A stretch of 64,000 bases of DNA, taken from assembly GCA_964188305.1 (NCBI GenBank), contig OZ076889.1; one strand, 5' to 3'. Source of the DNA: Podarcis bocagei. Taxonomy: Eukaryota. Under the pieces are notes generated by a model. That model was not told the DNA's origin. It was given only the letters and a program-made list of their open reading frames with translations, and searched no databases. Position numbers and translations under genes: made by a program. Below are positions 1 to 64,000 of this stretch, in pieces (the stretch's first letter is position 1; each line of letters begins with the position of its first letter).

Positions 1-129
1 TCTATTCATCATCTTACTGTGCAATTAGTGACTTTATGTAGGACAGCTTTATTTAGGAATCGCTTTACCCCTTACCGTCCAACATTTCTCCAATGAAAAT
101 AGGGATGCCCTATTCTGTTGTTGTTGTTG

Positions 130-520
130 TTGTTATACTCCACCCATCTGATTGAGTTCCCCAACCCACTCTGGGCGGCTTCCAACATACAGTGGTACCT
201 CGGGTTACATACACTTCAGGTTACAGACACTTCAGGTTACAGACTCCGCTAACCCAGAAATAGTACCTCGGGTTAAGAACTTTGCTTCAGGATGAGAACA
301 GAAATCATGCAGCGGCAGCGGGAGGCCCCATTAGCTAAAGTGGTGCTTCAGGTTAAGAATAGTTTCAGGTTAAGAACAGACCTCTGGAACGAATTAAGTA
401 CTTAACCTGAGGTACCACTGTATATAGAAACACCATAAAACAATAAACATTTTTTAAAAAAACCTTCCATATAAAGGGCTGCCTTCAGATGTCTTTTGAA
501 GGTTATATAGTTACTTATCT
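130..520 (-). mobile_element. L2-type LINE 3' end, interrupted by a MITE
   Basis: cccatctgattgagttccccaacccactctgggcggcttccaac and ggctgccttcagatgtctt are the reverse complement of the L2-like tail at 59720-59920 and match 53460-53600. Confidence 0.65.
190..420. mobile_element. Tc1/mariner (Tigger-like) MITE, copy 1
   Basis: TIR CAGTGGTACCTC...GAGGTACCACTG flanked by TA on both sides; three copies in the window. Confidence 0.9.
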
Positions 521-889
521 CCAAGGGTCATATAACCATACCCTCCATCATTTCTCCAATGAAAATAGGAACATCATAGTAGGGAGAAGTATATATGAGA
601 GTCCCCCATATATATTCAAAGATGCTTTCATTCTGCAGCCTGAAGATTTCTAGGGAGGCTGAATTATATGTATATTTTTGTATGATATGAGAATGATAAA
701 CAAAGCATTTTCCTTTCTCTTTTTTATGGGAGAATGTATATTTTAACCCTTTTCATTCCTGGTGCAATATTTCTTTTTTCTTTTTCTTTTTTTAAATGAA
801 GGAGGGGGTTATAGTTTTGAGCATGTAGGATCAGGGCAAAGTCCTTTTTAAAAAAATGCATTGTGTTCATCAGTATGATTAATTTTTAT

Positions 890-1018
890 AATGAATGATT
901 TTAGAATGTTGTTTATGTTGTACTTTTGTACTGTTTTATTGTTGTTAGCCGCCCTGAGCCCGGCTTCGGCTGGGGAGGGCGGGATATAAATAAAATTTAT
1001 TATTATTATTATTATTAT
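890..1018 (+). mobile_element. L2-type LINE/SINE 3' tail with (TTA)n
   Basis: gttagccgccctgagcccggcttcggctggggagggcgggatataaataaaa stem-loop followed by a (tta)n tail. Confidence 0.6.
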
Positions 1019-1854
1019 ACAAAGGGTTACACAAATGAAACCGATCTGCTTTCTCAAGATGGCTGCTTTGAGTCTGCAGAAATCCCTGGGAATCTGAGTG
1101 ATAGACTTTGGGGAGTTTCTAGTTACAGATTTTGCAAGGCTGAACTGAATAAGCTCAGCTAGGATTCCGATCCCTTCCATTTAGCTCGATCTCATTTGAA
1201 TGCGAAATCATTTCTCATAATGTAAGCAATTTGATAAGCTGAGATACTTTTGTCAGAGCTGCAAGCGCAGACAGAATCTGCTTGGCTTTGGCAAGTAACA
1301 GAATCCAACAACCTGAGACTCTCTGGTTTCATTTTTCCTCCTTAGGGGCAATCTTTATGACTATGGGGATAGGTTTGAAATTGTATGACAGTGCCTAATA
1401 AATCATGGAAGTGTGACTGAGAGAGGTTTCCACTGGCCATGGAGTATTAGTTATGTGCTTAACTCCTGGTCCCTCCCATCTTTAGACAAAGCACGGTAAA
1501 TAGCACAAGTAAATATATGGGCATTTGCAAACCTTGCAGGGTACAGTTCTGATCACAGAATACTGTGTTTAGAGCAGAATTTCGACTGGAAGAGGCAGTG
1601 ACTCACAAAACTATTCAGTGGTTGGGATGTGCAAGACCATGCAACAGAACCGATAAGTGCAGCCATCTTCGCAATATGTGGACCTCTCACGGATGAGCAT
1701 GAATTGTAATCTAATACTTGAATATGCTCTCCACATGTATGTATTTGGCCAGAAAAAAAGAATCACTATTGAACTCATGGGTCTTTTAAAAGTTTTGCAA
1801 GCTTTTACTATGAAAGTTTAGTCACAATGATCAATTCACTGATAACATTCTCCT

Positions 1855-2130
1855 ATCTGTGGCATTATAATGTGCTCCACATGAAGAAGACTCAGAAACT
1901 GAAGCTGGTGCAAAATGTGATGGCCCACCTTTTGAGTGAGGCAGAGTCACGTGACTGAGGCGGAGTCATGTTACTTCATGTCTCAAAGATCTGCACTGGT
2001 TGCCAATATGTGTCCAGGACAAATTCAGGGTTTCACAGATGCCATATAAAACCCTGAATGATTTGAGACCTAAATATCAAGAGTGCTTCTCTCCCTGTAT
2101 CAGCAGTGGATGGTAGGATGAGGCCACAGT
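1855..2130 (+). mobile_element. Degraded L2 LINE fragment
   Basis: cagaaactgaagctggtgcaaaatg...ctgcactggttgccaat...aaattcaggg, shared with fragments at 4170-4400, 7175-7400 and (reversed) 25880-26030. Confidence 0.6.
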
Positions 2131-3818
2131 GCTGTGTTACTGATGCTGCTTAATGAGAAGGAGAGGAGGGAGGCAGCAAGGAGGTTTGCATAGCCAGGAG
2201 GTTCACTAGTCTTGCCTCGCTCCTCCAGCCAGCTATGGAGGGGCTAGCCACGTATTTAGTCCTGGGTGAAGTCTCCAGAGGGGAGCCATTGAGGCTCCCA
2301 ACCTCTCTCTCTCTGCGCCATTCCCACCTCTTTAGGCTTGGCTGTATTCTCAACAAACCTTCCTCTGCCCTATTGTATATATTTCTGTTCTACACCTGGC
2401 CCTGGCCCATTGCTCCTGCTCCTCCTAAAATATTCCGAAGTCTGTAGGACTAGCTATTTTGCAATTTGAAGAAGTTTTTTTTTCCCAGATGTATTTAATT
2501 TTCATTTTAACCATGATCAAAAATCATTCTTCATCCTGAGATTTCTTATAGCAAATATTTGAAAGTCTGCTCTTGTTACATTTGTGTCAAGGTGGCCTGC
2601 ATGCTTGCCTTACAGTAACCTTGGGAAGTGGGTTATGTTGAAGATGGTGTCTTTCCAAGGCCACTCAGTGAACTTGATAGCAGAGCAGAAATTTGAACCC
2701 AGGACTCTGTTCGATGCACTGTCAGGTGCTCTTCCACTGAAGAATCTGGACCCACCTGATACCACCGACAACAGCAGAAGGGGACAGACCTCCTTCATCA
2801 AGTTCGCTTTCAAATTCCCCAGGTCTGAAATGGCACCAATATGCTACATGAAGTTCCTATTAGACTTTGGGGCATCGTCCCTTTTTAGACTGCAATTAGG
2901 AAAGGGGAGAGATGGAACCTAATACTTCAAGAAGCTTTGAACCGAGCCAAGTGTCCTGGTTGGACGACCAGCAGCAGCACTCGGCTGCAATTTTAATCTT
3001 GGATTAGGAAGGACCTTTGCCATCTAAACTCTCCTTGTGCTCCCAGTTGCTTTTGCATTAGTTAATGTTTGAGCTTCCTAGTTAGGCTAATTGTGGCATG
3101 CGAGCGGCAGGCTGCACAGATGTCAGATGTCATGCTCTATCTGATGAAGAGGTCCCTGCCTCGGGCTGTTTATATATGACCTACCAGGATTTCCTGACTG
3201 CATGATGAAATAATTAGGGGGCCCTTGTGCAAGGAATAATGTTGGCAATAGGTTACAAAGGCATCCCATTTTGTTTTGTTTTGTTTTTTGGTTAAAAAAA
3301 ATAAATCCTAAGCATTTTCCTTATCGGCTACAAAATCTTCCAAGGCTTCTTATGTACTTCCTACTTGTCTGTATTTTTTTATTTTTTTTAAAAAAGCATT
3401 TCACGAGAATGCTTAAAAAGGTTTCATAAAGTTGAGCAGGCTCTGTTCCTTGTTTCTCACATTACATAGTGGGGCTAATGGCATAAGTAAACAGCGGAAG
3501 AAATAGAGTTATTGGGTGGGTGGGGTCTATTTGTTTTATGCGAAGTTTGCCATTTTGCTTCTTGAACCAGCAAGTTGTAAGTCCTAGTTTTAGCAGGACA
3601 AAGAAATAGAGGAAAGACCATTGTTGCATCTGCTTAGTCATTAAGGCTGCCATCTTTACTGGCAAATCCCATTGACCTTAGGGGTGCTTACTTCTGAGTA
3701 GACATGTTTAAAATTGCAAAGGAGTAAGTACTAAGAAGACGTTTTATAAATGCTTTTTTACAGAATAGGTACGTGGATCTGCTTGAATGTTCTCCTGTTA
3801 GATAAGCTTTTTTTTTTT

Positions 3819-4440
3819 AAGGCAGCTAGTGGTCCAGCTGCACACCTGTCTAGTCAAGGACAGCCTAACTTTTGTCGTTTGTGCTCTGGTAACCACTAGA
3901 TTGGATTCCTTCCAGTGTGGTGTAGTGGTTAAGAGCGGTAGTCTCGTAATCTGGGGAACCGGGTTCGGGTCTCCGCTCCTCCACATGCAGCTGCTGGGTG
4001 ACCTTGGGCCAGTCACACTTCTTTGAAGTCTCTCAGCCCCACTCACCTCACAGAGTGTTTGTTGTGGGGGAGGAAGGGAAAGGAGAATGTTCGCCGCTTT
4101 GAGACTCCTTAAAGGGAGTGAAAGGCGGGATATCAAATCCAAACTCTTCTTCTTCTTCTTCTTCTTATATAGATGGAACTCCCTTTGAAGACTGTTCAGA
4201 AACTGTGGCTGATGCAGATTTTGACAGCCAAATTGTTGATTGGGGCACAACTGTCCAAACATATAACACCAAATTCTGGTATTGCTACCAAATAGTTTCT
4301 AGGCTCAATTCAAAGTGCTGGTTTTGACCTATAAAGCCTTATGCAGCTTAGGACCCCAATACATTAAGGACTGCATCTTAGCACATGAAGCAACCCAGAC
4401 TCTCCAATTGTCACAAGACAGACGGATGCCAACAAGTCCT
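3819..4440 (+). mobile_element. L2 LINE fragment split by a SINE insertion
   Basis: ctggtaaccactagattggatt [SINE] ccctttgaagactgttcagaaactg...caattcaaagtgctggttttgacctataaagcc; degenerate ORF2 C-terminus (LVLTYKALCSLGPQYIKD). Confidence 0.7.
3913..4166 (+). mobile_element. tRNA-derived SINE (Squam3/Ther1-like), copy A
   Basis: A-box TGGTGTAGTGG, B-box-like GGTTCG, CORE-like GGGTGACCTTGGGCCAGTCAC, (CTT)n tail; four copies in the window. Confidence 0.9.
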
Positions 4441-5659
4441 GTGAATGCTTATATGAGAGTAAGTAATACAGAACTCATATTTAAGAGAACACCTATTTAA
4501 GATTCCACTGCAAAAGAAAAAGAAAACGTTCCTCTTTCAGATTAAGAAATTCAGGTCATCAAGCAATATTTCCTTTTTCCTTGTGATACAATCAGCATTA
4601 CTAGTATTGAGAGATCTACAACAAAGTAATTAGGTATGTTCGCCTTCCTATGTGAACTAAATCGAATTTCTCCCCCACCCCTAGCTCCCATATTAGCAAA
4701 ACTATTTTTTGCATCCAATTTTACTGCTAGCCATCATTACTACACCCAATTACTACATCACTCCAGCCACTTACTAAAAGTACTGCCTTTTTTCACCTAG
4801 CGTTGAATTCTTTTTCTAACAGCCTCATTCTTATATGATTAAACACATTTATTCCATACTTCAAGGCTATTTCCTTGGTACCCTATTGCTACAAAGCATG
4901 GCCTTTCGTGTCATTGTAAGAGCACTTGGGAGAGCTCCCTTCCAGTGCTAAGGCTTTGAATGTATTTTAAAGGCCACCTGGCAGTCACCTGAAAGACCTA
5001 AATTTGCATAAAGAAATAAATAATGCACCCATATGTTAATTGAGTTCCCCATGTAGAAAATGTAAGACTGAACGCTGCTTGTTGGCCAAATATCAGGCAG
5101 TAATATCACTATAATTTCAACCCAGACACTGTTTTAATTTGTTCAGGATGCTTATTACTGGCATTGACACGAAGGTGATTTCTCTGAAGCTATTTCAGGT
5201 AAGGGCCTGAGGTAAATTTGTAAGTGATGAAGCTGGGAATCTCCCCAGCTTCCTTACTTCCCAGCTCTGCAGTTTGCAAATGTTTGCACCAATCCACCTT
5301 ATTTCTTTCACAGCTACTATACTTCTATTTTAAAATGTATATTTTTATTGCAAATATGACGGAAAGAAAAAGGAAGCGCCATCAGCTCACATTCATGATA
5401 AGAATAATCCATCAGCGCTAATTGAAACATGTATTAATATAACCAGGTCCAAACAGATATCCAAAAGTGATTAACGATTACATGGAAATGTAGAAAGGAG
5501 ATTAAAATCTTTGGTCTATCGAGTAATGGATGGGTGTTTATCCTTCCAGTCTCAAATTACAAGTCTCTTTGCAACTATAAGGCCTCACGGGATCCACTTC
5601 CATTAACGATCTGTTAGTCCCTGCCATCACTGGATAGCTGCTACACCTCTTGAGTAAAT

Positions 5660-5880
5660 GTATGGTGTAATGGTTAGCGTGTCGGACTAAGACCTGGGAA
5701 ACCAGGGTTCAAATCCCTGCCCAGGAGACTTACTGAGTGGTTGGCCTTGGACCAATCAATGGCTTTTAGCTTAACCTGCCTTTTAGGGTTGTTGTGAGGA
5801 TAAAATGGAGAGGCAGAGAACCATGTACGATGCCTTGAGCTCCTTGGAGGAAAAGTGGAAGCAAATGTAAAAATAAATAC
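5660..5880 (+). mobile_element. Older MIR/Squam3-like SINE
   Basis: tatggtgtaatggttag...ggttcaaatccc...gggttgttgtgaggataaaatgg...ccttgagctccttggagg; relatives at 20310-20470 (+), 37265-37460 (-) and 53855-54040 (-). Confidence 0.75.
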
Positions 5881-7433
5881 AAGGTGGGGGGGAGGGGAGT
5901 ATATGCAGGTTGAAAAGTACATGTTTTTCTTACTGTACCTTTTCAAAATGCACCCAGCTGGAGGAACGTGTCAGAACCAGCTACATGAGAACATGTCGAT
6001 CACTGTTTTATTTGGCACAACATGCAACAGAAGCCAGTTGACATGAAACCACACGTCACTGGCGTAATGTGCTTGGGAAGACATGCTGGAGGGAGCACTG
6101 GGATTTTCTTTTCCTAACAGAAATGGATTTTGATAGAGGGGTTCCCCACCACCACCAACCACCCTTAGACAAGTAACAAAAAGGTGTAAGACTCTCGATG
6201 CATTTAACTAACACTGTGTAATTAATCCTCACAACACCCTGCCGGAATACCACAAAAGAAAGTGGTGTCAAAGCAGGGATTAAACACAATGGTTGCTGAC
6301 TTTGCATCCTTTGTGTGCCCCACTAGACAACACCTTTGAAGAAATGTTTTAAATTGCCTGCTCATGCGACTTTGAAAAGTCTGTAGGTAGCAATTATCAG
6401 TCCAGACTTCCTACAGACATCCTTTTGCAAGTGGCAGGGGAAAGGGAGGTGCCGTAGCGATCACCCCACTATATTGTTAATCAGCAGCAACATTTTGCTG
6501 CCCACCTGATCAAAACAATATTCCATCACAGTATGGTGACTTTGCAAAGAAAGACTTAAGCTCTTTATTCTCATTATGATCGTTGGCAATAAATAATAAT
6601 AATAAAATTAGCTGCACGATAAAACCTTGCAAATCAGGTAGGAGCAGCAGCTTGGGTTTCCTGTCGCAAACAAATGCCAGGCTGTCAGTCCTCCAGTGAC
6701 TGACAGCTCGCATCAGAAAACTGCCCCTTGTTCCATTAAGGCAGGGAACAAAATCAGAAGCAAAATGTGCCGATGGAAGGCACTGTGCAGCTGAAGTATC
6801 AATTTGGCACAGCGGGGACGCAGACAGAAGCCGTGCACATTTTTCAGCTGGAGAAGAAAGCGGGTGCCGGGAGGGAAAGGGCTGCAAAGAGAAGAGAAGG
6901 AGGAAAAGACACGCGGTTGCGAAAAGAAAGGGGCAGAAGAAAGGGATGTCACAAGAAAGGCTGGGCATATGATGGGGGAAGAAAGTAACAGCAAAAAAGG
7001 AAAGCTAGGAAATCATCAGGTAACACAGTTATTGCTATTATTATTTGCCCATCCTTCACCAGCAGGTCCCAAGGAAACTTACAACTGTTCCATATTCAGT
7101 GTTAAAAACAGAGAAAGCAAACAACAGTCACAGGAATAGGGGCGTCCTGAAAACACTCTTCTCAGGTGTTGTATTATTACAACTTGGTGACAAGCCCTAG
7201 TTACATCTAGCCTGGATTGCTGTGATGCGCTCTTCATGGGGCTACCTTTGAAGAGTCTTAAGAAACTTCAGGTGGCCCAGAATGTGGCAACAAGGGTGTT
7301 CACCCATGCCATCTTATTACATCTGCCCTGGAATGCCTGCACTGGTTCCCAACTTGTTTCTAGAAACAATTCAGAGGGTTGCTTTGTTACCTCATAAACT
7401 GGGCATGGGGAAGCTCCAACCTGTAGACCAATA

Positions 7434-7674
7434 CAGTGGTACCTCTAGTTATGAACTTAATTCGTTCCAGAGGTCCGTTCTTAACCTGAAACTGTTCTTA
7501 ACTAGAGGCGTGCTTTCGCTAATGGGGCCTCTTGCTGCCACTGCGCCACCAGCACACGATTTCCGTTCTTATCCTGGGGCAAAGTTCTCAACTCAAGGTA
7601 ACTCTTTCAGGTTAGTGGAGTTTGTAACCTGGAGCATTTGTAACCTGAGGCATTTGTAACTCCAGGTACCACTG
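7434..7674. mobile_element. Tc1/mariner MITE, copy 2 (inverted relative to copy 1)
   Basis: TA|CAGTGGTACCT...AGGTACCACTG|TA; interior is the reverse complement of 190-420. Confidence 0.88.
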
Positions 7675-10334
7675 TATAGGCCCACCAGGCAGTCCATCAC
7701 ACACTGGTGATGTCAGTTGATGGGCAGGATGACATGGTTTAATCCTGCACTGGTTGTGCATCTTGTTCTCAGCAATCAATAGAATCATACAGGCAAGCAG
7801 CAGGTTTTAATCACCGGTCATCAGTAAACTGAGTAGAGATTAAAACTCTTTGCAAAAGCAGTCTTTGACGTAGCACATCTCCTTTAAGCGAGCTCAAATC
7901 CACAACAACTTCAAGGCCCTTTTGTTGTTTGCAAAGGGCCTTAAGATAGCTCTCATACTCCTGTTTGAGGCTGAAACAGGAGCATGGAGCCTTTCTTAGA
8001 GCCCTTTGCCAAATCCATCTTTGAAGCAATCGTCCTCTCCCTTTCTCCTTTAAACATCGCTCAGATGTTCTTGTGGGGAACTGCTTTATCTGCTTTGCCA
8101 GTCCTTGTTGAATATACCCCTATTGCTGCTATGCTTTAAATTTACACACCTATCACATGTCTCCTCTTACTTATCTTTTCTCTGAACTAAGGAGCATGCC
8201 CATGGATTTCAAACAGAGCCTGTGGCCAGACTCCACCCTAAGAACTATCGGCTGTAATCAAAAGGAACTTCCATTGTTTCAAGCTAGATCAGGGTGGCTG
8301 CACTCCTACCTTTAGTGAAACTGATTACTATATTGTTTACAATGTTGTGTCAACACTGTAATTTTGAAAAAAAGTTTGGCAGACTCAATTGATGGACCTC
8401 TGAGCCAGCACCGCCTTCCCATCTTTTATTGTCAGCCAACCTTCTGGCACCATATCAGATAGGTACCACCAGCAGCTATACACTGTGTATGACAAACGTA
8501 CCCATTTAAAAAGTAGGAAAGGGTCCTTTTCTCTTCTTCTGTACTTCCTTCTTGTGCTGTCAACCAGAAACAGCAGCCCTGTAGTTATTTGAAGACCTCA
8601 CTCTCCTTCTTTTTCGCCTATGCACAACCAGTTTCTTAACCATTGCTTGTATGGTTTATATTCTAGCTGAACCTCTTGTATTTGGTATCCTCCAGGTATT
8701 TTGGACCACAACTTGCATCAGCTCCAGCTAGCACAGCTGTACTAGCAGGGGCTGATGGGAATAATGGTCCAAAACTTCTGAAGAGCACCAGGTTGAGAAA
8801 GGTTGAACTATCTGCTGCATCATTTTTATAACTCTACTCCTCTTCCTCCCATGCTTGTACTGAAATGACTAACATCAACCGCTTTTGGTGGGTTGTGGTT
8901 TTTTTTAAAGATTCTGGAAAATTAAAGAAAAGAAAAATATATACCTGCAGGAGTGTCATTTTTCATATATTTATTTGGTGCCTTTCATGGTAAGCCCACA
9001 AACCTGGTTGAGGCTGGGCGGCGGGTGCTTCCACTGCATCAAAGTTCATTATAACTAACTATACCACAAATAACAGAGGTACAGGATAAGCAAGAGTCTC
9101 TATCCCATATGCAGCTGTAGCACAGCAAGACCATCACAGGCAATTAATTCCTGGTGGTCCAATTGATTACACATATTTTAAGGAATAATAGTCAAATATC
9201 CGACTTCTTAGAACAAGGGAGAGAGTCCTATAAGCTGCCCACTCCCTCCTCCAAACTCTTTTGCTGTTAATTGTATTATACCCTAGGCTGTGCTTTAAGA
9301 TCTTCTAGTTTATTTCATTTTCTATAGCCTTTTTTTTTACTTGAAGAAATCACTTTATTCCCTTGTCCTTCCTTTAACTTGGCAACAGCTGACCCTGGCA
9401 GGCAGCCCAAAGCATGGTGAATGACAAATCACTACCAGATGAAGCCCTGTGAGCGTTTCCTCCAGCCACAGAAAACTGGGAGGCCCAATCAAATTGCTGA
9501 AGTGTCAGAGAATCGTACTGAGATCAGCCACGGCGAGTTCTCCTTACTTTTGTTTTGTGAGGCCATCTAATAGGCCTGTAAAATCCCGTAGCTGTGACTT
9601 AAACCCTGGGAAAGGCCACCCAGTTATTCCAGCATCAGTCTGGGGTAAACTCCTTGATTGTTGGCTGGAGTGCGTAGGAACTAGCTGAGGGACTTCTGGT
9701 GGTACCAGAATAAGGGACATGAAGGTTTCAAGTGACTGTTCAGCCTCCTACAGTGTCTCATTGGATTTAATCTGTAGCCATCATATGATATTTGGTTTGC
9801 TGTCACCATCAGTGAAGGAATGTATATCAAGGGTACCTCCAAACCAGCATTCTTGGGCAGTTGTCTATACGGCAACCTTCCATAATCTGGCACCCTCCAG
9901 AAGTTTTGGACTACAACTCCCATCAGTGTCACTCAGCACAGTCAATACTCAGGAATGATGGGAATCATAGTCTGAAATGTCTGGAGGGTTCCTGGTTGGG
10001 GCAGGGGATTCCTGTAGAGTATGCCACTTTATTTAAGGGCCTTAACAACCTCCTTCCTTGTGACACCCATTTAACCAATACCTAGCCCTTCCTTTGCCAA
10101 AACTTATTTGGCCAGGGTTGCCAATGTGGCACAATGGTGCCCATGAGGACTTCCCCTGTGCCCACGAGGACTCTGTCCCAGGCATTCACTGCCTCCTTAA
10201 TCATGAGGTGTTGAGGTTGGTTACCTTTTTGCTCTTGAAAAGAACACAGAGCAGAAGGAGGAAATTGGGAAAGTGATGCTTCCAGCTCTATGTGCTTTAC
10301 AGGGCTCATATCAATACCTGGGCAGCTGTCTTCT

Positions 10335-10840
10335 TCTTTGGCGATCACTCATACCCAAGTAAGATCGTCTTCCATAAACACAGTTTTAACAATGAGTCCG
10401 TAAGTGACTATGGAAGCAATTCTGGATCTACACGTCCTTAAACAGTGGGGACATTGGTTCCTGGGCGGGAGTTGATCATGGTGTGGATTTGCCAAGCGTG
10501 CCTTCCTCTTAGCACATTGCTCCCTTGTGACCTGAGTTTGAGTGTCTTCAAAGCCCATGACACCTTTGGTAAAGGCTGTTCTCCAATTGGAGTGCTAGCA
10601 GGCAAGTGTTTCCCAATTGTTTTTGTTTATACTGCATTTTTTAAAAAAATTGCCTTGAGACAGTCTTTAAACCTTTGTTGACCACCAGCATTATGCTTTC
10701 CATTTTAAAGTTTGGAATAGAGTAGTTGCTGATAATCAGGCATCAGGCATCTGCACAACATGACCAGTCCAACGAAGTTGATGTTGAAGTATGTTTGCTT
10801 CAACACTGGTGATCTTTGCTTCTTCCAGTATACTGGGCAG
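10335..10840 (-). mobile_element. RTE-clade LINE 3' fragment
   Basis: Frameshifted minus-strand peptides LEEAKITSVEANILQHQLRWTGHVVQM, QLLYSKL and CPHCLRTCRSRI typical of the RTE ORF C-terminus. Confidence 0.8.
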
Positions 10841-11394
10841 CTGTGCTGATATTGGAACAGATGAGAGGGTGGGTGGGAGTGATCTGGTATACTGGAGGGT
10901 AGAAAAAAACTGGAGAGTGGAGTAGGGAGAAAGCAGGCTACAAGAGGAGGGACAGAATATAAGTGAGAGAAGGATAATGAGATTGGAATGTGTGTGAGAG
11001 AGGAGATGCCAGGGACAAGGGAGACAGCAAGAGAAGATGTACACACTATATGTGCAGCTTGCAATCTTCAGCCTAGTAGAAGCCGGCTGCAAATTATTGC
11101 ATAGACTCCTTGGAGGATCTGCCCTCCTCCACTCCCTCCTCCCTTCTCCCTGTTAACCTCTATCTCCAGGGTTCAGTGGTGGAAGGGACTGCAGAAGGTT
11201 AGGGCACCTGTAGTCCTCCCAGCTGCCTGCTGGGTCGCTGACAATTTAAGGTAAGCGGACTTACCACATCTGCATCATACGTTGAACATACCTCTAATGC
11301 ACATAGCTTCTCCCAAAGAATCCTGGGAATTGTAGTTTACAATTCACAGTGCTACAATTCCCTGCATCCTTAACAAACCACAATTGATTGTACC

Positions 11395-11525
11395 AAAAGC
11401 CACCAAGAAATCAAGGGGAATCAACAGGGTCACACTCTTGTCCCTCTCCTGAAAGTTATTTACCAGGATGCAAAAGGCAATTTTAGTGCCAAACCCAGAC
11501 CTGAATTCATATTGAAATGGGTTGC
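11395..11525 (-). mobile_element. L2 reverse transcriptase fragment
   Basis: PFQYEFRSGFGTKIAF...SVTLLIPLDFLVAFGTI resembles the RT motifs QSGFR..TETA..LLDLSAAFDT. Confidence 0.7.
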
Positions 11526-12320
11526 TTATTAGAAAAGGATCAGGTAGCAAGTGAAGTGGAAGACCATCTACCTTGAAAAGCCACTGTCATTCAGAGTAAA
11601 TGATATTGTAGGCAAATATTCTGACCGGCATGAGACAGTTTCATGCATTCCTATTTGATTGTTACACATGACTATTTTACAGTGCGTTTTTATGATGTTT
11701 TACTTCACTTAACTATAGCAATATGTTAATGCAGTCTAATAGTATGTTTATAAAACGTTAACCTGCTGTCTGTCTTTTTTGTATTTACAGCTTCAATACT
11801 GGTGAGTCTCCTTCCGTTGGGTGCTGTCCGACAAGCATAATGCCCTTCTTGCCTTCTGTAAGACTGAATAAACCTCTCAATCCCACATGGCTGTACAACC
11901 AACAAAGTCTGGCATTTCCCCCTTTCTTTTACATCCTCCATACAATAGTAGTCCATTCCATAAAATCAATATTCCCATCTTTTGCAGAGATTAAGAGTGG
12001 AGGTAAGGAAGACCCTATCTGAACAATGATGTAGAGCCCACAGCACAACTGCTCCGTCCTCAGAGTTTGGAACTTGTGTCCCATGTGTACGTTCACAAAT
12101 CTTGCCAGTTTGAATCATTTGACAAAGCCTTTGGACAAATTTTCAAAAAGCTGGCACCAAAGGCTTTCTTCAGTTCAATTTACACCGACTGAGATTACCT
12201 CATCAAATTGCCAAACATGCAACTTTCTGGTTGAAAGAGACCTTTCAACTCCATCCATTGGCATTCACAGCTTACTTTGCACCAGAGAGTTCATTGCTAT
12301 AATTGTGCAGGTGATGTTAT

Positions 12321-12690
12321 GGTAAGGTAAAGGTACCTTACCATAGGTCCAGTCGTGACCGACTCTGGGGTCCAGTCGTGACCGACTCTGGGGTTGCGGC
12401 TCTCATCTCGCTTTATTGGCCGAGTAAGCCAGCGTACAGCTTCCGGGTCATGTGGCCAGCATGACTAAGCTGTTTCTGGTGAACCAGAGCAGTGCACGGA
12501 AACGCCGTTTACCTTGCTGCTGAAGTGCTACCTATTTATCTACTTGCACTTTGACGTGCTTTCAAACTGCTAGGTTGGCAGGAGCAGGGACCGAGCAACA
12601 GGAGCTTACCCCATCGTGGGGATTCGAACCACTGACCTTCTGATCGGCAAGTCCTAGGCTCTGTGGTTTAACCCACAGCGCCACCCGCGT
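12321..12690 (-). mobile_element. Sauria SINE (Squam1), near full length
   Basis: Characteristic ccagtcgtgaccgactctggggttgcgg...gtcatgtggccagcatgact...ggattcgaacc...acagcgccacc; (ACCTT)n-type tail on the minus strand; possible TSD tatggtaa (12318-12325 and 12694-12701). Confidence 0.9.
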
Positions 12691-13742
12691 AGATATGGTA
12701 AAACTAAAGATCTTAACTGAAAATAATCCTTGGTCACAGATTGAAAAATTTACCACTGCCCATCTACCACCCCAGCACCTCCAAAATTTAAGCAGAACTC
12801 CCCCTTATTCACAAACAGGCAGCATATGTGATAGGAGGTTTAAGTATGGACAGTGAACACTAGCAAAAATCATTTATTATTGGCCCTATTTTATGTGCCA
12901 CACAATTTGTTTTACAGGAAAGCTGGAAAAGAAGTTCCTAAACAGGGTTGTGGTGGTTGACTTTGTGGGAAAGTTTATGAGATATTGAAAAGTTGTGTAT
13001 ACAAAGGCAGAACGCTAACAGTGTTCATTTAACTGTTTCCAAATTCAGATCTCAGTTTAACTCAACATCTACAGTTTATTATTAAACTGACAGAACCATT
13101 TGCTGTGACCAACTAGTGGTTATTTGGAAGCAAGAGGCATTGGAAGATGTTTCTACTGGCATACTTAAATGCCTTTTAATGACTTACTGTAGGCAGGCAA
13201 GCTCTTGTAGCCATGTTAAATTCCCAGATGAAGAGGGGTTTGGGGCATTCCCATAACTTCACTATTATTTGTTCAAAAAAGTTGAAGTGGTATATTAAGA
13301 CTCTCAGAAATTTCCAAGTGGTCCATTGGAGGAAAAAGTTTGAGAACAGCTGCTCTACATTATTTTTGATGGAGTGTTCAGATTTGTCCTGCCATGGGAT
13401 GGTAGATCTTTGAAGCCCCCACAGAACATATTAATTTTGCAGATCTCCTGAAAATATTATGCTTTGAGGATCTCCTGAACCTGCAGAAGTTCTCCTAAAA
13501 GTGTTTTTCTTATTGTTTCTAACTTCTTCCTTTACATTACCCATAAGTTATGAACTTGTCTCCAGTCTCATATCCTGGTATTAATCCAATGTAGCTGTTC
13601 ATCAGGATTCTGTCCTGAAAGAATTTCCAGAGGACAATATCTAGATTTAAGAGTAAAGTGTGAGCTACACTTATGAGGCTAGAGCTGACCTTTACATCCC
13701 TGACACTAGCCATCACAGGGTGTTGTTGATGTTTCTTAATAT

Positions 13743-14486
13743 TGTTACATGCCACCCCACTCTCCAAGTGATGCAAGACTCCAAGGGGTCCAGGCACTTA
13801 CCCAGGGATCAGTTTCTTCAAACTGAGAGACAGTGCAGACTGTGGTATCTTTATGATACATGATTTATTGACCTATATATACAACCAGAGCCACAGCATT
13901 AACACTCCAGGAGGGTTTTGCTTCTCCCATAGCCACAGCCTTGGATTCAAACAGAATGAGGCATGACTCTGTCACTCAGCTGCCCAGACTGCTTCCTGGT
14001 GCAGTGGTTAAGAGTGGTAGACTTGTAATCTGGTGAACTGGGTTCGTGTCCCCACTCCTCCACGTGCAGTTGCTGGGTGACCTTGGGCTAGTCACACTTC
14101 TCTGAAGTCTCACCTCACAGAGTGTTTGTTGTGGGGGAGGAAGGGAAAGGAGAATGTTAGCCACTTTGAGACTCCTTAGGGTAGTGATAAAGCGGGATAT
14201 CAAATCCAAACACCTCCTCCTCTTCTTCTTCTTCATCTTCCTGAACAACCCATACTTAGGCCATTACCAATGAACTTGTCTGGCTATTCAAGCAAATGGA
14301 TCCTTGCTGGATCCAGGAATTAGAAGGGACTCCAACATACAGTCCGCCCCCGACCGCAAAATGTACAACAATCTAGTAGAACTCCAGGTTCGCAGTGGTC
14401 CTCCATTTTTATGAGTTACCCTCCAATCAGAGCTGATTTCAATGGTGGGAGGTCTGGCTACATGAAAGTGAGAACCCTCTTTGACA
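13743..14486 (-). mobile_element. Possible solo LTR (Gypsy-like) containing a SINE
   Basis: TGTTA...TGACA ends and a minus-strand AATAAA at ~13864-13869; no TSD found, boundaries tentative. Confidence 0.35.
13998..14240 (+). mobile_element. Squam3-like SINE, copy B (short internal deletion)
   Basis: Aligns to copy A but lacks ~12 nt around tcagccccactc; (CCT/CTT)n tail. Confidence 0.88.
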
Positions 14487-15743
14487 GCCAAATTCCAGTA
14501 CTCATCATTATTGATGGGGGAAATTGAGGAAAATAGCCATAACAGTGGCTGATTTGCTGTTACTTCATTTGAAAGTCTGCTCTTCCCGACATGTTTTTCT
14601 TTCTTCTGAAAGCTCAGGAAGTGCAGTATATTGTGACAAGAAGTAATTCTACTACATCACACACACCCCTCCAAACAATACACTAGCATCACTAGCATCT
14701 TCATTTACAGTCCTACGCCTGCCCTGCTCTCAGCCCAAACTGCCGAAGCCTGAATTCCAGGTAAACTCCACTACCACCCTGACATTTCTCTATACTGCAC
14801 AGGAGTGCCAGAAGCACACTGCAGTCAATGCCAGCAAATTCTTAATGTTCTGAACTGGGAAGGGCAGCCCTGAAGATTCAGGGAGAAGGGAGATGGAGGT
14901 GAAGGAAACTTCAAAGCCCGACGTCTAGACGATGCTTTCCTGTCTCAGAGCCATCACGTGTGGTCCGGTAGAAGAAAGAGAAAGGAGACCTGTCAAGTCT
15001 CATTGACCACAGGTAATGGTACAGGGTAATTTCTTCTGATAATGTCACCGAAAAAGGAAATCCTACAGACTAAACTCATTATAGTCTCAGGGAAATGTCA
15101 AAAGGGGGGGAAGTGGGGTGGGGGGTCTGTTTTTGCAGGACAGGGTACTGCTGCAAAGCTGCTCAATATGCAATCCATTGTGACATGCAAAGGTATAACT
15201 TTGAAGTGGGGGAAGGGCTCACTTTCATATTAACTATTAAGAAGCTCAGAGCCACCGCATAATCCTTTCTTTCTTTTTTAACTGCCCTTGTAAAAGCAAA
15301 AGGTAATATCTTCCACATTTCCACAGAACAAGGCATGCCAGATGCCAGTCCTGGGGTTAAACAGGTCACTGTTTTTATCTGAGTGCCAGCAAAGCATTAG
15401 TGTGTCAATCCTTTAGTTAGCCAAGGTCATGATTATGGCTAGCTATGTCCAGCTCCATGTCAGCCTCCCAATCTAAGAATGAAGCTACCGTGAGGTCTTC
15501 TTGCTTTGACCAAGTATACTTTGCTTAATGAAATTCTCTTGGAGCAATAATTCTGGGTCTTCATAAGCTAGCCAGACGTTTTGAACTGAGCTGATTGAGT
15601 TCTGTTCATTCAATCACACTCACCATATCCATCACACGCTGTTCAATTGCACTCGGTCATATGGAATACAAATACTTTAGAAGCCCACATTAGGCCATGT
15701 TTTAGTTAACTTTTGTTGCCATGGTCAACATCTGAGAGAAGTA

Positions 15744-15997
15744 CTGTATTTTTTGCTCTATAAGACTCACTTTTCCCCTCCTAAAAAGTAAGGGGAAATG
15801 TGTGTGCGTCTTATGGAGCGAATGCAGGCTGCGCAGCTATCCCAGAAGCCAGAACAGCAAGAGGGATTGCTGCTTTCACTGTGCAGCGATCCCTCTTGCT
15901 GTTCTGGCTTCTGAGATTCGGAATTTTTTTTTCTTGTTTTCCTCCTCCAAAAACTAGGTCTTATGGTCTGGTGCGTCTTATAGAGCGAAAAATACGG
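15744..15997. mobile_element. Tc1/mariner (Tc2/pogo-like) MITE with internal hairpin
   Basis: TA|CTGTATTTTTTGCTCTATAAGACTCAC...GTGCGTCTTATAGAGCGAAAAATACGG|TA, ~27-bp TIR. Confidence 0.88.
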
Positions 15998-16232
15998 TAA
16001 ATTGAACCTTGGGTGGAGGTAAATGCAGGACAAAGGAGCATTACCAATCCTAGAACATATTCTCCTACTCTTATTCTTGTGTAATACTGACTTCCCATGT
16101 AATAGGGGGACCATTGTAAACGCATAATAATTTGCGATCACGATGGTTTCAGAGCAGATATATGCAATCTGACCTTGTGGGGGGCCAGACTATATTGGAG
16201 GGGGAATGAACACATTCCTATGCCCCACAAAT

Positions 16233-16412
16233 AACCCAGAGATGCATTTTAAATAAAAGCACACATTCTACTCATCTAAAAACACCAGGCAGGCCCAACC
16301 CAGAGATGCATTTTAAATAAAAGCACACATTCTACTCATCTAAAAACACCAGGCAGGCCCAACCCAGAGATGCATTTTAAATAAAAGGACACATTCTACT
16401 CATGTAAAAACA
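16233..16412. repeat. 64-bp tandem repeat (~2.8 copies) inside a probable hAT-type element ending near 16490
   Basis: Unit aacccagagatgcattttaaataaaagcacacattctactcatctaaaaacaccaggcaggccc starts at 16233, 16297 and 16361. Confidence 0.9.
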
Positions 16413-17990
16413 TGCTGATTCCTGGACCGTCCACAGGCCAGATTTAGAAGGCGATTGGGCTGGATCCGGGCCTTAGTTTTCCTACCCAATGTGTTATACT
16501 GTTTGCACCTGCAAATGTTTCAGGGTGGACATACAGCAAGCTCCATAATTTCCTAGTAAAATTCTGTGACCTTTTTATACCACAAATGTCCTGGTTATTT
16601 TTTTTTATAAATTGTGGCTGCGATTGGGCAAAAATGTGCTTAAATAATAAATGAAGGACCTCTTCAATAGTCCCCAATAGACTGGGAAACTATGTAACAT
16701 GACCTTTAAATAACTTTTCCATCCAATATATCATCATTAAAACATTATTCAGCACATCTCAAAGAAAGAGAAATTAACTTTCAAAGCTTTCATTTAGATG
16801 ATGGGTTTAAAAGGAGTTTTCAAACTGGAAGGAAAATTATCCTGTTTAGTTTCAGGTCTATCTCACACAAAATTAACATTTAGTAGATTGAATCCACTCT
16901 ACTTCAAAAGTAGTGCTATTGTGACTGATACTCTTGTACTGCATCACATAAAGGAACTATCTTCCGAAGTTCATGTGGAAATTGAATTTATGTCACTTTT
17001 TTTTTAAAAGGCTAACAGGAGAAACAGAGCACTCTCCACTTCAATTGGTTGTGTAGCCAGAATGCTTTCACTAGTATGCTTGTGTTGGATTTGGTTTGGT
17101 AAAAGGAAAAATACCAGGTATAATAAAAAGAATTCCCTGGATGCCTAAGATACAAGTTTGGAGAAAGTACTCTTTGTTGAGAGAACCCCAGCAGAGATTT
17201 AAAATCACAAAACATGCAGCAAGTAAAGCACGGAAATATAGGCTGTTAGATCTTTAAAATATCCCCTTCTAACTTGTTTCCAAAGTTCCCCACTTCCCTT
17301 AGCAAAGAAGTTATAAAAGTGTTTCCTTACAAATTCTTCAAGGGTCCAATTCATGAGCTTTTCCATACAGAAGTCAGAAAACACAGATGGTATAACTTAG
17401 GTTCCAAAATGGTAAATGTTTCTAAATTATTTGTATAGAAACACAAAAAATGGCTTGCTTAAGCCACTCAGTCTGCATCCAGTTTAGACCTCCTTACTGG
17501 TAGGGTTAACATGTTGGAAGGGAGAGAACGAAGACTTGATAATCCTTCCTCCCAAGGTGACGAGAAGTGGCCTAGCTAGGCCTGGCAGGTCAGCTTACTC
17601 TGTGGTCTATGAGGTTGGATATTTCACAGCTTGGGCATACAGTATTGGGTTGGATCCAGACTAAGTCAGTTGATGCTTCTCTTTGAATTCAATAAGTCAA
17701 TGCTAAATTGTCCCTTTGATTTCAATGGAACCTAAATTCAACTAACTCCATCTGGATCCAATCTTTTCTTTTCTTTTCCTTTACGACTGCTTTTATCAAT
17801 GTATGAATGGGTTTAAAATGATAGTTTCATTTGAACTCTGGTATAAATCAGATACTTGGCAGATGTTATCAGTACAGAACAAAAAACCCATTTCAGATTG
17901 GGCTCCACACCTGCAGGAATCAGTGTTTGATCTGTGAAATTGGGCCAAATCAATTCTAGGCATTCTCAGAGGTTTTGAGATCCTGGTACA

Positions 17991-18283
17991 ATCATAGAAT
18001 CATAGAGTTGGAATAGACCACAAGGGCCATCGAGTCCAACCCCCTGCCAAGCAGGAAACACCATCAGAGCACTCCTGACATATGGTTGTCAAGCCTCTGC
18101 TTAAAGACCTCCAAAGAAGGAGACTCCACCACACTCCTTGGCAGCAAATTCCACTGTCGAACAGCTCTTACTGTCAGGAAGTTCTTCCTAATGTTTAGGT
18201 GGAATCTTCTTTCTTGTAGTTTGGATCCATTGCTCCGTGTCCGCTTCTCTGGAGCAGCAGAAAACAACCTTTCTTCCTCCTCT
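17991..18283 (-). mobile_element. Young CR1 LINE 3' end
   Basis: Intact ORF2 C-terminus TRSNGSKLQERRFHLNIRKNFLTVRAVRQWNLLPRSVVESPSLEVFKQRLD (18064-18267), 3' UTR and octamer (TTCTATGA)n tail. Confidence 0.93.
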
Positions 18284-18381
18284 GAAATAGCATCTGAGAC
18301 CCATGCACCCTTCTGGGTCCTGAGGTGATGTCACCATTATGTGCCAGACCTTAACTTCTCTGAGGTGACTGCAGAGTCACT

Positions 18382-18632
18382 GGAGAGCCAGTATGGTGTA
18401 GTGGTTAAGAGTGATAGACTCGTAATCTGGGGAACCGGGTTCATGTCCCCGCTCCTCCACATGCAGCTGCTGAGTGACCTTGGGCTAGTCACACTTCTCT
18501 GAAGTCTCTCAGCCCCACTCACCTCACAGAATGTTTGTTGTGGAGAAGGAAGGGAAAGGAGAATGTTAGCTGCTTTGAGACTCCTTCGGGTAGTGATAAA
18601 GCGAGATATCAAATCCAAACTCTTTTTCTTCT
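18382..18632 (+). mobile_element. Squam3-like SINE, copy C (full 5' end)
   Basis: ggagagccagtatggtgtagtggttaagag...aaatccaaactctttttcttct; aligns to copy A. Confidence 0.9.
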
Positions 18633-20581
18633 ACTGCAGGATCTGATTTATTATTATTTAATATCCAATGGAATCCCAAAAAATAAATATTGTTATTCGG
18701 GAATAACAACAGATTACATTGTGGAAGGGGTGGGGTGTTACCCATTTTTTCTTTAATTCAATTTTCATTTTTTAAAAAATGGCTCTTGCCAATACATAAT
18801 TTAGGAAAACTCTCAAAACTAAACACCTGATTGTTTAATACAAAAACATTTCTGTGAAAGATTAGCTAATTTAATTCTCTACAAGATGCATACTGCTCGT
18901 GCGCGTGCACACACACACACACACCATTGATCTAGTAACAAATACTCCTGTATTAATTCCACAACCAGGCAGTCAAACAGGGTTGAAAACTTCTGCTGCT
19001 GCCTGCCCGGGGCAAAATACTATCTACAAACAACAGAAAGGAAATTGAAACAAAACTAAAGTAACTGCTTTTGCCTTTTAGGTGCAATGTTAAAATTACT
19101 AAATTGGGGGACATTCCTAAATGCCAAAATCCATATATAATGATGTAACAACTTCCGTAGCTTTCTTCCTTTTCTCCCTGCCCTAAGTATGGTTATTGTC
19201 ATCATTCCACTTCATAAACAGAGCCCCATACTGGTGAATTTTGAAGTGCCAGACTTTGAAGTGACTGTAGAATAGTAAAATCCTATATGTGGAGGCATAT
19301 ACTCTCCTAGGAGAACTAATGCAACCTCTCAAGAGAGATACAGGAAGATGTATGCTCCAATATGCATATATTGTTCTGCATGCTGACTTTTCATTTTTAT
19401 ATAAAAGCATTTATAAACCACTTAAGACTGAAAAATGTCTAAGAGTAGTCATAATTATCAAGATGTTAATGGCTTCCGTGGAAGTTATCCATGTTTTCAC
19501 TGTTCATCTCAATTCTATCTGAAGTACTCCCCAGGAATAAGATGAAGTGCCATTGCCTCATTTTTCTTATAATAAACTCTTAAGAGTGTATTAATATTGA
19601 GTTTATGAAATAGCAGTGTTGTTTACTTTTGGATAAGAATATTGTTTCGTGTTCATGCTGTATTGTATAGTATATTTAGCCACAAACCACAGGTTATTAA
19701 TCTCTGGTCAGTTTATTGCTCAGACATCTCTTGTGGTTAATTTTTTTAAAAAACCCATTACGCATAAATCATATTTATACATTTAAAGAACCAAAGCTAA
19801 TTGTTAACGTCAGCTGCTAAGTGCTACAGAAAATCTACACATCCTTTTACTGTCAGTGGAACAGAGGCATGCTCAGCATGTTACTGGATGACACCTTTGA
19901 TAAGAAACTCATATAACTACAATTGGCGAGAACATGTCTGAATGACAACAGACTCATTGCTCACTTGGAATAGGCTTTAACTTTACACTGTGAACTATAT
20001 ACAAAGGGTTCTAAGCCGGGGGGGGGGGGGGGAGAAAGCCTTGGCACTTATTCAGAAGGCAAAGTCTTGTTGTTTTTGTTTTTGTTTTTGTTTTTTTCTT
20101 TGTTTTTAACAATTGTCCCAACTACTTTCTCCTTTTTCGTTCTGATGCTGTCACCATTAGACAGTCCCAGACACACCACCCATCTAACAATTTTCTACAT
20201 TTTAAATATGATAAACAAATCTAAACATTTGCATGCAAGAAAGTTGGCTTACGTATCTATGGAAGGGCAATGGTGTCCTAGTCACAACTGATACAGAGAG
20301 TTGCAGCATCGGTCCAGGGTGAGAGACACCCAGACTCAGCCATGAGGTTCACTGCAGAACTTTGTCCCAGTCTCTATCTCTAGCCTACATCCCAGTGTTG
20401 TTGTGAGGATAAAATGTAGGTGGAGGACCAGTTTCTTGGAGAAAAGGTGGAATATAAATATACCAAGGAAATAAATACAAATATATTAGTTTTCCCTTTC
20501 CAGTTCAGCAGCACCACATCATTAGAAATGAATTATCCCTAGGTGGCACCTATACACTAACAAAGACAACACATATATCCA

Positions 20582-21752
20582 TGTCACGGAGTGGTTGGAC
20601 GCAGATGAATCGTGAGAGGAACCAGCTGGGGAACCCCCAGGAGGAGAAGGCTCAGAGCCAAGGGACTGGTGATAGGACAACAATGAGTGGTCAGAGGAAG
20701 AAGACCAGGAGGAAGCCTTAGAATCTGAAGAGGTAGCAGGGCTTGCTGGGGGGTGGGGGGAGTCTGTGGCAGAGAGAAATCTAGAATCAGAGGCAGAAGC
20801 TGAAGCAGGAGAGGAGGGAGGCCAAGAGACACAAATGAGTCTGGCTGGGGAAGAGGCAGGGGTGTCTCCCCTTCCTGCTGTGACAAGCTCCTCTGCCCCC
20901 TGATCTCACAGCACCAGGAGAGGCATGAAGAGGGTAGAAGAGAAGTTAGCTTCATGCAGTCTTCAAGATGGCTTGTGGAAAACCCTGGAGAGAGGGGGAC
21001 TTAGGCAGCTTTGGGGTGGTGGGGACTGTCCATCTCAGCTGCTGCTTCTTGGGGACAATACCAACCAGAGATGAGCTGCTGTGCTCATTAGGCCTGTCAA
21101 AGGAAAATGGAAGAGCCTCCCCATTGTCTTTTCTTTCACAAATCCTGTCTTAAGGGCACATTTAAGATATGAATAGGGTGTGAGGCTGTGACCTGGCTCA
21201 GGAACTAAGTATTTATCATTACAAAAGACTGGCCAGGCAATCCAGTCAAGTGACCATTAAACAGGTAACCTGTCAGACAAGATAAACAAGTCACTCAGAT
21301 TTCGGCTTTAGACCGCCTTTCCTGTGATGTAGGTATGATGTATCTGGGGGGTGGTCTTGGGTTACACCCCTTCTGTGGTGTATGTATGATGTATGGAGGA
21401 GTGGTCTTGAGCTCCAGGGCAGGGAATTTAAAATGTCTATATAAGGCCTTGCACACCATTGTTCTGGGTTCCTCCTCCCTCCTGTGTGTGGTGAGTGAGG
21501 TCCCTGCTGCAACAGATCAATAAAGATCAGGCTTACTAGCTGCTTTGCTTCTCTGGTTGGGCTTTGTTATTTTCTCCTACCAATAGGGAACCTATGTAAG
21601 GACTCTGTATGGGCTCTTGGATACCCCATAAGGGAAAAAGGGCAGATTTTGTTTACAACACCTGACAAGCCTATGCAGATCCTGCTTTTGCTAATAAAAA
21701 AATTAACTTCAACTTGCTCTGTGTTTTATTTACTGCTAACTTGTTCCTGTCA
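20582..21752 (+). mobile_element. Solo LTR (Gypsy-like), interrupted by a second LTR
   Basis: Begins TGTCACG, purine-rich body, resumes at 21661 with AATAAA (~21693) and ends ...CCTGTCA; only a weak flanking match (atcca/attta). Confidence 0.55.
21095..21660 (+). mobile_element. Nested solo LTR (ERV-like)
   Basis: TGT...ACA ends, duplicated ~38-bp U3 motif (21322-21359, 21373-21409), TATATAA 21438-21444, AATAAA 21519-21524; cctg on both sides. Confidence 0.7.
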
Positions 21753-24630
21753 ATTTATTTGTAGCATTTTAAACAGCCATTTTAAAAGCCTAACTAAGAT
21801 TGCTTACTCATAACAAGGAATGACTACTTTGTTGGTCTTCAGGCTTAATGGCTGTGTGGTCAGGCAACGTGCCTTCTCTCTGTGTTGTTGTCTCTTCATT
21901 TGCTAAATAATACTTTGCATAGCTTCCATGACTCAATGGTTTTCAAACGCTTCACCTCTCCACCCTGCCTTGGAAAAGACTGCACTCCATTGCACACCCA
22001 TGACATATATTCTGGGCCCCTGAATGTCCCTGGATTCAATAACACTTAGACATAAAGCAACAACTAGTGTGCATTAGCTGGGCTGCTAGCAATAGAAAAC
22101 ATTATCTGTCATGATCCCCCACAGAACATATGAAAATATTGCACAACGATACTGACTGCAGTTAAAGATAAATGTCGCTTTCATTTTTAAACTCACTATC
22201 ATTTGTCCAGCCAAAATATCAGTCTCCCAAAACAATAGTACAATACAAGAGCACAACACATTCATCTAATTTCACCAGACATCACCCTGATCATTCACAA
22301 TACAGACTTATAAGGGGGAACTTGCAAGTAAGATTCTGCCCAGTTGTTTAATTACTCTTCAGCAACTCCACCCCATTGCTCAGTAATACATCTTTATAAC
22401 CTGCTTCTTCCAGTTTCCTTGCACCAGGTTGGCAGACAGGCAATGTACTTTTATTTATAATGTTATATCCAATAGCTATCCAGTATTAGTCATACCCAAA
22501 GTACGTCCAGTGAAATCAATGGACTTAAATCACTTGTCATTGATTTCAATGGGTCTACTCTGAGTATGATTTAGGTATCACCCAACATGTATTATCTATT
22601 GATCATGGATGTGGAACACTCCTGGCGCATTGCTGGAAATGAAAAGTGGGATACATATGTTTGGAGATGGGAAAAGTAAATATATATCATAGATAATTCA
22701 AAGATTTTTTTTTATCTATTTAGACCCATTGACTCTCTTGGCAAGTTTTGTTCTCTCGTCTTGTTATCTGTTCCTCCATTTGGTATTGAGCAACAGCAAA
22801 TCCTTAAAAGCCAAGGGGGAGGGGTGATTCTCTAGCAATGCCTAACAATTGGCAGCAGCAACGAAACAAAGCCCTCTAGTCTTTCTAAATATTTATTTAA
22901 AAGCAGGCTGAAAGCAAACACTTCATTTTTCAAAGGCTAGCAGATTCTCCTGTATTGGAGTGGCAATAAGGGAACATTTGCTTTCAGACTTCCGAGTTAA
23001 AAGCCACACGCTCTGAGACCTCACGCATCTCTCCTCGGTTCCATGCCAGCTGCAATAGTTTAAACATCTCACTTAATCCATATGTATGTACTAAGACATC
23101 TTACACATCTCCCAACCACATGCAGATTTGCATAACTTGCATCCAGACATGCATTACTTTTCCAAAACATGAAATTAATAGCTGTCTTTGAACAAAAAAA
23201 ATAAATGGCTGATTGAATGAATGACAGGGTGAGGGTCTTTTCCTTTTTCCATTATTATTTTTTTACCTTGACACATCTGTTAGTATATCAAGCAGAGGTG
23301 AATGCCATTCTGTACTTTGCATGGATATGGTTTTTCCTACTGTGAACCAAACTCTTCACATCTCTCTATTTTCCAGGCAAAGTCAAACAGAGGCTACAGG
23401 CTTCCAAACGTCCTTAAATATTAGCTATTAATAGTGCTGGTTTCAGTATATTGCAAACTTCTTGAGCCATTTCTTCAATGTTCAAATAGCATAAGCTTTT
23501 TTAAAATAATAAAACCAAAAACTTTCAGCACATTAGGCCTAGGAACCAGATGGTGCAATTGTTGAGGAGGAGGCAGCACAATCGCAATGCTTGTTACCGT
23601 AACTCTGTGCGAGTAAGTGGGTAAGATGGCGAGGCATCTGAATGAAGAATGAGTGCGAACAAGTTTGTATGTGAAAAGTATAAATTGGAAACAGCCGCAG
23701 AAGATTCTACAAACAACAAAATGCATCTATGTATTCTTGTTGGCCTCTCCTTGTATTTACATAAATGCAATAGCCATATATTTGATGCTTTCACAAAACC
23801 ACAAATTATTGTATGGGAATACCAGACCGTGGTGACAGCAGACCACCCACGTCAGACAATGGAATATTTTGTTCCTGGAGAACATTTAGCCTGATGTCAC
23901 TCCAATGTAATGTATTCTCAACTTCAAGGATAAATTGGTCATCTGAGTCACCTTTCCCTGCCCCGCTCCAATCTTTTTCAGACAAAAAATTCTACTCAGG
24001 AGAACTGGTGCTCCTTAAGTGTTGGTCTAGTTTCTACCTGCTCAAGAGGTTTCCAGTGTTGACCACAAACTTGTCCTTGGAAGAGAAAATACTTACCTTT
24101 CCCAAGCAATGCCTGGGTCTTCCTAGTTCTGCAATATACCATGAACAGGAAGTGTGTAAGGCCACCCTTTGGATGAGCTCTGAGCATGGCTGGCACATCA
24201 CTGAGGTGACCTGAAGCAGCCTGCCTTAGGTAGCATGCTCTGCAGGGGGCAGGAGATTCCAGTTGAACCCGTGCTGCCACTTCCACTTATTTTCTTCCAG
24301 CTGCTGCCCCTCTATGGTCTTGGCAACAACAACTTCCAATTCAGATTCAGGTAAGCTGAAGATGCACCCAAAAGCCAAAGTCAGGAAGAGCAGCAGCAAT
24401 GCTTCGTGGAACACCTCCCCCTTTCCGCCAAGACTCTCAGACAAAAGGGGCATTCCCACAGAGCAGCTGCATTGCCACTGGTCTTCCACCTTTAGAGGAG
24501 CAGGGAAATTAGCAGCAATGCATTGCAGAATGCCTCCTTTTCAGCAAGTAGGATCATCTTAATAGATGGTCCTGGTTGCAGGCAGGCCCTCAACCTGATC
24601 CCCACCACCACCACCACTCTCATGCCAGGG

Positions 24631-25312
24631 TGGCACAGATCACCCAGGGTTATTGCCCAATCAATTTGAATGGGTGATCGTGGGGGAATGTATAAAAGCG
24701 GCAGCACGACGTGTGCCAAGCACCTGCTTCACGCTGCTGAACACCCGCCCACCCTCCCTTTAATTTAAGTGTCCTTTGGCCTTGCTTTGGACTTCGGTTG
24801 GTTGCCCGTCTTCGGTCGGGGACCGGGTAGGAATTTTTCCATTTGGCAAATTGGCACGGGCCACTTGGTTTTCGCCTACCTCTTAGCAATCGTCACAACT
24901 TTGTAAGGTTTGGTGGCTAGGCATTGGCTTATTGTTGAGTGGAGGAGGGGAGATCGGCCATTGCCTGCCCCTCTATTGTTCAAGGGTATTCCGTTAAAGG
25001 AATCCAGGGCCTGGATCTGGTCTGAAGTCTGCTTGAAGGGCTAGGGCCATGTCAGGCCTCTGGGAACACCAGGGGAGATGCAGGCAGGTTCCCCCAAAGC
25101 AGTTTCCCTTTCGGTGGTTTACCCTTACAAACTTCCTGCAAGGGGGGTAGGAGTCAGATATAGTATTTTGCCAATGCCTAAGCCAATACCATTCTCATTT
25201 CCTGTAATCAATAAAGTTGTGGCCAAAAAATTTGCCCGCCAACCTTAAAGAAAAATTCTGTGTCTGTGTGAAATTCTATATGCTAATGGGGGTTGGCTTA
25301 AGGGTCTTGCCA
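24631..25312 (+). mobile_element. LTR-like terminal repeat unit (DIRS/Ngaro-like or solo LTR; family uncertain)
   Basis: TGGCA...TGCCA ends, CCAAT 24657-24661, TATAAAA 24691-24697, AATAAA 25210-25215, GT-rich tract 25259-25270; retains CpGs unlike its flanks; no TSD. Confidence 0.6.
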
Positions 25313-25408
25313 TGCAAGACAGCATTGCTGTTGTTCTCCTCTCACCCCAACAAGGTGTGGGCCTGGATTTGTGAGGGAGCATTGGCCGGGTATATTGACT
25401 CAGGAGCC

Positions 25409-25449
25409 ATTATTATTATTGTATTATTATTATTATTATTATTATTATT

Positions 25450-25495
<46 letters not shown>

Positions 25496-25511
25496 CAACA
25501 ACAACAACAAC
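25409..25511. repeat. (TAT)n then (CAA)n microsatellite, tail of the adjacent L2
   Basis: Direct reading. Confidence 0.95.
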
Positions 25512-26170
25512 ATTTCTTTACCACCCTTCACCCGAAGATCACAGGATGTTTTACAATATAAAAACACAAACAAATACAGCATAATAACAAACAAAAACAA
25601 TTCCCCCATAGGCCATAGATTGTTTAACTACCCAAAGGCCTGGAAGAAAATGAATGTTTTTGTCTGGCACCTAAAGATATGTAGGCGACAGGTGAGCCTC
25701 CCTGGGGAGAGCATTCCACAAGCAGGGAGCCACCACAGAAAAGCCCTGTTCTCATGTTGCCACCCTCCGAACCTCTCTCAGAGGAGGCACATGGAGGACC
25801 TCAAATGATGAACACAGCATCTGGGCCGGTTTATAAGGGGAGAGGCAGCCCTTGAGGTATTGCAACCTTGAGCCATTTAAGGCTTTATAAGTCAAAACCA
25901 GCACTTTGAATTGGACCTGGAAACTAACTGGCAGCCAGTACAGTTGGGCCAGAATTGGCGTTATAATCCCAGTGAGCAGCCAGGCTGAATTCTGCACCAG
26001 CTGAAGTTCCTGAACCATCTTCAGAGGCAGCTTCTAGATGTCACCAAAGCATAGATTAACAGATGCTAGACTATCCCAGTCCAGATATGGCGAAAGTGGG
26101 CCACCAGTCGGAGTGGGTGGAAGGTACTCCATCCCACTGAGGCCACCTGAGCCTCAAGTGACAGCAATGT
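25512..26170 (-). mobile_element. L2 LINE 3' fragment
   Basis: Minus-strand ELQLVQNSA...ITPILAQLYWLPVSFQVQFKVLVLTYKALNG (25752-26018), typical of the L2 ORF2 end. Confidence 0.85.
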
Positions 26171-27849
26171 AGCCTGACTGTATCATGTTCAAACTGTTGG
26201 GTTTCTATCAGAGCTGGGAGAGCTGTAACCTTCCACGCACTGTTGGACTCCATCTCCCATCTGCCCCAGCCACCATGGCCAAGGGGCAGGGATGCTGGGA
26301 GATGGAGTCCAACAATACCTGGAGGCCCACAGCTTCGTCACCCCTAGTTTAAACTTCAAAGGGACAATGCATTTACACTTTAAAAATGTGAAGTATGAAT
26401 GTGACAAAGAAGTGTTTTTAAACACAGATAAACATACTGGTATACTTGGCCAGAGAGCTGAAACTTGGGTATGGGTCCCTGTTCAGTATGCGCTTGGTGA
26501 AAATCTGGGTGTTGCTATTGGAAATGGCAGAAAATAGGCATTACTGCCTTCATGTCTACACTGGTCGCACTATTACCTCTGCAGCAGGCTTTTGGTATTA
26601 TTTAATAAACCAGAGTGAACAGTGGGACAAAAGGTGCCCTTATCATGCCACACCCAACACTCATCATCTGTTCTACTTGAGATTGCAACTTCATTTCCAG
26701 AATGTTATCTCTAAACGGTTGAGACTTCTTAGTCCTTGCCAATATTATAATTATCCTGCCCCAAGCAGGATATTCTCTGGTAAATGGCAAAACACTTCTT
26801 TTAGCTCTCAAGAACAAAAGGTATAGTAATTAAAGCTTATTATACAGATTGGGGGGGGGGGTGCGCGCGCGCATGTGTAAAAATCTGGGTCAAATTCCAA
26901 CTGGGCAACATATGATCTTAGCCAGAGGAGGAGTGTAAAAAGTTCCTAGCAATGCAGAGAAGCACTGCAGAATCTAGATCAGAAACATATGTGCTTCGAA
27001 AAGATCCCAACAACAGTAGAAAAAAAACCACTGGATGCACGTTACAAATATTCCCACTGCCAAAAGGTGGGGGAGGAAGAATGGAATAAACAGGCGAGGG
27101 GATTTTTAAATATATTTTTTTTAAAAAATTGAGAGAATAAATTTGTTCAATCCTTTTGCATTATATGAAGTGCTGCATCTATTTTCTCAGACGTTTCTAT
27201 GTGGCCTGATCCTATAACTTCTTCCTTGTAAGTAAATCCCAGTGAGATCCACAGGAGTTATTCCCAAATAACCAGGAACAGGATTGCAGCCATTTAGCAT
27301 GATCCTAAACATCTTGGTGAATTACTGAAAAATCCATGAGATATTGGGTGCATATACACTAACCTGTTTGTCACAATAAAATGCAGCTCTTCTCAATCCG
27401 GGATAGTTCATCCTCAGCTTGCTTCTTTGAGTCTAAATTGAAAGTGTTGTTCTTAAAATTATTAGGATCTTGCAAATAGTGATCCTACTGAAATTAGACT
27501 CTTTTTCGACCAGTGCAAGCTACTGGGAAAGAAAGCAGTAACAGCTGGATAGAAATATCAGCTAGAGAGGATGAAAATGGGACTCTTTTATCTAGATGCT
27601 TTTATAGTATGCTTTGAAGCACTCTGTAAATAAAACGTGATATGTATGCTTTTTTGTTTTGTGTTTTGACTGTACTGTTGTAGTACTTGTAACATTGTAG
27701 TCATCTCCATAGTAGACTTTTGCTCTTTTTTGTTATTTAATTCATTCATTCATTAACTTTTAGGATGTTTTACTGGGCGAAGTATACTTTTCAGTACAAC
27801 ATATCATGATTTACAATCCATCATATTTCAGCTTAATATAGTGGCCTTT

Positions 27850-28373
27850 TAAGGCAGGCCATCCCCATTCCCATAATACAGGTGTGGGATCGAACATGAG
27901 TAGTCCACCCAGTGAGACTTAAGTAACATTTGAAGTGGCGACTTCACCACCACCTGGTGGGGTTTTGACTTGCTGTGACTTAGAACCTCTGCAGGGGTGG
28001 GGGACCAATTAGGATGAACCACCCCAGGAGGTTGATGGATCCAGATGGTTTCCTGGTGCCTCTCAGGGACTTTGCTGTCACCTTGGCAGGTGATTCTGAT
28101 GAAGCTCTGGTCAATTTCCGGAATGGAGAAATGATTAGGGCAGTTCACACAAATCCCAAGCATCCCCTCCCATGGAACAAAGCCAAAATGAGTTCTCTGG
28201 TTTTCCAGGGAACTGTGACCAATAAAATGACTGGACTGAAGACTAGAGTGAAGCTGGTGGAAAACTCTGAGCAAACCCAACCAAACATGGGCTAGAGCTC
28301 AATTAAAGAATTATTTGGTGGTTTTTTGTTGCAAACCACCCTGTGATCTTCGAATAAATGGTGGTATATAAAT

Positions 28374-28380
<7 letters not shown>
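27850..28380 (+). mobile_element. L2 LINE internal ORF2 fragment plus tail
   Basis: HPRRLMDPDGFL...EALV..N.EM.RAV (28014-28295) resembles the region between endonuclease and RT; followed by (AAT)n at 28377-28420. Confidence 0.65.
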
Positions 28381-28421
<41 letters not shown>

Positions 28422-30674
28422 TCCCCACCTTTGGGGCTGGTCAATGGCGTACTGTGATCCACCTTATAAGAAGATAATTTGGACCACTTGATAGCCTTTT
28501 GTGAAGAATTTGCACAACTCTTTGCAGACAAAAAATCACTTGGGTTATTTCTGACTTGGATGCCTTTGTTGATATAGGTCCAGTGAATGTAACTTCATTC
28601 CCTGCTTGTTGAGTCACAATGGAAACCTTTCAGCTTGTAGAACCCTAGGATGTAGACAGGATTGGAGAGGTGAGGCCTACATACCATACATGTTCTTCAC
28701 TATTGCCTGTCCAAACCATTTTGTAGAATTTATTGACTGGCTTAAAAGTTTTCCAAGCTGTGTTTCAGCATAGCCCTCCCAAGGAACTTCACAATTTTTA
28801 AAAATAAAATCACATAAGATCACCTCCCCCTACCACAATAAAATCCAACAATGTTCTGATTATTGGGCAGCTACAGATAAAATTCAAACGACAGCACTCC
28901 AACCAAATGTAGATTTATTGAATTTTTTATGAAGCCCTGAAGGTTCTTTCTAGAGCCACTCACACATATTTCCCTGGGAAAGGAATTTGTTAGGTGTGGG
29001 GCCACCACAGATAAGGCTCTGTGTCTGGTACCCACAAGATTAATTGGCTGTGATAGGCCATGGAACCATTGTGTCCAGTATTCTGAGATTCTAAATATGA
29101 GGTTTATTGGCGATGTCGGCACAAGATAATGCAAGATTTGCCACCTTATGATGCAAGCCTATACTAAAAATAATAGTAATTCCCTTTAAACTCAATAGGG
29201 TTAGGTTCCCAGTTAAGTATGTTTACATTACAGTTTATGGCACAATATCATGTAAATTTACTTAGAAATAAGTTGCATTGTTTTCAGTTGAACTTACACT
29301 AGAAAATACACTTAGGATTGCCAACTTGGTCTAGAAACAAATATGTTTCTGTCTAGTTGAGACTAACACTATCATAATAAATATTACATTTTTATGCACT
29401 GCCAGATTAGGATATGTGGATTGTCAGGTTGAGCTATGTGTAATCATTGTTAAATTATGCAAGTGATAGTAGTCACTCCATCACACCCTTCAAAGAATCT
29501 CATAGAAGCATTACACTTAGTTGATTGTACAAGGCATCATTGTATAACATTCTTGCAGCATATCCATTTATAACTACAACCACGTAGCTACTTCTTAAGA
29601 TAATGGAATTATATATAAAAATGTGTGTTAGGATTCTCATGCATAATTGTTTGTTTTTTTAAATGCAGCATCAACATACATGGTGTTACAGAATAACATA
29701 ATCACATCATTTCCCCAAATTCAAATTCTGTCTTCCCTGCTTTGTGGCATCCAGGGTTGTCTTTGTTTGACGTGGAATGTGGATTGGTTAACCTATTTGC
29801 CTATTGAACCATTTCTTTGACGACATCATGGAACCTCTGACACAAGCCAGTTTGGCAGCTTGTGCCACTCTCTTACGATCAGGGCTGGGGAATCTGTGAC
29901 CGTCCAGATGTTGTTGGATTCTATCTCCCATTATCTATTGCCATTGACCATGCTGCCAATGGGAGCAATTTCTGTGTGGCCACAGGTTCCCCACTTCTGG
30001 TTTATAGAGCTTTAGCTGTTTCATGGCAGGCAGGAAATCCAAAAGGAGCAATGGCTCGTAGTGTTCATAGAGATACGGTAAAGACATGGGAACAGTACAA
30101 CTCTTCATGCCTTTCTTAAAATTTGGACATAAAGCCAGTTGAAATCAATAGGGCTTGATTCCAAGTCAATAGGTTTAGGATCAAGCCTTTAATGTGAAAC
30201 ATAACTTTGTTTCTGTTGGGGGAAGATACCAATAACATTTGAGACAGAGCTCAGTCCATAGCAAATCTAATTTGCTTCTTGGTTGCCTTGGTTTTGGAGG
30301 TAGGTTGTTGTGCTTTTTTGTTTTGCCCTGGAGTTGCCTCTGTCTCCCAGGGTGGCCAGAAGGAAGTATTTAGTTTTTCTTGTTTATGTCATATAGTGTT
30401 GCTGTTTTTAATATATGTATAAAAACCTCCGTTCCATAATTACTTGCTGTGCTGTTGTTCCTTCATGGGTATAATGCATGTCATGAGACCTGAAATGACT
30501 GTATACATACAAAATATGCCCCTTTAGAGAAGCCAAAGAACATAAGAACCCTCCCTTCCTTTGGTGGAGTTGTGAATGGGTTTTTTACCTGCTCTCTTAA
30601 CTCCTCTTCCAGTTATTAAATATCTGGATGGCAGCCACCACATGGATCAGATGGAATTATTATGATTGAAGGCG

Positions 30675-30676
<2 letters not shown>

Positions 30677-30724
<48 letters not shown>
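30677..30724. repeat. (GT)24 microsatellite
   Basis: Direct reading. Confidence 0.97.
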
Positions 30725-30728
<4 letters not shown>

Positions 30729-31689
30729 CTAGGCCTTGGCTTCTTTGGCAAGGACTTTAACACAAGTATTAGGGATAAACAGCCCACCCATCTTTGATGA
30801 TGGTATCAGGGCAACATAAAATCATAATATTACCCATTCTACACACAACATCTCCAGGGGAAATTGTAGGGTTGATTTAATCACACAACCACCCAACCAA
30901 AAAAGGAAGAATGGAAGAAATAGTGGGGGGGGGGAGGCAAATAACACAGTTCCTTTCAAGACCATGTTCAATAGAAGGTATTTTTTCTTCCACGCAGTCA
31001 ATAGCGTGGAAACCTGAAATTACAATCACTATTGTTTGTGTTGGGTTAAACTCTGCTGAAATCAAGCTTCATTTATAGAAAGTGAATAAGGAAGCTAAAG
31101 TTGCAATTTGCTGAAACTGTGGTGGGAAGAGGGGAGAATTAGATTTTGCAAACTTCACACCAAATGAAGTTGGTTCAGTACAAGCTGGAGACCACTGATT
31201 TGTCAAGTTCCCCCAGGGCCAACTTCTGGTTTTGCTGTTCTTTGCATGCACAAGCTCCCCACCTCCAATCACTAGCATCTCCAGGTAAAGCTGTCCCTTG
31301 TCTAAAATCCTAGACAGCTGTTGCCAGTAGAAAACCCTGAGCTAGACGGAGCAATGGTCTGGCACCTTCCTCTATTCCTAGCCAGTGAATTTTAGAGCAA
31401 CAGTCGAGGGTGCTGTGGCCATACGGATGTCTTTGGACTCCAACCTCCATCAGCCCCTGCCAGCAGGTCAGTGGGCAGGATCCATGGGAGCTGCAGAATT
31501 CAACCACATCTGGAGGCCCAGTTTGCGAAGAACCTAAAAAGTCCATCTTTGGATTCTGCGCAAGGGGGAAAAACATTTTAAAGGAGATCCCAGGGCCTGG
31601 CTGCCTTTCTCTTGCCTGTCCCCTATCCAGTCGCAGGAAAGCCTCACAGTTCCATCCCCCACCAAGAAGCTGAAGATGAGCAGTTTGGG

Positions 31690-34100
31690 GAAGCAGCGGC
31701 GGGGATTGCTTCGAATAGCGGCGCAGCCCAATTCCAAGCGGCTCCGGGAGAGCAGCTGAGCGAGAGTCCTTCCTCCTCGGCCTCCGTTGCTGATTTTTTT
31801 CTGGCTCCGGCTGTAGCAGGAGGGCGGAGAGGGAGAGAGAGCGCAGGGTGTCCTGCGGGAAGAGCCCCGTTGCCATGGAGGTTTTTGTGGGTGTGAGTGA
31901 AAAGATACAGGGTACCTCTCACGGCCTTTATCCGGGAGGAGAGATGGAGGCGTTCCAATCCTTTCTTCCCTGGAGGGCTGCAGGGGAGGCGAAGCAGGGA
32001 AGGCGGAAGGAAGGATGGATGGACAGCCGGAACCGCACTCGGAGCCCTCTTGTCCAAGCAGAACGGAGTGAAGCGCGCACCAGACTGTGCAGGAGACCCG
32101 GCCAGGGCAAACCCCAAGAGATCGGGGAATCCTGTGAGCAGGAGGGGAAAGAGAGGAGGAGGAGAGCGAGAATTGTTTTTTCCAGAGCCTCCAGAGGATC
32201 TACTACAACTGACTGGTTCCCCAGCAACACACAGCTCTTTCAAGAGGCTGGTTTTCCGCCGCGTTTCCGAGCGTGCATTATCCCTAAATGTGGAGCTTCG
32301 CTTGTAAATCTGTGTGAGTGTGTGATCGTGAGGGGGCAACCACGGTGGAGTGGTTATTATTCCAAAGCAGCAAACCCAAACCCAAGGTTGCAGCCAACTA
32401 AGTGCTGTTCAGAGCAGATCCATTTGACATCAGTGGACAGCATCGTGCCCATTGATTTCAGTGTGGAACGCCTGAGTGGGATTGGATTGGGTTCAACTCT
32501 CACGTTGCCATCCTATGCCTACTTATCTGGGAGCAGGCGCCACTGAACACTGGGCGGACAACTCTTAGTATCGCCACGCTTTGCACAACCAGAGGAAGAG
32601 TTCGGTGTAACAAGGGTGCCTTGCCTGTTGCAATTTTAATACTGGCTGCCCTTGGTTAAAGGCATTTCTTCATTTCTAGCCTTGCCTTTTAGGTGTGCTG
32701 GACCTTTCATTCTGTAATTGTTTGACTCCCACAGGATCAAGATTTAGGCTAGAATTCAATATACACGCTTACCTGGCAGGAAATGCCACTGAGCTCAATA
32801 GGATTTAACAGTTTGCGCTGTTCCACTGTTAACTCTTCGGGGCAGCGTTCTTTCTATTCAGTAGCTCATTTCACTTTCGAAAGGACCATGCGCACTGCTA
32901 ATCTCCTTGGGTGAGCGCAGATATAGACATGGATAGAGCGATACTTTCTGACATTTAAATCTTAGTTCTGGAAGGGACCGTTTCCCTCTCCGGCTGCTAT
33001 ATGAGTCTGTCAGGATGCTTTAGGCATGATATAATTTTAAACGGGGAGGGGGCAGATTGTCTCCACCTCTCTCTTTCCAACTCGGCATGGTGCGGTGCGC
33101 ACCTTTGCGCAGGGCTCCATCCGGCAGGATGGCAGAAAGAGCGTCTCCCCCTTCCCCTCTGTATAGCCGCCTGCCCCTTGGAAAAGCAATAATCGAAGAC
33201 AAAACAGATACGAATCGTTTCCTTCAGTAGAATTAGCTTTGGAGTAAGCTGACGCAGGATCGCACCGCAGCAAGGCCTGACAGGAGGCGCTTTTCACTGG
33301 CGCGGAAAGGAAGACATGGGGGAAGGGAGGTCTGGCTGGGTTTCTTTTTTAAAAAAAGCATATCCTTCTTTATGCTACTGTTCAAAGTTTATGCTAGGTT
33401 GTTGTTGTTGTTTTTAAGGTGCCTGCAACATTGCTAGTAAGAAGCTGCATCGGGGCCCTTGATATTTGGATAATGTTAGTTCTTTCACTGAGCAGGCGTG
33501 ATGGCAGAATTTAATACACAGAGAAAGGGGGAAGAAAACAGAAAAAATGGGGAGAAAAAGAGAGAGATTAGGTTTTAAGAAAAGGCGCGTGCATTATCCC
33601 TCCACCTGGTCCGAAAGACCAATCTTAATACTTTGGAGAATTTTCTTTATGTCTGTCTGTCTTTCTACCCCCCCCCCCCCAATGCGCGGTTACTTGCGAA
33701 TAAGCGCCACTGAATTCCGTGGAGCTTCTATTTCCTCCCTAACGTGGGTCGTTGGAGCGAGCCGAGCGCCCTGCTGGCTGCTTGGGTGGGAGATGATGAA
33801 GTAATTGCTTGGATCGCCCGGTGAGCCAGCACAAAAAAGGGGGAAAGGAAAGGGAAAAGTGGGAGGGGGGAAAGGAGCCTACAGAAACGCAAACGCTTGT
33901 CTAAAGAAAGCGACTTTGCATTTTGAGAAGGCCCCAAAGCGTCATTCACAAGATCCGTGCTCCTTCGCCCCAAGGGGACTGGACCTCCCTCGGTCAGGCC
34001 AGCGAAAACCCAAACAAAAACCTGTCCTGTTTATTTATCTGATAAACGGCAGGGAATCGAATTGAAGCCACAGGCAAAATCCGCCTGAGTCCTCTGTTGT
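31690..34100. promoter_or_regulatory. Upstream orphan CpG-rich island(s), ~14-16 kb 5' of the LHX8 ATG
   Basis: Dense CpG (e.g. gcagcggcgggg, ccgccgcgtttccgagcg, gagcgagccgagcgcc) with no recognisable coding exon or large repeat. Confidence 0.7.
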
Positions 34101-34609
34101 GGCCTGGCTAGGGGTCCTGCTTCACGCCCATTCCAGCCCTCACTTTCTCTCTGGCTACCGTTACTTCACAGCTATATGTTTACCTGGAAATTAAACCGAT
34201 TACTCTTCTCCATCCCCCTCCCTCTGAATAAAATTTTGACGTATCTTCTCTTTACCAACTTCTCTTTCCTGCAGTAAAACAAAATTCAGCAAACTAGCAT
34301 GCATACTGCATCTCATTATCCAACTTCACTGCAAATAAATACTGCTTACCACACGTAATAACATAAGACAATAATATATTGTTAGTATGTCAAAAGGCAC
34401 ATTATACCGATAGGGTAATAAGGCATGCATGCAACAAATCCTTCCACCTTTCTTCTTTTTAAACTGAAAATTAAATAGGAATTTCCCTGTGCACATGTTC
34501 CCAAGTAAGACACATCAGTTGTGAAATGTTCTTTTTTGTAGAATGGAACAAGAATTTTGCTTTATGCTTAGGATATTGGCAGCCATCTTTACTTTGTAAA
34601 ATGACACCT

Positions 34610-34845
34610 CAGGAAGAAGCCTGTCAGATCAGACCAAAGACCCATCTAGTCCAGTGTTCTCCTATCACAGGGGCCAGCCAGATGTCTATGAGACACTCAC
34701 AAGCAGAGCCTGAGTGCAATAGCCCCCTTCCTTCCTGCTGTTTCCAGCAACCAGAATTCATAAGCATACTGCCTCTAACAATGGAGATAAAACATAGCCA
34801 TCATGGATAGAATCTGCCAAGAACTATATCCTCCATGAATCTGTA
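34610..34845 (-). mobile_element. Older CR1-type 3' fragment
   Basis: gatcagaccaaagacccatctagtccag...cctccatgaatctgt resembles a reversed CR1 3' UTR and ORF end. Confidence 0.55.
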
Positions 34846-34850
34846 TATAA

Positions 34851-34969
34851 CAGGGTTTCCCAAACTTAGGTCTCCAGTTCCCAACATTCCTGACCACAGG
34901 TCCTGATAGCTAGGGGTGGTAGGATTTGTAGTCCAACAGCAGCTGGAGACCCAAGTTTGGGAAATCCTG
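34851..34969. mobile_element. Short hAT-type MITE
   Basis: TIR CAGGGTTTCCCAAACTT / AAGTTTGGGAAATCCTG, degenerate 8-bp TSD gtatataa/gtctatga. Related ggactacaactcccatca elements at ~8690-8800, 9880-10005, 26225-26345, 29880-29998, 31410-31520, 37470-37520 and 53383-53460. Confidence 0.75.
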
Positions 34970-37900
34970 GTCTATGAGAACATGGAGCTACCCTATGGAG
35001 CTGTCATCCATATACCCTATCCCACACATAGGAGAGTAGAGAGTGTTCTGATTACTTGAATATTTTTTGGGAGGAAGGCTCACTCTGCATGCTTAGATGC
35101 TTTTCAGTTCTTGCTAAATTTAATATTGAACATCCCCTAATAAGTGTGTTTAGAACTGGAGCCGTAATAGAGCAAGTAGTATTAAAAATGCTGGAAGCAA
35201 GCTTAAAAAGAGAAAGTGGAGTGGAGTCCCTAAGATGATTAGATGGTACCTAGTATACCTCCAACTCTGGCAACAAAGCTTGTTCCAAATGCATTGCTCT
35301 GCTTTCCTTTGGACCACATCAGTGAGGCTGAGAGGGGGGTCTTGTTGTCTGGGCAGCCCAGGACCTTCATGCACAATGCCCAGGCTTGTGACTTGGGGAG
35401 GTCACTTTGGTGCTGCTAACACAGTGGTTTGACTTCACTCTGTCCCCCAGAGGCACACTCCATTGTGTCTTGAGACACAGATGAATGCCAACATACAACA
35501 TACATCTTAACACAGTCCCTGATTAGGAAATCCTACTGAAGACAGCAAGGCTTGCTTCTGAGTAATTGTGCCCAGACTTGTGCTGTTAGTCTCTTCATCA
35601 GAATCTAGCATAACCAAGGCATGGAACCAATTTAGAAAGCTGTTAACTGTCCAGACTAATGTGAACTTGAGAAAGCGGTACTGACTGTTATTTCAAACAA
35701 ATGAGCAGGATGTTTTAAAGAGGAACTAACTAGCATTGTTGGAGATATCAGATCATGCAATTTGATGTGAGCTAATGAACATTTCAACAAGATGGTGGAA
35801 CAAAGTTTCAAAAGGAAGTAAACAAACAATATCAGTATTATCTAGGCCTGGGTAGGCAAGTTGCAAAATGAAAGAGCCCAAAATGCACACAGATGCACAA
35901 AATTTCCGAACCTTTGAAATTATTCAGCTTTCCATGTATGGTGAAGAGGGGTGGTGGAAGTAACCCTGCACAGCTTTGCAGTGTTGGGAGAATCCAGGCT
36001 CTCCATTATATTTCATACAGTAGAGTATACTTCCTCTGGGTAAGTCAATATGAATCCTTTCTGTATCAGGTAGCAGCCATTGTCTTCCTTTCAGGTGGGT
36101 GGCAAATCAGTGATGAAAGGGGAGGAATGAAATCTCCACTGGGAGATTCCGTTTTCCTTTTTTCTTCTTTGAGATGTGGCAGACACTAGAAAGTGCACAG
36201 AGGGACAACATACTGGCATCCCAACTTGATAAACTTTTCCTGTGCCTCAAATCCTCTTATTCACTTTACCTGATTGTGGCTCAGTTGCCAACACAGCCTG
36301 ATGTAGGCATGGATAGTGGCTCCCATCAATGAAGTTCAGCATGGATATTTGAAACCTGTCCTCTGAGAATAGTTCCTTCCCCCAGTGAGGACAGAACAAG
36401 AGCAACATTTTGCATGCTACATTTTGTATGCAACACTTTGTTGCATTTTTGTACTTTTTAGTAGTTAGTATTGATGAATTTATTGTGCATTTTGTCATAT
36501 TAGTGCTATTTTAGTTTTGTTGTGTGCTGCTTAGCTATTGTCTTAACTAATTAAATAAATGATTTCGTGGAGGGGGAAATCATCACACAGGCCACATGGA
36601 ACTCTGTAGCCATACTAGTGATGCCACTGTTATTGGGTTAGGCAACAAATGCTGTTCAAATTTTAAGTACCATTAGTGGCATAACTCCAGTGGTCAAGAA
36701 ACTCCAAGCTACTCTCTTCCTTTGCTGCTGCTGGGGCTATTGAGTTACCCACTGTCAAGTGTGGCTGGATCTGTCAGCAGCTTCCCTGCATGGTGAATCA
36801 CTGAGCTGCAGGTGGCAGCATGTCAGTGACATACATATCACTGTCAAACAGTCTACCCTACACTCCATAAGCTTGCCTGCTGCCTCAAATGCATTGGAGG
36901 CATTAAGTGCTGAAGTAAGATTCAACTGCCAGTTGCCTCTATATGTGGAATTTTGGAAAGTGGTGCCACCTTGGTTTTAGGCACCAAAATATATTGGACT
37001 GGTCCTGAGTGTCAGGCATCTGTGGCTGAAGCAGCTTCAAGATTTGGTGTAGCTGTAATAGGCCTTGGCCAGTCTGGATTTTACTACATTTTACTACACT
37101 GGTTGCTGCAAGACAGAGTGTACATCCCAAATTCAGAGTGCATGACAATAGTTAGAATAGGAACACCACCTCTGTGGAGTGGAGTGTAGGGCAGTCCAAA
37201 GTTAACCAACACACTTCAGTTCCCCATACACATTAACTATATTGATATCAGCAGCAGCAGCAATATTCTCATCCTGCATTTCTTCCAAGGAGCTTAAGGT
37301 GCTGTACATTGTTCGTCTCTCCTGCATTTTACCCTCACAATAACCCTATGAGGTAAATTAGACTGAGAGACAGTGAGTGGCCCAAGATCACCCAGTCAAC
37401 TTTATGACTGAGTGGGAATTTCACCCCTAGTCTCCCAGGTCCCAGGCCAGCCCTCTAACCCTGGAATAGGCCCTCCAGATGTTTTGGACTACAACTCCCA
37501 TCAGCACCAGCAAGCACAACCAAACGGTTAGGGCCGATTTCAGTCACACCACATTTCTTACCTGAGCCAACCACTACATCACAGTGACTTTCTAACTACA
37601 CAGTGATTCAAGCCAATTTGTAATGAATCAAAACAGTCTGAGATTAAGGTTATTAGTGTGGTGGCAGGGAAATAAAACACACCTGGACTACTGCTAGTAG
37701 GACTCTGGTGGTGTACACAACATACATTTAAAGCACATTTAAGTTTATGGGAACTGTAGTTTACAGAGCAACAATTCCCAGCATCCTTAACAAATGACAT
37801 TTGCTCCCTCATAGGTGGCCTGTTTTTTTTTGTCCATTCTTAATGCCTGTCCATTATTACAACTCTTGCTTCCCAAAACTCATTTTATCCAACTCCAGTA

Positions 37901-39143
37901 GAGTGGCCACATTAAAAATAATTTAAATAAAGATGACAGGAATCTTCTGCTTGAATAGTTGTCCAGAAGAGGGAATTCGTACAAGAGACTCAACTCCCCA
38001 CTACCACTAAATATGCAGGAGACCTGCTTTCCTTTTCATCTATCATAAATTGCAGGTTCAGGGCTGTATCCATCCCTCAATTGGCTAAAGCCCCAGAGGT
38101 CTCTTCATTCTCTGGTGTGGTGTTTTTCCACTGCCTGCTTCATTGAATCATTGTAAGCTAATCCCCACCCCACACATAGACATATACCTTTGCCAGGAGA
38201 AGTATCATTTGGGCCCATCCATCAAATATGGTTTAGTTTAGACAATGGCTACATTCCTGTCTTTTCATATGTTAACTTATTACACAACTTGGTTGGCGGG
38301 AGAAATTTATCTGGCATAGGGATGACAAATTTAATCTGCCCTGAAGAACTGGGGGTGAGTTCCTGGCATATTTGGGTTGAAGGAAATGGGAAATCTAGAC
38401 ACCCCATAGCGTGCTCACAAAAGGGGACCAAACAAGTTGTCATTGCCAGTATGCATATGTATACATATACACACACAAACACAAACACACACAGCAAACA
38501 CATCTTCATCACTCACCACCCCCACCCCCCGTACCACTGATTAACAAATATTTTTATATAAGCAGTGTGCCTTTCATGTTGTTAACATTTTGCTTTTTAT
38601 ACAATTATTTTTGCTGGTGAAAAATAACTTTTAAAAGTCATGACATACTGTGAAAACTTTGAAAGTCACTCTGCAATTTGGGAAGAATAAATACGGTTGC
38701 CCCAGTAAACAATCTGGTGAAAGTTCATCAGCTGCAATTCTATTAACTCAATGGGATATATGATGGAGTCTTATGTACACGTACCTACCAGCTGAAATTA
38801 GTAGGACCAATTCTGAGTAAATACACATAAGGCTGTGATTTAAGCACACTAACTTAATCTGGATTGGGTGCTTTATGCAGATATACTTCTCTCCTTCACC
38901 TGTTTACTTTCCATCATTTTTCTTGAGCTTGCAATTACACAGATTAGTACCAATTAGAAGGGTGGCTTGACTCTGTAAGGCAGGGAGGCTGTGGTTGCTC
39001 AGTGGTAAGTGAAAAGTTGCCTGCATATCCTTAAAGAATCTATATTATTATTTTATCTATTATGGGATAGAACCTATGACACTACAGACTGGTTTCAAAT
39101 CTGAGCACCACCTGCTCCCTCCAGCAAATCTAGACACAGGGCA

Positions 39144-39473
39144 CTTCCACACAGCAGTTTATTGTGGATTCTGTAGTGCTCATGCATGCAAGCATTCCCC
39201 CCACCCCCAGCATCCACATGAAGTCATCCTCATCCAACTGCCACCCCATATTTTCTTCCCTGCTACACATTGCCACTACCCTTTAATCCAGAATTTCTCT
39301 TACGGGCGTGGGTAGTTAACCTTATCAGTCCCCACGCCCAGAAAAGGCAAATCTAGAATAAATAGGGAGGAATATATAAGGTGGTATTTTAATGAGGGCA
39401 ACATCATGTGGCTTCTGCACAAAACCTGCATGCATGATCAGCCCTGAGTCCGCAATAAACTGCCATGTGGAAG
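39144..39473. mobile_element. Fold-back (whole-length palindromic) MITE, possibly PIF/Harbinger-derived
   Basis: cttccacacagcagtttattgtgga vs tccgcaataaactgccatgtggaag (reverse complements, 3 mismatches in 25) plus nested inverted blocks toward the centre. Confidence 0.75.
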
Positions 39474-40767
39474 CATAATCCTGGTTTGCCACAAGTTCAG
39501 CTAAATGGCAATGCATGTTTATACCTTGCTCTAAATCTAGGCCCCAATCCTACCTGTCATTTGCTTTTACGTGACATTTATACGACATTACTTTTATAAG
39601 ACTCTTGTGCACATCTCAGCACCAACACAGCATCATTTGCACACAATTTCTTCTCCTAGCAGAGATTATTATGATGCTGCAGCAAAGAGAGAGTGGTACC
39701 AACAGCTAAGATGGGAGAATCCCACATCTTTTGCTTTCATCCTATGGTACAGATTTGAGGACATTCACAGTTGAAATCGTATGCATGTTTACTTAGTCCT
39801 AAGCTACAATCATAAACACATTTAATAGGGAGTAAATTCTACTTCAGAATAAATATGCATTGCTTTGCACTGTTACTACTTTTGCAGCAGAATTGTGGGT
39901 TTCATGTTGGACACAACAGGGAAATACTGCAGTCTAATTACACAGGCAATGGGGTTTAGGGAGTTTATTTCAGAAATCCCTAATTTGTTCAGTTAGACAT
40001 TTTGAAAGAGACCGTTTTATTTTGTCTTTGTTATCACTTATTTGCATCACAGGCAGCCCAATTGTCGGCACATAACAGCTAAGCTGCGACCTTATACACA
40101 ATTACCTGGGAGTAAGTTTCTTCACTGAATTGACTTTTGAGTTGATACATACAGGATTGTGCCATTAGTCTGTATAGATTGGAATTCAGTGGAAATCCCA
40201 GTGAATTCAGTGGAATTCCCTGCTGAATATAAACTTGCAAATGATGGGATTGTATATTTTACATTGGGCTATAAGACCGAAGTGAATTCCATTGCAATTA
40301 ACGGAGTGCCAAATAAAGCTTATATTTAGGAAAGGAGTGGTTTTTATTTATCAGTAAAGTGGTCATGCTGAGTTAAGCACTACTTTATTATAGTGCAAAT
40401 GTTGTGAACCAATCTTCCTAGAAACTAAACTGAATAAAGGTTAAACAAAAACCTATCCTTTGCTTCAGTCTCTGGAGACTTTCCTTCAGTCTCTAGAGAA
40501 GCACAAAGAGAGAATGTAAGCAAATATTTTAAAACCTCCAAACACTGGATATTGCACGAGGATCCGGTGGAAAGCGAAAGTACTGTTACTTTCTGCCTAT
40601 CAATATCCAATCCATCATTTGACTATTTAGAATAAAGTCCCCCAATTAAACGACTCCTGCACACGATTCGAAGGAATACCATTAGCTCCTGCTCATTTTA
40701 ATGCCATATTTTTTTCATTTGGGGGGGGGACCAATTCCATGGAATTTACTTCTGAAAAGACATGCAC

Positions 40768-40901
40768 TAGAATCATAGAATCATAGAGTTGGAAGAGACC
40801 ACAAGGGCCATCGAGTCCAACCCCCTGCCAAGCAGGAAACACCATCAGAGCACTCCTGACATATGGTTGTCAAGCCTCTGCTTAAAGACCTCCAAAGAAG
40901 G
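40768..40901 (-). mobile_element. Young CR1 3' end, heavily 5'-truncated
   Basis: Nearly identical to 17991-18120; more degraded relatives at ~44071-44124, ~49240-49360 and ~54190-54550 (+). Confidence 0.92.
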
Positions 40902-43900
40902 TCTACAGTCTTATGTAATCCGCCTCGAAAGCACGCCCTGCTGGACTCAGGAGGCCTTTCCTCCCAAAACAACAACAAATATCCAAGTGCAAGATTCACT
41001 GAGGCACGAAGTTTCACCGACAAAGAGAATTTACGCCTGTAGGTAACGGGGTGCAGAGAACCCAGCCTATGAGCTGGGCTAGGAAACGCACAACGAAAAA
41101 CCCAACCTGCGTTTACAAGAGCTTCAAAACACGAACATTAGTAGCAGTTGTTGCGCTGTGATTTCAGTGGCACCTATAACGCTGCTTAGGATCGGGCTGC
41201 GCAGGGCAGCTAAAGACTTGGTTCTTAGTCCTTAGTTAAACGATGTTAGGGAGTCGTATTGGTTGACAATTTCAGTGGTGTTTGCAACTGACTCGACCGA
41301 AGACGTTATACACAAAAAAGGTATACTTTTGGCCTTTATTGCAAAAGGGAGGAAAAAGCTGCAGTCAGACCAAAATATAATGGGGTGGAATATTACATCC
41401 CCGCCCCAACACCCGTTCCGAAAAGTATTGTCTGCTGCATTTTGGAAGCTTTGAACTAGCCACAAAAACAATATGCAAAAATATTCCACCCAAATTATTC
41501 AGTATTCTTTCCTCTTTCTTCAGCATTCAGAATTATTGCTGAAGGCTATTAGAAAGACCCACGTTATATGAAAATGCGCACACAACCCACGCACTTTCGC
41601 GCTTCCCAACAATAGGGAAATTCTCCTTTTCCCCCTTTATCTTCTTCCCTCGTCTTTTGTTGTTGTTATTGTTGTTTACACTTGATATAGAATTTCAAAA
41701 ATGGTGGAGGGAGGTATAAAAAGATGGCATCTTAAATTGTCCAATTCAGAATTAGGACAACGGAGATGTATTTCAGTCGACTTTCAAAATAAACTAACCC
41801 CAACTCAAAAGCACAAACCATAAGAGTCTGCAAGTTCCCTACATAATTTCTTAGGACTATCAACAATGTGTTCGCACGCGCGCACAGCAACAATGTGCAG
41901 TTAGCATTCCTCGAGTGAGCAGCGTTTTCCTTGTCAACCAACTGTAACTGATAAGCTTTCATCAGATTTCTCTCTTCCACTCCAGTTTTTACAGGGGACA
42001 GCGGCAAACGCCTGGAATTGAGCTACGGTTTGAAGCTCGCTCGCTCGGGCGTATAGTTGCTCTGAATTATTATTTTTTTCAAGTAAATGTTTACCAGTGG
42101 CCATCAGATTCATTATTAGCCACATGATTTCTAGATGCATTGGGTTCTGAATATCGCTTTGGGGAGAAAGCAGAAGATTTCGCTACATTTTGGCATTATT
42201 TTCCCTTCCTCGAAATGTATTTAACAAAAGTATGGAATAATTTTGGGCACTAGCCAGTTGTAAAGACCACGCTCCATCTCTCTCCTTTGGACCTGATATA
42301 CTTTGACCACTGTAATCGGAATCTATTTACGCAAGCTTATTTTTATTTATTTTTATTATTTATTATTAACGAATACGTTCAAGACTTTTTGTGTGTTTGT
42401 TTTAATGTTGGTTTTATTTCTGTAGGGAGGCGGGCCCTGGCACGCCATTGCTTTTCCAAATTCTCCCCACGTTGCCGAACGATTTTAGGAGGGCGTTGGG
42501 GAATAAGAAATACCCACAAGAATACATCTTGCGCCATGTGAAAAACGAAGCACAGTGAAAAGAAGAAGAAAACAAAACTTTTGTTTGGAAATCTCGGGGC
42601 AGGCTTTCCAACGCCGCTTTCCAGATCCCATCGGGTTTTCAACACGTTCGGCAATGTGGTTTTCGACCTTAGAAGGTCGTCCTGTCATCTTCCTGCAGGC
42701 TTTCTCTCCGCATTTAGGTACGAACCAGGATAGAAATGCACTTTAAACCCCTCCATCTTTTTTGCTTTCTTGCCTTGCCACTTCTTTGGGAACAAACTCC
42801 ACTGCACATAATGAGATCTACATCAGAGTAAACCGGTAAAGGGTGAGAAGGCAAAAGCACACAACAGCAATGCCATCCAGGCATGCTTTAAATGTTCTAG
42901 GTTGTTGCTTTGAACGCTGTTTTCCAAATTCTTGCACAAAATCCACAGCAGTCATCCTAATGAATGGGAAGAATTCAGGAAATGTTTGCCACAGTCAGAA
43001 ATGTCTTGCAGATTCCAATACTGTATCTTCTCATACTACTAGAATCTTGTCACTGATTTCCCTAGGATTTAAGGTTGCAACTTTTGGCTGAAAGATCTTC
43101 CGCTTACTTTAGATTTTGCAACTTGCCCCACAATCCTGCTGGGGACCCCCCCCCCTACTTGCAACCAGATTTTGTCGTCGTCGTTGTTGTTGTATAAATC
43201 GTGTGGACGGATTGGATGCTAAAAGCAGGCTTCGCAACCTATTGCAGACGTTCCTTATCATTTGCAGATAAGAAAGGGCAATCCGAGGACAGAGAGGAAG
43301 AGAAACCCCGAGGAAGAAATGAACCGAGTTGTTTTAACCTCTCTCGGCAGCACCCCTCAAATCTCCTTAAACCTTTACTGCTTGCTAATATGTCTTCAAC
43401 GACTCAAGAAAATTAAGGAGACCTTGTTGGGAATTGTTGGCCGTCTCTGAAATGATTGAAGCAAGTCTTGGGGAGAGTCAGATAAAGCAGAATTGTCTGC
43501 AGCAACGTTCCACGGACGGACCACGTAGGTGTTTTGGGGATCGATGCTTTGCATACATACTTACAAGCAATCACCACAGAATCGGAGTCAGTGGGCAGAG
43601 CGGACTGCAGGGTAATCATAGCAGGTGGCAAGCATAAGGATTGCTACAGATAAAAGACACACATTTCTGTATCTGGTGGCAGCACCAAAGCTTTTCCCAA
43701 CACAAGGAAACCAGACTACCACGCTAGGCACCTACAGGGTTAACGGTGCCCCCAGAAATGCCCGCGGTGGGTGGGAGGGGAGAGAAAGCAGCCCAAGGCG
43801 GAGTCCTAAAATTAAAGCACGATTCTTCTCTAAGCAGCTTAAATGCAGGCTTCCTGGTGTCCAAATTATTTTCCCTTGATTCTATCTCATTTCCGATCTC

Positions 43901-46796
43901 GCCGTCCCGCACCAGTCATTAGTCCTTTCTCGACAGATTAAAGAAGTCTGAGACCTCCCAGGGAAACGGGGAGGCTCCTGTCAGGGTTGTAATTGCTTGC
44001 ACCTTTCAGGTGAAGACCCCAAACACGTGTTTCTCCTCTGCTGGGCGATGGGCAAAAGAAGATCCAGGCGATAGAATCGTAGAGTTGGAAGGTAACCCGA
44101 GGATCATCTAATCCAACCCCCTGGATGAGTTAGTTAAAGGGCCTTAACAAACAAACAAACAAACAAACAAACAAACAAAATCAATCCCCATTCCTTTGCT
44201 GAGTTTCAAGGCCAATGTTTTGGCTATACACTACGAGTATGGTACACTATGATGCCAAAGTAACAGGAAGGCTATTGGGTTATTGCAAATCAGCCTCCAA
44301 ACCAAGTATGGAGTTATCTCAGTCCAATCCCAAGACACACTCAAAAAGTTTGTGGTTTACAGTGGAGGAGGGCAACGGCAACATCACCAACATTGCTCAG
44401 TTGTGTGTGAGAGGATTTTGCATCCCCTTGTTTAAGGGTAACCGTCTCATATAGACACATTTCTCATTCAGACACAAAGGATAAGACCTATTAGCCTGCT
44501 TTTCGTGGTGTTAAATGCCACCCCCCCTTGGCCCTCCTCCGGAAGTGCCGATACGACTTCCGCGATGGGTGGAGAGGGCTGCATGGCCAATACTGCTGGG
44601 AAGGAGCCATGGAGCGGGTGAATCAGAGCTTTGGCGGTCCTCCCATCCCTTCGCGTTCGAGCCGTGGCAGGAGGCTAATAATAGCCTCAAAAACAAGAGC
44701 AGACCCACAAAGAGGGCGATTTAATGGAAGAAATATGGAAACGATGGAAGATGATGAACCGGCAGCGAGTCTTGGGAGTGAAAAGAGATACAGCAGATAA
44801 ATAAAAGTCCGACTGAATGCAAACTGCGCATTTTGTAATAAAGGGCAAGCTATCTTCCAGCATATTTTCTTTCATTTTCCTAAATGGAAAGCAAGGACGT
44901 CGCATAAACGATGGTGATGATCCACTGAGACACTGAATCACCTGCAATAACCTCTTCCCTGTTCAGGTTACTGGGGCATTTTTAACTCCCCCACCCTCGT
45001 CCTGCAATATGTCGGGAAAGATCGTGGAATCTGGGTTTTTGGGGGCTTGACCAAGCGAGGCTGGCAAATGACAGCCCAAATTTGGGGCAGATGTTTTATA
45101 TGGGATGCCGAGCTAATTGCAACAGCAAGCTGAGCCATTTTAAAATTTTGGGTGAAGATTCTGTTTTTCAAACCTGACTGGAGGTGAACGTTGCCGCGTG
45201 GGGGCTATATATATATATGATGGAAAGAAACCCTGGGGAAAGGGAGGTGAGAAGAGGGGGTAGCCAGGTCTGGCCGGCGGCAGTCCTGGAAACTTAACTT
45301 CGATCCGGAGCCCACGTCTGCTTCTCTCTTCCCGCAGCAGGCTCAGTCAGTTGCGCCTAGGCCAGCGCGCCGGTTTGCCCCGTCCTGAGATCATCCCTCC
45401 AAACGCGTCTAGGCTACTGTCGCCTGGAATGTTGAGAGCCACGGTTCGCTGCGCTCCGCGGATTTTCCCGCCGGCGCGCGACTTGCTTGGATCAGCCGCT
45501 CTAGCTAGCGCCAGTGGCTGTAGCCTCGGGATTCCAGAAAAGCACACTCACCTTCCTAGGGAAGCTTGTCTCCAAATTTAACGTCTCATTAACTTCTGAG
45601 AGGCATCCAAGCCGGGGGGAGGGTTTCGCGGCTATGGGGTTGCGATCCTAGGCACGCTTGCTGGGGAATAAAAGCTCCAATGGACTCCGTGGCAGTTAAC
45701 TCGCGAGCAGCTCTGTCTGCACCTACGCGGCCTTCCCGGGTATCTATTTTATGAGCCCGGTTAAAAGAAAGACACGCGGCACGCCGCAAAAAGGGAGAGA
45801 AGAAAATAAAACTACAAACAACCAGCAGCTCCATCCATGAGGTCATAGCGAGGAGAGATTTTCAGATGGGGAAGAGGAGGAGAGAGGCGATTTAGGATTG
45901 CACAGAATCTGCGGCTGTTTGTGGTCTGGAAAGGAATGATGTTCTGGCTAAAGTTGCGGCCACGGGAGGGAGGGAGCCCTTCTAGACTTGCCTGGTGAAC
46001 AAACGTGCACAGGATCAAGGTGTAGCTCGCAGATCCTACAAAAGCATTTGCTTGGGACAAGCAGTTCGACCTGCTGTCAAGTAAGATGTTCAGGATCTAA
46101 ACCAGAGGCTGTAACTACAGAATCGGCCCCACTGTATCCACTGAGGCTTACTTCTGAAATAAGGATGAGATGTGATAGAATTCTCTGCACGCGTAACTAG
46201 AAGTAAATTTGACTAAAAGTTATAAGGACTTCTCCCTACTCAAGATGAAGCTCGTAAAGACCTGGCATATTTATTATGCTCTCCAAGGCTTTGTGGACTT
46301 AAATCCATCAGATCATGCATTCATTTCTCTCTGACCTCGCGAATAGGACTGGCAAATCTGAAGTAAAACCTGCTGAAAGAATACCCAGACGTTCAGACAC
46401 TACGTTGGAAAAATCTGAATCCCGGTCTCCGGAATATAAACGTGGTAACTCACCTCAGCGACGGAGAAATCTGGTTTTAGCTTTCGATCCCCGAATCGCT
46501 GGCCGTTCCCCTTGCGGCTAGGGAGAGAAGAGAAGAGAGGTGTTGTTGTGTTTAAAAAAGGTGAATGACACATGGGGGGGGGGAGGTTGCCTTCGACGCT
46601 TTCCGAGAAACAGTCAACGCGAAGCCACCAGATTGTCGCCCCCTGCTTTGACAGAAACGGGCTCGCTTGGCGTAAGGTGCAACGGTCCTTTGGGACGTCG
46701 CGGCCCTTGTCCCAATCTGCTCCGCCCTGTCAAGAAAACGTCGCGCCTCTAGCTAAGAGAGATAAACCGAATTTAGCAAGCAGGGGGTGTCCGGGG

Positions 46797-47050
46797 CAGT
46801 GTGGTGTAGTGGTTAAGAGCGGTAGTCACGTAATCTGGGAAACCGGGTTCGTGTCTCCGCTCCTCCACATGCAGCTGCTGGGTGACCTTGGGCCAGTCAC
46901 ACTTCTGTGAAGTCTCTCAGCCCCACTCACCTCACAGAGTGTTTGTTGTGGGGGAGGAAGGGAAAGGAGAATGTTAGCCGCTTTGAGACTCCTGAAGGGG
47001 AGTGAAAGGCGGGATATCAAATCCAAACTCTTCTTCTTCTTCTTCTTCTT
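46797..47050 (+). mobile_element. Squam3-like SINE, copy D, within the LHX8 promoter region
   Basis: 7 substitutions vs copy A over ~235 nt by my count; pure (CTT)n tail. Confidence 0.92.
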
Positions 47051-47926
47051 ATCCCACTCCACGACCGCCGGCCTCCCACCCCGCCAGCGCAAGACTTTAT
47101 AAGTTAGTTAGCTTTCCCCGCGATCTGATTCTTTTCTCCCTTCCCCAATCGGAGTTTGGGGTTCCTCAGATGTTCTACCGCTTTCCCTTAATGGCAGAGA
47201 CGGTACTAAAGAACCGTCTGAGGCCAACGCAGTTCCTCTCTCTCTACTCCAGGTTTATGCAATCTCTGCTGCTGCGATTAAGGATGGTGGAAGCCACGCG
47301 ATTGCCTGTTGCGCCCTCCACCTTGGCTTGGGTTCCCCGGACATAGGAAGCGCAAGGTTTGGCAAGAAGGAGGGGAGAAAGCAGGGTGGGTAGGTGGGAG
47401 AGAGAGAGAGAGAGAGAGAGAGAGGTGAAGTGACTAATCCAAAGTTAGCATACTCCTGTGCTTCTCCCCCCCCCCCCGACACACACACGCTTCTCCTTTT
47501 ATATATATATATTAAAAAACCCGCTCCCTGGAGCGCGCTTGCTTGTAGCGATAAAGATCTGAACATGTACAGAAGGCGGGTTTTACACGAGGAGGTGAGG
47601 CTCCAGCAGCCAGCCAAGAGGCTTTTGCGGGAAGAGGTTCCACCCACTTGAAAACAAAACTTTCCCCCCCTCCAGGGTCTGACATCAGTGGAGTCGGGTA
47701 GGGAGCTCGGGAAGAGGGAAGCGGAGAAGACGAGGGGGAGGCCATTCGGAGCCAGGACTGGAGGCCGACGAGGAGGGCCGGGCGTTGGCTATCATCTCCT
47801 TGACACTTTTCGAAACTCGCCCAAGTCGCTTTTTTTCTTTCCTTTTTCTCCTGCGCGGAAAGGGAGGGAGTGGGGGCTCCGTCCTTTCTGGAGTTGGTAT
47901 GTGAGGAGCGCTCCCAGCCCAGTGCC

Positions 47927-48007
47927 ATGTATTGGAAGAGCAACCAGATGTTTGTGTGTAAACTGGACGACAAAGACGTGCCTGCGCTTCGCCTCGCGAC
48001 GGAAAAG
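47927..48007 (+). CDS. LHX8: LHX8 coding exon 1 (MYWKSNQMFVCKLDDKDVPALRLATEK)
   Basis: ATG in gtgccATGt context; peptide resembles the MYWKSDQMFVCKL N-terminus I recall for mouse Lhx8; donor AAG|GTGAGC at 48008, phase 0. Confidence 0.88.
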
Positions 48008-50836
48008 GTGAGCCCGCTGCCTCTTCTTCTCCCTGCGAAGACGAGAGACCCTTTTCCTTAAGCGGATTGCCTCCCTCGCAGTCTGTGTAAAAGTGGAGTG
48101 GATCCGAATTTGCCCCCAGAGATACCAGCTGCTATGCCCTTTGCTCCGGAGTAGTTTCATTTCATTGCAGCGGGGGGCGAATATTTCGCGTTAAGCGGTT
48201 TGCTCATCGCAGCTTAAGACCCGTCCAGGAATTCCCCCCCCCAATGTAATTTTAATTACATTTCGTAATTTTATAAAGTATCCCCACCCCCACCCCTCCT
48301 CTTCCTTTGAAATGCGCTTTTTCGTGTGGTGGAAACGACTTCCCCTTCCACTCCTGAAGGCAAATTGGCACGGTTCCACCTAACGTCTGTAAGCGCTTGA
48401 CACCCCTTACTTGGTGTGTCTGTGTGTGGAAAGCTACGGGTTTTTTTTGGTGTGTTTTTTAACTGTAGATCTAAAATATAAACAAATACCTGAATTTCCA
48501 GCTGAAAAGGGGGGAAAAAGAAATAAAGAAAAGCGCGCGCCAGCACACGAAAACAAGTTTAGTAGGAAACGTCTGCAGGCGAAAGAGAGAAATCGAATAT
48601 TTGGCGCACGGAGGACTGACACCGCTTCCACTTCTTACGAAGGACGCCGCTTCGACTTCATACAACGGAGTAGTCCCTTAAGGCATCGCTGGCTTTTGAG
48701 GATTTTTTTTACCGTGCCCCGATTTCGCTTCGAACTGTCCCTAAAGCAAGCGGGTGACAGACTTGCATGACCTACTTTTTCTTTTGGTGCCCAAGCCAAA
48801 CCGTTTAGAATTAAAGAATCTGCATTGAGTTTATCAGAACTGATGGGAGCTCGCGGTCGGTCCACCCACCAACGCATCCATACATCCCTCCGTGTCAGCA
48901 GCATAATTTAGAGGGGGTGGGCAAGTCTTTTCGTTGCTGCTGCTCAGCAGTTGTCCTTTGCAAACCAAAGACCTGCCAGCAGACCCGTATCTGCCTCCTG
49001 TTCACCCCTCTTTTAAAAGGTAGTTAATTCCAGCGGTTTGGGGTTCCCCCCTACATCTGTGGCGATCGGCGCGGTCAGAATCCTCCAAACTAGCTCGGCT
49101 GCCTTCGATGGGGCTACTCCGGGGTAAGTGATCGCAAGCAGCCTTAAACCAGACCGTGCGCCAAACCCTCAAGGGCCGCCGCATTTCCTAGTCTCTGTTC
49201 AAGGAATTCTAAAAATGAATGCAATATACTTATTCACTGGAATCATAAAACCGTAGGGCTGGAAGGGACCCCTGGCCCGGGGGTCATCTAGGCTAACCCC
49301 CTCGTAATGCAGGAATCTCAACTAAAGCACCCATGACAGATGGAAATAGAAGCCTTGCTTAAGCCAAAACGAAAAGACATTTAAACCAGAGCAAATTGTT
49401 TGCAAGGGCTCGAGTAGAGCCTGTTGGGTTTGGGTTGGCTTTTTAGGGGTTCTGGGGGATAGTGTTCCCCCTTTTTTGCTGTAACCTTCCTGCCTCTTTC
49501 CATTGTGCTTTATACTACTTACCTGCGCATGGGAAACGTCAAATCGTGCGCTGCATCTATAGACGCCGGTGGGGAACAAGTCCCATGGAAACATGCAGGG
49601 CTGGCTTCTGTGTAGGCCCGGGACGGTGGATGGCGCGCAGCCTCTTCCGTCGCAAAGATTTCGGCAAAGCAAGGAACCGGTGGACTAGCTGCAACCTGGT
49701 TAAAATTATTCCGCGGGATCAGGAATGTGTCCCCGAAACTAGCTCTGCCTCCTTCCACGAGGCTACTCTGGGCAGACCCATTTATACCCCCGGATCGGGG
49801 CGCCCTAGATAGGGTCGGGCTCTGTTTCGCCCCGGCCCCGGCTATGGCGCCGGATGGTCAGGGATGATGTAGGAGGGCGCAGTGCCCGCTACCTCCGCTC
49901 CAGATGATCTCTCTTACATTTCATCTTGGCGATTCAGGTGGATCGGACATGCATCGCCCACACTCGCCCTCACTGACATCTTAACCGCTGGGATTGCGGG
50001 GTAATTAATCCCCATCGAGGTGGCATCCCTCGCCAGGGAGCAAAGCTCCATTGGAAACAGTAATCGGGTTCAGGATTGCCTTGCGACTTTGGATGGAGTC
50101 GGCTGCTTAGCTAAAGGGGGCTTTGGGCGCGGGCTTGACTGGCCGAGGGTCGCCCTCCGCCGGCTTTGTTCCGCGCGCCTAATGGAGCGCAGCGCCCAGG
50201 CGGAGTTGGCGCGAGCGCTTTTGTCCCTCGCCTCGCTCGGCCTCGGCCGCGCCAAACGGCTTCATCAAGCGCGCGCCCTCCCTCCAAATTGGCCAAGGGG
50301 GCCATTGTGTTTAATGACCCCCCGAATTAAATTCAGCTGGCTGGTTTCTATTCTCCTCCTTTCTCTTCTGGTGACGTTCCCTTCTTCCTCTTCCCCCCTT
50401 TTTTTGTGGCCTCAGCTTAACGAAATAAATAAATCCTCGAGTCTAAGCAGCAGCCCCTCGGCCTGTTGACTTCGGCTCGAGTGCTTAAGTGGCAATTTAC
50501 ACCTCGGAGGCCCCAAGCTGGAAGTGGCAAGGCGGGCTCTAATTGCGGAGGGTATTTGGAGGCCGCGCAAGCTGAGGCATTTTCATTTAAATCGTGCCCG
50601 GCACGAGCGCCGGGCGGGCGAGGTCTTGGGCTGCTGCTGGAGGAGCGGCAATTAGTGCTCAAGGGCCCCATTGAAGCGCTTATGCCTCGGGGCCGACTTC
50701 GCCCCCTAATTGCCGCCGTTTAGTTTTGGCTGGAGGGGAGGGAAGGATGGTCGGCAGCCCCTCTTTCCTTCTCCTATGACGAGCCTCAGTTTTCGGCGGC
50801 CTTCGGCGAGCTCAGCCGTCTGGTCTTTCTTCGCAG

Positions 50837-50944
50837 TTCCCGAGGCTCATGGCTGAGGAGTGTGGGCGAGTAGCAGTAGCAGCAGCGGCGGCGGCGGCGA
50901 CCGCGACTGGGAGAAGACGGAAAAGCGCGGGAGAGACGGGGCTG
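50837..50944 (+). CDS. LHX8: LHX8 coding exon 2 (FPRLMAEECGRVAVAAAAAAATATGRRRKSAGETGL)
   Basis: Acceptor tctttcttcgcAG at 50835-50836; donor CTG|GTAAGT at 50945; 108 nt, phase 0/0; resembles mammalian GLMSEECGR...RKGAGEEGL. Confidence 0.92.
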
Positions 50945-51500
50945 GTAAGTCCGCGAGACGCGGGTGGGATGGAGCGACGAGCGCTGCTCGAGAAACGGAC
51001 TTTCCTCCTAGTCTGTGAAGGGAGCGTGTCTGAGGCGACAGGGGACTCTTTGTGTGTGGGCAGCGCGAGAAAGGCGGGAACGGGGCATTAGCGGGCGGCC
51101 AGGCGGGCGCGTGGCTTCGCAGTCTCTCCCACCTGCCCCGACCCAGTCAGGGCACTCACTGGGTGGCCTTCAGGTCGGGTTGGGTTCTCTTCTGAGGGAG
51201 ATTTGTGAGGGCGAAGGGGCACAAACACGAAGAAGGGCGCCAGGGAGAGAATATTCAACCGTAGTAGGAACTGAGGGGAGCTCCTCTCCCTATTATCAGT
51301 TATTTTATCAGTAGTATTGGCGGGGAACCTCGGCTGAGGCGGCTGGTTTAAGGGAGCGCTCGCCATGGCAGCTGGGTCTAATGATTGGGCGGCGGGGAGA
51401 GGACGATAGTTACCTCGGAGAGGCTCCTGAGGGAAACAGGCCCGTGGGGAGGGGTCGCAGGCCCGTGTGTATTTGACATCTGCTCGTGTCCGTGTGGCAG

Positions 51501-51668
51501 GTGAGCCCCGAGGTTGCCGGAGACGAGGATTCGTGCTCGCCGTCCACCCCGCTCTCGCCTTCTTCGTCTTCTCCGCGCTCGCTGAATTCGGGCCCGGGCG
51601 GATGCGCGCCCAGCAAGTGCATCTGCAGCAGCTGCGGCCAGGAGATAATCGACAAGTACCTTCTCAAG
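51501..51668 (+). CDS. LHX8: LHX8 coding exon 3 (Ser/Pro-rich linker and start of LIM1)
   Basis: Acceptor ggcAG at 51499-51500; VSPEVAGDEDSCSPSTPLSPSSS...KCICSSCGQEIIDKYLLK; donor AAG|GTGAGT at 51669; 168 nt, phase 0/0. Confidence 0.95.
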
Positions 51669-53459
51669 GTGAGTTGGAGGGCCTTGCAAGCCTGGGCCTT
51701 GGAGCGGGAAATGAATGGGCTTCGAGCTCACAGTGGGGCTTCAAGGAAGGCCAATCTGTCCGCCAGGATCCTAGATTTTTTGCTCTCCTGAAAGGATCAC
51801 CTCCTGATACACTCTGGACTAGGAGAGATTGTGCTTTCCAGCAGGTGATCATTGAAAGTTACTGAAAAAGCACGCTTCTTTGGTCAATAGTACCTTTTGA
51901 ACGAGTTTGTTTTTTTAAGAGCTCTTTTGCAGGGAATCACCTCCAAAAAGTACTGCTAGAAAATGCTGTGGGCCTTTGCAGAGGTTTCCCACCCTCCTCA
52001 GTACAGTAACTTATTTCACTTTACTTGGATATTTGAGAAACCTGAAACCTGAAATCTTTATATATTTAGGGAGATTTGCTCACTGAGTTTGCAACACTAT
52101 TTCTTTGCAGTCAAAATTCCTTGACTACTGGGCTAGTCTTAACCTTCGGTTAGGATAATTTAGGATCATTTGTTTAGTGCACATATTTGCTACAAAACAG
52201 GGCCACTGTTTTGACAAATTCAAACTCAGAATTATGTTGTAGGTTTTAAAAGCTGCCTTACTCAAGTGAAGTTTCCTCTTCGGCTTATAAATGTCATATG
52301 TGCACTAGATCATGGGTTAGTAGGCACTAATCAAAACTGAAGTCTGGTTTTGTTGTAAAAAGCCAGATAATTTGGATTTCACAATCATCAGACTGTCTTG
52401 AGTTTGTCAGTAGATATAAGAGGCTCCAAATCTGGGCCATGCTGAAACTAGGAAATAGCTTAATTTTTTCCTGCTCACTCCTGAAGTGTCTTAAATACCA
52501 CTTTACAACACAATACAATAAATATCTACCTAGGAGCTTACTTCATTGGCTGCAGTAGGACTTACTCTCAGGTTAATGTGTGTAGAATTGCAGCATTCAA
52601 TAGCATCCATACTTTTAAAATCTGAAGTGGAAAGTTAAATATAAACAAATCTGGAAGCATAATGCAGAGTCACGTGTTGTAGAATGCATATATTTTATCC
52701 TGCTGTTTGGTTCATGAAACGGTGCCTTAGTAAAAGGTCTTCTTCTGGCTGAATATAAAATTTTAATTATTCATCTGCCCTGGCCAGATAATCTAAGGAG
52801 GTTGTGTTCAAAATAGATTGCACTTGCAGCATTAGGAATAAATATGTTCCATTGCTTTAAGCTTGCTGGAGACATAAAAGTAAATTACCAGTTTTCAAAA
52901 TTTGGATGAAGAAACAAAATTTCCAAAATCCCCAGTGATCATAACCACCAGCTCAGAAAACGAATCTGAATTGGATATGTATTTTCTTGTGGTGCTCTTT
53001 TTTCCTTTTTCCTTTTTTTGAGGTGCCAGAAATTAAAAGCCAACCTGAGATTACATTTGATATTCTTACTTAATATTTGATTATAATTGTAATATTATAT
53101 GTATGGGCTTATGGAGGTGCAACTGTTGGCTCCTGTATTTGAAAGGAAATTAGTCTGTATCTTTTTCTTTCTTCCTTTTTTGTTTGCCAGAAGTTCTATG
53201 AATGCCTGGCAACTAACATAGGGTGAATTTAGGAAGCAGGCATGAAACAAGATTTTAAAAATAATTTTTGGGTTTATCCTGCCAACATGGCACATTTGGG
53301 GAATTATTGTGTGTGAGCATTGCAGTATATCTGCACACAGAATATGGGAGTGGATATTTGTCATCTGAAGTTTGGCATAACACAGGCATAGGCAAACTCG
53401 GCCCTCCAGATGTTTTGGGACGACAACTCCCATCATCCCTGACTACTGTTCCTGTTAGC

Positions 53460-53800
53460 TATAATAATAATTTATTTATACCCCACCCATCTTTCCCAGC
53501 CACTCTGGGCAGCTTCCAACAAAATATTAAAATACAATAATGCATCAAACATTAAAAGCTTCCGTAAACATGGCTGCCTTCAGATGTCTTCTAAAAGTCT
53601 GGTAGTTGTTGTTCTTTGACATCTGAAGGGACGGTGTTCCACAGAGTGGGTGCCACTACCGAGAAGGCCCTCTGCCTGGTTCCCTGTAACTTGGCTTCTC
53701 ACAGTGAGGAAACCGCCAGAAGGCCCTCAGCGCTGGACCTCAGTGTCCAGGCAAAACGATGGGGGTGGAGACGCTCCTTCAGATATACTGGACCGAGGCG
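53460..53800 (-). mobile_element. L2 LINE 3' end in LHX8 intron 3, followed by (CTA)n at 53801-53850
   Basis: tttatttataccccacccatc...cagccactctgggcagc...gtgccactaccgagaaggccctctgcctgg; reverse complement of 59720-59920. Confidence 0.8.
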
Positions 53801-53801
53801 G

Positions 53802-53841
<40 letters not shown>

Positions 53842-55367
53842 AACAACAACATTTGGACCCCACCTTTTCTCCAAGGAGCTCAAGCTCATGTATATGATTC
53901 TTCCCCCCTTCCTTTTTTCTCTCACAACAATCCTGTGAGCTAGGTTAGACTGAGAGTTTGTGATTGGCACAGGGCCACCTACTGAACTTCATGACCAAGT
54001 GGGGATTTAAATCCTAGTCTTCCAGATCCTAGTCAAACACTTGAATGAAGAGTGAACCCTTAGCATAAAACAGCTTGAGGTCTCCAAAAATGTTTCCAAC
54101 TGCTGATTAAAAAGTAACATAATGCAGACTGCAAGGATAAAGTGGTAATACTACATGGGACTATTAATTGTTTATGCTGCAGATCAAACTTGTGATGATT
54201 AGGCTGCACCTGGAGTTCTGTGTCCCGTTGTGGGTGCCGCACATCAAGAGGTCCAAGCTGGAGGGTGCTCGGAGGAGAGCAATCCAGATATCAAAGTGGG
54301 TCTAGATACCGAATCCTATGAGGAATGGTTGAAAGAGCTGGTTGTGTTTAGCCGCCCTAGAAGAGAAACTATTAATGGGAGACGTGAGGCTGTTTTGCAA
54401 GACGGAGTGAAATTGCAGTTGTTCAGCATTAGAAGAAACCTCTCGAGCTGTTCAGCACTGTAGCATGGCTCCTTGGGAGCTGATGGACTCTTTCTTCATT
54501 GGAGGCATTGGGAAGTTGGAGCAGATGATTTCGGGGACCCTTGAAGCTCTGTGCTTCTTTGACTTCAGTTGTTATGAACATGTTCTGTAGCCCTCCGTAC
54601 TGCTGCTCCTAGCACTGGTGGTGAAGTCAGAGAGAGAGAATAATGCTTGTTTGTGAATTAGGTAGTTAATCTTTTTCACTGATGTGACTTTGTTTCCAAC
54701 CCGGGGAAAACAATGTGGCAAATACTCTTTCCCTCTTCCCATTATTGAAGAAACAAATACAGGAGTGTTGCATTGTAGCTTACTGGTAAATTCTTCTAGC
54801 ATGGGGAGTATGTTTATACGGTTACAGCAAATACCACCGACAATCGGCAATGGTAAACTCTGCAAGCAGGGTTCAATCATAGTTGGTAGGATTGTTTATG
54901 CTGTTTCAAGGCTTAGGCAATGTTGTTTATGTATCTTTTGTGTACATCGTGCTCATTTCAGAAGGTCATGGTAAGTCAGTTACGTGACTGTTACGTGATC
55001 AAAGGTACTTCAAAACTGGATTCAAAACTCCAAACTTTCAGTTACAACACTGCACCTTAAAGAACAGAGAACTTTAAAAATTCATTTTTAAAATTAATAC
55101 AGTGATGAATTACCATCAAGGACTATTAGTTTTCCTTCAGCATCTGACTTCACTGATTTGATCATCCCTCTAACTTTATGAAACGTTAAATTCTTGTTTC
55201 ATAGGGTTTTTTTTAGTAAGGCTGTTGGCATTTTTGAAATGGCGTAGTGGACAATTAATATATCTATTTAATGTTCTGTATCTTGGGTTATTACCAAATC
55301 GCTAAGTGACAATCAATTGAGCTACAAATATTCTGAAAAACTTTATTCTTGCTATTAAAACTTAGTA

Positions 55368-56024
55368 CAGTGGTTTACCAGGTGGATGGTATCTCCCCGG
55401 GGGGGGGGGACTAAGAGGTGTGGGGGTGAGGGTGGGTGCTGGCAGTATGCCACTCCAAAGCCTTTGATTGCTTCTTTACAAAGGCCTGGCTAGAGCACTA
55501 GAGCAAAAAAACACCACCTTGGTATTTCATGTTTTATTGCTCTTATCACTTTCAAAGCCATTTCCTTTGGTCACATTTGTTTTTATTTACGATTCTGAAT
55601 TGTTACAAGGTACCCAATTATTGGTAATAGGTAACTGATTCCCTTACAAATAATTTTCTGTGTATCTGTGGTAGGTGAAAGTTTGTGTTTGTTTGGTAAG
55701 CAGCTACATATAAATATTTTAGGCTATAGATTTCCTTCACCCTTTTGTTTTTATTAATGATGCAATAAAAAAGTTCATGCAATACTGTTTGCCATATATT
55801 CTTTAAATTACAAGATTAGAGTTTATGAATTCATTTTTTATATTTATTTTCCGAATAAATATAAAATTACTACTGTTTTGAGTTTTACTGTGTTATCATC
55901 TTTGGTGGGTTGTGCAAACCACTGTTTTGAATAATGCTTTTTATAAGATAGGATATAGAGGGCACTGGGGGTGAGTTGAAGAAGCCAGTGGGGCAGTGGT
56001 CCCCCAAAAGTATGGGAGCCACTG
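55368..56024. mobile_element. Degraded hAT-type DNA transposon
   Basis: Ends CAGTGGTTT...GAGCCACTG; partial 8-bp flanking match acttagta/atctagca. Confidence 0.45.
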
Positions 56025-57470
56025 ATCTAGCAGAGGATTAAAAAATGTCTGTTCACACAATTCACTCTGGTTGTGTCTATTACCTTGTCAGCACAAGTAA
56101 TAAATGCAGCTAGGATATAGTTTGCTATGTGATCAACTACAACAATTGCACATCGGCTGTTTGGTTTGAGAGCATGGATCATTCATCGGCTCCATCACTT
56201 AATGTAGCCAAGCAAGATAACCTCCACTACGGTTGTGAATGATCCATGGTAAGTTTCATATAAACAAGCAGCTGAATAAGTGTTTCACTTTCTCATGCTT
56301 TAAATGGTAAGCTCTGCAGGGCAACTTCACCCCTTAAGTGCAGTTCAAGGTGATATGGTGTCAGCTAAAACTGCCTCTCTGGATTAAACAGCTCCATAGT
56401 CATCCATGCTATGTTGCCCTCTTCCCACAATGTTCTGTTAAAGCTTACACAAACACTTATTCTAAAGGCTAGAATAACTTGAATAACTTGAATATAAACT
56501 TGTGTCCAAAGTCTTGACTAGCTTTTGACTTGGGGCATGTTTGTGCTAGCTCATTTTCATGTGATATGTCGTTGAAAATTGCTCAAGTAAAGGCTACACC
56601 TTTATATTTTTATTCTGTCACCCTTGTTATAGCCTGACCAGCAGGGGTGGTGTTGGAGGAGGCCTATGGGAGCTTCACCCTCCAGAATACTTGCCCCTTC
56701 TCTACCTTTTAGAAGCTTGTTTTATTACTTTGCAGTATATCTGTTTGCCATGTAAGCAAAGCTAAATTACCAGTGAGACTCCAGCCACTTGCAGTCTTAA
56801 TTCTCCCAGAGGCAAATTAAACCCTGAGAGCAGGAGCTAGATTTTGTGTGTTTCCTTCTGAAAGGTGCCTTAAAATCACATCTTTACATTTAAATCATAA
56901 TTTGTATGTTTGGCCTCTGCCTCAAGTCTTTTATGCCCATGCTGACTTACGAATACTTATTGCTCATTTGCATGAAAATTAATAACCCATTGCTGCTAAC
57001 TTATTTATTCAGGTGAATTGTGTGAGCAGGACTGGAAAATCAACAGAACCACCCCCTCAAATAAAATTGGGGAATACAGGAACAAAACAGTTCTCCCTTA
57101 AGATGGTTTTGTGCTGTTCTGTTCGGTCACTGTAGATGCACAGTCCCTCTGGGGAGAGAAGCTGTTTCTGGATTTCCACAAGTGGCTTTTCTTCCTTGCA
57201 TTAAGCAGAGCTCTGGCATGACTCATTTGTGTCAGTAGGGCTTGTAGTGGAGAACTTCTCGATAAATTGTGCCCCTCTTGGGTGTAAAATTATTATTATT
57301 ACTACTACTAGTAGTAATATTATAAATTCCATTTGTGATTGCTTTTTAGATCTGTGGATTCTCACACTTGAGAGTCCTAAGTATTACTTTGAACTTTATT
57401 TCTTCAAGCCCTGTTTATAGTTTGCTTAAATCACTGCTACCAAATGTAAAATTTCTTTCTCCTTTCATAG

Positions 57471-57592
57471 GTAAATGACTTGTGCTGGCATGTGCGGTGT
57501 CTCTCTTGCAGTGTATGTAGGACTTCTTTGGGAAGACACACCAGCTGCTATATCAAAGACAAAGACGTTTTCTGTAAACTAGACTATTTCAG
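57471..57592 (+). CDS. LHX8: LHX8 coding exon 4 (remainder of LIM1)
   Basis: Strong pyrimidine tract tttctttctcctttcatAG; [40 protein letters not shown](R); donor CAG|GTATAC at 57593; 122 nt, phase 0/2. Confidence 0.97.
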
Positions 57593-58454
57593 GTATACTA
57601 TGCTTTATTTACGTATGTGTTTATTGCGTGTATGCATCAACTTTCTGTCAAAGCATTTTAGGTGGCTTATAATATGAAACTATGAAATGTAAAACTGTCC
57701 CTATTGGAGGGGGTCAGTCAACTGGAGCAGACCTGATGTTGTTTGCCTCCCTCCATCGCTCTTCTTTCCTCTTATAGGGCAGGTGGTATCTTGTAATTAC
57801 AAAATACTAAGATTATGACAGTAGACCCATGAATTTTTGTGTTTTATGTGCATGGACACATCCTAGTACAAAGGGCTTATTTGCACAGCAGTGCTCATAA
57901 CTGAAACACACTATTGGCTGAGCTGGCAAGAACTATTGGAAGTTGAGCCCAACGATACCCGAAAAGGACACAGATTCCCTATCCCTTGCTTCAGTGTCAT
58001 TTGGTAGCCATTATTAGGCTACTTTCTGGGTAGCTGCTCTTGAACCATTCCCTCTACATCTTGTTGTCCTCTTAATTTTTTTTTATTGAAAAATGTTTAT
58101 TTTTAGTTATTTAAAAAATCTGAAAAAATATGGCCCTTCACAAAACAAACAAAACCTGCAGCATTCATGCCAGAAATTGGGAAACCAAATAAATCTTTTT
58201 AGGAACAGTTCCCCTTCTTAATTGCATAACTCGCAGCATGTATACGACAAGTGGACCACAGGCTGGACCATACTCAAAGCTGAATATTTTCCAGTCCATC
58301 TAACATCAGAATCCTATGCATATCCTATGTATTTTAAATGGAACTCACTCACAGGAAATTAAAGGATTGTAGCCTATTTCTCCCACTGAGCTAACAAAGT
58401 GCTTAATGTCACTTTCATATATCCTGACTGAAAGAATTGCTGCAGAAGATCTGT

Positions 58455-58524
58455 TAGATAGATAGATATAGGTATAGATATAGATATAGATATAGATATA
58501 GATATAGATATAGATATAGATATA
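58455..58524. repeat. (ATAGAT)n hexanucleotide microsatellite
   Basis: Direct reading. Confidence 0.95.
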
Positions 58525-59339
58525 TGCACACACCAACAAACAGTGTCATGGAGTGGTCTGGGATAGAGCATGGCTGGAAGAGTGTAGTTATCTGGAATTA
58601 CTTGCAATCTGATGAAATCAATCTCAATATTATAACTTCAAAAAATGTTTTCGATTAAGCCCTACTGCCATCTTCCTGTTTCCATCTACTCTCGCAAACT
58701 GCAATTGTTTCCTCCAGAAGGAAAGTATTTCTGTTGCATGCCAACACTTTGGGGAGTAAACTACTCCCGTTTCTTCTTTGCAGACCAAGATAAAACATGG
58801 AAATACTTTGCTGCTAGAGTAAGCTACTGCCATTGAAGGTGTAAGGAGAAACTCACCCTTTGTTATCTAAAGTGCTTGGGGTTTCTGACTGTAATAAAAG
58901 TACCTGGCCTTTCATCCTGAATAACACCTAATATGTCTGTTGAAAAGTCAGGAGAAAGAACTTGGAAACAGTTTTTAAAACTGACAATCAGATCCATGAA
59001 GCCTACAGATGTGAAACTGTGAGATGCTCTTCAGAAATACAGCAAGTGCTCACTTACATTGATTTTTTGACATTGTTTTGTATACTGGTGAGAGTAATAG
59101 AATTAATTCTCAACATCTTCCCATTCTCAGCTCATTTGTCCTTCTGTTTCAGTGCCAACGATGGAGGGGAATAGTGTCTAAACAGCAGAAAAATATTGTC
59201 GTAAAATGGCTCTAGTCAGACTCTTGCCATTATAATGCTTTAGTAACAATTCATTTGGATTACTGCAATGCACTCTACTTGGGGATTCATTTGGTGCAGA
59301 ATTCTGCTGCCTGCTTTCACAACATTCGCCTAACTGTTA

Positions 59340-59697
59340 CCGTATTTTTCGCCTTATAGGGCGCACCTAGGGGGTTTTTTGGGGGGGGATAAAGAAAAAA
59401 AAATATTTCCCCCCCAGGAACGGGGCTGGGACGGGGGAAGCCCGAGCTTCCCCCGACCCCAGCCCCCCAGAACAGGCTGCTATCCGCAAGCCTAGGGAGC
59501 CTGGCGGGAACTCCCGCGGGCTCCCAAGGCTTGCGGATAGCTTCCTGAAGCCTGGAGAGCGAGAAGGGTCCGTGCGCACCGATGCCTCTCGCTCTCCAGG
59601 CTTCAGCGAAAGCCTGCATTCGCCCCATAGGACACACACACATTTCCACTTCATTTTTGGAGGGGAAAAAGTGCGTCCTGTAGGGCGAAAAATATGG
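59340..59697. mobile_element. Tc1/mariner (Tc2/pogo-like) MITE with three internal hairpins, LHX8 intron 4
   Basis: TA|CCGTATTTTTCGCCTTATAGGGCGCAC...GTGCGTCCTGTAGGGCGAAAAATATGG|TA; same TIR type as 15744-15997, opposite orientation. Confidence 0.88.
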
Positions 59698-59719
59698 TAA
59701 TTTCCAAATTATATTTGAG

Positions 59720-59920
59720 GGCCTTCTCAGTGGTGGTGCCCACCCTGTGGAACGCCCTCCCATCAGATGTCAAGGAAATAAACAACTATCTGACTTTTAT
59801 CTGAAAGCAGCCCTGTTTAGGGAAGCTTTTAATGTTTGATATTTTATTCTGTTTTTAATCTCTTGGGAGCCGCCCAGAGTGGCTGGGGAAACGCAGCAGG
59901 GTGGGCAGGGTATAAATAAT
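59720..59920 (+). mobile_element. L2 LINE 3' end
   Basis: gggccttctcagtggtggtgcccaccctgtggaacgccctccc...gccgcccagagtggctgggg...ggtataaataa. Confidence 0.8.
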
Positions 59921-60062
59921 TTTATACAAATAATTTTATGCACATATAATATGGAACTTAATAGTCATTAAAATGGAATGAACCGCCATGTGAATGCAGC
60001 CTGTATTGCAAACGTCCTGTCCCCCCGCCTTTTACCTCTTTAATGCCCTAAATGGCCTAGGC

Positions 60063-60306
60063 CAGGGGTCGGTTTACCTTGCCTGGGCTGGATCAGTCCT
60101 GCAGAGAACCCTCCATGGGCTGGGTTCTCGCCTGCGATTTCTGGCATCTGCGTGTGTGCAGACATGATTTCCGGCGCTGCAGAAGTGAGTCCCCACACCG
60201 CGCTGCGCTGGTTTAGTGCAGCGCTCCAGGACTCGCCAAGCTCAGTTCTGGGGTGGCTCGTGGGCCAGTTAAACAGCTAGCGTGGGCCGCACGTTGCCGA
60301 CCTCTG
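60063..60306. mobile_element. Non-autonomous hAT transposon with perfect 8-bp TSD
   Basis: GCCTAGGC (60055-60062) | CAGGGGTCGG...CCGACCTCTG | GCCTAGGC (60307-60314). Confidence 0.9.
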
Positions 60307-61222
60307 GCCTAGGCTCTTTGTACCTGAAAGAGCAGCTGTTGTCTGCATATTTCCCTCCATTGCCTGAGCTAAAGAGTGGAAACGCTACTATGGCTTCCCT
60401 CTGTTTTTTTTCATAGCTGAGTTTGATGAAGCAATGTAGGTCTTGATGGTTCCACTGACTCTTAGAACTCTTTAGATCAGAGGTATCTATCCACCTCATA
60501 AGAATATCACATTCTTTTGGTTATTTGTCTAAGCTGACTGCTGAAAGAACTTTCCATGGTGTTGCCTAGCTGTATGGACTGTTCCTGTTGAGTTATTTTG
60601 TAGTTTCATTGCTGTTTGTGTGCTGTTTTTTTTGTTGGGCTTTTTATTGTACAAAGTTTTGTGAATTAAAGATTAGTTGCCCTCCTATTTTTTTTTATGG
60701 TAATAAATTATCATCTCCTGGACACAGATGGTAATATATGTATGGAGTAAGGAGGAATAGCCTACACCTTTTTAAAAGAAAGCTATAGAATGAAAAGGTG
60801 TAGGGTTCTGCCTGACTCAACACTTCCTGTCTTGGATAGCAGGTATTAAACTCAATTTTTTAAAAGATACCCCTGCTACATCAAGATATAATCTCATGTA
60901 ACGCCATGTGTATGACATAACAGGGCTCCTGGGCTGACTTGCCTCAAAGCGGCATGACTTGTCCTTATGAGATCTCTTATGATTCCCACAAGAATGCATA
61001 AGGGAACGTCATCTCAAAAGTTCAAACATTAATTGCAAAGTCAGGCAATCCTCCTTTTTTTCTGAAGCAGTTGAGTGGAACTTAAGCAAATCCCAGCTTT
61101 CAATGAGACTAGTAGCATTTATGATGAACTTCATAATACCCGTAATGTAGCTTCATAATCTAACTTGAGTGGCAGTTGTATGATGAATGGCTGCTATTTT
61201 CTCTTCCCTTCTTTTGTTACAG

Positions 61223-61443
61223 ACGGTATGGAACTCGTTGTTCTCGCTGCGGCAGGCATATCCATTCCACTGACTGGGTCCGAAGAGCTAAGGGAAATGT
61301 GTATCACCTGGCATGCTTTGCCTGCTTCTCCTGCAAAAGGCAGCTTTCCACAGGGGAGGAGTTTGCTTTGGTGGAAGAGAAAGTCCTCTGTAGGGTACAT
61401 TATGACTGCATGTTGGATAATCTGAAACGAGAAGTTGAAAATG
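61223..61443 (+). CDS. LHX8: LHX8 coding exon 5 (LIM2)
   Basis: Acceptor cttcttttgttacAG; [73 protein letters not shown]; donor ATG|GTAACT at 61444; 221 nt, phase 2/1. Confidence 0.97.
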
Positions 61444-61867
61444 GTAACTCTCCTTCTTGATGTTAGGTCCCTAGGCTGTATTCCTTTTTGTTTGTTTGTT
61501 TGTTTCATGTGGAGGGAAAACACACACACACCCCAGTTGATTCTGGAAACCAGATTAACTTGATCATTTGCTCCGTAACTAATGTATAAATATAGCATGC
61601 ATGCAATCGCACGAGAAGTTGGTCATCTGTAGTTTTCACTCTTGTCTAAGGAGCATTTTACCTCTCCTCCACTTTCCTCCAATGTTTTTAATCTGTGGCA
61701 TTGGCAAAGTAAAATTCTCCATGCCACACAGGCCACTTCAGATTGCTATAATTGCTTGTAGGTGGATGCTAGTGGTGCTATGTTTGCACTTCATTAAAAA
61801 AGGGGGGGCACCACTGTTGCTCCTGAAGTTTGCAGATTTTTCAAAGCATGGTATCCCAAGTCCATTA

Positions 61868-62109
61868 CAGTGGTACCTTGGGTTACATACGCTTCAGGTT
61901 AAATATGCTTCAGGTTACAGACTCCACTAACCCAGAAATATTACCTCGGGTTAAGAATTTTGCTTCAGGATGAGAACAGAAATTGTGCAGTGGCAGCGTG
62001 GCAGCAGGAGGAGGCCCCATTAGCTAAAGTGGTGCTTCAGGTTAAGAACAGTTTCAGGTTAAGAACGGACCTCCGGAACGAATTAAGTACGTAACCAGAG
62101 GTACCACTG
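61868..62109. mobile_element. Tc1/mariner MITE, copy 3, LHX8 intron 5
   Basis: TA|CAGTGGTACCT...AGGTACCACTG|TA; colinear with 190-420. Confidence 0.9.
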
Positions 62110-63025
62110 TACATGTTTGTCCTTCCCAAGCAATGTAGTTCCATTTGATCCACAGTTGCGAAGAAGTGGTGTAGTAAACATTTCTCATTGGGCGGATAGA
62201 GTTACATTGTCATTCAAACCCCCTTTGTGACAGGTTTAGGGGTGGGAGTTGGATTGTCTATAGTTTTCCCATACTCTCCTCAGAACCATCCCTCCCACTC
62301 AATGTGCTAGTTGGAGGAAGGGGCCAGCAGCAAGATTTCTGTTGGTGGCAGACTGTGGAGAGTTCCATAATGGAGTGTTACAGAGTTGGGGAAGGGCTGG
62401 GTTCACCCTGGATCTGCTGGACCCTGAGCCAACTCCTCTACCCTCACATGATGGCCCAATTGATGCACCAGCTCTGCCATAGTAACTTTCATGCTCCCCC
62501 TTCCCATTCCACACCAGCCAGTGTGAATGGCAAGGCTTTGCTGGTGACTCTGCTTCTCCTTTTAAGCTCTGCTGCTCCCCACTTGGGATTTGGATTGTAG
62601 TTTAAATGATCTGAAGTTAGCCCTTGACAAGAACTATAAGGAGCTTGATTTTTTTAAATGTCCATAGCATTTAGCATTCTTTCTCTCTACTCGATTCAGA
62701 ATAAAACTGGTTTTTAATCAAGGCCATGTCATATTCCTGTTTGGTGGTTCATGGATTCTCTTCCTATACCTCCCCCCCAAAAAAATAAAAATGAAGGCCT
62801 GCGCTTGCAGCCAGGACCCTGATCTGAAACATGCTTAAAAAAATGGAATACCAAATCTGGTACAAACTCAAGATAATGATGTAGAGTTGCAAAATAATGA
62901 AAAATTGATAATTCCATATTCAAGTATATCCTTAATACAAGAAGTCTATTCTAGCGTAATGTCTGTAACTAATGACTGGTGTTGGTACTGTCAAAACTTC
63001 GACTTTGTCTTCTTTTTAATTTCAG

Positions 63026-63129
63026 GTAATGGTATCAGTATGGAAGGTGCATTGCTAACAGAACAAGACATTAATCACCCAAAACCAGCAAAACGGGCGC
63101 GGACCAGTTTCACAGCAGATCAGCTTCAG
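63026..63129 (+). CDS. LHX8: LHX8 coding exon 6 (linker and homeodomain start)
   Basis: Acceptor tctttttaatttcAG; [35 protein letters not shown]; donor CAG|GTAGAG at 63130; 104 nt, phase 1/0. Confidence 0.96.
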
Positions 63130-64000
63130 GTAGAGCCCTGGCATGGTGCAATGCCTCTAATGAAAGACAGCTGTGGGTTGTTGGTGTGGGGTGGGAGGGG
63201 GGAGGATAATGACTTTATGCTCTGCATCACTTAATAATTATATTAAATATAGCTGGTTATGAAGAAATTCTCTCCACTGCAGATATTTCTCCTGGTGTCA
63301 AGGGCACAGCATGTTTCTGGAATATTCTTGCAAGTGTTAGCTGTTGTTCCATGTGAAATAGTTACTCTTCAGCGTTTCTGTTTCCCAGAAGGCAGCTGGT
63401 AATTCTGTAAAGTGGAAATGTAAATGCTGATCTGTTTTGACTACTTGATGAAATTCATTAAACCAGACATTTCCATCACTACACATAATTATAATAGGAG
63501 ACTAAATAGTTTCAATTCTGTGTAACATGAAGAGAAGTACTAGAAAATGTGCAGAATATAACTTTACAGGAAACAGATATTTTCAGTGTCTTGCATTTCA
63601 CCATAGCCGCCAAACCCAAGTGGCAATCAAAACCATGGCTTTTCAGCACAGGCATCACTGTCATGTTCAGATAAGCAGAGGCTGAAGCTTAGCAATGGTG
63701 GGGTCAGTATGAACTTTGCAAAACCGATGTCTTTGTGCTCTGGGGGGGGGGGGGATTGCATTGCAACAATGTCAATAGAAAAGGAACATGTCACATTCTC
63801 CTATGCTACCCCTGAGTTCCGTTAACTACTTTTATTCTGTGGTAGATAAACTTGCAGTTCCTTATCACAACCACTCTAGCACCTGCCTATTTCCACTTTC
63901 TGCTTTATAATTCATTCTTGTCCAGTAGCTTAGTACCATTGCTCCCAAATAAGCATAAATAAATCCAATGCTCATTGAATCTTAAGTTGCCCCTTTTAAG

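Follow-up and report, generated by a model that had tools for sequence, protein, structure and literature searches.

A conserved sense-strand RNA fold with ENE architecture in an LTR-like repeat unit of the lizard Podarcis bocagei

Function of ENEs has been demonstrated for the herpesvirus PAN RNA, for MALAT1/NEAT1 and for a small number of plant transposons. The ENE of KSHV PAN RNA is composed of a stem, facing U5-type tracts and a stem-loop, with G-C pairs adjoining the U tracts, and is situated upstream of the poly(A) site of an intronless RNA. In the MALAT1/NEAT1 ENE, U-rich motifs are able to clamp an encoded A-rich tract.

Plant and fungal elements carry ENEs within or next to their LTRs (PMC13541005, PMC7583470), and their proposed role is to protect the poly(A) tail of the element itself (PMC12501189, PMC13541005). 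They are mostly double-domain and are found in hAT, Copia and Gypsy elements. In the rice TWIFB1 double ENE and in Arabidopsis Evade (Copia93), a hairpin with a U-rich loop lies in the 3' untranslated part or in a terminal repeat, and the G-C pairs flanking the Evade ENE are reported to be essential (PMC12501189). Among vertebrates, MALAT1-like triple-helix/mascRNA loci have multiplied in anole lizards according to Zhang et al. (2017), as cited in PMC10869381, and a 2020 review mentions stickleback retroviruses in regard to ENEs. The literature searched yielded no functional demonstration of an ENE in an animal transposable element and no paper in which ENEs or triple helices are connected with DIRS or Ngaro elements. 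Ngaro elements have the full layout A1-ORFs-B1A2B2, and solo AB repeats have also been described (PMC8547959).

The window analyzed here, a stretch of 64,000 nucleotides from Podarcis bocagei (assembly GCA_964188305.1, contig OZ076889.1), contains at 24791-24882 a fold of the same stem, U-rich internal loop and stem architecture. Its parts, with the hairpin that precedes it, are as follows.

24800-24824, + strand: hairpin 1, directly 5' of the ENE-like fold (folding, alignment)
24826-24831, + strand: 5' strand of the lower stem, GGUAGG, pairing with 24875-24880; invariant in most subfamilies
24832-24838, + strand: 5' strand of the internal loop, AAUUUUU; AA and at least three U kept in all subfamilies
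24839-24868, + strand: upper stem-loop, composed of CCA/UGG, a 2x2 internal loop, UGGC/GCCA and a 12-nt apical loop with AUUGGC
24869-24874, + strand: 3' strand of the internal loop, UUUUCG in the window copy and UUUUUG in most copies
24875-24880, + strand: 3' strand of the lower stem, CCUACC (sequence, alignment, RNAalifold)

An earlier note, made from the letters of the window, had placed an ENE-like motif here within a retroelement-like unit. On re-reading the sequence, every feature that it listed is found at its position on the + strand: the lower stem GGUAGG/CCUACC, the loop strands AAUUUUU and UUUUCG, the pairing of CCA (24839-24841) with UGG (24866-24868) and of UGGC (24844-24847) with GCCA (24860-24863), and AATAAA at 25210-25215. 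The architecture is real, the minimum free energy fold of 24791-24882 is the structure that had been drawn, and the stretch does lie within a retroelement-like repeat unit. Two CTTCGG sites upstream of the fold, at 24792-24797 and 24810-24815, are likewise where the note had them, but they do not hold as a conserved feature: the second is private to the window copy and reads CTTGGG or CTTGAG in other copies.

Similar to the PAN ENE, the lizard fold runs from a stem through facing U tracts to a stem-loop, has G-C pairs next to the U tracts on the upper side and lies upstream of a poly(A) signal. On the upper side, C24839-G24868 and C24840-G24867 adjoin the U tracts directly. The main differences from the PAN ENE are that the lower stem, with its closing pair G24831-C24875, is set apart from the U tracts by an AA in the 5' strand and a G in the 3' strand; that the upper helix is only 3 bp, in most subfamilies, before a 2x2 loop intervenes; that the U tracts range from 3 to 7 between subfamilies; that AATAAA is ~330 nt away; and that the triple helix is, in the lizard element, a prediction. 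Across the copies the loop reads GG-AA-UUUU, then U, UU or GU, then CC on the 5' strand, and GG-UUUU, then U or C, then G-CC on the 3' strand. In most copies U5-7 faces U5, and in family K only UUU faces UUUU. Variants of the 5' U strand among the subfamilies include UUUUGU, UUUUUU and UUUG, the first of these, with its interrupting G, being that of the abundant family B. On the 3' side, UUUUCG is seen in some lineages and in the window copy, whose tract UUUUC differs by a U-to-C change from the UUUUU of most family-A copies.

Comparison with the plant and fungal ENEs gives a similar picture of likeness in form and difference in setting. As in TWIFB1 and Evade, a hairpin with a U-rich loop is found in what resembles a 3' untranslated part or terminal repeat; the lizard fold is single-domain, however, and belongs to a vertebrate and to a unit without TSD. 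In addition, TWIFB1 and Evade are known from experimental demonstration of function and the lizard fold from sequence comparison. The U-rich motifs also recall those of the MALAT1/NEAT1 ENE, which act together with an A-rich tract, and an encoded A tract near 25250 was considered as a partner of the 5' U strand. The match is perfect in the window copy and is lost in subfamilies C, F and G, in which, unlike at MALAT1-like loci, the downstream A-rich tract is not complementary. A canonical AATAAA stands in place of the RNase P site of those loci. Because no tRNA-like structure follows, a MALAT1-like module with mascRNA is ruled out: ARAGORN detected no tRNA-like structure in 24000-26000, and Rfam gave no mascRNA or menRNA match.

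The single-sequence energy of the fold is unremarkable. For 24791-24882 the z-score is -1.5, and 20 of 200 shuffled sequences fold equally well. The predicted probability of the ENE-like fold in the window copy is 0.12 in a context of ~520 nt; when a ~500-560-nt region of other copies is folded one copy at a time, it ranges from ~0, in a family-B copy whose upper stem is mutated, to 0.97. Rfam 15 returned no family match for 24791-24882 at E-values up to 10, and an E-value scan of 23500-26500 returned only microRNA-like matches on a nearby palindrome and none on the motif. It is therefore because the fold is kept across copies (17 copies, 9 subfamilies), and not from its single-sequence energy, that it stands above chance.

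The comparison that establishes this used actual copies from nine subfamilies (A, A2, B, C, D, E, F, G and H/I); families J and K were read from printed matches only and stand outside the alignment. Across the nine, conservation within the unit peaks at 24820-24900, with values of 0.93, 0.81, 0.97 and 0.92 per 20 bases as compared with 0.4-0.8 elsewhere. The dip within the block falls in the apical loop, and conservation extends beyond the hairpin to ~24910. Internal-loop nucleotides are conserved as well as the stems. RNAalifold, unaided, predicts the same stems on the 119-column alignment of the motif and the same fold on the ~540-nt region 24722-25262 (15 copies). When the structure of the earlier note is taken together with the upstream hairpin, 97.7% of pair cells hold standard pairs, as opposed to 33-52% when partners are slid by 1-3 columns, and none of 500 shuffles reached the observed pairing or covariation score.

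Several changes preserve pairing. The sixth pair of the lower stem is divided evenly between G-C (8 sequences) and G.U (8 sequences), and the upstream hairpin contains several G.U pairs. Since such frequent G.U pairs are workable only on the + strand, the constraint acts on the sense RNA rather than on a DNA palindrome. In the inner helix of hairpin 1, the third pair (alignment columns 10-22) is C-G in some subfamilies and U-A in others. In family K, CCA-UU-UGGC / GCCA-CU-UGG is replaced by a continuous helix, in undecayed form CCACCGGG / CCCGGUGG, in which one U-A has become G-C and two mismatches have become C-G and apical AAUUGGC is retained. The helix is also kept in subfamily E, where most of the apical loop is deleted, and in subfamily D, where that loop is scrambled. 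In the lower stem, six pairs are near-invariant, with almost no covariation; the seventh shows five pair types, although an alternative partner column fits equally. One subfamily has GGCAGG opposite CCUUCC, which produces a C x U mismatch. The compensatory variant GGAAGG...CCTTCC of the earlier note is not supported, as CCTTCC in this genome faces GGCAGG. From this comparison of copies, a conserved RNA fold with ENE architecture on the sense strand is real.

The fold lies in the 3' part of a repeat unit, the window copy of which belongs to family A.

24544-25317, + strand: repeat unit, family A copy, ~775 bp, with boundaries from 29 other copies
24544-24738, + strand: promoter-like 5' part with CCAAT at 24657-24661 and TATAAAA at 24691-24697; differs between subfamilies
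24892-24902, + strand: 5' strand of helix a, pairing with 25214-25223 and so overlapping the last two bases of AAUAAA (inverted repeat, RNAalifold)
24907-24928, + strand: 5' strand of helix c, pairing with 25170-25190 (inverted repeat, RNAalifold)
25170-25223, + strand: 3' strands of helix c (25170-25190) and helix a (25214-25223), flanking AATAAA at 25210-25215
25259-25271, + strand: GU-rich run downstream of AATAAA, overlapping a CR1-like ATTCTGTG octamer; kept in other subfamilies

In most of the fetched copies, homology extends from 24544-24551 to 25312-25317. A genome search with the unit gave 6067 first-look candidates, and the best 40 scored are 83-91% identical to the window copy, which is an old, decayed solo unit. 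Read from motifs, CCAAT, TATAAAA, AATAAA and the GU-rich run, a run that may serve as a downstream polyadenylation element, are laid out in an LTR-like U3-R-U5 order. The octamer ATTCTGTG and the related octamers that come after it at 25254-25283 are similar to those repeated at the 3' end of CR1 LINEs, but here they stand ~35 bp short of the unit end and not at the end. Beyond this octamer near 25254, no trace was found of the link to CR1 3' UTRs that the earlier note had suggested.

The modular nature of the unit is seen in family B (~815 bp; 3929 candidates in the genome search), whose 3' part is common to family A from ~24739 onward, down to and including the terminal CACGCAA. The first ~200 bases of family B have no detectable similarity to family A. 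One locus has a head-to-tail junction of a B unit with an A unit, an arrangement that is rare among the best matches. In the 48 copies of the two families that were compared, no TSD of 3-10 bp is present at any offset, the ends are not inverted, and the sole recurrent end match is the element's own CAA at both ends.

A classical LTR, such as the solo LTR of an ERV, is ruled out by the lack of a TSD and of a common internal neighbor: the flanks share only unrelated common repeats, and a recurrent string after CTTGCCACGCAA, considered as a possible internal region, is a chance 12-mer within a young LINE-like repeat from which the unit is absent. That LINE-like repeat (L071:1-4010, L072:7-4035, L074:45-4075) is 99% identical between loci, and in L072 and L074 it has open frames of 861-874 aa with an endonuclease-like N-terminus. 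A hAT DNA transposon was likewise rejected, as an 8-bp TSD (<=2 mismatches) is seen in at most 2-4 of 22-26 copies at any offset and the ends are not inverted. One flank that looked like a unit with internal sequence, at L066, is in fact a segmental duplicate of L065 with a 189-bp deletion that removes the last 189 bp of the unit. These two subfamily E copies, at 5.82 Mb and 5.89 Mb of C2, are 98.8% identical over 1.1 kb including their flanks.

By its anatomy, the unit is probably, though by no means surely, a solo AB repeat of a Ngaro-type tyrosine-recombinase retroelement. Similar to the solo AB repeats of Ngaro elements (PMC8547959), it is an isolated LTR-like unit with no TSD and a CAA core at both ends, and its 5' part differs between families and its 3' part is common to them. 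Unlike complete Ngaro elements, which carry reverse transcriptase and tyrosine recombinase, it is known from solo repeats. Should this assignment be correct, the unit's 3' part would correspond to the 3' UTR of the complete element, and the fold would lie within it. Open reading frames for an SGNH hydrolase (Lipase_GDSL_2) are highly repeated in the genome (1706 candidates), and among the matches listed none lies within 10 kb of a listed unit. Most of the scored SGNH-hydrolase matches are on contig C19, many with an identical score, as in a large amplified array.

Other features were noted in and around the unit. Four of the 29 other family-A copies (L008, L010, L024 and L025) have an insert of a few hundred base pairs just before AATAAA (~25185 of the window), and in three of the four the insert is the same ~345-bp repeat, which also occurs alone elsewhere; this points to a subfamily or to an insertion hot spot. 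A long (ATT)n microsatellite at 25395-25495 lies ~80 bp downstream of the unit. The palindrome matched by Rfam, an 84-nt near-perfect one at 26236-26319, hits the mir-5408 and mir-4716 models on both strands below gathering scores and more closely resembles a MITE-type inverted repeat than a microRNA gene. At 16233-16424, a 64-bp unit is repeated three times in tandem, two repeats being identical and the third 81% alike.

The two long-range helices link the vicinity of the fold to the poly(A) region. Both are conserved in all 15 copies examined (RNAalifold), with pairing in 99.3% of cells for helix a (30-50% when slid) and 96.3% for helix c, the overall range for slid partners being 18-50%. 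One pair of helix c switches between U-A and C-G among subfamilies. As modeled, helices a and c would bring AAUAAA and the cleavage region to a distance of about a dozen nucleotides from the fold's base, a docked geometry that would suit a clamp on the tail and control of the poly(A) site equally well. The sequence GCCAAT occurs twice at 25170-25187, and an RNA contact between this strand and the apical loop is possible.

Expression was sampled in three bulk RNA runs and one single-cell run that carry the same species label, with reads matched at 85% likeness. Nearly all reads are <90% alike and lie only partly on the stretch, and they are piled only on 24808-24909 and 25148-25249. Since they are less than 90% alike and confined to the two most conserved blocks, they derive from diverged relatives. 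In the four runs no transcript of the window copy or of family A and no poly(A) junction was detected, depth elsewhere in the unit being ~0, and in these samples both the window copy and family A appear to be silent. The bulk runs do show expression of a diverged relative of the unit, with the first mate mostly on the + strand, which would mean antisense RNA if the library is a standard stranded one.

The best single mechanism for the fold is a clamp on the poly(A) tail, a plausible reading that we hold tentatively. It would concern transcripts of active source elements. The 92 bases belong to an RNA fold maintained by selection, in the part of the TSD-less, LTR-like unit that resembles a 3' UTR. 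Transcription would start from the TATA box and cleavage would take place after AATAAA. From the base upward, a 6-7-bp stem, facing U tracts and a stem-loop make up the ENE architecture. With AAUAAA and the cleavage region brought back beside this base by helices a and c, the two U tracts would contact A residues and form a U.A-U triple helix that clamps the poly(A) tail or else the A run where cleavage occurs. Such a clamp would slow deadenylation. As read from sequence, the conservation, the sense-strand G.U pairs, the rebuilt upper stem of family K, the invariant loop, the flanking CC/GG and the docking helices speak for this mechanism; the Rfam result, the z-score of -1.5, the probability of 0.12 in the window copy, the short or broken U tracts, the AA and G next to them, the 3-bp helix, the C x U mismatch, the scant covariation of the lower stem, the ~330 nt to AATAAA and the RNA result speak against it. 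The fuller proposal, that a Ngaro-type vertebrate lineage carries a working single-domain ENE with its poly(A) site docked by the two long-range helices, is conceivable and on balance rather unlikely.

Nearly as likely as the poly(A) clamp is another cis-acting role for the same conserved RNA element, in which the U tracts would be a protein-binding or spacer feature. The element's own reverse transcriptase, Gag or recombinase machinery might recognize the fold or use it for packaging, or the fold might help to control the poly(A) signal, for example by allowing read-through of the first B repeat in A1-ORFs-B1A2B2. A role of this kind fits the reach of the conserved block past the hairpin to ~24910, the retention of apical AUUGGC while its stem changes, and the latitude in U-tract length. 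Control of the poly(A) site would also be expected to show pairing of the type seen in helix a, which begins at the last two bases of AAUAAA. A role other than the clamp accounts less readily for an internal loop whose facing U runs are near-invariant in most subfamilies and whose flanking G-C pairs are as in ENEs.

An improbable alternative places the conservation on the DNA, as clustered binding sites for transcription factors that lie downstream of the TATA box, with RNA pairing incidental. The candidate sites, which we take to be of the NF-Y and NFI type, are the Y-box-like CTGATTGGCT (an inverted CCAAT box) and TTGGC half-sites. The apical loop (24845-24856) holds ATTGGC, ATTGG is found there in most subfamilies, and family B has the Y-box-like CTGATTGGCT (L031:1843-1856); yet subfamilies D and E lose or delete ATTGG with the stems kept, and the G.U pairs and compensating changes preserve pairing on one strand only. 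Also improbable is a chance look-alike hairpin without function, conserved through the shared ancestry of the copies. It would agree with the single-sequence z of -1.5, the mostly invariant stems and the thin covariation, but against it stand the high conservation of the block between subfamilies with diverged neighboring sequence, the upper stem rebuilt in family K and the collapse of pairing when partners are slid.

If the poly(A)-clamp reading is true, the fold would give animal transposable elements their first demonstrated ENE, and protection of the poly(A) tail as a transposon counter-measure to RNA decay would extend to vertebrates. It would also be a compact natural RNA-stabilizing module, and its thousands of copies could lend stability modules to host transcripts or alter their stability. 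If the function differs, the fold still marks the key cis-element of this repeat family, and with the helices around the poly(A) signal it offers a tractable model for polyadenylation-site choice in split-repeat elements.
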